Below, piece after piece: positions 1 through 43,443 of a DNA stretch of 43,443 nucleotides. Numbering within the stretch: the stretch's first letter is position 1; every line of letters begins with the position of its first letter. The notes below the pieces were generated by a model that was not told the origin of the DNA, did not search any database, and worked only from the letters and a program-made list of their open reading frames with translations. The position numbers were made by a program, and so were the translations under genes. Location of the stretch: the IMG/VR virus record IMGVR_UViG_2703718823_000009; one strand, written 5' to 3'. Source of the DNA: a virus. Lineage: Duplodnaviria; Heunggongvirae; Uroviricota; Caudoviricetes.

Positions 1-11
1 CGTGGCCAATA

Positions 12-248
12 TTACTTGACCACTACAGTCCACTGAAATGCACGGACGCCACCGTGCCGTTCCAGAAAGGCTTTTAAAGATGGGTGTTCACATTTACGAA
101 CACGTATCGTCACGCTGTAAGTCGACAACTGGTTATTCAGTCCCGCCGCACGACGCTGTTCATAACCATCGCCCAGCTTCACTGTCACCACTTTCGGCTC
201 TGATACCACATTCATATCCGGGCGCACTTTCCAGTGAAACGTCTCCAT
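12..248 (-). CDS. minor tail protein M-like (lambda gpM N-terminal similarity)
   Basis: Translation METFHWKVRPDM...FGDGYEQRRAAGLN...TYSVT resembles recalled lambda gpM; sits directly downstream of the tape measure gene. Confidence 0.6.
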   Translation of the reverse strand: METFHWKVRPDMNVVSEPKVVTVKLGDGYEQRRAAGLNNQLSTYSVTIRVRKCEHPSLKAFLERHGGVRAFQWTVVVK

Positions 249-3200
249 TACCGATATGCTCCACTTAACCGACCACCATCACGGGCCTGCTGTTGCATAA
301 AGTCCGCTGCCGCTTTTTTCCCGAGGTCATAAACCGCCTTCAGGGCAGCCGGACCTATCTGCCCGTTCGTGCCATCGTTATTGATCTCGATGTTGTACTG
401 CGGGGAAAACATCGCCATACCTGAACCCCCAATATCCGCCACAACCCCCAGCTTACCGTCAGCACCACGACGCAATGGCAGAATGGCTTCAGGTCCCGCT
501 TCCCCCATCACACCCGCGCCTTTTGCAAAAGCAAAAAACGTCGGACGGTTAACCACCGTGCCACTGTAACGACTCAAATCAGCAGACTGATAAATCCCCC
601 CATTGGCATTCAGGGAAAGGCTGCTGAGATCAAATCCCAGTACACTGCCAATCCCTTTTATCGATTTCATCATGGTTGCCTGCGCCAGGATTTTCGCCAT
701 ATCTGACAGCACAGAAGAGGTGAAGGATTTGAAATTGAGTTTGCCGGTAGTGACAAAAGTTGCCAGGCCATTTCCCATGTTGCTGAAGGCTGACGAGAAC
801 ACCTGTTCTGCTGTTTCTGCCGTATTATCTGCATCCACGGTAAAATCCTGAAATGCACGCAGGACTCCGTTTTTCCAGTTACCCTGCACAACTTCAAGCT
901 GTTGCCAGTAACGGCGATTCTCATTCAGTTGTCGGTTCAGGCTCTCCGTCAGCGCCTGCTCGGCCTTTCTGTAGTCATCCGTGTTATATGTCCCTTTCTG
1001 CTCACTATCCCGCCTCAACTGCTCCAGCTGTTGCTGGTATTTCTGGCGAAGACTCAGTTGTACCTGATATCGCTGTCGCTGCTGATCACCCATACCCACC
1101 GTGGCGATATCCAGGTCATGTTGCTGACGCTGAGCGCGCTCTTCTTCAGCCAGTTGACTGGTCAGCTGAATTGTTTTTTTCTTCAGCTCGTTGAGTGCCG
1201 TCTGTTTCTGAAGCTCCTGCTGTTTTACATCCAGCAGCGTCAGTGCCTGAATCAGTTCATCTTTACGGGCCAGCACACTCTTTTCATCTGCCGTAAGTTT
1301 TTTCCCGTCCAGGTCGCTGATGCGCTGCTGCAGAGCCAGAAGCTGTTTATGCGCTTCTGTCATCCTTTCCGTGGCAATGCCTGCTGACTGTCTGGCAGCA
1401 GCAATCTGTCCTTCCACCTGTGCCTGTTGCTGACTGTACTGCAGCAATAACCGGGTGGCCTCATCATTACGGGTTTCGCGTGTTTTTTTCTTACCGGATG
1501 CCAGGGCTTTCTCGTAACGTTCATTTTCACGTTGTATCGCCGCATCCCTGACAGCCTGATCGGCGTACTGCATGGCATTAATACGCGCAATTTCACGCTG
1601 ATGTCGTGCTGCTTCCGTTTCATTCATCCGGTTCAGTGCAGCATTTTCAGCATTACGGCGTTTCTGTTGCTCCTGATAATTCCGCTCTGCCTGCTCTTTT
1701 GCATCCTGCAAATCCTTCTGGCGTTTTTTCTCCTGAAGATCGTTAAGACGCTGCTGATCGTATTCAACCTGAGAAGATGATGCCGTCCAGGGGAGTCTTT
1801 TCGCCCGCGACACTTTCTCCTGTAAAGCGGCAATCTGTTCATCCAGCGAGTCTTCACGACCAATATTCATGGCCGCATCCCAGAAACGACTCCACAAATC
1901 AGACAGATACTTCAGCGTACTGCCAAGCGCATTGAGGTTATTATCAATATCCGCAGTACGCCGACCGGTTTCCTCTGCCAGTGCAGACATGGCTATCCGT
2001 GCAGCATCACTGGACCGCCCCTGCTCCCCAAGGACGCGTATCTGCTCAAGCTGAGTGGCAGTAAGAAAATGCAGCTCATTGTCCAGAGCCTTCGCGGCAT
2101 TTACAGGATCATCCTTCAGCCGCTTAAACTGATTTATGGTATCGCTGACCGACTGGCCAACCGATCGCTCCATCTGTGCGGCAGCTCTCGCCACCATACC
2201 GATATCGTTTCCACGAAATGCACCACTCCCCACCACCTGAGCCAGCGCACCGGCTGCAGCATGTTGCGTGATACCATTCCCGGAAATAGCACGACTGAGC
2301 GTCCACAGCTGCCCGGCAGTGACTCCGGCATAATGCCCCGTCAGCGACAACTGGCGGTTAAATTCTTCCCCCTCCTTCTGACCGTCATACCAGGCTTTAC
2401 CCAGACCATAGACGGCCGCGGCAATACCGCCAATAACCCCGCCAAGCATCATGCCTTTCGGTGACATCAGTGTGTCTATCCATCCGGCACGGTTAGCCAG
2501 CGTTATCCCGGATCCCCTCAGCGCCCCTAAATTGCCGCGGGCCAGTTCACCTATCAGAACGCCTATCTCCTGGCGGGCTGATGCACTTTTCAGACCCAGC
2601 GAATGCGTGGCTTTTCCTGCCTGCTCCATTTTGCGGATATACACTTCTGCAGCACTGCTTACCCCCAGCTGGGCTGCCTTAGCACGAAGCAACTCAGAAG
2701 ATGAAAGATTCAGGCGGGTTGCCTGCTCTTTAAGCTGACGGATAAACGCCACTTTCTGTCGGGTAGCCTCTTCCTCAGCCTGTGTAAGAACACGGGTTTT
2801 CGCAGTAACCTCAGAAATCAGCGCCAGATAATCCTGCTGACCAATCCCGCCACTGTTTCTGGCCTGTCGGATCTGCTGCTGAATACGCTGTAATTCCTGC
2901 AGCCCCGCACTGGCCTGTTTCACACTGTCAATCTGACGATAAAACGCAGCAGCCGCTTTATCCTGAACCTCCGCCAGAGCCATGGCCTGCGCCTGTTCCT
3001 CGCGCATTTTCTGGCTCAGTGCCTCCATGCGCTGGCGGGTTTTCTCCACCTCGCGGGCCATGCGTTCATGAGCCTGTGCGTTCTTCTCCACCGTCTGCGC
3101 ATGGACGGATGCGGCTGTTGCAGCCGAAGAAGCTGCCTGCGTTGTCTGCCGGGCGGCCTGAGTCTGACGCTCCATAAAACGCTGCATACGGGCAGAAGAC

Positions 3201-3313
3201 CGTTCTGCATCGCTGGCTGCACCATTCAGAAGGTTTTTGATACGGGGAATTTCATTTTTAAACTCTGCCGCATCAATCCCCAAATCAATGACCAGGTTGG
3301 CTATCTGGTCCAT
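248..3313 (-). CDS. tail tape measure protein (gpH-like)
   Basis: About 1020-aa coiled-coil-rich protein between G/T and M; ATG at 3313 with GGAGG 8 nt upstream; the ORF track's earlier start has no RBS. Confidence 0.85.
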   Translation of the reverse strand: MDQIANLVIDLGIDAAEFKNEIPRIKNLLNGAASDAERSSARMQRFMERQTQAARQTTQAASSAATAASVHAQTVEKNAQAHERMAREVEKTRQRMEALSQKMREEQAQAMALAEVQDKAAAAFYRQIDSVKQASAGLQELQRIQQQIRQARNSGGIGQQDYLALISEVTAKTRVLTQAEEEATRQKVAFIRQLKEQATRLNLSSSELLRAKAAQLGVSSAAEVYIRKMEQAGKATHSLGLKSASARQEIGVLIGELARGNLGALRGSGITLANRAGWIDTLMSPKGMMLGGVIGGIAAAVYGLGKAWYDGQKEGEEFNRQLSLTGHYAGVTAGQLWTLSRAISGNGITQHAAAGALAQVVGSGAFRGNDIGMVARAAAQMERSVGQSVSDTINQFKRLKDDPVNAAKALDNELHFLTATQLEQIRVLGEQGRSSDAARIAMSALAEETGRRTADIDNNLNALGSTLKYLSDLWSRFWDAAMNIGREDSLDEQIAALQEKVSRAKRLPWTASSSQVEYDQQRLNDLQEKKRQKDLQDAKEQAERNYQEQQKRRNAENAALNRMNETEAARHQREIARINAMQYADQAVRDAAIQRENERYEKALASGKKKTRETRNDEATRLLLQYSQQQAQVEGQIAAARQSAGIATERMTEAHKQLLALQQRISDLDGKKLTADEKSVLARKDELIQALTLLDVKQQELQKQTALNELKKKTIQLTSQLAEEERAQRQQHDLDIATVGMGDQQRQRYQVQLSLRQKYQQQLEQLRRDSEQKGTYNTDDYRKAEQALTESLNRQLNENRRYWQQLEVVQGNWKNGVLRAFQDFTVDADNTAETAEQVFSSAFSNMGNGLATFVTTGKLNFKSFTSSVLSDMAKILAQATMMKSIKGIGSVLGFDLSSLSLNANGGIYQSADLSRYSGTVVNRPTFFAFAKGAGVMGEAGPEAILPLRRGADGKLGVVADIGGSGMAMFSPQYNIEINNDGTNGQIGPAALKAVYDLGKKAAADFMQQQARDGGRLSGAYR

Positions 3314-3614
3314 AACGCACACCTCCGGAAATACCTTCCCCAAGATGCATCAGTTCTTCGTCCGTTCGCTCCGGTATCCCGTTCTCTTCCGGTAAAAGGC
3401 TGAAATCAGCCACCGCAGCATCACTGCTGCCGGACACCATTCTCACGATCAATGCCTTCAGCGAGGCAAACTGCGCATCCATCCACACATCACTGAAGCT
3501 CTGCATCCGGAAATAATCGCCCCACTCACCAAGCTCAGTGGCCGACATTTCCGACAGCATCCGCCGCCAGTCTGCCCGCCGGAACTCCCGGGCAAGCCGC
3601 ATGACAAACTGCAT
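3285..3614 (-). CDS. tail assembly protein T segment (expected G-T frameshift product)
   Basis: ORF in a different frame overlapping the 3' end of the G-like gene, as in lambda G/GT; slippery site not confirmed. Confidence 0.5.
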   Translation of the reverse strand: MQFVMRLAREFRRADWRRMLSEMSATELGEWGDYFRMQSFSDVWMDAQFASLKALIVRMVSGSSDAAVADFSLLPEENGIPERTDEELMHLGEGISGGVRYGPDSQPGH

Positions 3615-3622
3615 TTCCCGCG

Positions 3623-4012
3623 TCAGGACTTTTCCGGCGTCAGCGCCTCATGCTCATCATCCACGGCATTATCAATGGCCCCCATACCGCTCAGCGACAG
3701 AACCATCTCCGCCCCCGCACCCAGGGCATCATACGACCATGTTGTAATAACGGATGCGCAAAGCGTCTCTACATCCTTAGACTGATCCGCATTCCACAGT
3801 GAGCGGGAAACCAGCCAGGCATTGATATCCATCCCCATCCGCAGAAAAGCAATCTGTCGTTCAGCCTCCGGCAGTTCTCCCTCCCCGGCATCAAACTTTG
3901 CCGTTCGCTGCTGAACAAACGTCAGATATTCAATTCTCTGCAGCCCGGACAGCTCACTGAGCACCACGGACTGTTTTTCATAATTAAACGTGTCCTGTTT
4001 CAGAAACATCAT
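3623..4012 (-). CDS. tail assembly chaperone G-like
   Basis: MMFLKQDTF...VVLSELSGLQRIEYL resembles recalled lambda gpG; GGTGGAG RBS before ATG at 4012. Confidence 0.7.
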   Translation of the reverse strand: MMFLKQDTFNYEKQSVVLSELSGLQRIEYLTFVQQRTAKFDAGEGELPEAERQIAFLRMGMDINAWLVSRSLWNADQSKDVETLCASVITTWSYDALGAGAEMVLSLSGMGAIDNAVDDEHEALTPEKS

Positions 4013-4024
4013 GTTCTCCACCTG

Positions 4025-4049
4025 CAAAAAAGCCCCGCATAACCGGGGC
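4025..4049 (-). terminator. intrinsic terminator-like hairpin between major tail gene and G
   Basis: Minus strand reads GCCCCG-GTTATG-CGGGGC followed by TTTTTT. Confidence 0.5.
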
Positions 4050-4069
4050 AAATGATGAGTATCGTCCTG

Positions 4070-4813
4070 TTAACCTGCTGCGCTGACAGTCACCGCAGTC
4101 ACAGCCACAAAATTCCCGTCAGCGGTCATGCCCACAATGCTGACACTGCCCTGCTTCACGCCTTTTACCGTGGCCACAAGTCCGTTCAGGGTAACCGTGG
4201 CAGTCTGTGGATCTGACGAATGCACACTGATCGCTTTGTCACTGGCTCCGTCAGGTTTTACTGTAAAGGTCAGCGTGGTGGTTGCTCCCACTTTTACACT
4301 GGCAGACGCCGGTGATACTGTCAGCCCGGTAACGCTCACGGTTTCAGTGCCTTCCTCTGCCAGATACGGACGCCCCACACCGCTGATTTTCACAGTGCGG
4401 GTCATCACGTCTTTTGAGGCAATGGTTTTACCCAGTGAGCTCAGCCAGCCACGGAAAACATCAACAGTGCCGTTGGGATATTTGATACGAAACGCGCAGA
4501 CTTCACCGGAGTCGAACAACTGAACCAGTTTTTTCTGCCCGCTGTCACCCGGACGCCAGGCCAGCGTCGCCGAAGTATCACCAACGGATTTCTGCCCCTG
4601 GGTTGTCGTTTTCCAGTCTGCATCTTCATCATCGAGATAAGTGTCATCTTCTGCATCAGCGGTCATTTCGCCAGGTTGCAGATCCTTCACCATCGCAAGA
4701 CGCAGCCAGTCAGTGTCCGACAAAGGGTTCGCAAACGCATCGCCGTTGCCGGTATACATCCAGAACGTCGTCCCCGCACCTTTCGTCTTTGCCAGTGGAT
4801 TTGGTGTGGTCAT
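4070..4813 (-). CDS. major tail protein V-like with C-terminal Ig-like domain
   Basis: MTTPNPLAKTKGAGTTFWMY...NGTVDVFRGW aligns by eye with recalled lambda gpV; AAGGAGG RBS before ATG at 4813. Confidence 0.85.
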   Translation of the reverse strand: MTTPNPLAKTKGAGTTFWMYTGNGDAFANPLSDTDWLRLAMVKDLQPGEMTADAEDDTYLDDEDADWKTTTQGQKSVGDTSATLAWRPGDSGQKKLVQLFDSGEVCAFRIKYPNGTVDVFRGWLSSLGKTIASKDVMTRTVKISGVGRPYLAEEGTETVSVTGLTVSPASASVKVGATTTLTFTVKPDGASDKAISVHSSDPQTATVTLNGLVATVKGVKQGSVSIVGMTADGNFVAVTAVTVSAAG

Positions 4814-4823
4814 TACCACCTCC

Positions 4824-5225
4824 TTAATTCGTGTACGTGATCTGGTACGTGATTTCCGCCATCGCCCAGGTGGCCATCTCATTATCACGTTGATAGTTAA
4901 AACCGAGTGGGATCAGGGTGTCGATGAGTCCGGAAAGTGCCGGTATATCATTCAGGGCAGGGAAAATGGTGCTCTCCATCCACATATCCAGCTCTGAATC
5001 CGGTGCCTGTGCCCGGATGAAGACGGCAATATGCAGAACAGCCTGCCAGTCATCTTCATCCGTCATTTTTCCGGTGTACTGAGCATCACTCAGCCACACC
5101 GCCACGGCAGGCAGTTCCTGCGCATCAATAAATGCCGGAAGCCCGTCAAAAAACGTGGCGCTGTCTCCACACTGTTCCCGAAGGCGTGCCAGTACGGCCT
5201 GGCGGATTTGTGTATGCCGGTTCAT
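4824..5225 (-). CDS. tail terminator protein U-like
   Basis: ...ATFFDGLPA...FPAVAV...WMES...IPALS resembles lambda gpU; ATGA coupling to upstream Z-like stop. Confidence 0.8.
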   Translation of the reverse strand: MNRHTQIRQAVLARLREQCGDSATFFDGLPAFIDAQELPAVAVWLSDAQYTGKMTDEDDWQAVLHIAVFIRAQAPDSELDMWMESTIFPALNDIPALSGLIDTLIPLGFNYQRDNEMATWAMAEITYQITYTN

Positions 5226-5800
5226 CGGGTCAGCCATAACCTCAGTTGTTGTTTCAGTGCATACCCCAGCTGTTTCGGCATTTCCGCAGCAATGATGTGG
5301 TCGCGGGCATCTTCAAATGCCTGTGTCAGCGGTCCGGACAGCGGGATTTTCACCACATCAATGGGGTAACGATTTTTGCCATCAATACGCCGCATCACAT
5401 GCCAGCGACCATTCGCCAGTTGCTGAATAAACGCATCCCGGAAAAGATATTTACCCACCTTCAGCACACTGCCACGGTACTGCAGTTTTCCACCACGCCG
5501 GGCCAGTCTGACCCGGGCTGTCCCCAGCTTAATGGCGGGCAGATTGCCCCGGTTAACGCGGATCCTGGCCGTCATTTTTCCTGACGGACTGGCTTTAAAC
5601 ACCCGGACACGCTGACGTACCAGTTTCAGGGGGATCCCTTTCACCTGGTTATCTCCCGCAACGGTATTCCCGGCAACCTGCCGGGTGGCAACCGAGACCG
5701 CTTTCTGTGCCACACGGTTTATCGCCCATGCGCTGGCCTGTGGCACCATACGGGTATCAAGGCTGTTCAGATTGCGGATGGCATTCTCAAGCCCCTTCAT
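5222..5800 (-). CDS. tail completion protein Z-like
   Basis: MKGLENAIRNLNSL...NRGNLPAIKLGTARVRL...NGRWHVMRR...NRYPIDVVKIPL matches recalled lambda gpZ; 192 aa. Confidence 0.8.
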   Translation of the reverse strand: MKGLENAIRNLNSLDTRMVPQASAWAINRVAQKAVSVATRQVAGNTVAGDNQVKGIPLKLVRQRVRVFKASPSGKMTARIRVNRGNLPAIKLGTARVRLARRGGKLQYRGSVLKVGKYLFRDAFIQQLANGRWHVMRRIDGKNRYPIDVVKIPLSGPLTQAFEDARDHIIAAEMPKQLGYALKQQLRLWLTR

Positions 5801-5811
5801 CCCACACCTCT

Positions 5812-6087
5812 TTACTCAATAAAGATCATTGGCTTACCGTTAAAACGTTCATGCCGTGTGACCGTCCATTGTTGTCCGTCATAAACAACGCGATCCCCGC
5901 GCCGTGGGCGGTATCCCGAAGAAAACACCACCAGAGAGACCGCAGGTCCGGACAGAGCATTCAGCTCTGCCAGTGTTTCGCCCGGGATCACAGCCATATC
6001 GACATCATTAATCGAGGCTGTCTTTCCCATCTTTCTGACCGTGATCGCATCCATACGCGCTGCCAGCCGGGAAAAGGGATCAGACAT
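5812..6087 (-). CDS. head-tail joining protein (FII position)
   Basis: Small ORF between head and tail modules; assignment by synteny only. Confidence 0.5.
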   Translation of the reverse strand: MSDPFSRLAARMDAITVRKMGKTASINDVDMAVIPGETLAELNALSGPAVSLVVFSSGYRPRRGDRVVYDGQQWTVTRHERFNGKPMIFIE

Positions 6088-6403
6088 TGAGTTTTACCGG
6101 CACTTCTTCTGCACTGGTTCCGGCATCTGCCCAGACAACCCCGACCAGCGGATCAGAGCCGCTGTTAGTCAGCTGAACTTTTCCGGACTTCAGATAAACC
6201 TTCTTACCCGTTTTCATGTCATCCGTTTTCAGTTTAGGCAGGATAAACACACCTTCGGTCATGCCGTCGCCTGTTTCACCCTGTGGAATATCGGTCAGCG
6301 CCACCGCAAAAACATCACCCACCTGCACCAGATCTCCGCTGCTGATGGCTGCACTGGCAACAATCGCCACCGTTTTTCCTTCTTCTACAAAATTCTTTGC
6401 CAT
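6080..6403 (-). CDS. putative head completion / adaptor protein
   Basis: ATG at 6403 with GGAG RBS; lies between capsid and FII-like genes; function by position only. Confidence 0.45.
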   Translation of the reverse strand: MAKNFVEEGKTVAIVASAAISSGDLVQVGDVFAVALTDIPQGETGDGMTEGVFILPKLKTDDMKTGKKVYLKSGKVQLTNSGSDPLVGVVWADAGTSAEEVPVKLNV

Positions 6404-6489
6404 AACTGTCTCCGTACAGCCCCGTTCAGAGGCTGATTTCAGGTACAAAAAAAGCCCTTACGGGCCATCAGAGTTGTTGTCTGCGACGT

Positions 6490-8448
6490 TTACGCCGTAC
6501 ATTTCACCAGACCGCGGTGATCAACTGGCGCGACACCGGCGTCAATACGCACTTTCGTTGTCACGCCATCCACACTGAAGCCCTCCATCTGATCAATATA
6601 TGGCGTATCCACACCGTTGAGATAAGCCACTTCAATCGTATCGGAGCCTTTGGACGCAGCCAGGTAGAAGGTGGTCTGGCTGTTATCATCAAGACGAGGC
6701 TCTGCAATAACGGTCGCAAAATCTTTCACCGGGTTAATAATACCTGCGTTAATGTCAGCCCCCTTGACACTTGAGGAGCGAATGACCTGGTTAGCAACAG
6801 ACTCCATCGCCGTCGGTACCAGTACGAACGCAGGACGAATATTCAGATGACGCTCCCCCTCTTTCTGAACGCGCATCAACTGGCGGGCTTTATCCAGCGA
6901 TGCCACGTCCATTGCAGCGCTCTCCAGTACGTTTGCATGTTTCGCTTTATCGAACAGACTTACATTATCTGTGGAGATTTTCGGGTTAGACGTCAGAATG
7001 GCATAAACCAGATCGGCAATGGTGGATTTCGCCGCACGGCCCAGCTTCATCGGGACATCGGTCAGCATATTCAGATCATCATTGATAATGGCCTGACGGG
7101 TGATACTGAACAGCTCGCCATAGGTCGCCAGTGCAATAGTGGCCTGTTTATCTCCGGTGGTGACGTATTTATATTCCGCCCCTTCACGCACCTGACGCAG
7201 AGCACTGAAGCCCCCCATACCCACACGATGGGCAATTTTAAAATCAGACAACTGACCTTTCCGCGTCCACTGTTCATAGGTTTCAGGAGCATCTTCCCAG
7301 CCCTGCAGAATGGCTTTGTTCGCAACATCCAGCAGAATATTACCGAAGTCAGACGTACTGTGTGTGAACGCCGCACCGACCATCTGCATCGGGTTATAAC
7401 TGGAAACCCCAATACCCCGTTCAGTCAGTGACATACGGGCATATTCACGCAGGGTCATCCCGTTGTAGACATTATCACGTTCGGTTTTTTCAAATCCGGC
7501 ACGCGCCATCAGCGCCTGGCGGATCCCGTCCCCCACAAAATTACCGTTACCGGCATAAATATGAGCCGGGGTATTTTTATTGGATGGCGTGGACTCGCGC
7601 CCCATCTCGTTCAACAGCTTTTCGCGGGCCTGCTCCAGCGAACATTCAGGATCGGCAAGACACTGAGCCTGCAGAGTCTGATAACGCCCGCCAAACATGG
7701 CAAACAGATCATTAATACCGTTTACACGCGCTTTTTGCTCTGCCAGTACCTGCGCACGGATACTGTTTTCATCCACCACGGGTGCTGCTGCCTGCACTGG
7801 CGTCCGGGAGGCTGCAGGTTCATCATCCTGTACGCGTGGAGCACTGTTGCGTGGCGGAGTAATCATGTTTCGAATGGATTCCGGCATCTTTTTAAATTCC
7901 TCTGTACGTTTTGACTGAATACATGCCATTGCCTTAACGGCTGGCGTTACCTGATCAGCAAATCCATGTGCCAGACATTCGGCACCGGACATCCAGGTCT
8001 CATCCGCCAGCATGGCAGCAATTTCATCGGTGGTTTTCCCGGTTTTCTGTGCATAAGCGGGTAACAGAACCGCCTCAACTTTATCGAGCAGGTCGGCATA
8101 GGTGCGCATGTCCTCCGCATCACCGCCCGTAAAGCCAAATGGTTTATGAATCATCATGAAAGTGTTTTCCGGCATAATGACCGGGTTTCCCACCATCGCA
8201 ATGACCGACGCCATTGACGCCGCCACACCGTCGACATAAACGGTAATGGACGCACCATGTGTTTTCAGCGCATTAAAAATGGCGATGCCTTCAAAGACAT
8301 CGCCACCCGGTGAATTAATATGGAGATTAATGTGGGTGATATCGCCCAGTGCATTCAGATCACTGATAAACTGCTTCGCTGTAACACCCCAGAAACCAAT
8401 CTCGTCATAAATATAAATATCCGCGTCACTCTGGTGACCAGCCTGCAT
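6490..8448 (-). CDS. fused prohead protease (ClpP/S14-like) - scaffold - major capsid protein
   Basis: N-terminal ClpP-like region (...HINSPGGDVFEGIAIFNAL..., ...MMIHKP...) followed by a long capsid-like C-terminus; likely start MQAGHQ at 8448. Confidence 0.75.
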   Translation of the reverse strand: MQAGHQSDADIYIYDEIGFWGVTAKQFISDLNALGDITHINLHINSPGGDVFEGIAIFNALKTHGASITVYVDGVAASMASVIAMVGNPVIMPENTFMMIHKPFGFTGGDAEDMRTYADLLDKVEAVLLPAYAQKTGKTTDEIAAMLADETWMSGAECLAHGFADQVTPAVKAMACIQSKRTEEFKKMPESIRNMITPPRNSAPRVQDDEPAASRTPVQAAAPVVDENSIRAQVLAEQKARVNGINDLFAMFGGRYQTLQAQCLADPECSLEQAREKLLNEMGRESTPSNKNTPAHIYAGNGNFVGDGIRQALMARAGFEKTERDNVYNGMTLREYARMSLTERGIGVSSYNPMQMVGAAFTHSTSDFGNILLDVANKAILQGWEDAPETYEQWTRKGQLSDFKIAHRVGMGGFSALRQVREGAEYKYVTTGDKQATIALATYGELFSITRQAIINDDLNMLTDVPMKLGRAAKSTIADLVYAILTSNPKISTDNVSLFDKAKHANVLESAAMDVASLDKARQLMRVQKEGERHLNIRPAFVLVPTAMESVANQVIRSSSVKGADINAGIINPVKDFATVIAEPRLDDNSQTTFYLAASKGSDTIEVAYLNGVDTPYIDQMEGFSVDGVTTKVRIDAGVAPVDHRGLVKCTA

Positions 8449-8461
8449 CCTGAACCAGGAA

Positions 8462-9970
8462 TTATTCTTCGGACTGGTCGTCGGTGTGCTGCGGCTCCTG
8501 TCGTTTCGTTGCGGCACTGCTGCCTCCTTTATCACTGGCCGGATCGGTATCAAATACCAGATCCAGCTTGCGGTTTTCATCAATTTCGGCCTTGCGCCGA
8601 CGTTTGACATCATCCGGATTACGACCACCAGCACGTACCCAGTCTGATTCTGTCGCCGCTCCACCACGAATCTGGATTTTCCAGGCCTCAGCCTCCTTAA
8701 CAGGGTCAATCCACGGCATCACTGGTCCGGAATACACCGCGGTATACAGTGAAGAACGGTCAAGATCGCGGGGTAGCCTGATAACACCGGATGCCACAGC
8801 CTGTTTCAGCCAGGCACGATACATCGGGCGGGTGACGGCACCAATAAACCAGTCCTGCAGGATCAGGTAGCCATCAGTAGACTCAACCAGTTCCTGACGC
8901 TGGGCGCTGTAAGTGCCGTTATAGTTGCGTGCCGTACTGGAAAAACTCAGACGACTGCCCGCCGCCACGGCACGCAACTGACCATTACGAAAAGTTTCAA
9001 GGTTAGGATTGGGACGATCCGACTTCACCATTCCGATTTCTTCGCCGGGTTTCAGATCGTCGTAAATAATGCCTGGCTGAATGGTAAGCTCGCGTTCATT
9101 CTCCTTGCTGTCATTACCATCCGTTTCATAGCTCTGTCCGTCGCCTTTCCGGATGTACATCCCCAGAGCAGCGGCGATCCTTGCTGCAGTCAGCTCAGAA
9201 TCTTCATACTCTTTCAGGGCGCTGAGGCGGATCAGCACACCGGACAATAAAGACGTCCCGCGCATCTGGTGCAGACGGCGAACAAATTTAAGATGCAGCA
9301 TTCGCTCTGCATCCACTTCTTTGGTTTCCATCTGCCGTCCGGATACAGGACGACTTTTATACACCAGATATTTTTCGGGACGCCCCCAGTCATCAACAAA
9401 CACGCCCTGATTCAGCCTGTTGCTCTCATCACTGGTCATGGGAATAAAGTCCGGCTCGAGCGCCTCCAGCCAGAAATGAACACCGGCAGAAGGCGTCAGG
9501 CTGTTTATGCGCCCGGAAACCATCTGGGCAAACACCTCACCATCGCGCAGCCAGGTACGCAGCATCAGACGTTCCAGCATCGGACGGGTAAACTGCCCGG
9601 TGACTTCCGGACTGACAGACCATTCACTCCATCGGGTACGTATCTCCGCTGCCAGGTCACGGGCAATGGCACCATTGCGTAATACCGGATGTGGCTCGAC
9701 AATAATCCCGTTTTTCCCCACCACCCGTTCTTCCAGCTTGTCAAATACACCAATGACCAGATCGTGGTTGTTATCAAGGTAACGGGCCTGCTCACGTAAC
9801 GACACGGCCCCGTACTGGCTTAACTGGTCGGCAGTTCGGTTCTCCCGTCGGGCTTTGTGTGTCCGCGTCGTTTTTACGGCCTCATAAGCTTGGATCACCG
9901 CTCGGGAACGCAGCCTTGCCGCTTTCCATCCTGGTGAAAAAACGCCAATCACATCATCAAGAATTGCCAT
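8462..9970 (-). CDS. portal protein (lambda gpB-like)
   Basis: About 500-aa protein between W-like and capsid genes; ATG at 9970 overlaps the W-like stop (TGATG). Confidence 0.8.
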   Translation of the reverse strand: MAILDDVIGVFSPGWKAARLRSRAVIQAYEAVKTTRTHKARRENRTADQLSQYGAVSLREQARYLDNNHDLVIGVFDKLEERVVGKNGIIVEPHPVLRNGAIARDLAAEIRTRWSEWSVSPEVTGQFTRPMLERLMLRTWLRDGEVFAQMVSGRINSLTPSAGVHFWLEALEPDFIPMTSDESNRLNQGVFVDDWGRPEKYLVYKSRPVSGRQMETKEVDAERMLHLKFVRRLHQMRGTSLLSGVLIRLSALKEYEDSELTAARIAAALGMYIRKGDGQSYETDGNDSKENERELTIQPGIIYDDLKPGEEIGMVKSDRPNPNLETFRNGQLRAVAAGSRLSFSSTARNYNGTYSAQRQELVESTDGYLILQDWFIGAVTRPMYRAWLKQAVASGVIRLPRDLDRSSLYTAVYSGPVMPWIDPVKEAEAWKIQIRGGAATESDWVRAGGRNPDDVKRRRKAEIDENRKLDLVFDTDPASDKGGSSAATKRQEPQHTDDQSEE

Positions 9971-10182
9971 CAGAACCTCGCCAGCCGGTACCCGGGATGC
10001 CCCCGTCGTCGTGTAATCAGAGCCGCAAGGCGGCGCTCCCACTCCTGCCGCCCCTGCCGGATCTCAGATAAGTTTTCCATGGTCATCTGCTGACCATTAA
10101 AAGTGACGGATTTTCCGTCCAGCACTGCCATTTCAGCTTCCGTATAACGCTGAATCATGGCTTCAATATCATTCTGATTCAT
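9970..10182 (-). CDS. head-tail joining protein W-like
   Basis: 70-aa ORF ending ...RRRGHPGYRLARF like recalled lambda gpW; GGAGG 6 nt before ATG at 10182. Confidence 0.6.
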   Translation of the reverse strand: MNQNDIEAMIQRYTEAEMAVLDGKSVTFNGQQMTMENLSEIRQGRQEWERRLAALITRRRGHPGYRLARF

Positions 10183-12281
10183 AACCATCCTCCGGAAGTC
10201 AGCCAGGGGTTAACATCGTCAGTTACTGTTTTCTTCCGTTTTTGTTTTTTAACAGGCGTGGATACCGGTTCCGGTGTGGGTGACGGTTCGGTACTGTCCG
10301 GGACACACTCCAGCCAGGTTTCCCGGCTCGCCCACTCCGGTGCATCCGGCCAGCGGATCTTTTCGTATCCATGCAGAATGACCAGAGCCTCGGCATACAC
10401 CATCAGGTCAAAAGCTTCGTTGGCACCGCGACCCGGCTTACTCCATTTCCCGTCACTGCTCCGCTCTTCATACGTCAGTTCGTCGTAAAACCAGCTCCCC
10501 AGCCAGTCAGGGAAATGCACATAGCCGGGACCTGGCGAGTCACGCCATAACGCGTTATTCACCCGGTCTTTCAGGGCATCCGTCTGAAGAAGCCAGAGCG
10601 GTACATCACCTGCGGCCTGCGCCCGTCGGCCCGTTCGTCCGGTGTTATCAGGGAATGTACGGGTGATCAGTTTTGCGCGCCGGATGCTGTCGCCCTTAAA
10701 CAGGTAAATACGTTTACCAAGGCCATCACGACGGCAACGACGCCAGAATTTATAGGCATTATCAGTGACCCCGTCTTCACCGCCGGAGTCCACCGCCATT
10801 GCCATCAGTCGCATTTGTTGAGAAGGATCGGAGGCCAGCGGCCAGCTTTTATGAAAAACATCCGTCAGCAGGACATCCCAGTCTTCCGGATAGCTGGCCG
10901 GATCAATTCGCTGGCTCTCCCCGTCGCTGTCACCGCGCAATGACTGCGTGATGTTGTAACGATCAATAATCCAGCGTTCGCCACGGCTGCCATAGCCCGT
11001 TACCTGAACCACAAAACGGCGATGACGTCCCGCCTGCACATCCACTGTCGCCACAAGGAAATTAACGCCATCCGGCACACTGCGGGAAGGAACTGGCTCT
11101 GCCCGCTGCTCAAGCAATTCACTTTTTCGTTGCTCCATGCTGGCGCGGGGAAGATAAGGTAATCCCCAGTCGGTATTGATAACCGTCTTGAGTGTCTCTT
11201 CACTTCCGGTTGTCTCGTATTCCTGTTCTGCAGTAAGCAGTTTGTAAACGAGTTGCGAGAGTGTCTGATAAGCAGCTGCCGGCCCCTCCATCCAGAATGA
11301 CGCAATACGTGAACGCCGGGGATCACCATAACGACTGCCATCTGCATTGATGGATTCACCATCCCGTAACCAGACCCCACGTCCGTTCAGCTCGCGTTTT
11401 TGTTCAGGCAAAATCCGTCCTGAACAGGAAGGACACTGAATATAAGCCGCCTCACTTGCCAGCACAGGATCGGCAATATCACGGAAACCAGCAACCACAT
11501 CGCCGCAGGGCTGAAAATACTCACCACAGTGTGGACAGGGCCAGTACCAGCGACGGCGATCGCCACGGTTATAGAGCGACAGGATCCCCGTGGTTGGTGG
11601 AGCCTCATGCGGTGAAGTCCGTCGCCATTTCACATCCTTCACATCCCTGCCGGGGGAACTCTCCACCAGCGTCATACCACTGGACATAAATGTGGTGGTA
11701 CGTTTTGAGGCAAGAGAGAAGGCATCCCCCTCACCATCAATATCTTCCGGAAAACGGTCATAATCCGTCAGCGCCACGCATTTATAATCTGATGAAGACA
11801 TGATATTGACTGACGGCCAGCCGATTTTCAGGTAGTTGCCAGCAAGGAATGTTCTGTCATAAACGTTGTTGTCATTTTTGTTCGGACTCAGGCGACTGAC
11901 CACTTCCGGGCTGACGCGAAACGTTCTGGCGAGTCGTTTTTTGGAGTGTTCGCGGGCTTTTTCCTCCGTCATCTGAATGATCAGCATATCAGCAGGATCG
12001 CAAATCACGTTGTAAATCACCCAGCCGTCAATCAGGCCGATAGTCTTGCCGGTTCGTGCCGGGCCAACAAATATCACTGCGTCGTATTCACGCGAGGCCA
12101 GGCAGTTCATAGGCTCAATAACATACGGTGCCACCAGCGGATCCCACGGGACTGAGTTCCCTGCCCCCATGGGCACCCGCATATACTGAGCAACGGCATC
12201 AGCAACCCGCATTCGTCTCGGTGCGCGAAGGATATAACCTGAATCGGTTCGTGCTGCCTTTGCGGTTTCCTGATTCAGCAT
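10179..12281 (-). CDS. terminase large subunit (gpA-like)
   Basis: 700-aa protein with lambda gpA-like organisation; AGGAGGA RBS; start overlaps TerS stop. Confidence 0.9.
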   Translation of the reverse strand: MLNQETAKAARTDSGYILRAPRRMRVADAVAQYMRVPMGAGNSVPWDPLVAPYVIEPMNCLASREYDAVIFVGPARTGKTIGLIDGWVIYNVICDPADMLIIQMTEEKAREHSKKRLARTFRVSPEVVSRLSPNKNDNNVYDRTFLAGNYLKIGWPSVNIMSSSDYKCVALTDYDRFPEDIDGEGDAFSLASKRTTTFMSSGMTLVESSPGRDVKDVKWRRTSPHEAPPTTGILSLYNRGDRRRWYWPCPHCGEYFQPCGDVVAGFRDIADPVLASEAAYIQCPSCSGRILPEQKRELNGRGVWLRDGESINADGSRYGDPRRSRIASFWMEGPAAAYQTLSQLVYKLLTAEQEYETTGSEETLKTVINTDWGLPYLPRASMEQRKSELLEQRAEPVPSRSVPDGVNFLVATVDVQAGRHRRFVVQVTGYGSRGERWIIDRYNITQSLRGDSDGESQRIDPASYPEDWDVLLTDVFHKSWPLASDPSQQMRLMAMAVDSGGEDGVTDNAYKFWRRCRRDGLGKRIYLFKGDSIRRAKLITRTFPDNTGRTGRRAQAAGDVPLWLLQTDALKDRVNNALWRDSPGPGYVHFPDWLGSWFYDELTYEERSSDGKWSKPGRGANEAFDLMVYAEALVILHGYEKIRWPDAPEWASRETWLECVPDSTEPSPTPEPVSTPVKKQKRKKTVTDDVNPWLTSGGWL

Positions 12282-12775
12282 TACTCCTCCTGCTGTAATT
12301 CCTCCTCATCATCCGCACCTGCTTCAGTCACCCGCAGGGCTATCTGATCGCGCAGATCATCAATAATGGACTGAACACGGCTCACAGCGGCAGGCTGCAG
12401 ACCGCAGTCACGTTCAAGAATATCCGGTAATGTCTCCAGCACCTGCACGACCGCTTTTGCCCAGATGGCAAACTCCCGTCTGACATCACTGGCCGGAATG
12501 AGTTGTGCCGTTTCCTGTTCGAACTTAAGACGCTCACGTTCAGACTGATACCAGGCTTTGCGCTCATGCGCGTCCATTTCGCCTTCTGCAACCGGCGGTG
12601 GTAATGCCAGAAATGCCGACACAATATCAACCACCCGATAAAGCTTGAGGTTGCTTTCATGCCCCCCTGCAACGGGTAGATTTTGCAGCCTTGCCGCAGC
12701 AGTCTGGCGATGTACACCTGACAATGCCGCCAGTTGACTGATATTCAGCGTCAGATTTTTTAACTCTCGATCCAT
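12281..12775 (-). CDS. terminase small subunit (Nu1-like, HTH N-terminus)
   Basis: 164-aa ORF immediately upstream of TerL with an acidic C-terminus; cos-like sequence about 180 nt upstream. Confidence 0.75.
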   Translation of the reverse strand: MDRELKNLTLNISQLAALSGVHRQTAAARLQNLPVAGGHESNLKLYRVVDIVSAFLALPPPVAEGEMDAHERKAWYQSERERLKFEQETAQLIPASDVRREFAIWAKAVVQVLETLPDILERDCGLQPAAVSRVQSIIDDLRDQIALRVTEAGADDEEELQQEE

Positions 12776-12949
12776 ACCCGCTCCAGAATGTTTTAAACAT
12801 GCATCTTGCGAACAACTTTAGGCAAACGGTGTTAGTGATGAACAAAAAACAATCAGAATCGACACCATAAAAATAAAACAACTGTAATATCAATCAATTA
12901 CAGTAGTGGTGATGACGAATAAAATTTCAAAAACTAGCCTTTTTCCGCG

Positions 12950-12961
12950 ACGCTCCCGCCC
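12950..12961 (-). other. cos site (cosN-like 12-mer with adjacent cosB-like sequence)
   Basis: Minus strand reads GGGCGGGAGCGTCGCGG...GAAATTTT...TTCGTCAT, close to lambda GGGCGGCGACCTCGCGG...GAAAATTTT...TTCGTCAT, about 180 nt upstream of TerS. Confidence 0.55.
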
Positions 12962-13328
12962 CGTGGCAGGGGCCCCACCGGGAGGACCCGACAGCCTGAC
13001 AGCCGTGACGAGCATCTGATACAGCGCTTTACATAATGGCATAGGAATAATTCAGAAGGACATCACAGCATGCCCACACAAATTAGTGTGAGTGTCCTGT
13101 TTCTTCCTACGCACAGGACTGACGAGCATGAGGGGAAAATATGCGAACCATAAATGCCTCATCTTCAGCAATGCAGCCGGCATCCGAACAGGACGATATT
13201 GTAAATTCACCTAATTACGAGGACATTGCAGTAGTTGAATTGCAGCTCTGTATTAGCATGACAGTGACAGAATGCGACATTGACTCTGTCACAGGTGAAA
13301 TAGTTTGAATGATTAGCAGTTATGGTGC

Positions 13329-13535
13329 TCAGTCAACCACCAGGGAATAATCCTTCGAATTCTTATCGTGCTTCACCAACGCTGCCTCAATTGCCCTGAA
13401 TGCTTCCAGAGACACCTGATGTTCTATACATGCAATTACAACATCCGGGTAACTCATAGAAATGGTGCTATTAAGCATATTTTTTACACGAATCAGATCC
13501 AACGAGAGTTCATCAGCAGATTGTTCTTTATTCAT
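13329..13535 (-). CDS. small hypothetical prophage protein (68 aa)
   Basis: ORF with ATG start; no function assigned. Confidence 0.4.
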
Positions 13536-13835
13536 TTTGTCGCTCCATGCGTTTGCTCGTCATCTAGCGGTTAAAATATTACTTCAAATCTTTCTGCATA
13601 AAAGAGGAAAAGTATGAAAGTTTGAGTACATCGACCTTACATACATCTGTCGGTTGCATATCCCTCCTGGATGCCAGCAAGGCTCAACTTTGTTACGCAA
13701 TCAACACTATTCATTAAAAACAGGCTTAATATTTGACATAAATCATCAACAAAACACAAAGAGGTCAGACCAGATTGAAACAATAAACACGATAATGCAA
13801 ACTACGCGCTATCGTATCACATGGAAGGTTTACCA

Positions 13836-14246
13836 ATGGCTCAGGCTGCCATTTTTAAAGAAATATTCGATCAAGTGCGTAAAGATTTAAACTGTGAATT
13901 ATTTTATTCTGAGCTAAAACGTCACAATGTCTCACTTTATATTTACTATTTAGCCACAGATAATATTCACATTGTGTTAGAAAACGACAACATAGTGTTA
14001 GTAAAAGGACTCAAAAAGGTTGTAAATGTTAAATTCTCCAGAAACAAACATCTTATAGAGACCTCCTATAATAAGTTGAAATCAAAAGAAATCACATTTC
14101 AACAATACAGGGAAAATCTTGCTAAAGCAGGAGTTTTCCGATGGGTTACAAATATCCAGGAACACCAAAGATATTACTATGCCTTTGATAACTCATTACT
14201 ATTTACTGAAAGCATCCAGAAAACTACACAGATCTTACCACGCTAA
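13836..14246 (+). CDS. DUF1398 family protein (YdfO/YbcV-like)
   Basis: [33 protein letters not shown]... matches recalled YbcV/YdfO prophage proteins. Confidence 0.6.
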
Positions 14247-14397
14247 ACCATAACGTCCGGCTTCTCTCACTCCTGAGCCGGACTGCATTGGTTTAATAAA
14301 AACCATCAACAATTGTGATTTAGATATTCGGAACCATTCAAATATAACAAAACCCCGTAAAAACGAGGTTTATGGATAAATTTTATTATTGAATACA

Positions 14398-14574
14398 TCA
14401 GATTAAATTAATCTTGACATCATAGCTTTCAAGACCCGTCATTTTTTCCCGTGCGGTAAACTGAATACTGGTAACTTCTTTCCCGGTCTTTTTCTTAAGT
14501 TCAATAATTTTTTTTGTTATATATTCAGAAATATCTGCTTCTGCTTTTGTTTTTAAGTCTTCAATATTCATCAT
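14398..14574 (-). CDS. gnsB: GnsA/GnsB family small protein
   Basis: 58-aa ORF MMNIEDLKTKAEADISEYITKKIIELKKKTGKEV...FTAREKMTGLESYDVKI, AGAGGA RBS; below the 60-aa ORF-track cutoff. Confidence 0.7.
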   Translation of the reverse strand: MMNIEDLKTKAEADISEYITKKIIELKKKTGKEVTSIQFTAREKMTGLESYDVKINLI

Positions 14575-14742
14575 TTCCTCTTTTAGTCTGTTATGACTTT
14601 CCAGTTACACAGTAAGTCGATTATATGGTGCAAACGTGTAAAAGATAAGATGAAACATCGCAATAATCAACATACGATAGTCTAAATTTTACACAAACAG
14701 ACAAAGAGAATTTTCCTGAATTATCAATGCAATAGCATCAAA

Positions 14743-14973
14743 TCAACTCAAGAGCCTTATTGCTGCTTCCAGAATTTCTTCTGAAGTGACATGTCGATCC
14801 GCGGCTACATAAATGACTTTATGATCTCCGGTCAGAGATGGAAACCCTGCGGCCATTACAGTAAGGTGTGTTTTTTCGCCATTTGGATATTCACGCATGA
14901 TGGTGTTAACTCCAGTCATCGCTGGCACTACCACTGCTGGTTCAGAGTTAAAAAAAACTATGATTTTTTTCAT
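14743..14973 (-). CDS. hypothetical protein (76 aa from ATG at 14973)
   Basis: ORF between gns and cspI; no clear RBS. Confidence 0.35.
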   Translation of the reverse strand: MKKIIVFFNSEPAVVVPAMTGVNTIMREYPNGEKTHLTVMAAGFPSLTGDHKVIYVAADRHVTSEEILEAAIRLLS

Positions 14974-15244
14974 GATGTTACCGTAGTATGTGAGTATCCA
15001 TCGAATAGACACCAAGCAAAAAAGCTCCCGAAGGAGCCTTCATTTTCACTTTTTTAAATCCAACGACAGACGGCTGGCATTTAAGTATTGTGAAATATTA
15101 TCAAATGTAATCATCATTGATTTACAAAAGATACATTTTGCCCCGAAAGGATTCATGTCAGAAACATCAAAAGATGATGTTCTATACTGGGAACCATGAC
15201 AACACGGGCATCTAAAGTGAATATGGTTTGTAATATTGTCTACC

Positions 15245-15457
15245 TCAAAGCGCCACTACATGAACAGCGGCAGGACCTTTAGGTCCGTTCTCAATACCAA
15301 ATTCAACTTCCTGATTCTCAGTTAATGTTTTGAAATCGTTGCTCTGAATTGCTGAGAAATGGACAAACACATCTTTGCTGCCATCTTTCGGCGTGATGAA
15401 ACCAAAACCTTTTTCAGGGTTAAACCATTTCACTAAACCAGTCATTTTGTTAGACAT
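15245..15457 (-). CDS. cspI: cold shock protein CspI-like
   Basis: [38 protein letters not shown]..., classic CspA-family sequence. Confidence 0.9.
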
Positions 15458-15818
15458 AATTATTACCTTTTGAAGAAATTAGCCCTTGGGCAGAATGGTC
15501 CGAAAAAAATATCAGAGAGAAAAACCAACAAGGAAATCTCAAGAGGTACAAATAATAAAATTATAACAATGACTGCTTCAGATAAATTTGTAACAAACCA
15601 GAACACCATTAACGCATGATTAACCACCCATAGCAAGGATTACTTTTGTAAAGAAAAACACAGCAATGAAAGAATAGCTTTATTTATTAATAAAACGTGT
15701 CATTCTGATTAAGACCTTTTATCTTACCCTTAAGATTTCAGGAATTTTGGCTCATGGAAGAGTCCTTTTTATTTAAATTTTACATTCCGCGATGTAAATG
15801 TTCCGATTTAATATTACC

Positions 15819-16842
<1,024 letters not shown>

Positions 16843-16846
<4 letters not shown>

Positions 16847-17154
16847 ATATATTTATGATGAGGACGCTCGTGCTTATTGGCAGGATTTTCAATCTTAAAG
16901 GAGTACTGATGCTGCAGATAAGACTCAACTTTTTCTGACAATTTTTCTGCTACTTCCAGGAAGACTTGCCGGACGCTCCTTCTGGCTGCTGCCTCATAAA
17001 ACTCCAGCGCAGCTCCTTCAACACGGTCCATGGCGACATCCAGGCCAAAAATTTCACCGTCAAAGCGTTCTTTGTCCTGTAAGGCTACAGTTACCGTAAC
17101 TTTATTCTCAAAATTACGGACTCCTTTCACAACCAGTTCATAGTCTTGAGTCAT
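16843..17154 (-). CDS. YdfR-like protein (DUF1327-type, unknown function)
   Basis: 103-aa soluble protein between holin and endolysin; strong AGAGGAGA RBS. Confidence 0.5.
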
Positions 17155-17158
17155 TGGA

Positions 17159-17374
17159 TTACTCTCCTCTCGCAGCCTTACGCCTGTCTTCTTTAATCTT
17201 GAAATAAAGATTTGTCAGATACGTCAGCAGGCCAAAAACCAGGCTACCCAGCACACCGATTGCAGCCCACTGTGACGGAGTTACTTTATCGAGTAACTGC
17301 AATGCCCAGAAACCAGCATTACCCGCCGATGTGCCATAGGCAACACCTGTTGTTAACTTATCCATTGATTTCAT
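17159..17374 (-). CDS. class II holin / pinholin (phage 21 S-like)
   Basis: [71 protein letters not shown]; dual-start motif; GGTGAGG RBS. Confidence 0.8.
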
Positions 17375-17593
17375 ATCCTCACCCCGATGTACACGGATGG
17401 TGCAATATGTTTGAAAAGATCGGAGTCTACGGGGTAGTTTTGACAGCACACGTTGTTCTCAACGGCGCTAAAGAAACATACACATTAAAAATGTGAGTAA
17501 TTATTTTGAAAGAAAGTCATATATAAAATAATAATACGAGAAATGTTTTCATATTTAGTGTACTGTATACGGCCATTTATACAGGAAAAGCCT

Positions 17594-17764
17594 ATGTCAG
17601 AACGTAAAGACTCAAAATCACGCCGTAATTATCTCGTTAAATGTTCCTGCCCAAACTGCACCCAAGAGTCAGAACACAGTTTTTCAAGAGTACAAAAAGG
17701 TGCCCTTTTGATCTGCCCTCATTGCAACAAAGTATTCCAGACAAATCTTAAAGCTGTAGCCTGA
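17594..17764 (+). CDS. small zinc-ribbon protein (56 aa, two CxxC pairs)
   Basis: MSERKDSKSRRNYLVKCSCPNCTQ...ICPHCNKVF; AGGA RBS; plus-strand gene inside the minus-strand late region. Confidence 0.4.
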   Translation: MSERKDSKSRRNYLVKCSCPNCTQESEHSFSRVQKGALLICPHCNKVFQTNLKAVA

Positions 17765-17820
17765 TTGATTTTATTAGTAACAAGTATTTTTATATTTTAA
17801 TAATATATTTAAAGCAGATA

Positions 17821-17847
17821 ATAAAAAACCCGCCTGAGCGGGTTTGA
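17821..17847 (-). terminator. intrinsic terminator (bidirectional hairpin)
   Basis: AAACCCGC-CTGA-GCGGGTTT hairpin with a U-tract on the minus strand. Confidence 0.55.
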
Positions 17848-18126
17848 GATTGTGGTGCTTTTTGTGGGAGTCATCCACTTACGCACTTTGTTTTGCCATG
17901 CCAGCAGTTAGCTTCTGCTGTAAAACTATTCATGCAGCAAACCTGCACTTCACCACAATGGTTAGCATACTTTTCCTGATTAAGATTTTGCCAAATATGC
18001 TGGCCATTGTTTCATGTATTGGACCTCCTTAATTTTTATTAAAGAAATCCAATATTCACTACTCTGTCCGTATCTCTACTCAGGCATCAGCCTTCTTCGT
18101 TATCGTATACAGACGAGCGATGAATT

Positions 18127-18342
18127 TTAATCAGTAATGATGACATTTACTGCTGCAGGACCTTTAGCACCACTCTCTATAGAGAAGGTAACCTTTTGAC
18201 CTTCAAATAAGGTTCGATAATTATCATTCTGAATCGCAGAAAAATGCACAAACACATCTTTACTACCATCAACAGGAGAAATAAAGCCGAAACCTTTATC
18301 AGCGTTAAACCATTTTACTAAACCAGTCATTTTATTTGACAT
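18127..18342 (-). CDS. cspB: cold shock protein CspB-like
   Basis: [51 protein letters not shown]... Confidence 0.85.
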
Positions 18343-18883
18343 TCTACATTCCTTAACTTGAGCCTTTCGGCATAAATGGTTTGCATAACAGAAACGACTT
18401 CGTACTTAATTGGAGAGACTCAAAGAAGGAATAAGTGAATAACACCTGAAATGAGAACTGCTTTAGTAAACTACTTCGTATATCGTCTGTTCTTCAAACC
18501 GACGCAGTCATTAACTCATAGTTGAACATATGAAGCAATGTTTATTTTAGACATCCAGACACCTTCAACCCTATCAACAAAGTAGTTTTCTCCAGGAACG
18601 TGTGTATGGTGCACCAGGTTATCAGTATTAAGGAGTTTTTCTGTCCCCTAAAATGACAGGAATTGTCAAAAACTTTGACTACAAAAGCAGCAAAGGTCTT
18701 ATATTCCCATCCGATGGCGTATCGATGCCCAGCTTCACGTTTCAGCTCTCAATCTTCGAGATGCAGAAGAAATTACCACAGGATTACGCGTGGAATTTTG
18801 CCGGATAAATGGTTCGCGTGGACCTTCAACTCCCAATGTTTATCCCGGGATGAGATTCAATATCTCTATTGCCCCATTTAAAG

Positions 18884-18910
18884 CACAAAAACCCGCTTAT
18901 CAGCGGGTTT
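18884..18910 (-). terminator. intrinsic terminator downstream of Q (candidate tR')
   Basis: AAACCCGC-TTATCA-GCGGGTTT hairpin followed on the minus strand by TTTTGTG; about 110 nt downstream of the Q stop. Confidence 0.5.
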
Positions 18911-19017
18911 TCTACTTTTTTCTAAACGTCGGATACACAAAGCCCATCGTTGAGAAAATCTTATCCATGTTTTTTGAAAAATGCAAACATCATGTCGCCA
19001 TCTTCAGCAAAAATCAT

Positions 19018-19770
19018 TTATCTCGTCACCTTCCTCAATTGCGCTTCCGCGTATGCTTCTTCCTGCCAGCACTTTGTTACCAGTTTATCAATGACGTCCG
19101 CATACCCCTTATACCACTGATAATCGGTCAGGTCTGGTACCAGCTTCTGGACATGACGTCGTGCCAGCGTGGTCGGTAAACGACTAAACCGGTTTCCATT
19201 ACAACGCCCACAAATCTTATATACCGGTACGCCATGAAACCGGGTTCTTTTTTCATCCAGAACAATCCCTTTACCCTTACACCCTCTGCACGCTGTGCTG
19301 ACTTCGCCCTTACCATGGCAATGCTGACATAGTTCCTTCACCCATTCTTCCTTGATTACAGATTCCCCGCGTCTGTAGTGTTTCACCACTTCGCGCAATA
19401 CATTATAAAATCCCGTACCTGAACAATGCTCACAGCGAGCCTTACTTGCCGCAGACCTGGAGTAATCAGCAAAGGCAAAACTCACGAGGTAAGGAATAAT
19501 CTGTAACCGGATTTCTTCACTCAATTTGTTCAATGTCGGGTTATCCAGTGCCATCGCGTAATTTAGCAGGCCTTCAATCGCAAACTGAGGGTCCTGAACA
19601 CCAACTTTTGCCAGAAATAAGGCCAACCCAAGTGGTGCTTTCGACTGCACCATCCCCTGCGCTGCCATTACATCCGTAATTGTTAAACAACCGGTGCCTG
19701 TCGCTGGAGAGTCATCGCTCAATTTTGGAGATTTTGGGGAGTAATATTTTGGTAAGGCTTCAAGGTTCAT
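19018..19770 (-). CDS. late antiterminator Q (QuuQ-like) with four DnaJ-type CxxCxGxG repeats
   Basis: 250 aa from ATG at 19770 (GTGGAG RBS); repeats [32 protein letters not shown]. Confidence 0.7.
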
Positions 19771-19783
19771 GCTCGTTCTCCAC

Positions 19784-20833
19784 TTACGCCAGTACGCCAA
19801 TTGCCAGCGCGCGATCGATAAAACGAAATATCAGCTCCAGTTGGGAGCCATACTTCTCTTCAAATGCCACTGTATCCCTATGCAGCTCGTTGTGATGCTT
19901 TCTGCACAAAGGCAACACAAAGAGATCATGTGCTTTTGTTCCCATTCCGCCCTGCCCGTGACCAATCAGATGATGCGGATCGTCGGCTGGCATACCGCAG
20001 CAAGCACACGGCTGTGTCTTAACCCAACGTGTGTATTTCTCCTTAACCCAGCGGCGACGTTTAGGCAGCTTCATGAAAGATTCCGGAGACTCTGGATCAA
20101 CGGTGATGCTTACCACCGTCTTTTCCTGTGGTAGTTTTTGTTGCTGGTGGGCGTAAGGCAACGGTGCAAGATTTTTTGTGCGTTGTTTCAATATGCTGGT
20201 GGCGGTCTGCTCTCCCGGTACGATGTCGCTCTCGCGGTACACCGAGCAGATTTTTTCCGCTGGTAATCCCAGCGAACGACGTAATACCGCTTCCGGTAGC
20301 GCGTCCGCCACCTGATTGCGGACCGCCCACCAGGATAATTCAGCCAGAGATAATTCACGTTCCTGCGTACCGCTTATTGCGTGACGGATGACGTCAATCA
20401 CCCATGCTGTCAGATTTTGTTGAGCAAGCAGATCCAGTGATTCCGATGTCTGGTCACGCAGTTGGTTGTCGCAGTGCCAACACAACACCATTGCGCCGGT
20501 ACCATAACGGTGAATGACTGTTTCAGAGTGATGGTAATCGCCATTAGGCCACTGGCAGGATGTAACATGACGTAATAGCCAGTCAGACAATGCGCCAACG
20601 CCGCCAGCAGCACGAATCACCCGTTCGTTACTAAAAAACGGCAGCAATGTTTTGTCTTCCGCCAGCGGCTGGCGAACGGCAGGAACGACTCCGGATGGCA
20701 GATTACGCATGCTTTTTGGTTCCGGTTCCACCAGCACTCGAGGATTATGAAATATCTGTATGGATTCACGGCCCGGCTTAAGGACCACCAGCCCAAGCTC
20801 AGGCACCAGAACAGGTCTAAGTAATACCCGCAC
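19784..20833 (-). CDS. DUF968 protein (YdfU-like, HNH-like motif)
   Basis: GTG at 20833 with GGAGG 5 nt upstream; C-terminal ...CACCG...HHLIGHGQGG...CRKHHNELH. Confidence 0.65.
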   Translation of the reverse strand: MRVLLRPVLVPELGLVVLKPGRESIQIFHNPRVLVEPEPKSMRNLPSGVVPAVRQPLAEDKTLLPFFSNERVIRAAGGVGALSDWLLRHVTSCQWPNGDYHHSETVIHRYGTGAMVLCWHCDNQLRDQTSESLDLLAQQNLTAWVIDVIRHAISGTQERELSLAELSWWAVRNQVADALPEAVLRRSLGLPAEKICSVYRESDIVPGEQTATSILKQRTKNLAPLPYAHQQQKLPQEKTVVSITVDPESPESFMKLPKRRRWVKEKYTRWVKTQPCACCGMPADDPHHLIGHGQGGMGTKAHDLFVLPLCRKHHNELHRDTVAFEEKYGSQLELIFRFIDRALAIGVLA

Positions 20834-20834
20834 G

Positions 20835-21113
20835 TTACCTCCAGATCCGTTGCTGGAAAGTGCGGGACGCACGTGGTGGGCGTTCGGAGTAAGGCAATCT
20901 GACTGAGATTATCCAGTGACGGTAGTCGAGGCTAAGGGCTTTCTTAACCTCGTATCCGCGCCTGCGGTAACACTGAATTATCCATTCAGCCTGCTCTTCA
21001 GTGCATGGAGGGTGTTGGAACCATTCAGACTTGAATGCGTGAGAATACCGCTCGTGCGTGCAGACAAGAACGGGCGAATTATCAGAATTGTAATATTTTA
21101 CGTTGCGTGCCAT
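20835..21113 (-). CDS. hypothetical prophage protein (92 aa)
   Basis: ATG with GGAG RBS; stop abuts the DUF968 start. Confidence 0.45.
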   Translation of the reverse strand: MARNVKYYNSDNSPVLVCTHERYSHAFKSEWFQHPPCTEEQAEWIIQCYRRRGYEVKKALSLDYRHWIISVRLPYSERPPRASRTFQQRIWR

Positions 21114-21179
21114 CGGTTTTCTCCGGTGGCACGGTGTTACTCAGCGGGAGTTCAGCCCCGCGCAAGATTGTAGATGAGT

Positions 21180-21431
21180 TTATTCTTCTGCAAAAGCTGA
21201 AAAGCCTGCTTTTATTCCGATCTCTTTCAGTGCCTGTAATGAAGTGACAAACTCACCTTCGCGCAAGATAAATCCGTCCGTGACCCGAGCATCCACAAAA
21301 TTAATTAACGCAGCCCCATTCTTTCGCAAACACAGAATGCGGTAATGACTAACAATGTTTCCATTTTCAACGCACACAGCATAGAGGCCATCTTCACAAA
21401 AAATTTTACGCAGTTCTTCGATGTTCATCAT
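21180..21431 (-). CDS. hypothetical prophage protein (83 aa)
   Basis: ATGATG start with GGAAGGA RBS. Confidence 0.45.
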   Translation of the reverse strand: MMNIEELRKIFCEDGLYAVCVENGNIVSHYRILCLRKNGAALINFVDARVTDGFILREGEFVTSLQALKEIGIKAGFSAFAEE

Positions 21432-21550
21432 CAGAATCCTTCCGGATAATTAGCTCTCCCCTTTAAGGGACCATCCCTCTTATCCCTGCGCGCTACTTAA
21501 GTATTTTTGATTCTATTCCGGCACCGTCCAGAACTTCAAACGCGTTGAAA

Positions 21551-21579
21551 ATAAAAACAAAAACCCGCCGAAGCGGGTT
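21551..21579 (-). terminator. intrinsic terminator downstream of hok
   Basis: AACCCGC-CGAA-GCGGGTT hairpin followed on the minus strand by TTTGTTTTTAT. Confidence 0.55.
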
Positions 21580-21647
21580 AAGTGCGGGTGCGTTGAGGAT
21601 GCCTGCCACATCAGAGGTGGCGAGGGATTTCTCCCTCGCCGGGTCTC

Positions 21648-21803
21648 TTACTCCTCAGGTTCGTAAGCTGTGAAGACAGCGACCTCCGTCTGGCCGGTTC
21701 GGATTCGTACCTCGCAGAGGTCTTTCCTCGTTACCAGTGCCGTCACTATGACGGTTAAACAGATGACGATCAGGGCGATTAACATCGCCTTTTGCTGCTT
21801 CAT
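21648..21803 (-). CDS. hokD: Hok-family type I toxin (HokD-like)
   Basis: MKQQKAMLIALIVICLTVIVTALVTRKDLCEVRIRTGQTEVAVFTAYEPEE; AAGGAGA RBS; upstream in-frame extension corresponds to the mok region; sok antisense RNA expected on the plus strand near 21800-21900 but not delineated. Confidence 0.9.
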   Translation of the reverse strand: MKQQKAMLIALIVICLTVIVTALVTRKDLCEVRIRTGQTEVAVFTAYEPEE

Positions 21804-22415
21804 AGCCTGCTTCTCCTTGCCTTTCGGCACGTAAGAGGCTAACCTACATGTGTCTAGCATGAAATTGGCCTCAGATTAATGTTAAGCGTCTTGCAGGACG
21901 CGTAATGTTAACTGGGGCTTTTCTCTATCTGCCGTTGGTGTTCATGCCCGAGGCAGATAGCCTCAAGCACCCGCAGCCATTCTACTTAACTACCGTTACC
22001 TCGCCAATATGAAATCAATCAGAAAGGTGATCCATAAGAACAATAACAAGACAATAAATTGCCATTACAGCCACAATAGCCAGCGTGCATTTGAGAACCA
22101 GCACATAAATCTCCTGCTCTTGACGTATACAGGCACTGATAAATATGTGTCTTCGTGCTCGTTACTTCAATACGTAAGCGTCAGTTGCGCGTAATCAAAT
22201 CAGACAACCGACTTTAAACCAGGGACAAACAGCAGGTAAAATAATCAAACGTTATTTTAAGCCATATCATGGCTGCAAGATTTCCTCTAATTTCAACAAG
22301 ATGAGCAGGTCATTGCTTGCACTGATGACCTGCTCATTAATCATGATTATTTGAAAATTAAGGTAGGCGTACTATATATAGAAACACTGCTACGCTCCGT
22401 TGGCATAATATAAAA

Positions 22416-23081
22416 TCATTCCTGTCCTTCCTTACCGTAGTGCAGTTGACCAATTTTGATTAGAGGGCGTCCCTGAGATTTGCGGTGTAGATTGGTATCG
22501 CGCAGTGAATACACGCAGCCACAATATTCCTGCTGATAGAATTGTTCGCGCTTGCTGATTTCAATCATGCGGGAAGAGCCGCCCTGTTTTCGCCAGTTAT
22601 AATCCCAGTACACCATGCCCGGATAATGCGCGACGGCTCGCCGTCCACAGTCGTTAACCTGCTGCATATTTTTCCAGCGTGAAATGCCCAGTGAGCTACT
22701 GATCACACTGAAACCATTTTCAGCGGCATACAGTGCAGTCCGCTCAAAACGCATGTCAAAACACATGGTACAACGGATCCCTCGTTCAGGCTCCCATTCC
22801 ATTCCTTTGGCTCGCTCAAACCAGTTGTCTGTGTCGTAATCAGCATCAATAAATGGCACGCCGTGTTGTTTAGCAAAGCGAATATTCTCATCCTTACGAA
22901 TTAAATACTCTTTCTGAGGATGAATGTTCGGGTTGTAGAAAAAGATGGTGTAGTCGATTCCCGAGGCCTGAAGCGCCTCCATCACTTCACCGGAACATGG
23001 AGCACAGCAAGAGTGCAGTAATAGTTTTTTTGCCCCGTTTGGGAGCTCCAATTTGGGGCGTTTGAAATCAGCAACAGTCAT
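22416..23081 (-). CDS. QueH-like (DUF208) epoxyqueuosine reductase homolog
   Basis: Contains [13 protein letters not shown], matching the CCAPC motif of DUF208/QueH as recalled; start uncertain (ATG at 23081 or 23102), none with a strong RBS. Confidence 0.55.
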
Positions 23082-23134
23082 AAATGTGTTTATGAGGTTC
23101 ATGAAAATAGCAAAAAGTGTAGCATCAGAACGGG

Positions 23135-23437
23135 CTATCGGAAACAGATGTCTAAATCTGGTAATGTCTGCTTTTGATGCAAAGCAGACAACCACGGCAG
23201 CGCACGAAAATCAGCGATAATGTCGGGATTAATAATCGGGTGACGTCCATCACATAGCGAATGTTCCTCTTTCCTGATATCGCTAAATATCGACCATTCG
23301 TCATTCTTATCGAACCAGAGCATGCGACTGCCACAGCACATGTCGAGAATGGTAGCCGATGTACTCACAGCATCACCTCCCGATAATTCCCCTGATAAAA
23401 CGTCAGAACACGCTGCATAACTTCGCTCTTCCGGCAC
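23135..23437 (-). CDS. ORF of uncertain status (possible gene fragment)
   Basis: 100-aa frame with no RBS at any candidate start; overlaps the 3' end of the upstream 140-aa gene. Confidence 0.2.
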
Positions 23438-23787
23438 TCGCGACAGATTATGTTTAGACGACTGTCGTAGCGGCGTATTTCTCCGTCAGGTAATGACCAG
23501 ATAAGGTCCGGATCAACCACAGCAGGTTTCTTCACCTTTGCCCTCGAGAGTTTTTTGCGGGCGTTTTGCCAGTCCTTACGCGCCTGTTCAGACGGGAATA
23601 ACCCGTAGCCGGAGTTGTATACATCGCCACTGGCTACCAGCTCTCTGGCAAGAACGCTCATCAGATATCTAGTCGCACCTGTTTTAGCTTCCAGTTGCCG
23701 TAACGTCTCACGACCGCTCTGGCGCACGAGTTCCACCACCTGCCCTTTAATTTTTTCCCGCTCTTCTTGTGTAAAAACTTTTGCCAC
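23365..23787 (-). CDS. hypothetical protein (140 aa, GTG start)
   Basis: GTG at 23787 preceded by AAGGGGGA RBS; basic C-terminus with CRECRK. Confidence 0.45.
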   Translation of the reverse strand: MAKVFTQEEREKIKGQVVELVRQSGRETLRQLEAKTGATRYLMSVLARELVASGDVYNSGYGLFPSEQARKDWQNARKKLSRAKVKKPAVVDPDLIWSLPDGEIRRYDSRLNIICRECRKSEVMQRVLTFYQGNYREVML

Positions 23788-23827
23788 AAGTCCCCCTTAA
23801 AATTACCTCATGACCTGAAATCAACAC

Positions 23828-24793
23828 TTATCCTCTGAAACCAGGCGGAATTTCTGTATCCGGTTCAGAAATATGATTAACACAACGCTGTACAGGTGAA
23901 CGTCCCAGGCGGATGACCAGTTCGTCCCATTTTTCGCGGAGCTTTGACGGGCTCATGATGTTTTTTACCCAGAATGGATCTCGCTGAACCCGACCAAACA
24001 TTTCGCAAATTTGTCTGTGGCTTCTGCCATCCAGCATCCGCATTGTGCGCACGTCATTGGCCCAGACAGTCCAGTTAGGCTCTTTTGGTCTCATGATCTC
24101 GCCATCATCACTGGCTGCCTGTTCGTAGAGGCCCACGATCCGCCCCCAGATCCACTGCGCACACGCCAAATCCTCCCTGCTACCCCACTGGCGTTTTTTC
24201 GCACTAAACACAACCGCGTCGGAGTTCCGGGTTAAAAAATCCTGTTCAGTCGTCTGCGGGTCCGGTTGCGAAGCTTCCGGACGAAAAGTGTTTTTATTCT
24301 CTGTAGTAATCTCTGTTGTATTCTCTGTAAGATCATCAGGCCATTTTGACCCGATGACATTGGATCGTTTTGAACCAATGGAGCGTTTCATTTTGACCTC
24401 TTCCATCGTGTCATTTTGACCTGATGGAGCGGCGCATTTTGAACCGATGGATTCGCTCAATTTGCCATCATCTAAAAGCTCGCTCCCGTAGTTGATCGTG
24501 TAGAAATTGGTCATATCGCGCTTTGATTTATTGAGCTTTTCACAACGCAAAAGCCCCAGCGTTTTCAGACTTGCAAACGCGCGCTTTAACGTTGACTCTG
24601 ACCAGAATGGGAACTGTTCCAGCCATTGTTCCGTTGTGTTGTAAATCCAGCGAACACCATCACATTCCATACCGGAATTGGTATCTCTCAACCAGTAATG
24701 CAACTGCTGCAACACAATGGCTTCATTTAAGCCAATCTTCATCGCAAGCTGTGTGTTTATAACCAGTGGGCGTTCAGCAAAAAGAAGGCTCAT
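23828..24793 (-). CDS. phage replication initiation / replisome organiser protein
   Basis: N-terminal region ...LLFAERPLVINTQLAMKIGLNEAIVLQQLHYWL... resembles recalled replisome-organiser N-domains; occupies the O position downstream of cro. Confidence 0.6.
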   Translation of the reverse strand: MSLLFAERPLVINTQLAMKIGLNEAIVLQQLHYWLRDTNSGMECDGVRWIYNTTEQWLEQFPFWSESTLKRAFASLKTLGLLRCEKLNKSKRDMTNFYTINYGSELLDDGKLSESIGSKCAAPSGQNDTMEEVKMKRSIGSKRSNVIGSKWPDDLTENTTEITTENKNTFRPEASQPDPQTTEQDFLTRNSDAVVFSAKKRQWGSREDLACAQWIWGRIVGLYEQAASDDGEIMRPKEPNWTVWANDVRTMRMLDGRSHRQICEMFGRVQRDPFWVKNIMSPSKLREKWDELVIRLGRSPVQRCVNHISEPDTEIPPGFRG

Positions 24794-25295
24794 AATTCCA
24801 TCCAGCTTTTTGTTGGTATTGCTGTCGATACGCAAGTTTGAAAGCAATTGCTTTTTCTATAAGTTCGTCAGTTTCACGATCCACTACGGCAGGATCAGCA
24901 AAAAGCAGTCCGGACTCCACCACATCGCCATATTCTTTGTTTAACCCGGCGATCATGTACGTGATGCTTTTTCCGTCACTAATTTCACGATACAACCTGA
25001 AATCATTAATCCGGATAGCCTCCATAATTGCAGGCACTAGCGCCGTGAACTTTTCACGCTTATCCCTGGTGTCGATAGCCTTCCAGCGTTCGAATATCTT
25101 CACTCGATTAACGCCAAGCGCTCGCTGATCAACCGCGCCACCTTCATCTGTGACACGCTGAACATCGATGTTCGGGCGCTCTTTCAAAGCCCAGAATGCT
25201 TCAGTGATTAATATCGTCGCCTGCTCCTGTGTCATTCCTGGTCGACATATCCAGGCATCCAGAGCCTCACGAGCCTGTTCAGGAGTGATTTTCAT
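24774..25295 (-). CDS. hypothetical regulator in cII position (possibly YdaT-like)
   Basis: 173-aa ORF immediately downstream of dicC-like cro; family uncertain. Confidence 0.4.
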   Translation of the reverse strand: MKITPEQAREALDAWICRPGMTQEQATILITEAFWALKERPNIDVQRVTDEGGAVDQRALGVNRVKIFERWKAIDTRDKREKFTALVPAIMEAIRINDFRLYREISDGKSITYMIAGLNKEYGDVVESGLLFADPAVVDRETDELIEKAIAFKLAYRQQYQQKAGWNYEPSFC

Positions 25296-25506
25296 TGTTC
25301 AACCGCCCCGCCCGCTTCGTCTTACGATATTCGTCATAAACCTTGGGATCATACTGAAGCTCGCCGCCAGATGCCTCCTGTAGACGCATCGCGCGACCTT
25401 CAGGAACCAGCTCTTGCCATTGAGAAACAGCAGATGGGTCAACGCCAGCAGCTTTCGCTACTTTGGCTTTCGTACCGTAAAAATTAATTACGTCTGATTT
25501 AAACAT
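25279..25506 (-). CDS. dicC: Cro-like repressor DicC
   Basis: 75 aa from ATG at 25506 (GGAGG RBS), ...VPEGRAMRLQEASGGELQYDP...; divergent from dicA. Confidence 0.75.
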   Translation of the reverse strand: MFKSDVINFYGTKAKVAKAAGVDPSAVSQWQELVPEGRAMRLQEASGGELQYDPKVYDEYRKTKRAGRLNNENHS

Positions 25507-25583
25507 CGCACCTCCAATATTGAGTTTTCTCAATGCTAATCACTCAAGGAATCTCAAGTCAAGGGTTATTAAGATATCTAAAT
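25507..25583. promoter_or_regulatory. dicA-dicC divergent promoter/operator region
   Basis: 77-bp intergenic region with palindrome ATTGAG-TTTTC-TCAAT and repeated TCAAGG half-sites. Confidence 0.5.
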
Positions 25584-25991
25584 ATGAACGAGAAAACTTT
25601 AGGTCAACGCATTAGAGAAAGACGTAAGCAGGTAGGCTTAAGTCAAAACGGTTTAAGCAAAGCTGCTGGCGTATCTGGCTCATCAATTTCATTATGGGAA
25701 AGTGACCATACAGCCCCGCGCGGGCAAAATTTGCATCGCCTCGCCGAGGTATTGCAATGTTCACCAACCTGGATACTGTTTGGCGACGAGGACAAAACAC
25801 CAGCTCCCCCTGTTTCACTCGATAGTGCCTTAGACTTATCGGAAGATGAGTTAGAGATGCTGCGTTTGTATCGCGCACTTCCTAAATCAGAGCAACAAGC
25901 ACAACTCAGCGAACTCCGCGCCCGCGTTGAGAATTTTAATCGCCTGTTCACCGAGCTATTAGAGGCTCGCAAACGCAACAAGCATCAATAA
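25584..25991 (+). CDS. dicA: prophage repressor DicA (XRE-family HTH)
   Basis: MNEKTLGQRIRERRKQVGLSQNGLSKAAGVS...NLHRLAEVLQCSPTWILFGDEDK... matches recalled K-12 DicA; 135 aa from ATG at 25584. Confidence 0.85.
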   Translation: MNEKTLGQRIRERRKQVGLSQNGLSKAAGVSGSSISLWESDHTAPRGQNLHRLAEVLQCSPTWILFGDEDKTPAPPVSLDSALDLSEDELEMLRLYRALPKSEQQAQLSELRARVENFNRLFTELLEARKRNKHQ

Positions 25992-26183
25992 TCATCCCTT
26001 CACAAAATTTTAAAGCCTTACATTTCAATGTATTGGCTTTATCTTGCGCCAATACTTGAGTTTTCTCATCAAAAAACCTTGACGAAAAACAATGAGAAAA
26101 CTAAATTACCTCCATCAAGACACCGCACGGTGTTCTCAGCAAACAGTTCCGCTACCCCGGCGTTAAGGGGAAATGAGGTCAGC

Positions 26184-26339
26184 ATGGATACTATCGATCT
26201 TGGCAACAACGAATCTCTGGTATGTGGCGTATTCCCCAACCAGGACGGTACGTTCACCGCGATGACGTATACCAAAAGCAAAACGTTTAAAACCGAAAAT
26301 GGTGCCCGTCGCTGGCTGGAAAGAAACTCAGGTGAGTGA
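26184..26339 (+). CDS. ydfA: YdfA
   Basis: MDTIDLGNNESLVCGVFPNQDGTFTAMTYTKSKTFKTENGARRWLERNSGE (51 aa); GAGG RBS. Confidence 0.8.
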   Translation: MDTIDLGNNESLVCGVFPNQDGTFTAMTYTKSKTFKTENGARRWLERNSGE

Positions 26340-26340
26340 T

Positions 26341-26529
26341 ATGGATTTCGACACAATCATGGAAAAGGCTTACGAAGAATACTTCGAAGGCCTTGCCGAA
26401 GGCGAAGAAGCTCTCAGCTTCAGTGAGTTTAAACAGGCACTCAGAATAAGAATGTGCTCTCACAATGACGCGGAGCACAAATATGAGAAGCAAAATCAGA
26501 CCGCAGAAAATTTTGTTCTGGAACCCTGA
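26341..26529 (+). CDS. ydfB: YdfB-like
   Basis: MDFDTIMEKAYEEYFEGLAEGEEALSFSEFKQAL...; ATG one base after ydfA stop. Confidence 0.6.
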   Translation: MDFDTIMEKAYEEYFEGLAEGEEALSFSEFKQALRIRMCSHNDAEHKYEKQNQTAENFVLEP

Positions 26530-26713
26530 GAAACGCTTTTCAAAATTCCCGTTACGTGCCCCATTTGCGGTTTTACATCAGAAGAACTTGACGACTCCTG
26601 TAACAATCAGGAAACAACCAAGTATGTCGAAGATGATACCGAGTGCGCACGAAGAACTATTATATCCACGAGTCCAAACTCCAGGACCAATAAATCTCAC
26701 TTTGAGAGGGTGA
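26483..26713 (+). CDS. ydfC: YdfC-like
   Basis: ORF in ydfC position between ydfB and dicF; GGAG RBS; identity by synteny and length only. Confidence 0.4.
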   Translation: MRSKIRPQKILFWNPEKRFSKFPLRAPFAVLHQKNLTTPVTIRKQPSMSKMIPSAHEELLYPRVQTPGPINLTLRG

Positions 26714-26898
26714 TTAATCCACTCCCCCAAACCAATAAAAAAGATGCCGGAGGACAAAAAACCCAATGGAACAACGGGATATCTGTCAAAAAAAGACGTT
26801 CCATTAAAGACAAACAACGCAGCGCCAACAACTGTAAGCGCTTTATACCAGTAATCAATTTTCATGTTCTTAAGCGGATTTATTGGTGGTTGCGACAT
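26578..26898 (-). CDS. hypothetical small membrane protein (about 3 TM segments), antisense to the ydfC-dicF interval
   Basis: 106-aa ORF with three hydrophobic stretches; weak RBS; overlaps ydfC-like on the opposite strand. Confidence 0.3.
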   Translation of the reverse strand: MSQPPINPLKNMKIDYWYKALTVVGAALFVFNGTSFFDRYPVVPLGFLSSGIFFIGLGEWINHPLKVRFIGPGVWTRGYNSSSCALGIIFDILGCFLIVTGVVKFF

Positions 26899-27175
26899 TG
26901 CTTAATGAATCCTTAAAACTGTGGTGATTTTAAGGATACCACCTCGCCTGACGTGGTTAAAAGCAGGCACACAACACGAAAGCGCACGGCGAAGTTCGTC
27001 TCGCTGTACGGTGTCGTTAAATTTAATTCGACCGTGCGCTTCCGGTTGTGGCAACCCGCAAAATGGCGCGGCGGTAAGTATGGCGGGGTTATTCCTTCCC
27101 CGTTGAGGACACCGAGTTGTCAGGTTGACCATACGCTTAAGTGACAACCCCGCTGCAACGCCCTCTGTTATCAAT

Positions 27176-27237
27176 TTTCTGGTGACGTTTGGCGGTATCA
27201 GTTTTACTCCGTGACTGCTCTGCCGCCGTTTTTAAAG
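27176..27237 (+). ncRNA. dicF: DicF small RNA (ftsZ-targeting sRNA)
   Basis: TTCTGGTGACGTTTGGCGGTATCAGTTTTACTCCGTGACTGCTCTGCCGCCGTTTTT matches recalled DicF almost base for base. Confidence 0.85.
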
Positions 27238-27402
27238 TGAATTTTGTGATGCGGTGAATGCGGCTAAGCGCACGCGGAACAGTTAAAACCAAAAACAGTG
27301 TTATGGGTGGATTCTCTGTATCCGACGTTAATTGTTAACTGGTTAACGTCACCTGGAGGCACCAGGCACTGCATCACAAAATTCATTGTTGAGGACGCGA
27401 TA

Positions 27403-27591
27403 ATGAAAACGTTATTACCAAACGTTAATACGTCTGAAGGTTGTTTTGAAATTGGTGTCACTATCAGTAACCCTGTATTTACTGAAGATGCCATTAACAA
27501 GAGAAAACAAGAACGGGAGCTATTAAATAAAATATGCATTGTTTCAATGCTGGCTCGTTTACGTCTGATGCCAAAAGGATGTGCACAATGA
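27403..27591 (+). CDS. dicB: cell division inhibitor DicB
   Basis: MKTLLPNVNTSEGCFEIGVTISNPVFTEDAINKRKQERELLNKICIVSMLARLRLMPKGCAQ (62 aa). Confidence 0.9.
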   Translation: MKTLLPNVNTSEGCFEIGVTISNPVFTEDAINKRKQERELLNKICIVSMLARLRLMPKGCAQ

Positions 27592-27779
27592 ATTCAGCAT
27601 TTGCGCTTGTTCTGACAGTTTTTCTTGTTTCCGGAGTGCCAGTTGATATTGCAGTCAGTGTTCACAGGACAATGCAGGAGTGTATGACTGCAGCAACCGA
27701 ACAGAAAATTCCCGGTAACTGTTACCCGGTCGATAAAGTTATTCACCAGGATAATATCGAAATCCCGGCAGGTCTTTAA
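27588..27779 (+). CDS. ydfD: YdfD (small lysis protein)
   Basis: MNSAFALVLTVFLVSGVPVDIAVSVHRTMQECMTAATEQKIPGNCYPVDKVIHQDNIEIPAGL; start overlaps dicB stop (ATGA). Confidence 0.85.
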   Translation: MNSAFALVLTVFLVSGVPVDIAVSVHRTMQECMTAATEQKIPGNCYPVDKVIHQDNIEIPAGL

Positions 27780-27872
27780 AACAGTTCCGTAATAAATATC
27801 CGGTTTCATTCTTATATGCCAGCAATGGCAGGGATTTGTTCATCCTTAAATCTGTCATGAGGTTAAAACAAA

Positions 27873-30344
27873 ATGAGTAAAGTCTTTATTTGCGCCGCTA
27901 TTCCTGACGAACTGGCAACAAGGGAAGAAGGCGCTGTGGCTGTAGCCACAGCCATTGAAGCTGGCGACGAACGCCGTGCTCGAGCAAAATTTCACTGGCA
28001 ATTCCTGGAACATTATCCGGCTGCTCAGGACTGCGCTTATAAATTTATTGTCTGCGAGGATAAACCTGGCATACCCCGCCCTGCCCTCGATTCATGGGAT
28101 GCTGAATATATGCAGGAAAACCGCTGGGATGAGGAGTCTGCTTCTTTTGTCCCGGTTGAGACTGAATCCGATCCGATGAACGTCACTTTTGACAAGCTGG
28201 CCCCTGAAGTACAGAACGCTGTCATGGTTAAGTTCGACACATGTGAAAACATCACCGTTGATATGGTTATTAGCGCACAGGAATTGTTGCAGGAAGACAT
28301 GGCAACATTCGACGGACATATCGTTGAAGCGTTGATGAAAATGCCAGAAGTTAACGCCATGTATCCGGAGCTTAAGTTGCACGCCATTGGGTGGGTTAAG
28401 CATAAATGTATTCCTGGTGCTAAATGGCCCGAAATTCAGGCAGAGATGCGCATCTGGAAAAAACGTCGCGAAGGTGAACGCAAGGAAACCGGAAAATACA
28501 CGTCTGTTGTTGATCTCGCCCGCGCCAGAGCCAATCAACAGTACACTGAAAATTCAACAGGAAAAATCAGCCCGGTCATTGCTGCCATTCATCGCGAATA
28601 CAAGCAGACATGGAAAACACTGGATGACGAACTGGCCTACGCTCTCTGGCCTGGTGATGTGGATGCCGGAAACATTGACGGCAGCATCCATCGCTGGGCA
28701 AAAAAAGAAGTTATCGACAACGACCGCGAAGACTGGAAGCGTATCTCGGCATCAATGCGCAAACAGCCTGATGCCCTTCGCTACGACCGCCAAACTATTT
28801 TTGGCCTTGTCCGTGAGCGTCCGATCGACATTCACAAAGATCCCGTAGCACTGAACAAATATATCTGCGAATACCTGACGACAAAGGGCGTGTTTGAGAA
28901 TGAAGAAACAGACCTGGGCACTGTTGATGTTCTCCAGTCATCAGAAACACAAACTGATGCAGTGGAAACTGAGGTATCTGATATCCCAAAAAATGAAACC
29001 GCGCCGGAAGCTGAACCATCTGTAGAGCGTGAGGGGCCGTTCTATTTCCTCTTCGCAGATAAGGACGGAGAAAAATACGGTCGCGCAAACAAACTTTCTG
29101 GTCTGGATAAGGCACTGGCTGCTGGCGCCACTGAAATCACAAAAGAAGAATATTTTGCCCGAAAAAATGGCACATACACGGGCTTACCGCAAAATGTAGA
29201 TACCGCTGAAGATTCAGAACAACCAGAGCCGATAAAAGTTACCGCTGACGAAGTAAACAAAATTATGCAGGCAGCCAATATCAGCCAGCCTGACGCCGAT
29301 AAGTTGCTTGCTGCATCACGTGGTGAATTTGTTGAAGGGATTAGTGACCCGAATGATCCGAAATGGGTTAAGGGGATCCAGACCCGCGATTCTGTGAACC
29401 AGAACCAGCATGAATCGGAACGGAACTACCAAAAAGCGGAACAAAACAGTCCAAATGCGTTACAAAACGAGCCAGAAACGAAACAGCCTGAACCAGTGGC
29501 GCAACAGGAAGTGGAAAAGGTCTGCACCGCCTGCGGTCAGACCGGCGGCGGCAACTGCCCTGATTGTGGCGCGGTGATGGGCGACGCAACATACCAAGAA
29601 ACATTCGATGAAGAGTATCAGGTTGAAGTTCAGGAAGATGATCCGGAGGAAATGGAAGGCGCTGAACATCCACACAAGGAGAACACTGGCGGCAATCAGC
29701 ATCACAATAGCGATAATGAAACTGGCGAGACGGCAGATCACCCAATTAAGGTGAACGGTCATCACGAAATCACATCCACCAGCAGGACGTGTGACCATCT
29801 AATGATCGACCTTGAAACCATGGGAAAAAATCCTGATGCCCCGATCATCTCAATAGGTGCAATATTTTTCGATCCGCAAACCGGAGATATGGGACCGGAA
29901 TTTAGTAAGACTATCGATCTGGAAACTGCTGGCGGAGTCATTGATCGGGACACCATTAAATGGTGGCTTAAGCAATCACGCGAAGCGCAATCTGCCATTA
30001 TGACCGATGAAATCCCGTTAGATGATGCACTGTTACAATTGCGGGAATTTATCGACGAAAACTCCGGTGAATTTTTTGTTCAGGTTTGGGGAAATGGAGC
30101 CAACTTCGACAACACGATTTTGCGCCGTTCATATGAACGGCAGGGGATCCCCTGCCCGTGGCGTTACTACAACGATCGCGATGTACGCACAATCGTTGAG
30201 CTGGGGAAAGCCATAGACTTCGATGCCAGAACGGCTATTCCATTCGAAGGTGAGCGCCATAATGCACTTGATGACGCCCGTTACCAGGCAAAATACGTTT
30301 CAGTTATCTGGCAAAAACTGATCCCGAGTCAGGCTGATTCTTAA
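27873..30344 (+). CDS. prophage exonuclease: YdfE-like N-terminal region fused to a DEDDh (DnaQ-like) 3'-5' exonuclease domain
   Basis: 823-aa uninterrupted ORF; C-terminus carries DLETMG, WGNGANFD and HNALDDARYQ motifs; ydfE position before xis-int. Confidence 0.7.
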   Translation: MSKVFICAAIPDELATREEGAVAVATAIEAGDERRARAKFHWQFLEHYPAAQDCAYKFIVCEDKPGIPRPALDSWDAEYMQENRWDEESASFVPVETESDPMNVTFDKLAPEVQNAVMVKFDTCENITVDMVISAQELLQEDMATFDGHIVEALMKMPEVNAMYPELKLHAIGWVKHKCIPGAKWPEIQAEMRIWKKRREGERKETGKYTSVVDLARARANQQYTENSTGKISPVIAAIHREYKQTWKTLDDELAYALWPGDVDAGNIDGSIHRWAKKEVIDNDREDWKRISASMRKQPDALRYDRQTIFGLVRERPIDIHKDPVALNKYICEYLTTKGVFENEETDLGTVDVLQSSETQTDAVETEVSDIPKNETAPEAEPSVEREGPFYFLFADKDGEKYGRANKLSGLDKALAAGATEITKEEYFARKNGTYTGLPQNVDTAEDSEQPEPIKVTADEVNKIMQAANISQPDADKLLAASRGEFVEGISDPNDPKWVKGIQTRDSVNQNQHESERNYQKAEQNSPNALQNEPETKQPEPVAQQEVEKVCTACGQTGGGNCPDCGAVMGDATYQETFDEEYQVEVQEDDPEEMEGAEHPHKENTGGNQHHNSDNETGETADHPIKVNGHHEITSTSRTCDHLMIDLETMGKNPDAPIISIGAIFFDPQTGDMGPEFSKTIDLETAGGVIDRDTIKWWLKQSREAQSAIMTDEIPLDDALLQLREFIDENSGEFFVQVWGNGANFDNTILRRSYERQGIPCPWRYYNDRDVRTIVELGKAIDFDARTAIPFEGERHNALDDARYQAKYVSVIWQKLIPSQADS

Positions 30345-30416
30345 TGTTCAACTGTCGCCGGTTGTGACTGGTATTCTGCAACCGGCGCTCGTCTGATGTA
30401 AGAGATAAAGAAATCG

Positions 30417-30668
30417 ATGAGCGAAGTAATCATGATTGTCTCTCCCGGCAAATGGGTATCCGAAGAGCAGTTAATTGCGCTGAAAGGAATAAAAAAAGGT
30501 ACGTTAAAAAAGGCTCGGGAAAAATCGTTTATGGAAGGAAGGGAATATAAGCATGTCGCTCATGACGGTATGCCATGGGATAACAGTCCATGCTTTTACA
30601 ACCTGGAAGAAATTGATCGCTGGATTGAGCGCCAAGCATCAGCGAGACCAAGATGTCATCTTACTTGA
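30417..30668 (+). CDS. excisionase-like protein
   Basis: 83-aa ORF immediately upstream of int; identity by position. Confidence 0.5.
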   Translation: MSEVIMIVSPGKWVSEEQLIALKGIKKGTLKKAREKSFMEGREYKHVAHDGMPWDNSPCFYNLEEIDRWIERQASARPRCHLT

Positions 30669-30702
30669 CTAAAAGCCACACTAACTAATGAGAGAAGTTG
30701 AA

Positions 30703-31983
30703 ATGAAATATCCGACAGGCGTGGAAAACCATGGAGGGAAATTACGTATCTGGTTTGTTTATAAAGGCGTAAGAGTCAGGGAAAATCTGGGGGTTCCTGA
30801 CACAGCAAAAAACAGGCGCGTTGCAGGTGAACTACGCTCCTCTGTTTGTTACGCAATAAAAACTGGTGTTTTCGACTATGCAAAACAGTTTCCCTCCTCA
30901 CGCAATCTGGAAAAATTTGGTGAGGCCCGACAAGATTTAACCATAAAAGAACTGGCTGAAAAATTTCTGGCACTGAAAGAAACTGAAGTCGCCAAAACAT
31001 CACTCAACACATACCGTGCCGTCATCAAAAATATCCTGAGCATAATCGGTGAAAAAAATCTTGCCTCATCGATTAATAAAGAAAAATTACTGGAGGTTCG
31101 TAAAGAGCTACTGACTGGATACCAGATCCCCAAAAGTAACTATATTGTTACACAACCAGGGAGATCGGCTGTAACTGTAAATAATTACATGACAAATCTT
31201 AACGCCGTGTTCCAGTTTGGTGTTGATAACGGTTACCTGGCAGATAATCCGTTTAAGGGGATCTCGCCATTAAAGGAATCAAGAACCATTCCGGATCCTC
31301 TTTCGCGGGAGGAATTTATCCGTCTTATCGATGCGTGCAGAAATCAGCAAGCAAAAAATTTATGGTGTGTTTCTGTTTATACTGGCGTTCGCCCTGGTGA
31401 GCTGTGTGCACTTGGATGGGAGGACATAGATCTGAAAAATGGAACAATGATGATCAGGAGAAATTTAGCAAAAGACCGTTTCACGGTACCAAAAACACAG
31501 GCGGGAACCAATCGGGCCATTCATCTTATTAAGCCAGCAATCGACGCTCTCCGGAGTCAGATGACATTAACGAGACTGAGCAAAGAGCATATCATTGATG
31601 TTCACCTCAGAGAGTATGGCAGAACAGAAAAACAAAAATGCACCTTTGTTTTTCAACCTGAAGTGTCAGCGAGAGTAAAAAATTATGGTGACCATTTTAC
31701 CGTTGACTCAATAAGGCAGATGTGGGACGCAGCGATAAAACGTGCCGGACTCCGCCATCGAAAATCATATCAGTCGAGACATACTTATGCCTGCTGGTCG
31801 CTGACAGCTGGTGCTAACCCGGCATTTATAGCAAACCAGATGGGCCATGCAGATGCGCAAATGGTATTTCAGGTATACGGAAAATGGATGTCTGAAAACA
31901 ATAATGCACAGGTAGCTTTGTTAAATACACAGTTAAGCGAGTTTGCCCCAACCATGCCCCATAACGAATCAATGAAAAATTAA
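30703..31983 (+). CDS. tyrosine integrase (IntQ-like, apparently intact)
   Basis: About 426-aa ORF with tyrosine-recombinase C-terminal region (...HRKSYQSRHTYACW...); last prophage gene before rspB; alternative ATG at 30688. Confidence 0.85.
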   Translation: MKYPTGVENHGGKLRIWFVYKGVRVRENLGVPDTAKNRRVAGELRSSVCYAIKTGVFDYAKQFPSSRNLEKFGEARQDLTIKELAEKFLALKETEVAKTSLNTYRAVIKNILSIIGEKNLASSINKEKLLEVRKELLTGYQIPKSNYIVTQPGRSAVTVNNYMTNLNAVFQFGVDNGYLADNPFKGISPLKESRTIPDPLSREEFIRLIDACRNQQAKNLWCVSVYTGVRPGELCALGWEDIDLKNGTMMIRRNLAKDRFTVPKTQAGTNRAIHLIKPAIDALRSQMTLTRLSKEHIIDVHLREYGRTEKQKCTFVFQPEVSARVKNYGDHFTVDSIRQMWDAAIKRAGLRHRKSYQSRHTYACWSLTAGANPAFIANQMGHADAQMVFQVYGKWMSENNNAQVALLNTQLSEFAPTMPHNESMKN

Positions 31984-32170
31984 TTTAATATTTATCAAAT
32001 AGTTAACACGCATGACTCTTGAAATCCATAAATTCAAGCGCAGTGCCCAGCCATCCCGATACTGCTGCTTTCACCAAATCCTTAGTGCTTCTTTCATGTT
32101 TTTCTATTGTCATAATGGTTATCTCTAAAAAAGAGGTAAGATGCGTACTACTTACTCGCCGTTATTGGTA

Positions 32171-33190
32171 TTATTCAGAAAAAGTGAGTAAGACTTTGCA
32201 GCAATGTTTTTGATCCTGTTCAAATAAACTAATGGCATCAGCAACATGCTGGAAATCAAACGTATGGGTAATTAATTTTTCTGGTTTAATTAACCCTTTA
32301 CTTAACCAGTCGATAACAACCGGAAATTTATTTGCATTTAAGCGTGAAGAGAAAATAGAGAGTTCTTTTCCGGTAATTCCTTGCTGAATCACTTCAGACG
32401 GTTCACTGGAGAAGCCCATCAATACAATACGTGCCGCTGGAGAAGCCAGCGTAACGGCCTCTTTCAGGATAGAAGGATGACAAGCCGCATCGATAATTAA
32501 TGTCGGCTTGATGCCTTTTTCAGCGAAAATCTCGCCAAGCGGTGTCTGGCTGTTATTAATCGCCCTGTCTGCCCCGCTCTCTTTCGCTTTTTCCAGTCGT
32601 TCATCAATGCGATCGGCAACAATCACATTTTTAACGTTATAGACGCCTTTTAATACCTGAACGATCGTCAGGCCGATTGGACCGGCACCATAAACCAGAA
32701 CGGTATCATTTTCAGTCGGTTGACCATGTCCGGTTACGTTAGCCGCAATGGTAAAAGGTTCGATCATCACCGCATATTGATCGGCCACTGCTTCAGGAAT
32801 TTTCCACGCATTTTTTGCCGGAACCACGGCATATTCACTGAAACCACCGTCAGCGTGCACACCTAATACAGCAAGTGTCGTACAAACGTTCGGTTTACCT
32901 ATAGAGCACGGATAGCAATGCCCACAGCTGACCACCGGATCGACAGCAACACGTTCACCGACTCTGGCGCTTTCCACGCCGTCACCCACCGCATCAATGA
33001 CGCCAAAGAATTCATGTCCAATGACGCGCGGATATTTCGCAAAAGGATTATGCCCACGATAAATATGGCTATCTGAACCACAAATTCCGGCAAGTTTCAC
33101 TTTTACTCGTACTTCACCCGCTGACGGGGTGGGTATTTCACGTTCGACAATCGCCAGTTGATTCGGTTTTTCAATTAATATGCTTTTCAT
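32171..33190 (-). CDS. rspB: starvation-sensing protein RspB (Zn-dependent dehydrogenase)
   Basis: 339 aa from MKSILIEKPNQ...; AAGGAG RBS; recalled E. coli RspB. Confidence 0.9.
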   Translation of the reverse strand: MKSILIEKPNQLAIVEREIPTPSAGEVRVKVKLAGICGSDSHIYRGHNPFAKYPRVIGHEFFGVIDAVGDGVESARVGERVAVDPVVSCGHCYPCSIGKPNVCTTLAVLGVHADGGFSEYAVVPAKNAWKIPEAVADQYAVMIEPFTIAANVTGHGQPTENDTVLVYGAGPIGLTIVQVLKGVYNVKNVIVADRIDERLEKAKESGADRAINNSQTPLGEIFAEKGIKPTLIIDAACHPSILKEAVTLASPAARIVLMGFSSEPSEVIQQGITGKELSIFSSRLNANKFPVVIDWLSKGLIKPEKLITHTFDFQHVADAISLFEQDQKHCCKVLLTFSE

Positions 33191-33201
33191 TATCTTACTC
33201 C

Positions 33202-34416
33202 TTACCAGTTCCACAGCGTGCCATCTTCCAGACGTGCGACTGGTAGATAAGCAGGTTCATAGGGATATTTCGCCGCCAGCTTTTCATCGAATTCGATGCC
33301 AAGACCCGGTTTGTCTCCCGGATGCATATAGCCGTTATCGAAAGTCCAGTTGTGCGGGAAGACTTCGAGCATTTGTTCGGAATAACCCATGTATTCCTGG
33401 ACACCGAAATTGGGGACCCACAGATCAAAGTGCAGCGCTGCAGCCATGCAGACTGGTGACAAATCGGAAGGACCGTGTGAGCCAGTACGTACCTGATACA
33501 GCGAAGCAAAATCGGCAATCCGGCGCATACCGGTAATTCCGCCTGCATGGGTCAGCGTGGTGCGGATATAATCGATGAGTTGCTCTTCAATCAGTTGTTT
33601 GCAGTCCCAGATGCTGTTGAAGACTTCACCCACTGCGATGGGTGTGACGGTATGTTGGCGAATGAGACGGAAGCATTCCTGGTTTTCTGCAAGCGTCGGG
33701 TCTTCCATCCAGAACATGCGATAATCTTCAATGCTTTTACCAAAGCGCGCCGCTTCAATAGGCGTTAAGCGATGGTGCATGTCATGCAGCAAATGTTCAT
33801 TAAAACCAAACTTGTTACGTACCGCGTCAAACAATTTCGGCATGAAATCGAGGTATTTCTCCGTCGACCACAACTGCTCTTCCGGCCACTGTCCTTTGGT
33901 TGCGGGTTCATAAGCCAGACCTTTACCTTTCGACATGCCGTAGGTGGTTTTCATACCAGGGATTCCGCACTGCACGCGGATGGCTTTGAATCCCAGCTCC
34001 TGATGACGGGCATAATCATCCAGAGCTTCATCAATACTGTGACCGGTGGTATGGCAATAAACCATCACCCCTTCACGAGACGCGCCGCCGAGTAACTGGT
34101 AAAGCGGCATGTTGGCAGCTTTGGCTTTAATATCCCACAGCGCCATATCAACCGCTGAAATGGCCGACATCGTAACCGGACCGCGACGCCAGTAAGCACC
34201 TTTATAGAAAAACTGCCAGATATCTTCGATACGGTGCGCATCGCGACCAATAAGCTGCGGACAAAGGTGATCCTGCAAATAAGAGGCCACGGAAAGCTCA
34301 CGTCCATTGAGGGTGGCATCCCCAAGGCCCGTAATACCGTCCTCAGTGGTGATTTTTAATGTGACGAAATTACGCCCCGGACAGGTAACAAAAACTTCAG
34401 CCTTTACGATCTTCAT
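33202..34416 (-). CDS. rspA: starvation-sensing protein RspA (enolase-superfamily dehydratase)
   Basis: 404 aa from [27 protein letters not shown]...; AAGGA RBS. Confidence 0.9.
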
Positions 34417-34621
34417 GTTCGATTCCTTGCATCGCTTGTCGTGATGCATGAAATCTACGCAACTGAGCTACTACCATACAAGTATAAAGATCGAAAAAAG
34501 CCGGAGTGATCACAAAAAAAGGCGTATATTAGCGCTGTGAATGGTTGACAAAAGATGAAATAGAATACCTTTTGTCAGCTGACACTTCCTCTTATCTTAT
34601 TGATAAAATGGATTTATGTTC

Positions 34622-34948
34622 CTACGTGCGCCCCCAGCCCGCAACAATGATCAACATGCCGCAAAGCGCAATCAACGCACCCGTCCAGTCATAAAGAGTC
34701 AGTTTCACGCCATCCACAACGCGCAGCCACATCAACGCCGTGCAGACATAAACGCCACCATAAGCCGCGTAAACACGCCCACTCGCCGCTGGATGCAACG
34801 TTAACAACCAGACAAACAGCGCCAGTGAAATCCCCGCCGGAAGCAACAGCCAGATACTGGCGTTTCGTTTTAACCACAACCAGGGCAGAAAGCATCCAAT
34901 AATTTCACACAGCGCAGTAGCAAAAAATAGTAACGTTGCTTTAATCAT
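34622..34948 (-). CDS. ynfA: UPF0060 inner membrane protein YnfA
   Basis: 108 aa from [27 protein letters not shown]... Confidence 0.85.
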
Positions 34949-35082
34949 CTTTGTCACTTATTGACATCATGTATAGTTATAGGGCGACATAATATCATCA
35001 ATATAAACACCCTCCTGGTACGTTTTGCGTTCGCAGTGGATGGTGTAGAATCTCCTTTAATCATTCATACAGGGAATGAATT

Positions 35083-35424
35083 ATGAAAATCACTCTCAGC
35101 AAACGAATCGGCCTGCTCGCTTTTCTGCTGCCTTGCGCACTGGCACTGAGCACAACTGTTCATGCCGAAACTAACAAACTGGTGATTGAGTCTGGCGACA
35201 GTGCACAAAGCCGCCAGCACGCCGCTATGGAAAAAGAGCAATGGAATGACACGCGCAATCTGCGTCAGAAAGTGAATAAACGCACTGAAAAAGAGTGGGA
35301 TAAAGCCGACGCCGCTTTTGATAACCGCGATAAATGTGAGCAAAGCGCCAACATCAATGCCTACTGGGAGCCAAATACTTTGCGCTGCCTGGACCGTCGA
35401 ACTGGCCGCGTTATTACCCCCTAA
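35083..35424 (+). CDS. ynfB: YnfB (secreted DUF1283 protein)
   Basis: [32 protein letters not shown]... (113 aa). Confidence 0.85.
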
Positions 35425-35458
35425 CCTGTTATTGATTTAAGGAATGTAAGGACACGTT

Positions 35459-36019
35459 ATGCCAAGCGCCCACAGTGTTAAGCTACGCCCGCTGGAGCGT
35501 GAAGATTTACGCTATGTACATCAACTCGACAATAACGCCAGTGTGATGCGTTACTGGTTTGAGGAACCCTACGAAGCCTTTGTTGAACTCTCTGATCTGT
35601 ATGATAAGCATATTCACGATCAGAGCGAACGACGCTTTGTGGTGGAATGTGACGGCGAAAAAGCCGGTCTGGTGGAGCTGGTGGAAATTAACCATGTACA
35701 TCGCCGGGCAGAATTTCAGATAATTATCTCCCCGGAGTATCAGGGGAAAGGTCTGGCAACCCGTGCCGCCAAATTAGCAATGGACTATGGCTTCACCGTT
35801 CTCAATCTCTATAAGCTGTATCTGATCGTCGATAAAGAGAATGAAAAAGCGATTCACATTTACCGCAAGCTTGGCTTTACGGTTGAAGGTGAATTGATGC
35901 ACGAGTTCTTTATTAATGGTCAATATCGTAATGCCATTCGCATGTGTATATTCCAGCATCAGTATCTGGCAGAGCACAAAACACCGGGTCAGACTCTCCT
36001 GAAGCCGACCGCACAATAG
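35459..36019 (+). CDS. speG: spermidine N1-acetyltransferase SpeG
   Basis: [44 protein letters not shown]... (186 aa). Confidence 0.95.
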
Positions 36020-36021
36020 CA

Positions 36022-36732
36022 TTAATAATAATCGATCGTATTTTTGATGGTGTAAACCCTTTCGACGGCGGGTTTTACTCCTTCATCAACAATGATCAGC
36101 TGACAGTCCACCGGATTGGCGTGACTGTCATATTCACAGCTCTGTTTTACATTACCAACTCGTTGATTATTCAGTAAAGTAACCGCTGTGTAATCTAATT
36201 TTTTGATCGGGTCCGTTGATGGCGTGGCGCTGACAGATAATGTTTTGTCGTTACTTTTCGTGGTTTTACCCAGTGGATAACCCTGATCATCATAGCGATA
36301 TTCCATCTGCATTTGTTTGCTGCTGGCTTTAATCACGAAGCCATTATCATCGGTTTCCCAACTCACCCCGGCAGAAGGTAATTCTGCTAGCTGGCATTTT
36401 CCCTGTAAACGTACTCTCTTCTCCAGCGTCTCGGCATCACGGTAATAATTGGCGTCCAGTACCAGAGCGACCACGGTATTATTTTCCAGATCCAGTAATT
36501 CGAGTGAATCAAAACAGCCTTCTTCCGACAAAGTCCCAGAAACACGTTTCGTCACTTCACCTTGCTCATCCATTAATGTCTGAGTGAAATCTTTTACCGG
36601 ACCACGCAGCGGATCAAAATCGAATTCATTAGAGAAACTGGCCATCTCAGGGGTAAATGAAAGTGTTACCTCTGTGCGGTCACATCCTGTGAGGAATATC
36701 GCGAGTAAGCATGGTAGTAATTTGTATTTCAC
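36022..36732 (-). CDS. ynfC: lipoprotein YnfC
   Basis: 236 aa from GTG (MKYKLLPCLLAIFLTGC..., lipobox LTGC). Confidence 0.8.
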   Translation of the reverse strand: MKYKLLPCLLAIFLTGCDRTEVTLSFTPEMASFSNEFDFDPLRGPVKDFTQTLMDEQGEVTKRVSGTLSEEGCFDSLELLDLENNTVVALVLDANYYRDAETLEKRVRLQGKCQLAELPSAGVSWETDDNGFVIKASSKQMQMEYRYDDQGYPLGKTTKSNDKTLSVSATPSTDPIKKLDYTAVTLLNNQRVGNVKQSCEYDSHANPVDCQLIIVDEGVKPAVERVYTIKNTIDYY

Positions 36733-36839
36733 AACAGTCACCAGAGAGTAGAGATGATTCTCAATCATAGTAGCAAATACAGTACTTTACACGTTAAATG
36801 CTATGCTTAAAGAAGTTATCTTCGCGTAAGGAGCTTATG

Positions 36840-37145
36840 ATGAAACTCTCAACCTGCTGTGCCGCGCTTCTGCTCGCCCTCGCCTCACCCGCGGTACTCG
36901 CCGCGCCGGGATCCTGTGAGCGCATACAGAGCGATATATCACAGCGCATTATCAATAATGGCGTACCCGAAAGCAGCTTCACGTTAAGTATTGTACCCAA
37001 TGACCAGGTTGATCAGCCTGATTCCCAGGTCGTCGGCCATTGCGCTAATGATACGCATAAAATTCTCTATACCCGCACCACCAGCGGTAACGTCTCTGCT
37101 CCCGCGCAGTCTACCCAGGATGGCGCGCCTGCCGAACCGCAGTAA
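36840..37145 (+). CDS. ynfD: YnfD (secreted DUF1161 protein)
   Basis: MKLSTCCAALLLALASPAVLAAPGSCERIQSD... (101 aa); TAAGGAG RBS. Confidence 0.8.
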   Translation: MKLSTCCAALLLALASPAVLAAPGSCERIQSDISQRIINNGVPESSFTLSIVPNDQVDQPDSQVVGHCANDTHKILYTRTTSGNVSAPAQSTQDGAPAEPQ

Positions 37146-37343
37146 TACATTATCGACTGAACGCCGGATACGACACATCCGGCGATTTGAACATACAACA
37201 TAATCCCACCTTATTACTCATACCCTTCTATTGATATGGATTAATAATTCTTAACCCAAAATGGGTAGACTCCCTCTATTGTTAGCGCGCTAAATATTCA
37301 ATATATAAACATTTATATAACGATAAAGAACAGGGAGTGAGTT

Positions 37344-38754
37344 ATGTCCAAAAATGACCGAATGGTGGGCATCAGCCGCAGAACACTCGTTAAATCAACC
37401 GCGATAGGTTCTCTGGCGCTGGCTGCAGGCGGTTTTTCTTTACCGTTCACCCTGCGCAGTGCAGCGGCAGCGGTACAACAGGCCAGCGAAAAAGTGATCT
37501 GGGGTGCCTGTTCCGTCAACTGTGGTAGCCGCTGTGCACTTCGTCTACATGTTAAAGATAATGAAGTCACCTGGGTGGAAACTGACAACACCGGCAGCGA
37601 CGAGTATGGCAATCATCAAGTACGCGCCTGTTTGCGTGGTCGATCCATCCGTCGGCGTATTAATCATCCCGATCGCTTGAATTACCCAATGAAACGCGTG
37701 GGCAAACGCGGCGAAGGCAAATTCGAACGGATTAGCTGGGATGAAGCCCTGGATACTATCGCCAGTAGCCTGAAGAAAACCGTCGAACAATATGGCAATG
37801 AGGCTGTATATATTCAGTACTCTTCGGGGATCGTTGGCGGCAATATGACCCGCTCTTCGCCATCAGCCTCGGCGGTCAAACGCCTGATGAACTGCTACGG
37901 CGGTTCACTCAATCAGTATGGCTCCTACAGCACCGCGCAAATTTCCTGTGCCATGCCCTACACCTACGGCAGTAATGATGGCAACAGCACCACGGATATT
38001 GAAAACAGCAAGCTGGTCGTGATGTTTGGTAACAACCCGGCAGAAACCCGCATGAGCGGCGGTGGCATCACTTATCTTCTTGAAAAAGCGCGCGAGAAAT
38101 CGAACGCCAAAATGATTGCTATCGATCCGCGATATACCGATACGGCTGCTGGTCGTGAAGATGAATGGCTCCCTATTCGCCCGGGCACCGATGCCGCGCT
38201 GGTTGCGGGTATTGCCTGGGTATTGATTAACGAAAATCTCGTTGATCAACCTTTTCTCGATAAATACTGCGTCGGCTATGACGAAAAAACCTTACCCGCA
38301 GATGCACCCAAAAATAGTCACTATAAAGCCTATATTCTTGGTGAAGGTGATGATAACACAGCGAAAACGCCGCAGTGGGCTTCGCAAATTACCGGTATCC
38401 CGGTAGACCGTATCATCAAACTGGCGCGTGAAATTGGCACAGCAAAACCCGCTTATATCTGCCAGGGCTGGGGGCCGCAACGCCAGGCAAACGGCGAACT
38501 GACTGCACGCGCTATTGCTATGTTACCTATTTTGACGGGCAATGTCGGCATCAGCGGCGGAAATAGTGGCGCGCGTGAATCGACCTATACCATTACCATA
38601 GAACGCCTGCCGGTGCTGGATAATCCGGTCAAAATGTCAATCTCCTGCTTCAGCTGGACAGATGCTATCGATCATGGTCCGCAAATGACGGCAATCCGCG
38701 ACGGCGTCCGCGGCAAAGATAAACTGGATGTGCCCATTAAGTTCATCTGGAACT
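37344..38754 (+). pseudogene. ynfE: ynfE (Tat-exported molybdoenzyme) truncated after about 470 codons by insertion of foreign DNA
   Basis: Twin-arginine signal MSKNDRMVGISRRTLVK and DmsA-like sequence through ...PIKFIWN; the frame then runs 15 unrelated codons into the insert to a stop at 38801; full-length YnfE is about 800 aa (recalled). Confidence 0.8.
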
Positions 38755-38810
38755 TCAAGGACTTGAAGCGGACCCTTAGTAGGTCTGAGGTCCTGCATTG
38801 AGTCAAGGAC

Positions 38811-38843
38811 TTTGTGTCAGGCTTTGTGTCAGCCTTGTGTCAT
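38811..38843. repeat. short tandem repeat TTTGTGTCAG(G/C)C x3 near the element terminus
   Basis: ACTTTGTGTCAGGC TTTGTGTCAGCC TTGTGTCATT read directly. Confidence 0.6.
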
Positions 38844-38995
38844 TAGACGGGATGTCTAGACGGCTGGTCAGGACCCCGGTGGCCTCGGTCTGGACTTGAG
38901 GCGGGGCTATGGGGGAGAAGTCTGCTGGCTTAATGTATTAGATGGTCATTCACATTTTTCTGTCAGAAACCATCGGTCCCACTGTGAGTCCAAAC

Positions 38996-39151
38996 CTAAG
39001 CCCCCAGAAGCCCACCCACAGCCTTAGACAGAGTGTCGAATACATTCACACCGAGTCGACCGGAGAGGACCATATAGAGACCCACAGAGAGGAGCACGAG
39101 TTTATAGACCAGAGTCAGGAGGGACCTTAGGTCTGCGGAAGTCATGGACAT
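38996..39151 (-). CDS. small hydrophobic protein (51 aa) with strong RBS
   Basis: GGAGG 4 nt before ATG; MSMTSADLRSLLTLVYKLVLLSVGLYMVLSGRLGVNVFDTLSKAVGGLLGA; below ORF-track cutoff. Confidence 0.3.
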   Translation of the reverse strand: MSMTSADLRSLLTLVYKLVLLSVGLYMVLSGRLGVNVFDTLSKAVGGLLGA

Positions 39152-39204
39152 AAAGCCTCCTTCGTCTATTGTACTACTGCACTAGATAACTAGTACAAAA
39201 CAAA

Positions 39205-39229
39205 GGTCCAGACCATTGGTCCAGACCAT
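39205..39229. repeat. tandem repeat GGTCCAGACCAT x2
   Basis: GGTCCAGACCATTGGTCCAGACCAT read directly. Confidence 0.6.
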
Positions 39230-39389
39230 AGTTATCATGATGATTGGAACGATTGAACGGTAGGCACTTTACGTCTCACCCACTGTTCAGCTTCAGCCAG
39301 TGACCAGCATAGCCGCTTATAGACTCTGCGTGTCATCCAGATTGTTGCTTGATATCGTCCACCCTCCACAGGCTGTATAGATGTCTTAA

Positions 39390-39629
39390 TCACAGTGACA
39401 GGCCACCACCTGAAGTCCTGCTGATATTCAGTCCAGACTTACCTCTGCTCATGGTCTTACCTCCCTCGGTCTCCTGACCTTGGGTATCGACTACAGCTTG
39501 CTGAGCGTCATCTGGAGGAGCTACAGGAGGAGCTACAGGAGGCGGGACCGAAGCCCCACCTTGAGTCCCACCACCACCTGTCAGGCCCTTGGCGATGGAC
39601 CTGAAGCCTTTACTAATGCTCTTACCCAT
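39390..39629 (-). CDS. Gly/Pro-rich small protein (79 aa), low complexity
   Basis: ORF with internal PPVAPPVAPP repeat from a 12-bp tandem DNA repeat; no clear RBS. Confidence 0.3.
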   Translation of the reverse strand: MGKSISKGFRSIAKGLTGGGGTQGGASVPPPVAPPVAPPDDAQQAVVDTQGQETEGGKTMSRGKSGLNISRTSGGGLSL

Positions 39630-39634
39630 TGGTC

Positions 39635-40621
39635 TTACGCTTCGGTCTTGGTGAACTTCAGGCGTTTGACTACAGGCAGGACGGCAGTAGCTGAGCCAGT
39701 GCCCATCTTGATGGTCGTAGCAGCTTCAGCGACAACGTACACTTTACCGAGGATTTCCAAGTCGTGGGACTGAGAGTCGCCATCACGTGAAAGGACGACC
39801 GTAATATTCTCGCCATCGTGACGGAAGCAACCGAAGCTCAGAGCCGTGAAGCGTTTAGCCAGCATGAATACACCCTTGTCTTCACCGTTGTAGTAGGCGA
39901 TGTCTGTTCCCAGCATATCGACGATAGCGTCTTCACCGGAGAAGCCTTGCTTAGCAGCCAGACGGGACAGTGCTTTCAGTTGGCTCTCATGAGCGATAAT
40001 ACCGTAGTTAGACACCTCAGAACCGAAAGAAGGCTCTGTGTTCTCATACAGAGCGTCCATGATAGCGTCTGCCTTAGCGGTCAGGCTACCAGTCAGGACA
40101 GGAAGCTCTACGGTCTTCAGCAGCTTAGAGGATTCCAGAACGTCGACCATGTGAGCGTTGATGGTACGGACCACATTCTCACAGATGTTCATAGCGTCCT
40201 GCTGAAGTGTGCCCTGAGTGAATCCGGTGGATGACTTGGCGTCCCAGAGAGTGGTCTGCTCAGAGATGAGAATAGCCTGCTCGATTGGTTCGACCACGAT
40301 TTCTTGTCCAGACGGAATGGTCACGACTTCAGGTCGCTTGCCACCACGGACAGGAACGACCACAGAGCGGTCAGCCAGAGTGTGGGCAATGATTGGGGTC
40401 GGTAAGCTGTTACGGGTCGGCAGGACTTCTACAGGGAACGGGATGTTCTCTTGAGCGTCCTTAAGTACACCGTTCAGCATAGCCTTAACCGTCTTAGCTA
40501 ACTGGAGGGCGTAGACCTGCGGGTCAGCGTTAGTCGGCAGACCTTCATTGACCTGAATGTTGTCGGTATCGGTGATGCGTACTGGCTCAATGCCAAACTG
40601 GAAAGCGTCTTTAATCGTCAT
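39635..40621 (-). CDS. hypothetical protein (328 aa), largest gene of the cassette
   Basis: ATG at 40621 with TAGGAGA RBS 9 nt upstream; no family recognised by eye. Confidence 0.55.
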   Translation of the reverse strand: MTIKDAFQFGIEPVRITDTDNIQVNEGLPTNADPQVYALQLAKTVKAMLNGVLKDAQENIPFPVEVLPTRNSLPTPIIAHTLADRSVVVPVRGGKRPEVVTIPSGQEIVVEPIEQAILISEQTTLWDAKSSTGFTQGTLQQDAMNICENVVRTINAHMVDVLESSKLLKTVELPVLTGSLTAKADAIMDALYENTEPSFGSEVSNYGIIAHESQLKALSRLAAKQGFSGEDAIVDMLGTDIAYYNGEDKGVFMLAKRFTALSFGCFRHDGENITVVLSRDGDSQSHDLEILGKVYVVAEAATTIKMGTGSATAVLPVVKRLKFTKTEA

Positions 40622-40705
40622 AATAATCAATCTCCTAAATTAGTTTAAATACTGTGAGTCCTCAAAACTGAGGAGTCCCTAACATCGGGTCAGGGACTGT
40701 GTGTC

Positions 40706-41197
40706 TTATAAGCTGTCCAGCCAGTTACCGCCTGACTCAAGGTCAGCGACAATAGCGGCACGGGAGCGACCAGCGGAATGGGTTGCACTGCGGAGGTTCT
40801 CACCATAGGTCCGGCGTTCAGCTTTGACTTGTTCGCGGCGCTGTAGCTCTTTCTGCCACTCTGCATCGGTCATGTTCTCTTCACGCATACGCTCTTTCTG
40901 AGATGCCAGCTCTTTAGCGATACGCTCAGCCTCAGCTCGTTTGTTAAGCTGGCGGCGACCATAGGCGGTCATCAGGTCATTACTGAAGAAGTTGCCAATA
41001 GCTACGCCAGCTTCAGCCAGAGCTTCCAGTAACTCCATTGCCTCGCGGCTGGTAGACGGCAGGCCTGACAGGTAGCCCGGAATGAGGGTCTTGATAGCGA
41101 GCGACAGCGGATAGGGCTGACCGTCCAGACTCACAGTGTTTTCATAAAGGTTGATGTCGGTGACTGACAGCTTCCAGTTGTTGTTGTTGAACATCAT
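40706..41197 (-). CDS. hypothetical protein (163 aa) with charged helical C-terminal half
   Basis: ATGATG start with AGAGGAG RBS; C-terminus ...AERIAKELASQKERMREENMTDAEWQKELQRREQVKAERR... Confidence 0.5.
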   Translation of the reverse strand: MMFNNNNWKLSVTDINLYENTVSLDGQPYPLSLAIKTLIPGYLSGLPSTSREAMELLEALAEAGVAIGNFFSNDLMTAYGRRQLNKRAEAERIAKELASQKERMREENMTDAEWQKELQRREQVKAERRTYGENLRSATHSAGRSRAAIVADLESGGNWLDSL

Positions 41198-41293
41198 AGG
41201 TAATTCTCCTCTTGAGAGTTGAGACTATCGGTATCGCAGACGCAGTAGCGCCTACGGGTCTCCCCGCATCGGTCATCTCAAAAGGTTTTAAAA

Positions 41294-41461
41294 TTAGGCA
41301 GACAGTTTCATAGCGACCAGTTGCGCTATCAGCTCGTCTCGGGATTGGTGCTGGCGGGTCTCATCTTCCGGGTCTAGACCAAGCTCTCTGAGGAGGACTT
41401 CAGTCCGGTAGCCACGGTAACGGAGAGTCATGCGGCCCTCAGGTGTGCGTGGGTCAATCAT
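41294..41461 (-). CDS. small translationally coupled ORF (55 aa)
   Basis: ATG 1 nt after the KilA-N gene stop, preceded by AAGGGAGG; MIDPRTPEGRMTLRYRGYRTEVLLRELGLDPEDETRQHQSRDELIAQLVAMKLSA. Confidence 0.3.
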   Translation of the reverse strand: MIDPRTPEGRMTLRYRGYRTEVLLRELGLDPEDETRQHQSRDELIAQLVAMKLSA

Positions 41462-41462
41462 C

Positions 41463-42221
41463 TTAGAGTCCTCCCTTAGCGCACAGACGAACCAGCTCGA
41501 CCTTGTTGGACTTAAGCCACTCGTAACCCTTGGTGAGGACCTTAAGCCCCTCCTGACCGTTATAGTGGTTATCCTGAAGACGGTAATAGCCGTTCTCCAG
41601 ACCCTTAGGATTGAAGCTGGTCATCCAGCCACCTGACGAGATGTCAAATACAGGCTGTCCTCGACCGTCCAGCTTGCGACTATAGAAGGGATTAGCTATA
41701 CGCCCTGACTTCAATACGGCATTAAGAGCCTTGGCTGATACCAGCTTTGTACCTAACCTGAAGTCGAGATTCTTAAGACACTCTGTCAGGGTGTGGCCCT
41801 GCTTCGGGTTATCCAGCTTTTCCAGCCAGTTACGGGCTATAGGCTTGAGACCCTTAAGTTCCTTGGAGTCCTGCGCCAGCGCCTTAGCTTCCGACACTTT
41901 GTCGTTACGTAAAGCGATGAAAGCACGGATGACCTTAAGGTAGAAATCAGGTGAGACCCACATCGCATAGGCAATAGCCGCCTCTTCAGTAGCCCATGTC
42001 CCCGGAGTCGAACCACCATGAGCAACATGCAAATTTGCATCTTGGTCAAGAAGCGTCCTGACGCTAGAACGCCACTGACCCGGCTCCTTAGCAGATGGAA
42101 GCTCAAGCTCTTTATGTAGCTCGTTCAGGTTCCACATACGGTCCTGATTACAGGCCCAGTGATAGCCGTCAACGATGACAGGAAGAACTACTTCATGCTT
42201 CATTAAGGGTTGAGTTGACAT
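41463..42221 (-). CDS. KilA-N domain protein (possible antirepressor/regulator)
   Basis: N-terminal ...GTWATEEAAIAYAMWVSPDFYLKVIRAF... matches the KilA-N signature as recalled; AAGGAG RBS 9 nt before ATG. Confidence 0.6.
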   Translation of the reverse strand: MSTQPLMKHEVVLPVIVDGYHWACNQDRMWNLNELHKELELPSAKEPGQWRSSVRTLLDQDANLHVAHGGSTPGTWATEEAAIAYAMWVSPDFYLKVIRAFIALRNDKVSEAKALAQDSKELKGLKPIARNWLEKLDNPKQGHTLTECLKNLDFRLGTKLVSAKALNAVLKSGRIANPFYSRKLDGRGQPVFDISSGGWMTSFNPKGLENGYYRLQDNHYNGQEGLKVLTKGYEWLKSNKVELVRLCAKGGL

Positions 42222-42568
42222 ATCGTTGTACTCCTTTTGTTATGCCTCCTGAAGTCACACCCTGAAAGCCTACTCAAGCCCCCAACGATAGGGAGACTCA
42301 CAGGCAACAGGAGACATACAGAAAGACTTGAGGTAATAAGGTCGTGTGAAGACCATGTTAACTTTTTCCTACTGGCTACTAGATAACTAGCGTGTCTCCA
42401 TATGTATAAAGGCGGGACCGCATGTCAGGACGAGCTGTAAGGACTTCCAGATGGTGAGCGGTGATAAACTTAAGCCAATGAGTAGTGAGTAGACGAGCTA
42501 CTAACAGATGACTGAAGAACGCTAACGAGCTGGAGGTCATACAGGAGGTCTGACAGAGGCGGAAGCAG

Positions 42569-42591
42569 GTCTCCTATAGTGATAGTTTAGG
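42569..42591 (-). promoter_or_regulatory. phage single-subunit RNAP promoter-like motif P2
   Basis: Minus strand CCTAAACTATCACTATA|GGAGAC (-17 to +6); compare SP6 ATTTAGGTGACACTATAGAAG and T7 TAATACGACTCACTATAGGGAGA. Confidence 0.5.
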
Positions 42592-42596
42592 GTCTG

Positions 42597-42619
42597 GTCC
42601 CCTATAGTGAGTGCTTATT
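42597..42619 (-). promoter_or_regulatory. phage single-subunit RNAP promoter-like motif P1
   Basis: Minus strand AATAAGCACTCACTATA|GGGGAC; positions -10 to +3 identical to T7 consensus (ACTCACTATAGGG), -11/-12 differ. Confidence 0.5.
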
Positions 42620-43082
42620 CCATCATCCCTTTATCACAGAGCACCTTCTTCATGTTCACAGAGGTAGCCTGAAGTACAGAGTTAACGTGGCGTAGGTAGC
42701 GAGGAGACGGGGAGCGACCCGTGATTGCCGTGTAGGAGATGTCAGTATTGCGGGAGAAGATATCGTTGGTGCCATATAAGGCAGCGAACAGGTAGGCCTT
42801 GGAGACCGGGAGTCCCACGCTGTTAGAGAGACCTGAAGGACGTGAGAGTCCTGTAAACACATCGTCTGCCCATGGGTAGGCCTCAGCAAGCTGCGTATAG
42901 GAGAGACACCCAGTCTCAATCAGCCACAGCCTCACAGACCGATTGTCGATGACCACAGGCGGCTTACCTGTACGGGCCTTAGGTTCATCATAGGTCGGCG
43001 CTGGTAGCTGCTCATGGTCGAGGTCTCCACCGAAGAAGGCCTCATTGTCGGACTCTGAGTAGCATTGAATTGTAATAGCCAT
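42615..43082 (-). CDS. hypothetical protein (155 aa), first gene of the minus-strand cassette
   Basis: ATG at 43082 with AGAGGAGG RBS 7 nt upstream; P3 motif 80 nt upstream. Confidence 0.5.
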   Translation of the reverse strand: MAITIQCYSESDNEAFFGGDLDHEQLPAPTYDEPKARTGKPPVVIDNRSVRLWLIETGCLSYTQLAEAYPWADDVFTGLSRPSGLSNSVGLPVSKAYLFAALYGTNDIFSRNTDISYTAITGRSPSPRYLRHVNSVLQATSVNMKKVLCDKGMME

Positions 43083-43156
43083 GGATGGGCCTCCTCTTAA
43101 GGTTGGCTACTTGCAGTGGGTAGCAGCGGTTTCGGTTAGATGGAGGACAGGCGTGT

Positions 43157-43179
43157 CTCTCCTAGGGTGATAGTTAAGG
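43157..43179 (-). promoter_or_regulatory. phage single-subunit RNAP promoter-like motif P3
   Basis: Minus strand CCTTAACTATCACCCTA|GGAGAG; shares an extended 28-bp match with P2. Confidence 0.4.
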
Positions 43180-43237
43180 GTCTGAGCCCAAACTTCCGAA
43201 GGTGAGGGATTATTGTAAGATACTGAAAGCTAATGGA

Positions 43238-43324
43238 AAGTTGGAGGGACCTGAGTTTAGGACGCAGTTTAAATAAGACACCAAGTTGGAGGACCTGAGT
43301 TTAGGGTGCAGTTTAAATAAGACC
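43238..43324. repeat. tandem direct repeat, 2 units of about 44 bp (iteron-like)
   Basis: AAGTTGGAGGGACCTGAGTTTAGGACGCAGTTTAAATAAGACACC followed by AAGTTGGAGGACCTGAGTTTAGGGTGCAGTTTAAATAAGACCAC. Confidence 0.7.
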
Positions 43325-43386
43325 ACAGACAGACTTAGAGTCGGACAGCCGAAGGCGAACCAGTGGGCCTATAGTCAGGAGGGATT

Positions 43387-43443
43387 ATGATTATTATCAC
43401 CCTCCATAACTTCAGTCGTAAGCGACTCGTCAGAACCGTATTG
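43387..43443 (+). CDS. start of a divergent plus-strand gene (partial)
   Basis: AGGAGGG RBS 3-4 nt before ATG at 43387; MIIITLHNFSRKRLVRTV... open to window end. Confidence 0.3.
   Translation, partial: MIIITLHNFSRKRLVRTVL

Follow-up and report, generated by a model that had tools for sequence, protein, structure and literature searches.

Three motifs in a satellite-like element of ynfE are likely promoters for the RNA polymerases of Kayfunavirus phages

Three short motifs (P1, P2 and P3) in a 43,443-nt stretch of DNA, hereafter the window, are likely promoters for the single-subunit RNA polymerases (RNAPs) of Kayfunavirus phages, carried by a satellite-like element of about 6.5 kb that bears an integrase, lies inside ynfE and is cut off by the end of the window at 43443. 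Judging from their sequences, P2 and P3 appear to be of the K1F/Kayfunavirus type, and P1 seems to represent a second, T3-like class (that of RNAPs with D748), of which it would be an atypical member. An earlier sequence-only reading had described the three motifs, all of which were found at the coordinates given there, on the minus strand (Table 1), and had proposed that they serve a T7-group polymerase other than that of T7. The ACTAT motif, the specificity loop of the CR44b RNAP and the phage matches presented below support this proposal. The class pairing of P1, the likeness of P3 to weaker phage variants and the satellite-like nature of the host element were observed in addition to what had been proposed.

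Table 1. Features of the element and its insertion site, with positions counted from the first nucleotide of the window.
Feature	Position	Strand	Sequence or basis
P1	42597-42619	minus	AATAAGCACTCACTATAGGGGAC; predicted +1 G at 42602
P2 (-17 to +6)	42569-42591	minus	CCTAAACTATCACTATAGGAGAC; predicted +1 G at 42574
P3	43157-43179	minus	CCTTAACTATCACCCTAGGAGAG; predicted +1 G at 43162
Possible decayed type-2 partner of P3 (tentative)	43195-43215	minus	CAATAATCCCTCACCTTCGGA; 15.5 bits with the type-2 matrix
24-nt block	43378-43401	minus	GGTGATAATAATCATAATCCCTCC; one mismatch to Kayfunavirus
155-aa cassette gene, downstream of P3	42615-43082	minus	ORF
Untranslated leader, 347 nt, downstream of P1/P2	42222-42568	minus	sequence
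KilA-N domain protein, 252 aa	41463-42221	minus	PF04383, E=1.3e-9; phrog_129
Conserved 55-aa protein, first gene of the conserved core	41294-41461	minus	tblastn, all complete loci
Conserved 163-aa protein, directly upstream of the capsid gene	40706-41197	minus	87-95% identity in relatives
Major capsid protein with predicted HK97 fold, about 329-331 aa	39635-40630	minus	AF2 and Foldseek
gp6.7-like 79-aa protein (homologue of the T7 small virion protein gp6.7)	39390-39629	minus	phrog_1320, E=1.8e-11, full length
Tφ-like terminator, end of the structural operon	39195-39227	minus	10-bp hairpin, then UUUGUUUUG
Hydrophobic 51-aa protein, past the terminator	38996-39151	minus	ORF; conserved in ynfE-type relatives
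Mimic of the Kayfunavirus right-end/terminal-repeat (concatemer) junction, about 110 nt	38850-38975	minus	alignment and blastn
att core inside ynfE	38744-38754	plus	CATCTGGAACT; junction comparison in UMNK88 and L001

The motifs were scored with two position weight matrices, a K1F-type matrix derived from the 11 annotated promoters of the Citrobacter phage CR44b, a Kayfunavirus, and a type-2 (T3-like) matrix built from 12 promoters of Ro103C3lw. P2, the downstream member of a tandem pair of which P1 is the upstream member, reached 30.9 bits with the CR44b matrix (authentic promoters, 29.3-35.0), and P3 reached 22.6 bits, about 7 bits under the authentic promoters and above all random windows. 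P1, which shares nucleotides with the stop codon of the 155-aa ORF, scored 24.2 bits with the Ro103C3lw matrix, just under the weakest authentic type-2 promoter (range 25.3-34.9). The best chance scores in 200 simulated 43-kb windows were 18.4 and 20.0 bits for the CR44b and the Ro103C3lw matrix, respectively. When the matrix scan suggested by the sequence-only reading was run with these phage-promoter matrices, no further match of at least 21 bits appeared in the rest of the window, and the flanks of locus L001 and the host flanks of 75 related loci contained none. The 10-mer TCACTATAGG is present exactly twice in the window (both strands), both times within these motifs. A decayed type-2 partner of P3 is suggested tentatively, its score alone not being above chance and its distance to P3 being 35 nt versus the usual 25-31 nt.

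From position -17 to +2, P2 is identical over 19 nt to CR44b promoters, and a search with P2 and its upstream context gave 1,350 matching places across 214 phage records, with 5-7 copies per genome in the 30 phage genomes listed, those named being mostly Kayfunavirus. Both P2 and P3 carry ACTAT at -12 to -8, which has been shown by experiment to be cognate to the K1F loop 754S/756N/761V (PMC11880802 Table 2, citing Temme 2012), and the CR44b RNAP has S754, N756 and V761, i.e., the K1F specificity loop. The 28-bp stretch described earlier as common to P2 and P3 is present, but with three mismatches. At -4 to -1 P2 has TATA, with a GG start, and P3 has CCTA instead (CC at -4/-3). The CR44b promoter before gene 4 is CACCTTAGG, like P3, and variants with CACCTTAGG or CACCCTAGG were counted 14 times among the promoter matches of the 75 related loci. 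By its sequence P3 is probably a weaker K1F-type promoter, comparable to class II promoters or to the phage's own weaker variants. The 23-bp architecture and ACTAT are those of the class III/II promoters of CR44b, as are the TATA melting region and the GG start of P2; the present motifs differ from the CR44b promoters in lying on a chromosomal element without an RNAP gene and in being paired in tandem with a promoter of different specificity.

As stated previously, P1 matches the T7 promoter at 13 contiguous positions, from -10 to +3. Its sequence at -12 to -8 is GCACT (G at -12, A at -10) and not ACCCT, for which 748D has been established experimentally as the cognate (PMC11880802 Table 2). 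The Ro103C3lw RNAP has D748 and the promoters of this phage are of the ACCCT type, with one ACACT variant. P1 resembles the T3-type/748D promoters of the Kayfunavirus sublineage Ro103C3lw/GW1/SFP20 in its core from -9 to +4, which matches the ACCCT type, and in its position, which is that of ACCCT-type promoters in related elements; it differs from them in GCACT, the consensus of no sequenced phage, which matched the promoter set of no known phage in the collections searched. P1 would therefore be a type-2 promoter by position, although not a canonical member of this class. P1 was also searched against phages (37-mer) and IMG/VR (15-mer); all matches were single and at chance level, and no multi-copy match was obtained.

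The promoters were then considered at the scale of the family, in the 75 related loci, which total 707 kb and come from at least six genera of enterobacteria, and with a threshold of at least 21 bits. All 106 promoter matches lie on the coding strand of the element, 1.5-4 kb upstream of the capsid gene, except for three matches in the IS66-interrupted locus L072 (4.6-5.2 kb), and at least one promoter was present in each of the 45 loci with enough upstream sequence. The promoters usually form tandem pairs with a spacing of about 27 nt; in 23 of 24 such pairs a type-2 promoter is followed by a K1F-type promoter, at 25-36 nt, and the promoters are conserved across the family while the flanks diverge. 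The K1F-type promoter sequence was found in 298 of 5,426 E. coli genomes (about 5% of complete genomes), always in the chromosome, and each of the four places sampled among these matches is this element. The deviation of P1 and P3 from the consensus could be taken as the sign of a chance resemblance, the motifs then not being polymerase binding sites; however, since the scores exceed those of all simulated windows, the strand bias is complete and the positions are kept in the 75 loci, the motifs are not due to chance, and, with the exact consensus match of P2 and host flanks devoid of motifs, this explanation is effectively refuted.

The localization of the motifs upstream of cassette genes, noted in the sequence-only reading, is in agreement with the relatives, where the downstream genes are variable cassettes. 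The distance from the P3 +1 to the ATG of the 155-aa ORF (43082) is 80 nt, as given there, and that from the P2 +1 to the KilA-N ATG (42221) is 353 nt, for an announced value of about 350 nt. The 155-aa protein has no match in Pfam, PHROG, NCBIfam, PADLOC or PDB, and its 18 recovered homologues are enterobacterial hypothetical proteins (76-99% identity), none of them from a phage. The last 110 nt or so of the leader (42222-42345) form a conserved structured 5'UTR (37 loci, 21 distinct sequences) whose RNAalifold structure contains five compensatory pairs; the leader also contains ATCTGTT about 75 nt past the P2 +1, and Rfam gave nothing credible on the element. KilA-N is a variable regulator cassette, in place of which relatives carry Rha-family or other proteins.

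The high variability of the cassette region between the integrase and the core, with promoters directly upstream of cassettes, could also point to an infection-sensing defence island, in which phage promoters mainly serve to switch on toxic or abortive-infection cassettes (155-aa, KilA-N/Rha), perhaps with the capsid as a decoy, solely in the presence of a T7-like phage, the phage neither packaging nor transferring the element. KilA-N gives a weak PADLOC candidate match, and in tRNA-Gly-type relatives the gene directly after the integrase is PD-T7-4/RAZR, a validated anti-T7 defence gene (PMC9519451, PMC13017515); RAZR, however, lies upstream of the phage promoters, and its own promoter was used in the cited work. 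Defence alone also leaves unexplained why the capsid gene is conserved and why the element has a gp6.7 homologue, a terminus mimic and a size constrained to 6.1-6.8 kb. We consider this explanation unlikely, although it is compatible with the satellite model rather than exclusive of it.

The only structural genes found in the element are those of the capsid and gp6.7-like proteins. The AF2 model of the 331-aa protein obtained from a 41-sequence alignment (pLDDT 84.4, pTM 0.80) had 198 Foldseek matches in the PDB at E<=1e-3, and all of the 50 listed are phage capsids or encapsulins; on the basis of this model, the protein is an HK97-fold capsid protein. At the sequence level, no similarity to Kayfunavirus gp10 was detected (BLASTP, hhalign), the capsid profile had no match in the PDB and the gene was absent from 50,697 phage records (tblastn). 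A shallow alignment had led to an unusable model (pLDDT 47.5), rescued by the addition of distant homologues. Distant homologues of the capsid protein bear C-terminal Ig domains. From its position, the 163-aa protein is a candidate scaffold; no significant similarity to Kayfunavirus gp9 was found. The gp6.7-like protein matches PF11653 at E=0.006, under Pfam's threshold, and shows weak similarity only to Kayfunavirus gp6.7. The Tφ-like hairpin has a folding energy of -16.6 kcal/mol (z = -4.3), and an equivalent hairpin (-18.3 kcal/mol, z = -3.9) follows the capsid gene in tRNA-Gly-type elements.

The element spans from 38755 to beyond 43443, with its integrase outside the window, and the att core is duplicated in 26 loci. 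Because the integrase gene lies ahead of P1, P2 and P3, its induction by the phage is not obvious. Despite variable cassettes, the length of the elements stays within 6.1-6.8 kb, and the conserved core is shared by elements whose integrases are of two unrelated types, one at ynfE and the other at tRNA-Gly sites. In blastn of the whole element against the 50,697 phage records nothing was found at E<=1e-5, short cis blocks alone matching phages. No portal, terminase, tail or replication gene was detected in the element (Pfam, PHROG), therefore everything else must come from a helper; genes or fragments of RNAP, DNAP, portal, tail and terminase were also sought, without any match (Pfam, PHROG, tblastx against CR44b). 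T7-like phages with an integrase exist, such as LUZ100 (PMC10134795), and the element is collinear and one-stranded like the T7 genome, with T7-like ends, as a decayed remnant of a temperate T7-like prophage carrying functionless relic promoters could be. This origin appears highly improbable. With none of these genes detected, a T7-like prophage is not recognizable, and the ORFs are intact. The architecture and the size are kept in over 40 loci, which represent at least six genera and both integrase types, the promoters are conserved next to diverged flanks and the capsid lacks sequence similarity to Kayfunavirus gp10.

Other blocks of the element also resemble phage DNA. The junction mimic has the layout CGATGGTTTCTGACAGAAAAATGTGA..ATC/TCTAATAC..CCCCCATAGCCCC..AGTCCAGACC, with a predicted end-equivalent TCTAATAC at 38942-38935. 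Its alignment has 39 invariant columns across seven elements and three phages, the phage genome end TCTCACAG falling in the same column, and blastn against phages gave E=4e-4. The phage counterpart of the 24-nt block has the rightmost promoter (φOR equivalent) on one side and gene 19.5 on the other, and the copy of the block in UMNK88 is an exact match to CR44b 38563-38586. A boundary resembling the right terminal repeat/CJ, CCCTATCTGTAT, occurs in ynfE-type elements only; it is absent from tRNA-Gly-type elements, and no weight is given to it here.

In T7, the primary origin consists of the tandem promoters φ1.1A/φ1.1B, and the concatemer junction is the packaging signal. Chung and Hinkle (1990) reportedly observed that plasmids with the T7 primary origin and the concatemer junction were replicated and packaged by T7. 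Comparable features for these two cis requirements are seen in the element: a long untranslated stretch lies behind its tandem phage promoters, and the genome-end junction is present as a copy. In contrast to T7, its two promoters differ in specificity and no AT-rich origin core was identified; the origin and pac roles are putative.

The element is integrative, has an incomplete virion gene set and carries helper-specific hijacking features, the criterion for a satellite. With its integrase and att, few structural genes, helper promoters and terminus mimic, it looks like a satellite of virulent Kayfunavirus phages. In the uninfected cell, no polymerase would read P1, P2 and P3, leaving the cassette and structural genes unread. 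During a Kayfunavirus infection, the phage RNAP would fire P3, as a weaker, class II-like promoter, towards the 155-aa cassette gene, and P1 and P2 towards the leader, KilA-N, the 55-aa, 163-aa, capsid and gp6.7-like genes, up to the Tφ-like terminator. The tandem pair would join T3-like/D748 and K1F/N756 specificities, so that the element could respond to the RNAP of either Kayfunavirus lineage. P1/P2 may also prime replication, in the manner of the T7 φ1.1A/B origin. Cutting and packaging would be directed by the genome-end copy, probably through the helper terminase. Transcription, excision, replication, packaging and transfer of the element are all steps that we infer. When free or circular forms were sought, the metagenome contigs of about 6.5 kb in Logan, ENA and JGI proved to be integrated copies, with ynfE or tRNA sequence at their ends, and the capsid search of IMG/VR matched large prophage-type contigs, none of them virome-type.

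Several known satellites could be compared with the element. As cf-PICIs, it is a chromosomal element with an integrase, a narrow size range and its own capsid protein, but it has the capsid only, whereas cf-PICIs encode capsid, portal, head-tail connector and small and large terminase. As PICMI (about 6 kb), it is minimalist, but PICMI belong to Vibrionaceae, are packaged as concatemers and lack capsid-related genes, whereas the present elements have a capsid gene and are found in Enterobacteriaceae; it is thus assigned to neither group. As proposed here, it would share with PLE and PICMI the parasitism of a virulent phage, and its relatives carry defence genes, as phage satellites do (P4, PICI, PLE, PICMI). 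It differs from phage satellites in having no portal, terminase, head-tail connector, primase/rep or repressor gene, in its candidate helper, a T7-like podovirus, and in an activation that apparently proceeds directly from helper-RNAP promoters and not from derepression or host RNAP. Our literature search found no prior description of a T7-like or Kayfunavirus satellite. On balance, we lean towards a first recognised satellite family of virulent T7-like (Kayfunavirus) phages, consisting of polymerase-less mini-genomes of 6.1-6.8 kb that would be activated by the helper RNAP via dual-specificity tandem promoters, would assemble or modify capsids by means of an HK97-fold protein of their own, would be cut and packaged through a mimic of the helper's genome terminus and would bear anti-phage cassettes that vary between elements, such as PD-T7-4/RAZR in relatives.

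A T7-like phage needs only minutes to stop transcription in its host and degrade the host DNA, and it had been unclear in what way, if at all, such phages could be exploited by a parasite residing in the chromosome. In Sputnik-type virophages, the genome bears the late promoter motif of the giant virus that serves as helper. If our proposal is true, the element would be a bacterial parallel to this promoter mimicry, with the helper's transcription signals placed before the parasite's genes and expression occurring only in infected cells; the virophage system is, however, that of eukaryotic giant viruses with a multisubunit viral RNAP, and no sequence or evolutionary relationship links the two. 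The natural tandem pairs of K1F-type and T3-type promoters are also ready-made parts for orthogonal-polymerase circuits. For satellites, the proposal would imply a new induction logic, with neither repressor nor host RNAP, and it would give a genomic context to PD-T7-4/RAZR, previously known only to "overlap an integrase". Therapeutic Kayfunavirus phages may then be affected by these elements, which about 5% of the complete genomes of E. coli carry, those of EHEC lineages among them.

P1, P2 and P3, the three T7/SP6-family promoter-like motifs claimed by the sequence-only reading, were read at their claimed positions in 41800-43443 and refound by an explicit scan, all on the minus strand. The distances claimed also hold, with 80 nt from P3 down to the 155-aa ORF and about 350 nt from P1/P2 down to that of KilA-N, and P1 is indeed the T7 sequence over -10 to +3. 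The core TCACTATAGG has two copies in the entire window, both at these motifs. In a position weight matrix (PWM) check, a CR44b matrix was used for P2 and P3 and a Ro103C3lw matrix for P1, with the maximum in 200 simulated windows as chance level; all three motifs outscore every simulated window.

Coordinates of the features (in the window unless a locus, L, is given) and PWM scores in bits (authentic promoters; simulated maximum)
Feature	Position	Strand	Description	PWM score
P1	42597-42619	minus	AATAAGCACTCACTATAGGGGAC, +1 G at 42602; window reading and explicit scan	Ro103C3lw PWM, 24.2 (25.3-34.9; 20.0)
P2	42569-42591	minus	CCTAAACTATCACTATAGGAGAC, +1 G at 42574; window reading and explicit scan	CR44b PWM, 30.9 (29.3-35.0; 18.4)
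P3	43157-43179	minus	CCTTAACTATCACCCTAGGAGAG, +1 G at 43162; window reading and explicit scan	CR44b PWM, 22.6 (29.3-35.0; 18.4)
155-aa ORF	42615-43082			
KilA-N ORF	41463-42221			
Structured leader	42222-42345	minus	about 110 nt	
ATCTGTT	42495-42501	minus	about 75 nt past P2 +1	
44-nt repeat	43238-43323		AAGTTGGAGGGACCTGAGTTTAGGACGCAGTTTAAATAAGACACC, 1.9 tandem copies	
att core	38744-38754		CATCTGGAACT	
11-nt repeats	38810-38842		CTGACACAAAG type, 2.9 copies	
Split ynfE	37344-38801		485-aa N-terminal fragment	
Lambdoid prophage integrase	30688-31983			
CR44b RNAP	L005 1906-4587		N748/N756 class, ACTAT promoter set	
Ro103C3lw RNAP	L075 2561-5227		D748/R756 class, ACCCT promoter set	
PD-T7-4/RAZR gene	L062:4786-5442			
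PD-T7-4/RAZR gene	L065:4725-5384			
PD-T7-4/RAZR gene	L068:4833-5492			
PD-T7-4/RAZR gene	L072:7755-8414			

A 32-nt query around P2 matched 1,350 places in 214 phage records, with 5-7 matches per genome among the 30 phages listed; the named ones are mostly Kayfunavirus (K1F group), and the matches in Citrobacter phage CR44b fall on its annotated promoters. Eleven CR44b promoters read MCTWAACTATCACTATAGGR, which P2 shares from -17 to +2. The sole core deviation of P3 is CC at -4/-3 and, since this deviation matches the CR44b promoter before gene 4 (CACCTTAGG) and 14 occurrences of the CACCTTAGG or CACCCTAGG variants among the promoter hits of related loci, P3 appears to be a class II-like promoter, deliberately weakened. 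Engineering data in the literature pair the K1F specificity loop (754S/756N/761V) with ACTAT at -12 to -8 (K1F-type promoter), and 748D with ACCCT (PMC11880802 Table 2, which cites Temme et al. 2012). The loop of the CR44b RNA polymerase (RNAP) is TRLNLMFLGSFNLQPTV, i.e. N748/S754/N756/V761.

In relatives, the P1 position is occupied by T3-like ACCCT (type-2) promoters, e.g. ATTATACCCTCACTATAGGGA or AATAACCCCTCACTATAGGGG, which precede a K1F-type promoter by 25-31 nt. The type-2 sequence forms multi-copy sites in Ro103C3lw, GW1, vB_CtuP_B1, SFP20/21B and Enterobacter IJM phages, a set of T7-like phages other than that of P2. The Ro103C3lw RNAP, 88% identical to that of CR44b, carries R756 and, like T3, D748; Kayfunavirus thus holds two RNAP specificity classes (N/N versus D/R at loop positions 748/756, with ACTAT versus ACCCT promoters). 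Because the type-2 cognate phage Ro103C3lw, with this D748/R756 enzyme, is classified in Kayfunavirus as well, the tandem pairs are, to judge from their sequences, combinations of both RNAP specificities present in one phage genus. The window P1 carries GCACT at -12 to -8, a type that was no multi-copy motif in the phage collections searched, and Ro103C3lw has one ACACT promoter; the best reading of P1 is a type-2 promoter that departs from the consensus.

The element carrying these promoters is inserted in ynfE and the window stops inside it; the complete copy in E. coli UMNK88 is 6.59 kb long and includes a 540-aa tyrosine integrase. All genes lie on one strand, in the order integrase, P3, 155-aa gene, P1 and P2, a 347-nt leader, KilA-N, the 55-aa, 163-aa, 331-aa, 79-aa and 52-aa genes, a terminator (10-bp hairpin and U-tract) at the operon end, a 51-aa gene, the terminus mimic and att. 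The integrase is not downstream of any phage promoter. The 331-aa protein has no family match in Pfam or PHROG, and its AF2 model (pLDDT 84.4), for which an exhaustive HMM search supplied 41 homologues, gave 198 Foldseek matches in the PDB at E<=1e-3, the best 50 being all HK97-fold capsid proteins or encapsulins, including those of the T7-like phages PhiM1, Kp9 and HRP29. Its distant homologues have C-terminal Ig domains, which are found on many capsid proteins. The 79-aa protein hits phrog_1320, the family of T7 gp6.7 (E=1.8e-11), and the 18 homologues recovered for the 155-aa protein are all enterobacterial hypothetical proteins, with no phage protein among them.

At the insertion site, the N-terminal fragment of the split ynfE (DMSO/selenate reductase A subunit) runs into the element; in UMNK88 the paralogue ynfF lies downstream, intact. 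The 11-nt repeats adjoining the att core, also present near the integrase start (integrase 5' region) in UMNK88, probably serve the integrase as arm-type binding sites. Window positions 1 to about 32000 are taken up by a prophage unrelated to the finding, of lambdoid (Qin/DicB-region) type and including structural genes; rspAB, ynfA-D and speG come after it.

Other phage cis-signals were found in the element. Its right end, the terminus mimic, aligns with the Kayfunavirus junction of right-end unique DNA and terminal repeat over 39 invariant columns (3 phages, and 7 elements from at least 5 genera); in this alignment, TCTAATAC of the elements stands opposite the phage genome end TCTCACAG. A 24-nt block after the UMNK88 integrase is exactly the CR44b sequence between the rightmost promoter and gene 19.5. 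The ynfE-type elements have TCTCTGGGTCTCCCTATCTGTAT inside the integrase 5' end, resembling the phage terminal-repeat end/concatemer junction site; tRNA-Gly-type elements are without it. Three further features were noted in passing. The structured leader directly upstream of the regulator gene is kept in 37 loci regardless of the regulator (KilA-N, Rha, other), with 27 RNAalifold pairs, 5 showing compensatory changes; by analogy with T7 mRNAs, it could serve as a translational element or as a site for RNase III. The P1/P2 leader also contains one ATCTGTT, a 7-mer that is not significant alone but forms the core of the class II pause/termination signal known from the concatemer junction of T7. 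Between integrase and P3, the 44-nt repeat, of which UMNK88 has one copy, is reminiscent of short repeat arrays beside T7-like terminal repeats.

Capsid-protein scans of genomes, IMG/VR and metagenomes collected 75 loci (707 kb) in E. coli, Shigella, Citrobacter, Leclercia, Enterobacter and Buttiauxella; a further capsid homologue was found in Rouxiella. At PWM scores of at least 21 bits, all 106 promoter hits share the coding strand of the element, and they precede the capsid gene by 1.5-4 kb, except three in the IS66-interrupted L072 (4.6-5.2 kb). Each of the 45 loci whose upstream sequence is long enough has at least one hit, and 23 of 24 tandem pairs have the order type-2 then K1F-type. 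The K1F-type sequence occurs in 298 of 5,426 complete E. coli genomes, chromosomal in every case. The four places inspected are all this element, and the host flanks of the 75 loci gave zero hits. A chance resemblance is excluded. One common core (the 55-aa, 163-aa and capsid genes) accompanies two unrelated integrases (30% identity; ynfE versus tRNA-Gly sites), with different genes in the stretch from integrase to core. In the 44 loci with both att cores, the att-to-att length is 6.13-6.83 kb (ynfE-type 6.32-6.83 kb; tRNA-Gly-type 6.13-6.45 kb, though cassettes vary), except in IS-bearing copies, the outliers having IS66, IS3 or IS600. That the element is a decayed prophage is unlikely, since its architecture is conserved and compact. 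In the EHEC-size genomes of L072 (EHEC strain 6817) and L140, the tRNA-Gly-type element adjoins the ETT2 type III secretion remnant; such genomes frequently carry promoters at two places, along with an IS66 insertion.

Most likely, the element is a Kayfunavirus satellite that would stay silent until a Kayfunavirus RNAP is present; the cassette and capsid genes would then be transcribed from P3 and P1/P2, and the helper terminase would package the element by way of the terminus mimic. P1/P2 may also prime replication, by analogy with the T7 φ1.1A/B origin. Six copies make about 39 kb, the Kayfunavirus genome length, and the size constraint would, speculatively, suit small capsids that hold one unit length of DNA, or a helper-sized head that holds about six copies. 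No free form was found in the metagenome, IMG/VR, virome-type or phage collections searched, and searches of openly accessible literature turned up no T7-like/Kayfunavirus satellite and no satellite using phage-RNAP promoters. The rival reading, in which the promoters serve defence only, can partly coexist with the satellite model. In tRNA-Gly-type relatives, the integrase stop codon is overlapped by PD-T7-4/RAZR (DUF4145; PADLOC E=3.9e-97), a validated anti-T7 defence gene; it encodes an RNase that portal rings of T7/T3 activate (PMC13017515). On its context, Vassallo et al. state only that it "often overlaps an integrase"; the mobile context of PD-T7-4/RAZR within this element family is apparently new to the literature.

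Follow-up and report, generated by a model that had tools for sequence, protein, structure and literature searches.

The window, the whole stretch of 43,443 nucleotides that was analysed, is E. coli chromosome carrying speG, ynfC, ynfD and ynfE, and ynfE is split by an integrated element that occupies 10.8% of the window. The element begins at ~38755, because its attachment core, CATCTGGAACT, is found at both junctions in strain UMNK88. In UMNK88, the element is ~6.5 kb in size, has every gene on a single strand and is ordered as integrase, 155-aa protein, KilA-N protein, 163-aa protein and 331-aa protein, with additional small ORFs. The element comprises ~8 small genes in 6.5 kb, with a tyrosine integrase and an 11-bp duplicated core. 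The ORF list of the window and the comparison with UMNK88 place all of the real genes of the element on the minus strand. At the right end of the window, the segment 43083-43417 separates the 3' end of the integrase gene from the first cargo gene. Past the integrase, the minus strand presents a 28-nt hairpin, a spacer, the 44-bp unit or units, a phage-type promoter and the first cargo gene, in this order. The features are as follows.

38744-38754, no strand: attL core CATCTGGAACT, inside ynfE; the 11-mer recurs at both junctions in UMNK88
39390-39629, minus strand: 79-aa homologue of a T7-group virion-assembly/host-range protein (gp7.3-like); 40% identity, E 6e-15, to phiYIO1-1 gp33
39635-40630, minus strand: 331-aa protein, predicted to be HK97-fold major-capsid-like from AlphaFold2 and Foldseek
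41463-42221, minus strand: KilA-N domain protein (PF04383 at 1.3e-9), a variable module
42573-42615, minus strand: tandem phage promoters P2a and P2b, which follow the 155-aa gene
42615-43082, minus strand: first cargo gene, 155 aa, predicted to be transcribed from P1; only close homologues were found
43161-43183, minus strand: P1, a Kayfunavirus-type single-subunit RNA-polymerase promoter, CAGACCCTTAACTATCACCCTAGG, predicted to drive the 155-aa ORF
43238-43323, no strand: two tandem copies of the 44-bp unit, with the core TTATTTAAACTG-NN-CCCTAAACT on the gene strand
43324-43377, no strand: conserved 54-nt spacer from the last unit to the hairpin, including the mini-palindrome GCCGAAGGC at 43348-43356
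43378-43405, no strand: 28-nt hairpin GGAGGG-ATTATGATTATTATCA-CCCTCC with a 16-nt loop, a copy of a Kayfunavirus right-end element
43387-43443, plus strand: spurious ORF, previously taken for an oppositely oriented gene; its ATG lies in the hairpin loop and it runs into the IS end
43418-43443, plus strand: terminal inverted repeat of an IS66-family (ISCro1-like) insertion sequence, inside which the window ends

The segment 43083-43417 contains no ORF of at least 40 aa in the ORF list and no Rfam match, in agreement with the first-pass annotation, which had described the region as non-coding. That annotation had further placed the repeats next to divergent promoters, with a plus-strand gene starting at 43387, and this part of the description does not hold. 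The ATG of the supposed gene (43387-43389) is located within the loop of the hairpin, and what looks like its Shine-Dalgarno sequence is formed by the 5' arm of the stem. An annotated ISCro1 (IS66-like) copy in a related locus, L013, has at its end the same sequence (26/26) as the final 26 nt of the window, so the ORF reads into an insertion sequence; similarity to the IS-free relatives ends at 43417. In UMNK88, which is IS-free at this site and whose sequence was read by eye, the ORF has 32 codons and overlaps the 3' end of the convergent-looking integrase gene. Most of the related phages have the loop in inverted orientation and lack the ATG on that strand. Moreover, the region is not divergent, since the integrase and the first cargo gene are both transcribed leftwards, and neither sigma-70-like sites nor intrinsic terminators in 43083-43417 exceed chance. 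The divergent gene is an artefact of the hairpin and the IS end.

The promoters of the element resemble those of a specific phage group. The consensus AACTATCACTATAGG occurs in 11 copies in the K1F-like Kayfunavirus phiYIO1-1, all on the coding strand and all intergenic. The window contains three matches to this consensus at up to 3 mismatches, all within the element and all on the gene strand, and their alignment with the 11 phiYIO1-1 promoters extends to ~20 nt. P2b (CCCTAAACTATCACTATAGGAG, 42573-42587) is an exact consensus copy (15/15, and 20/20 with flanks), and P2a (AGCACTCACTATAGGGG, 42601-42615) has a T7/T3-like core. The P1 core, CAGACCCTTAACTATCACCCTAGGAG (43161-43175), matches at 13 of 15 positions and departs from the consensus at two mismatches in the melting region (CCTAGG vs TATAGG). 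A similar variant, CACCTTAGG, is found in the phiYIO1-1 promoter at 10202, and the inferred start of P1 is the G at ~43162. P1 is kept on the gene strand in all ynfE-type relatives, and the P2a/P2b pair is retained in relatives from several genera. All relatives examined from E. coli, Shigella, Citrobacter, Leclercia, Enterobacter, Buttiauxella and Rouxiella bear the same promoters on the gene strand only, and the promoter matches in the window and at least 25 related loci are all on the gene strand and intergenic. In most relatives, the Kayfunavirus-type promoter is accompanied by a second promoter that has the core CTCACTATAGGG; a BLAST search for the phage group that uses this second type pinned down no group. 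On sequence grounds, the assignment of the promoters to the T7-group type with Kayfunavirus specificity is well supported.

The recurrence of a GGTCTG motif across the element, another observation of the first-pass annotation, was confirmed at all four of the positions that it quoted. GGTCTG/CAGACC occurs 12 times in the element, compared with 3.7 +/- 1.9 expected from 300 dinucleotide shuffles, none of which reached 12, and 7 of the 14 plus-strand GGTCTG copies of the window are located in the element. The copy at 43180, GGTCTGAGCCC, is the upstream flank of P1 (-18 to -23, minus strand), and the copy at 42591, GGTCTGGTCCCC, is the -18 to -23 flank of a minus-strand promoter, between P2a and P2b. 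The copies at 38782 and 38887 lie at the attL-proximal end.

Two of the cargo proteins resemble phage virion proteins. By sequence, the 331-aa protein matches no known family and shows no similarity to the Kayfunavirus capsid protein, with which it was compared as a candidate relative. AlphaFold2 gave no usable model from a shallow alignment (pLDDT 40), and a model from a deep alignment (A3) reached a pLDDT of 85.4. A Foldseek search of the PDB with this model placed the capsids of phi29, T5, HRP29 and Kp9 and the encapsulins at the top with E about 1e-9. As judged by the structural model, the protein has the HK97 capsid fold. A profile search detected distant relatives, some with C-terminal Ig-like domains, and relatives of the gene occur in Shigella, Citrobacter, Leclercia, Enterobacter, Buttiauxella and Rouxiella. 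The 79-aa protein matches phrog_1320 at 1.8e-11 and PF11653 weakly, and its phiYIO1-1 counterpart, gp33, is a small virion protein encoded just upstream of the portal gene. The 155-aa protein matches no Pfam, PHROG or PADLOC family, and no known defence system was detected in the element by PADLOC. Terminase, portal, tail and lysis genes are all absent from the gene content of the 6.5-kb form, as represented by the window element and UMNK88. A larger variant of 13-15 kb additionally carries a gp16-like transglycosylase gene and an HNH gene.

The element is not restricted to a single strain. The intergenic block was found in 115 of 5426 complete E. coli genomes, and ynfE is interrupted in all carriers examined. 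An integrative element in ynfE has been listed previously by Mageeney et al. 2020 (PMC7192596).

The 44-bp tandem repeat described by the first-pass annotation is real. Tandem Repeats Finder reported 43238-43323 with a period of 44, 1.9 copies and 92% matches, and a second repeat search agreed (43247-43279 vs 43291-43323, 94% identity). The comparison with homologous elements that the annotation had suggested showed that the unit is conserved, in keeping with a conserved non-coding cis region, and that its copy number is not fixed. A MAFFT alignment of 14 loci contained one, two or three copies of the unit. Over 34 related loci, a count that took in metagenome contigs, one copy was observed in 17, two in 11, three in 4 and six in 1. 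The six copies of the last locus, L040, are all identical; copies are homogeneous inside arrays, and unit variants are lineage-specific. Because the copy number ranges from 1 to 6 and the copies are identical within an array, the 44-bp array is, on sequence evidence, a copy-number-variable minisatellite and not a fixed iteron array, and the duplication in the window is one allele. A single copy of the unit appears to be sufficient.

The last unit, the spacer and the hairpin together constitute the best-conserved stretch of the locus. Among 13 relatives, the mean pairwise identity is 92% in this block, 45% in the left flank and 80% in the right flank, and the unit-hairpin block is retained even where the sequence on its left is unrelated. 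In the Rouxiella element, the hairpin differs, GCCTTCGGCTGTC is identical and one unit core (TTATTTAAACTGTGCCCTAAAC) is kept. The Rouxiella block is preceded by one phage-type promoter and followed ~50 nt later by another; the position of the unit core relative to the integrase gene differs, whereas its position relative to the phage promoter is the same. The block is read through from a phage promoter in Rouxiella and in the large Jnd12 variant. Each unit, read on the gene strand, includes (A/T)CCTAAACT, which corresponds to -18 to -10 of the helper promoter with the remainder missing, and one lineage shows CCCTAACT in the unit with one base missing. The 44-bp unit has no phage counterpart. 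Integrase arm sites were considered as an explanation of the repeat and were rejected, given that the block is ~1.7 kb from the attP junction.

The hairpin connects the element to the right end of the Kayfunavirus genome. Positions 43370-43401 are identical over 32 nt to phage phiYIO1-1, with the hairpin as part of the match, and the 28-nt hairpin matches 162 phage records of ~39-40 kb, an Autographiviridae size, in a blastn search. In the phages, the hairpin sits ~470 bp from the right end and is always flanked by the phiOR-equivalent promoter on one side and the gene 19.5 homologue on the other. The positional analogue in T7 is GGTGAT-14 nt-ATCACC, which has a 6-bp stem and an AT loop and is followed by TTAACTTAAGG. 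DNA folding of the hairpin yielded -6.9 to -7.2 kcal/mol with a z of about -2. Compared with Pisces and Peacock, phiYIO1-1 and Esher7 have the loop the other way round, with the flanks unmoved. Because both orientations are found among phages, the loop sequence may matter little. A 50:50 flip-flop of the phage hairpin was rejected; loop inversion looks rare, because most of the tabulated phage matches, as loosely judged from strand and position, seem to share one loop orientation. By its flanks, the plus strand of the element corresponds to the phage top strand, and the hairpin is oriented opposite to the element genes.

The transcriptional context of the hairpin varies with the element type. 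In UMNK88, the hairpin lies ~77 nt downstream of the integrase stop codon, and neither a T-run nor another terminator feature was found at the hairpin. In the integrated state of ynfE-type elements, no phage promoter reads into the hairpin; the integrase gene is located upstream of the AT-rich segment in these elements, and a phage promoter is located upstream of it in Rouxiella and Jnd12. On a circular or concatemeric template, a phage promoter would also be directed into the AT-rich segment. Several further candidate resemblances were rejected. Other subfamilies carry a different hairpin, which was considered as a copy from another phage group and has no phage match. The class-II T7 pause sequence ATCTGTT (42497-42503, minus strand) occurs once downstream of the tandem promoters and was considered as a mimic of the concatemer junction; the relatives do not conserve it. 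A 13-mer, AGTCAAGGACTTT, is shared by the left end of the element and the right end of the phage, and matches of 12-14 nt are at chance level, with ~18 expected. Comparison with Kayfunavirus detected no phage terminal-repeat similarity in the element. Of the features of a T7-type packaging signal, the element shares the right-end sequence beside phiOR in the form of the hairpin, which may or may not belong to the phage signal, and it has neither the terminal repeat nor a conserved pause site.

What is the biological function of this conserved region? We propose, with a probability that we place slightly below even, that 43083-43417 is a helper-interface region through which the ynfE element is wired to Kayfunavirus T7-like phages. 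The element displays an integrase with attachment sites, lacks most virion, packaging and lysis genes, and has helper-type promoters, the hairpin and a gp7.3 homologue as specific molecular links to a helper phage, all of which are expected of a satellite. Given its sequence and the modelled capsid fold, its anatomy is best read as that of a phage satellite whose helper would be a virulent T7-like phage. The host polymerase is not expected to recognise the phage-type promoters, and the cargo would therefore be expressed mainly on infection by a K1F-like phage, which would supply the RNA polymerase. The genes driven by the helper in this manner would encode the 155-aa protein, the KilA-N regulator, the 163-aa protein, the putative HK97-fold capsid protein and the gp7.3-like protein.

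The unit-spacer-hairpin block may represent the cis site where the DNA machinery of the helper acts on the element. Promoters that lie beside AT-rich DNA serve as origins in T7, and the right-end region of T7 comprises the promoter phiOR and a secondary origin. Right-end sequences near phiOR reportedly contribute to T7 concatemer processing (work of Chung, Nardone and Hinkle in 1990), and T7 is said to replicate and package plasmids that contain a T7 promoter or origin and a concatemer junction (work of Chung and Hinkle in the same year). The block would imitate the phage region between phiOR and gene 19.5, and it could support replication from phage promoters beside AT-rich DNA, recognition for maturation and packaging, or both. 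We infer such a replication or packaging role because the block is conserved and phage-identical and by analogy with this T7 biology. Several observations count against it, including the missing terminal-repeat similarity, the lack of a conserved pause, the inverted orientation of the hairpin relative to the element promoters, the hairpin of other subfamilies that has no phage match and a copy number that resembles neutral slippage. Element-sized contigs were rejected as evidence of circular or packaged element DNA: those in Logan and ENA are chromosomal or repeat-bounded, and metagenome contigs of 6.7-6.9 kb are assembly bubbles with ynfE flanks and not circles. The collections searched thus contained no extrachromosomal or virion-derived copies of the element, and the single IMG/VR match is a 73-kb contig. 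In addition, a genome-wide insertion screen of T7 indicates that most intergenic sites near the genome ends are dispensable (PMC11482910).

An extended version of this proposal is put forward only tentatively, and we regard it as doubtful in its entirety. The region could be the cis core of a hitherto undescribed family of mini-satellites that encode a capsid protein and have virulent T7-like coliphages as helpers. The helper RNA polymerase would switch the element on via tandem promoters of two specificities, the element would be replicated and packaged because the block imitates the right end of the helper, and the 44-bp array would tune the interaction.

The helper-interface reading must be weighed against simpler accounts of the same sequence. 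The promoter alone may be functional, with the array as a neutral minisatellite generated by slippage and the hairpin as a structure in the 3' UTR of the integrase, which would form or stabilise the mRNA end, or as a passive scrap of phage DNA. The variation from one to six copies, the identity of copies within arrays, the single copy in half of the loci, the short distance of the hairpin from the integrase stop codon in UMNK88, the occurrence of the loop both ways round among phages and the dispensability of the T7 genome-end sites are all consistent with this account. However, neutrality does not readily explain why no other stretch of the locus is as well conserved as the block or why the unit core is kept across genera at a constant position relative to the phage promoter. 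The hairpin also lacks terminator features, and a 32-nt identity to phage would be hard to keep without selection or recent exchange. We therefore regard the neutral account as rather unlikely. The first-pass annotation had offered a different function, in which the repeats next to divergent promoters would serve as an iteron-type replication origin or as a binding array for an element regulator such as the KilA-N protein. This reading draws on the direct repeats with a fixed phase of 44-45 bp and an AT-rich core (TTTAAATAA), on the conservation of the unit in homologous elements and on the enrichment of GGTCTG. Nonetheless, it is very unlikely, because the unit is 44 bp long compared with ~17-22 bp for iterons, a single copy is the commonest state (17 of 34 loci), and the opposite gene and divergent promoter are lacking, with sigma-70-like sites not above chance. 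Furthermore, Pfam and PHROG family searches identified no replication-initiator (Rep-like) gene among the element proteins. KilA-N is not an obligate partner of the unit, since the unit occurs in many relatives without KilA-N, some of which have AP2, Rha or other genes at its position, and the genes neighbouring the unit vary between elements that share it. An origin role survives only in the T7 sense, in which a phage promoter and AT-rich DNA would be used by the helper replisome.

Two other accounts retain a connection with the phage and assign it a different meaning. The units may be half-promoters that bind the helper RNA polymerase without firing, and they would either feed the weak P1 located 60 nt downstream or soak up polymerase and thereby interfere with the phage. 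Every unit, including the Rouxiella unit, matches the upstream half of the consensus over 9-10 nt, a phage promoter on the same strand always follows just downstream of the array, and the melting region of P1 is off consensus. However, the match is short and was spotted post hoc, one lineage has CCCTAACT, in which a base is missing, and the phage genome does not have such half sites at special places. Positions -9 to -5, which are needed for specific binding in T7 promoter recognition, are absent from the unit, and we give this account little credence. Alternatively, the whole element may be what is left of a temperate T7-like prophage in decay, and the region a fossil devoid of present function. 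Such an origin could account for the phage-type promoters, the capsid-fold gene, the gp7.3-like gene and the larger variant with the gp16-like transglycosylase and HNH genes, and IS insertions are frequent in copies of the element, including the copy in the window. In contrast to the expectation for decay, the compact gene order recurs with intact ORFs and swapped modules in 115 E. coli genomes and six other genera, and the promoters are kept exact. The capsid protein, moreover, is unrelated in sequence to that of Kayfunavirus, and the fossil account is highly improbable.

The main value of the analysis is the context that it uncovered and not the duplication itself. The repeat is polymorphic. 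Most known satellites of strictly lytic phages come from Vibrio (PLE, PICMI), and T7-like phages find wide use in therapy and biotechnology. If the helper-interface reading is true, an E. coli element that takes the phage RNA polymerase as its induction signal and brings its own capsid gene would represent a new way in which phages are parasitised and genes transferred. It could also account for cases in which K1F-like therapeutic phages fail on particular strains, and it would provide a natural case of gene control by an orthogonal polymerase. In addition, the unit-hairpin block offers a place to probe DNA recognition by the T7 group near the right end, which is still poorly defined. A full-text literature search, which covered papers available without subscription, retrieved no paper that describes a satellite with a T7-like or Kayfunavirus helper.

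Comparison with known systems places the element close to, and yet apart from, several mobile elements. Like iteron origins, the region is non-coding and has phased direct repeats and an AT-rich segment, but its 44-bp unit, its one to six homogenised copies, of which one is commonest, and the absence of an initiator gene distinguish it from them. At the T7 right end, a phage promoter is likewise found near a short AT-loop hairpin followed by TAACTT, and the Kayfunavirus hairpin is that of the element; the element differs in the lack of terminal-repeat homology and a conserved pause, in the inversion of the hairpin relative to the promoters and in the additional 44-bp unit. The same kind of integrase-bearing insertion that splits ynfE is a candidate for "regulated gene integrity" in Mageeney et al. 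2020 (PMC7192596), where the accessible part of the report deals with the target gene only and does not mention phage promoters, a capsid gene or the repeat. Like the ynfE element as it is read here, the cfPICIs of Enterobacteria (bioRxiv 10.1101/2022.09.08.507074) are integrated satellites with their own HK97-fold capsid that depend on a helper for the remainder of the particle. However, cfPICIs are larger, carry a full head and packaging module and have temperate helpers, whereas the ynfE element has 6.5 kb, is devoid of terminase and portal genes and appears to be wired to a virulent T7-like phage via phage RNA-polymerase promoters. PICMIs and PLEs (PMC10803314; PMC7145576) are small integrase islands that respond to lytic phage infection, and PICMIs resemble the element in their size of ~6 kb and minimal gene content. 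Unlike the ynfE element, both belong to Vibrio and use other helpers, and PICMI lacks a capsid gene; the abstracts of the two papers do not report the use of promoters for a helper single-subunit RNA polymerase. The ynfE element shares the satellite logic of cfPICIs, PICMIs and PLEs and is set apart from them by the type of helper, its size, the lack of packaging genes and, above all, its promoters for the single-subunit polymerase of the helper.

The putative satellite of T7-like phages that splits ynfE carries two phage-type promoters in tandem, and this pair is listed here with other features; L numbers denote compared loci, those in the list being from relatives of the element.

Window 42573-42615, minus strand: tandem phage-type promoter pair, ~28 nt apart, with two different specificities
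Window 39635-40630, minus strand: 331-aa 'hypothetical protein' with a predicted HK97 capsid fold (AlphaFold2, pLDDT 85, and Foldseek)
Window 38810-38842 and 39205-39229: short tandem repeats near the attL end, the element's left junction in ynfE
Window 43418-43443; L007, L013, L014, L015, L020: copies interrupted by insertion sequences
L020 24337-39994: larger variant in E. coli Jnd12, ~15.6 kb including IS21, at the same ynfE site
L024 7497-8136; L028 5510-6063; L032 5407-5908; L035 5519-6089: ~550-nt conserved non-coding stretch

One core of the promoter pair, CTCACTATAGGG, is T7/T3-like, and the other, AACTATCACTATAGG, is Kayfunavirus-like. That this two-specificity pair is kept across genera (also L035 6040-6110, L028, L032 and L026) suggests a response of the element to two kinds of T7-like helper. 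In other subfamilies, the ~550-nt stretch is flanked by two promoter pairs. A hairpin, GGATTGTG-TTAT-CACAATTCC, closes the stretch, and AACTTTAAG comes next; the stretch is a candidate for a long RNA transcribed by phage polymerase.

The model of the 331-aa protein matches phage capsids and encapsulins in Foldseek, and its fold is thus predicted to be that of an HK97 capsid. In sequence the protein does not resemble the capsid protein of Kayfunavirus. Some distant relatives of the 331-aa protein bear C-terminal Ig-like domains.

The attL-proximal repeats, which could be integrase or regulator sites, are three copies of CTTTGTGTCAG and two of the near-palindrome GGTCCAGACCATT; related copies of GGTCTGGAC lie at window 38887 and 42591. 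Elsewhere, comparison with the IS-free E. coli relative UMNK88 predicts host genes in window 1-35000, along with a defective prophage of the Qin-like kind, and TRF reports several short tandem repeats there (for example, 24368-24451, period 23).

Many element copies are broken by IS66, IS3, IS21 and IS4 family insertions, often in non-coding parts, and in L013 the class-II T7 pause motif ATCTGTT is the exact position of the IS66 copy. The Jnd12 variant adds genes for a gp16-like SLT transglycosylase, a 455-aa protein and an HNH endonuclease, and a phage promoter and a 158-aa ORF separate its integrase gene from the hairpin. Shigella flexneri SFBU1023 harbors two family members at different chromosomal sites (L027 and L033), of which only the ynfE-type copy contains the block of 44-bp tandem unit, spacer and hairpin.

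In the phages themselves, the conserved hairpin has the phiOR-equivalent promoter on one side and the gene 19.5 homologue on the other. Its 16-nt loop is inverted between L002/L003 and L005/L006 in otherwise collinear Kayfunavirus genomes, and the stem and flanks are the same despite this inversion. T7 likewise has a hairpin at the equivalent position.
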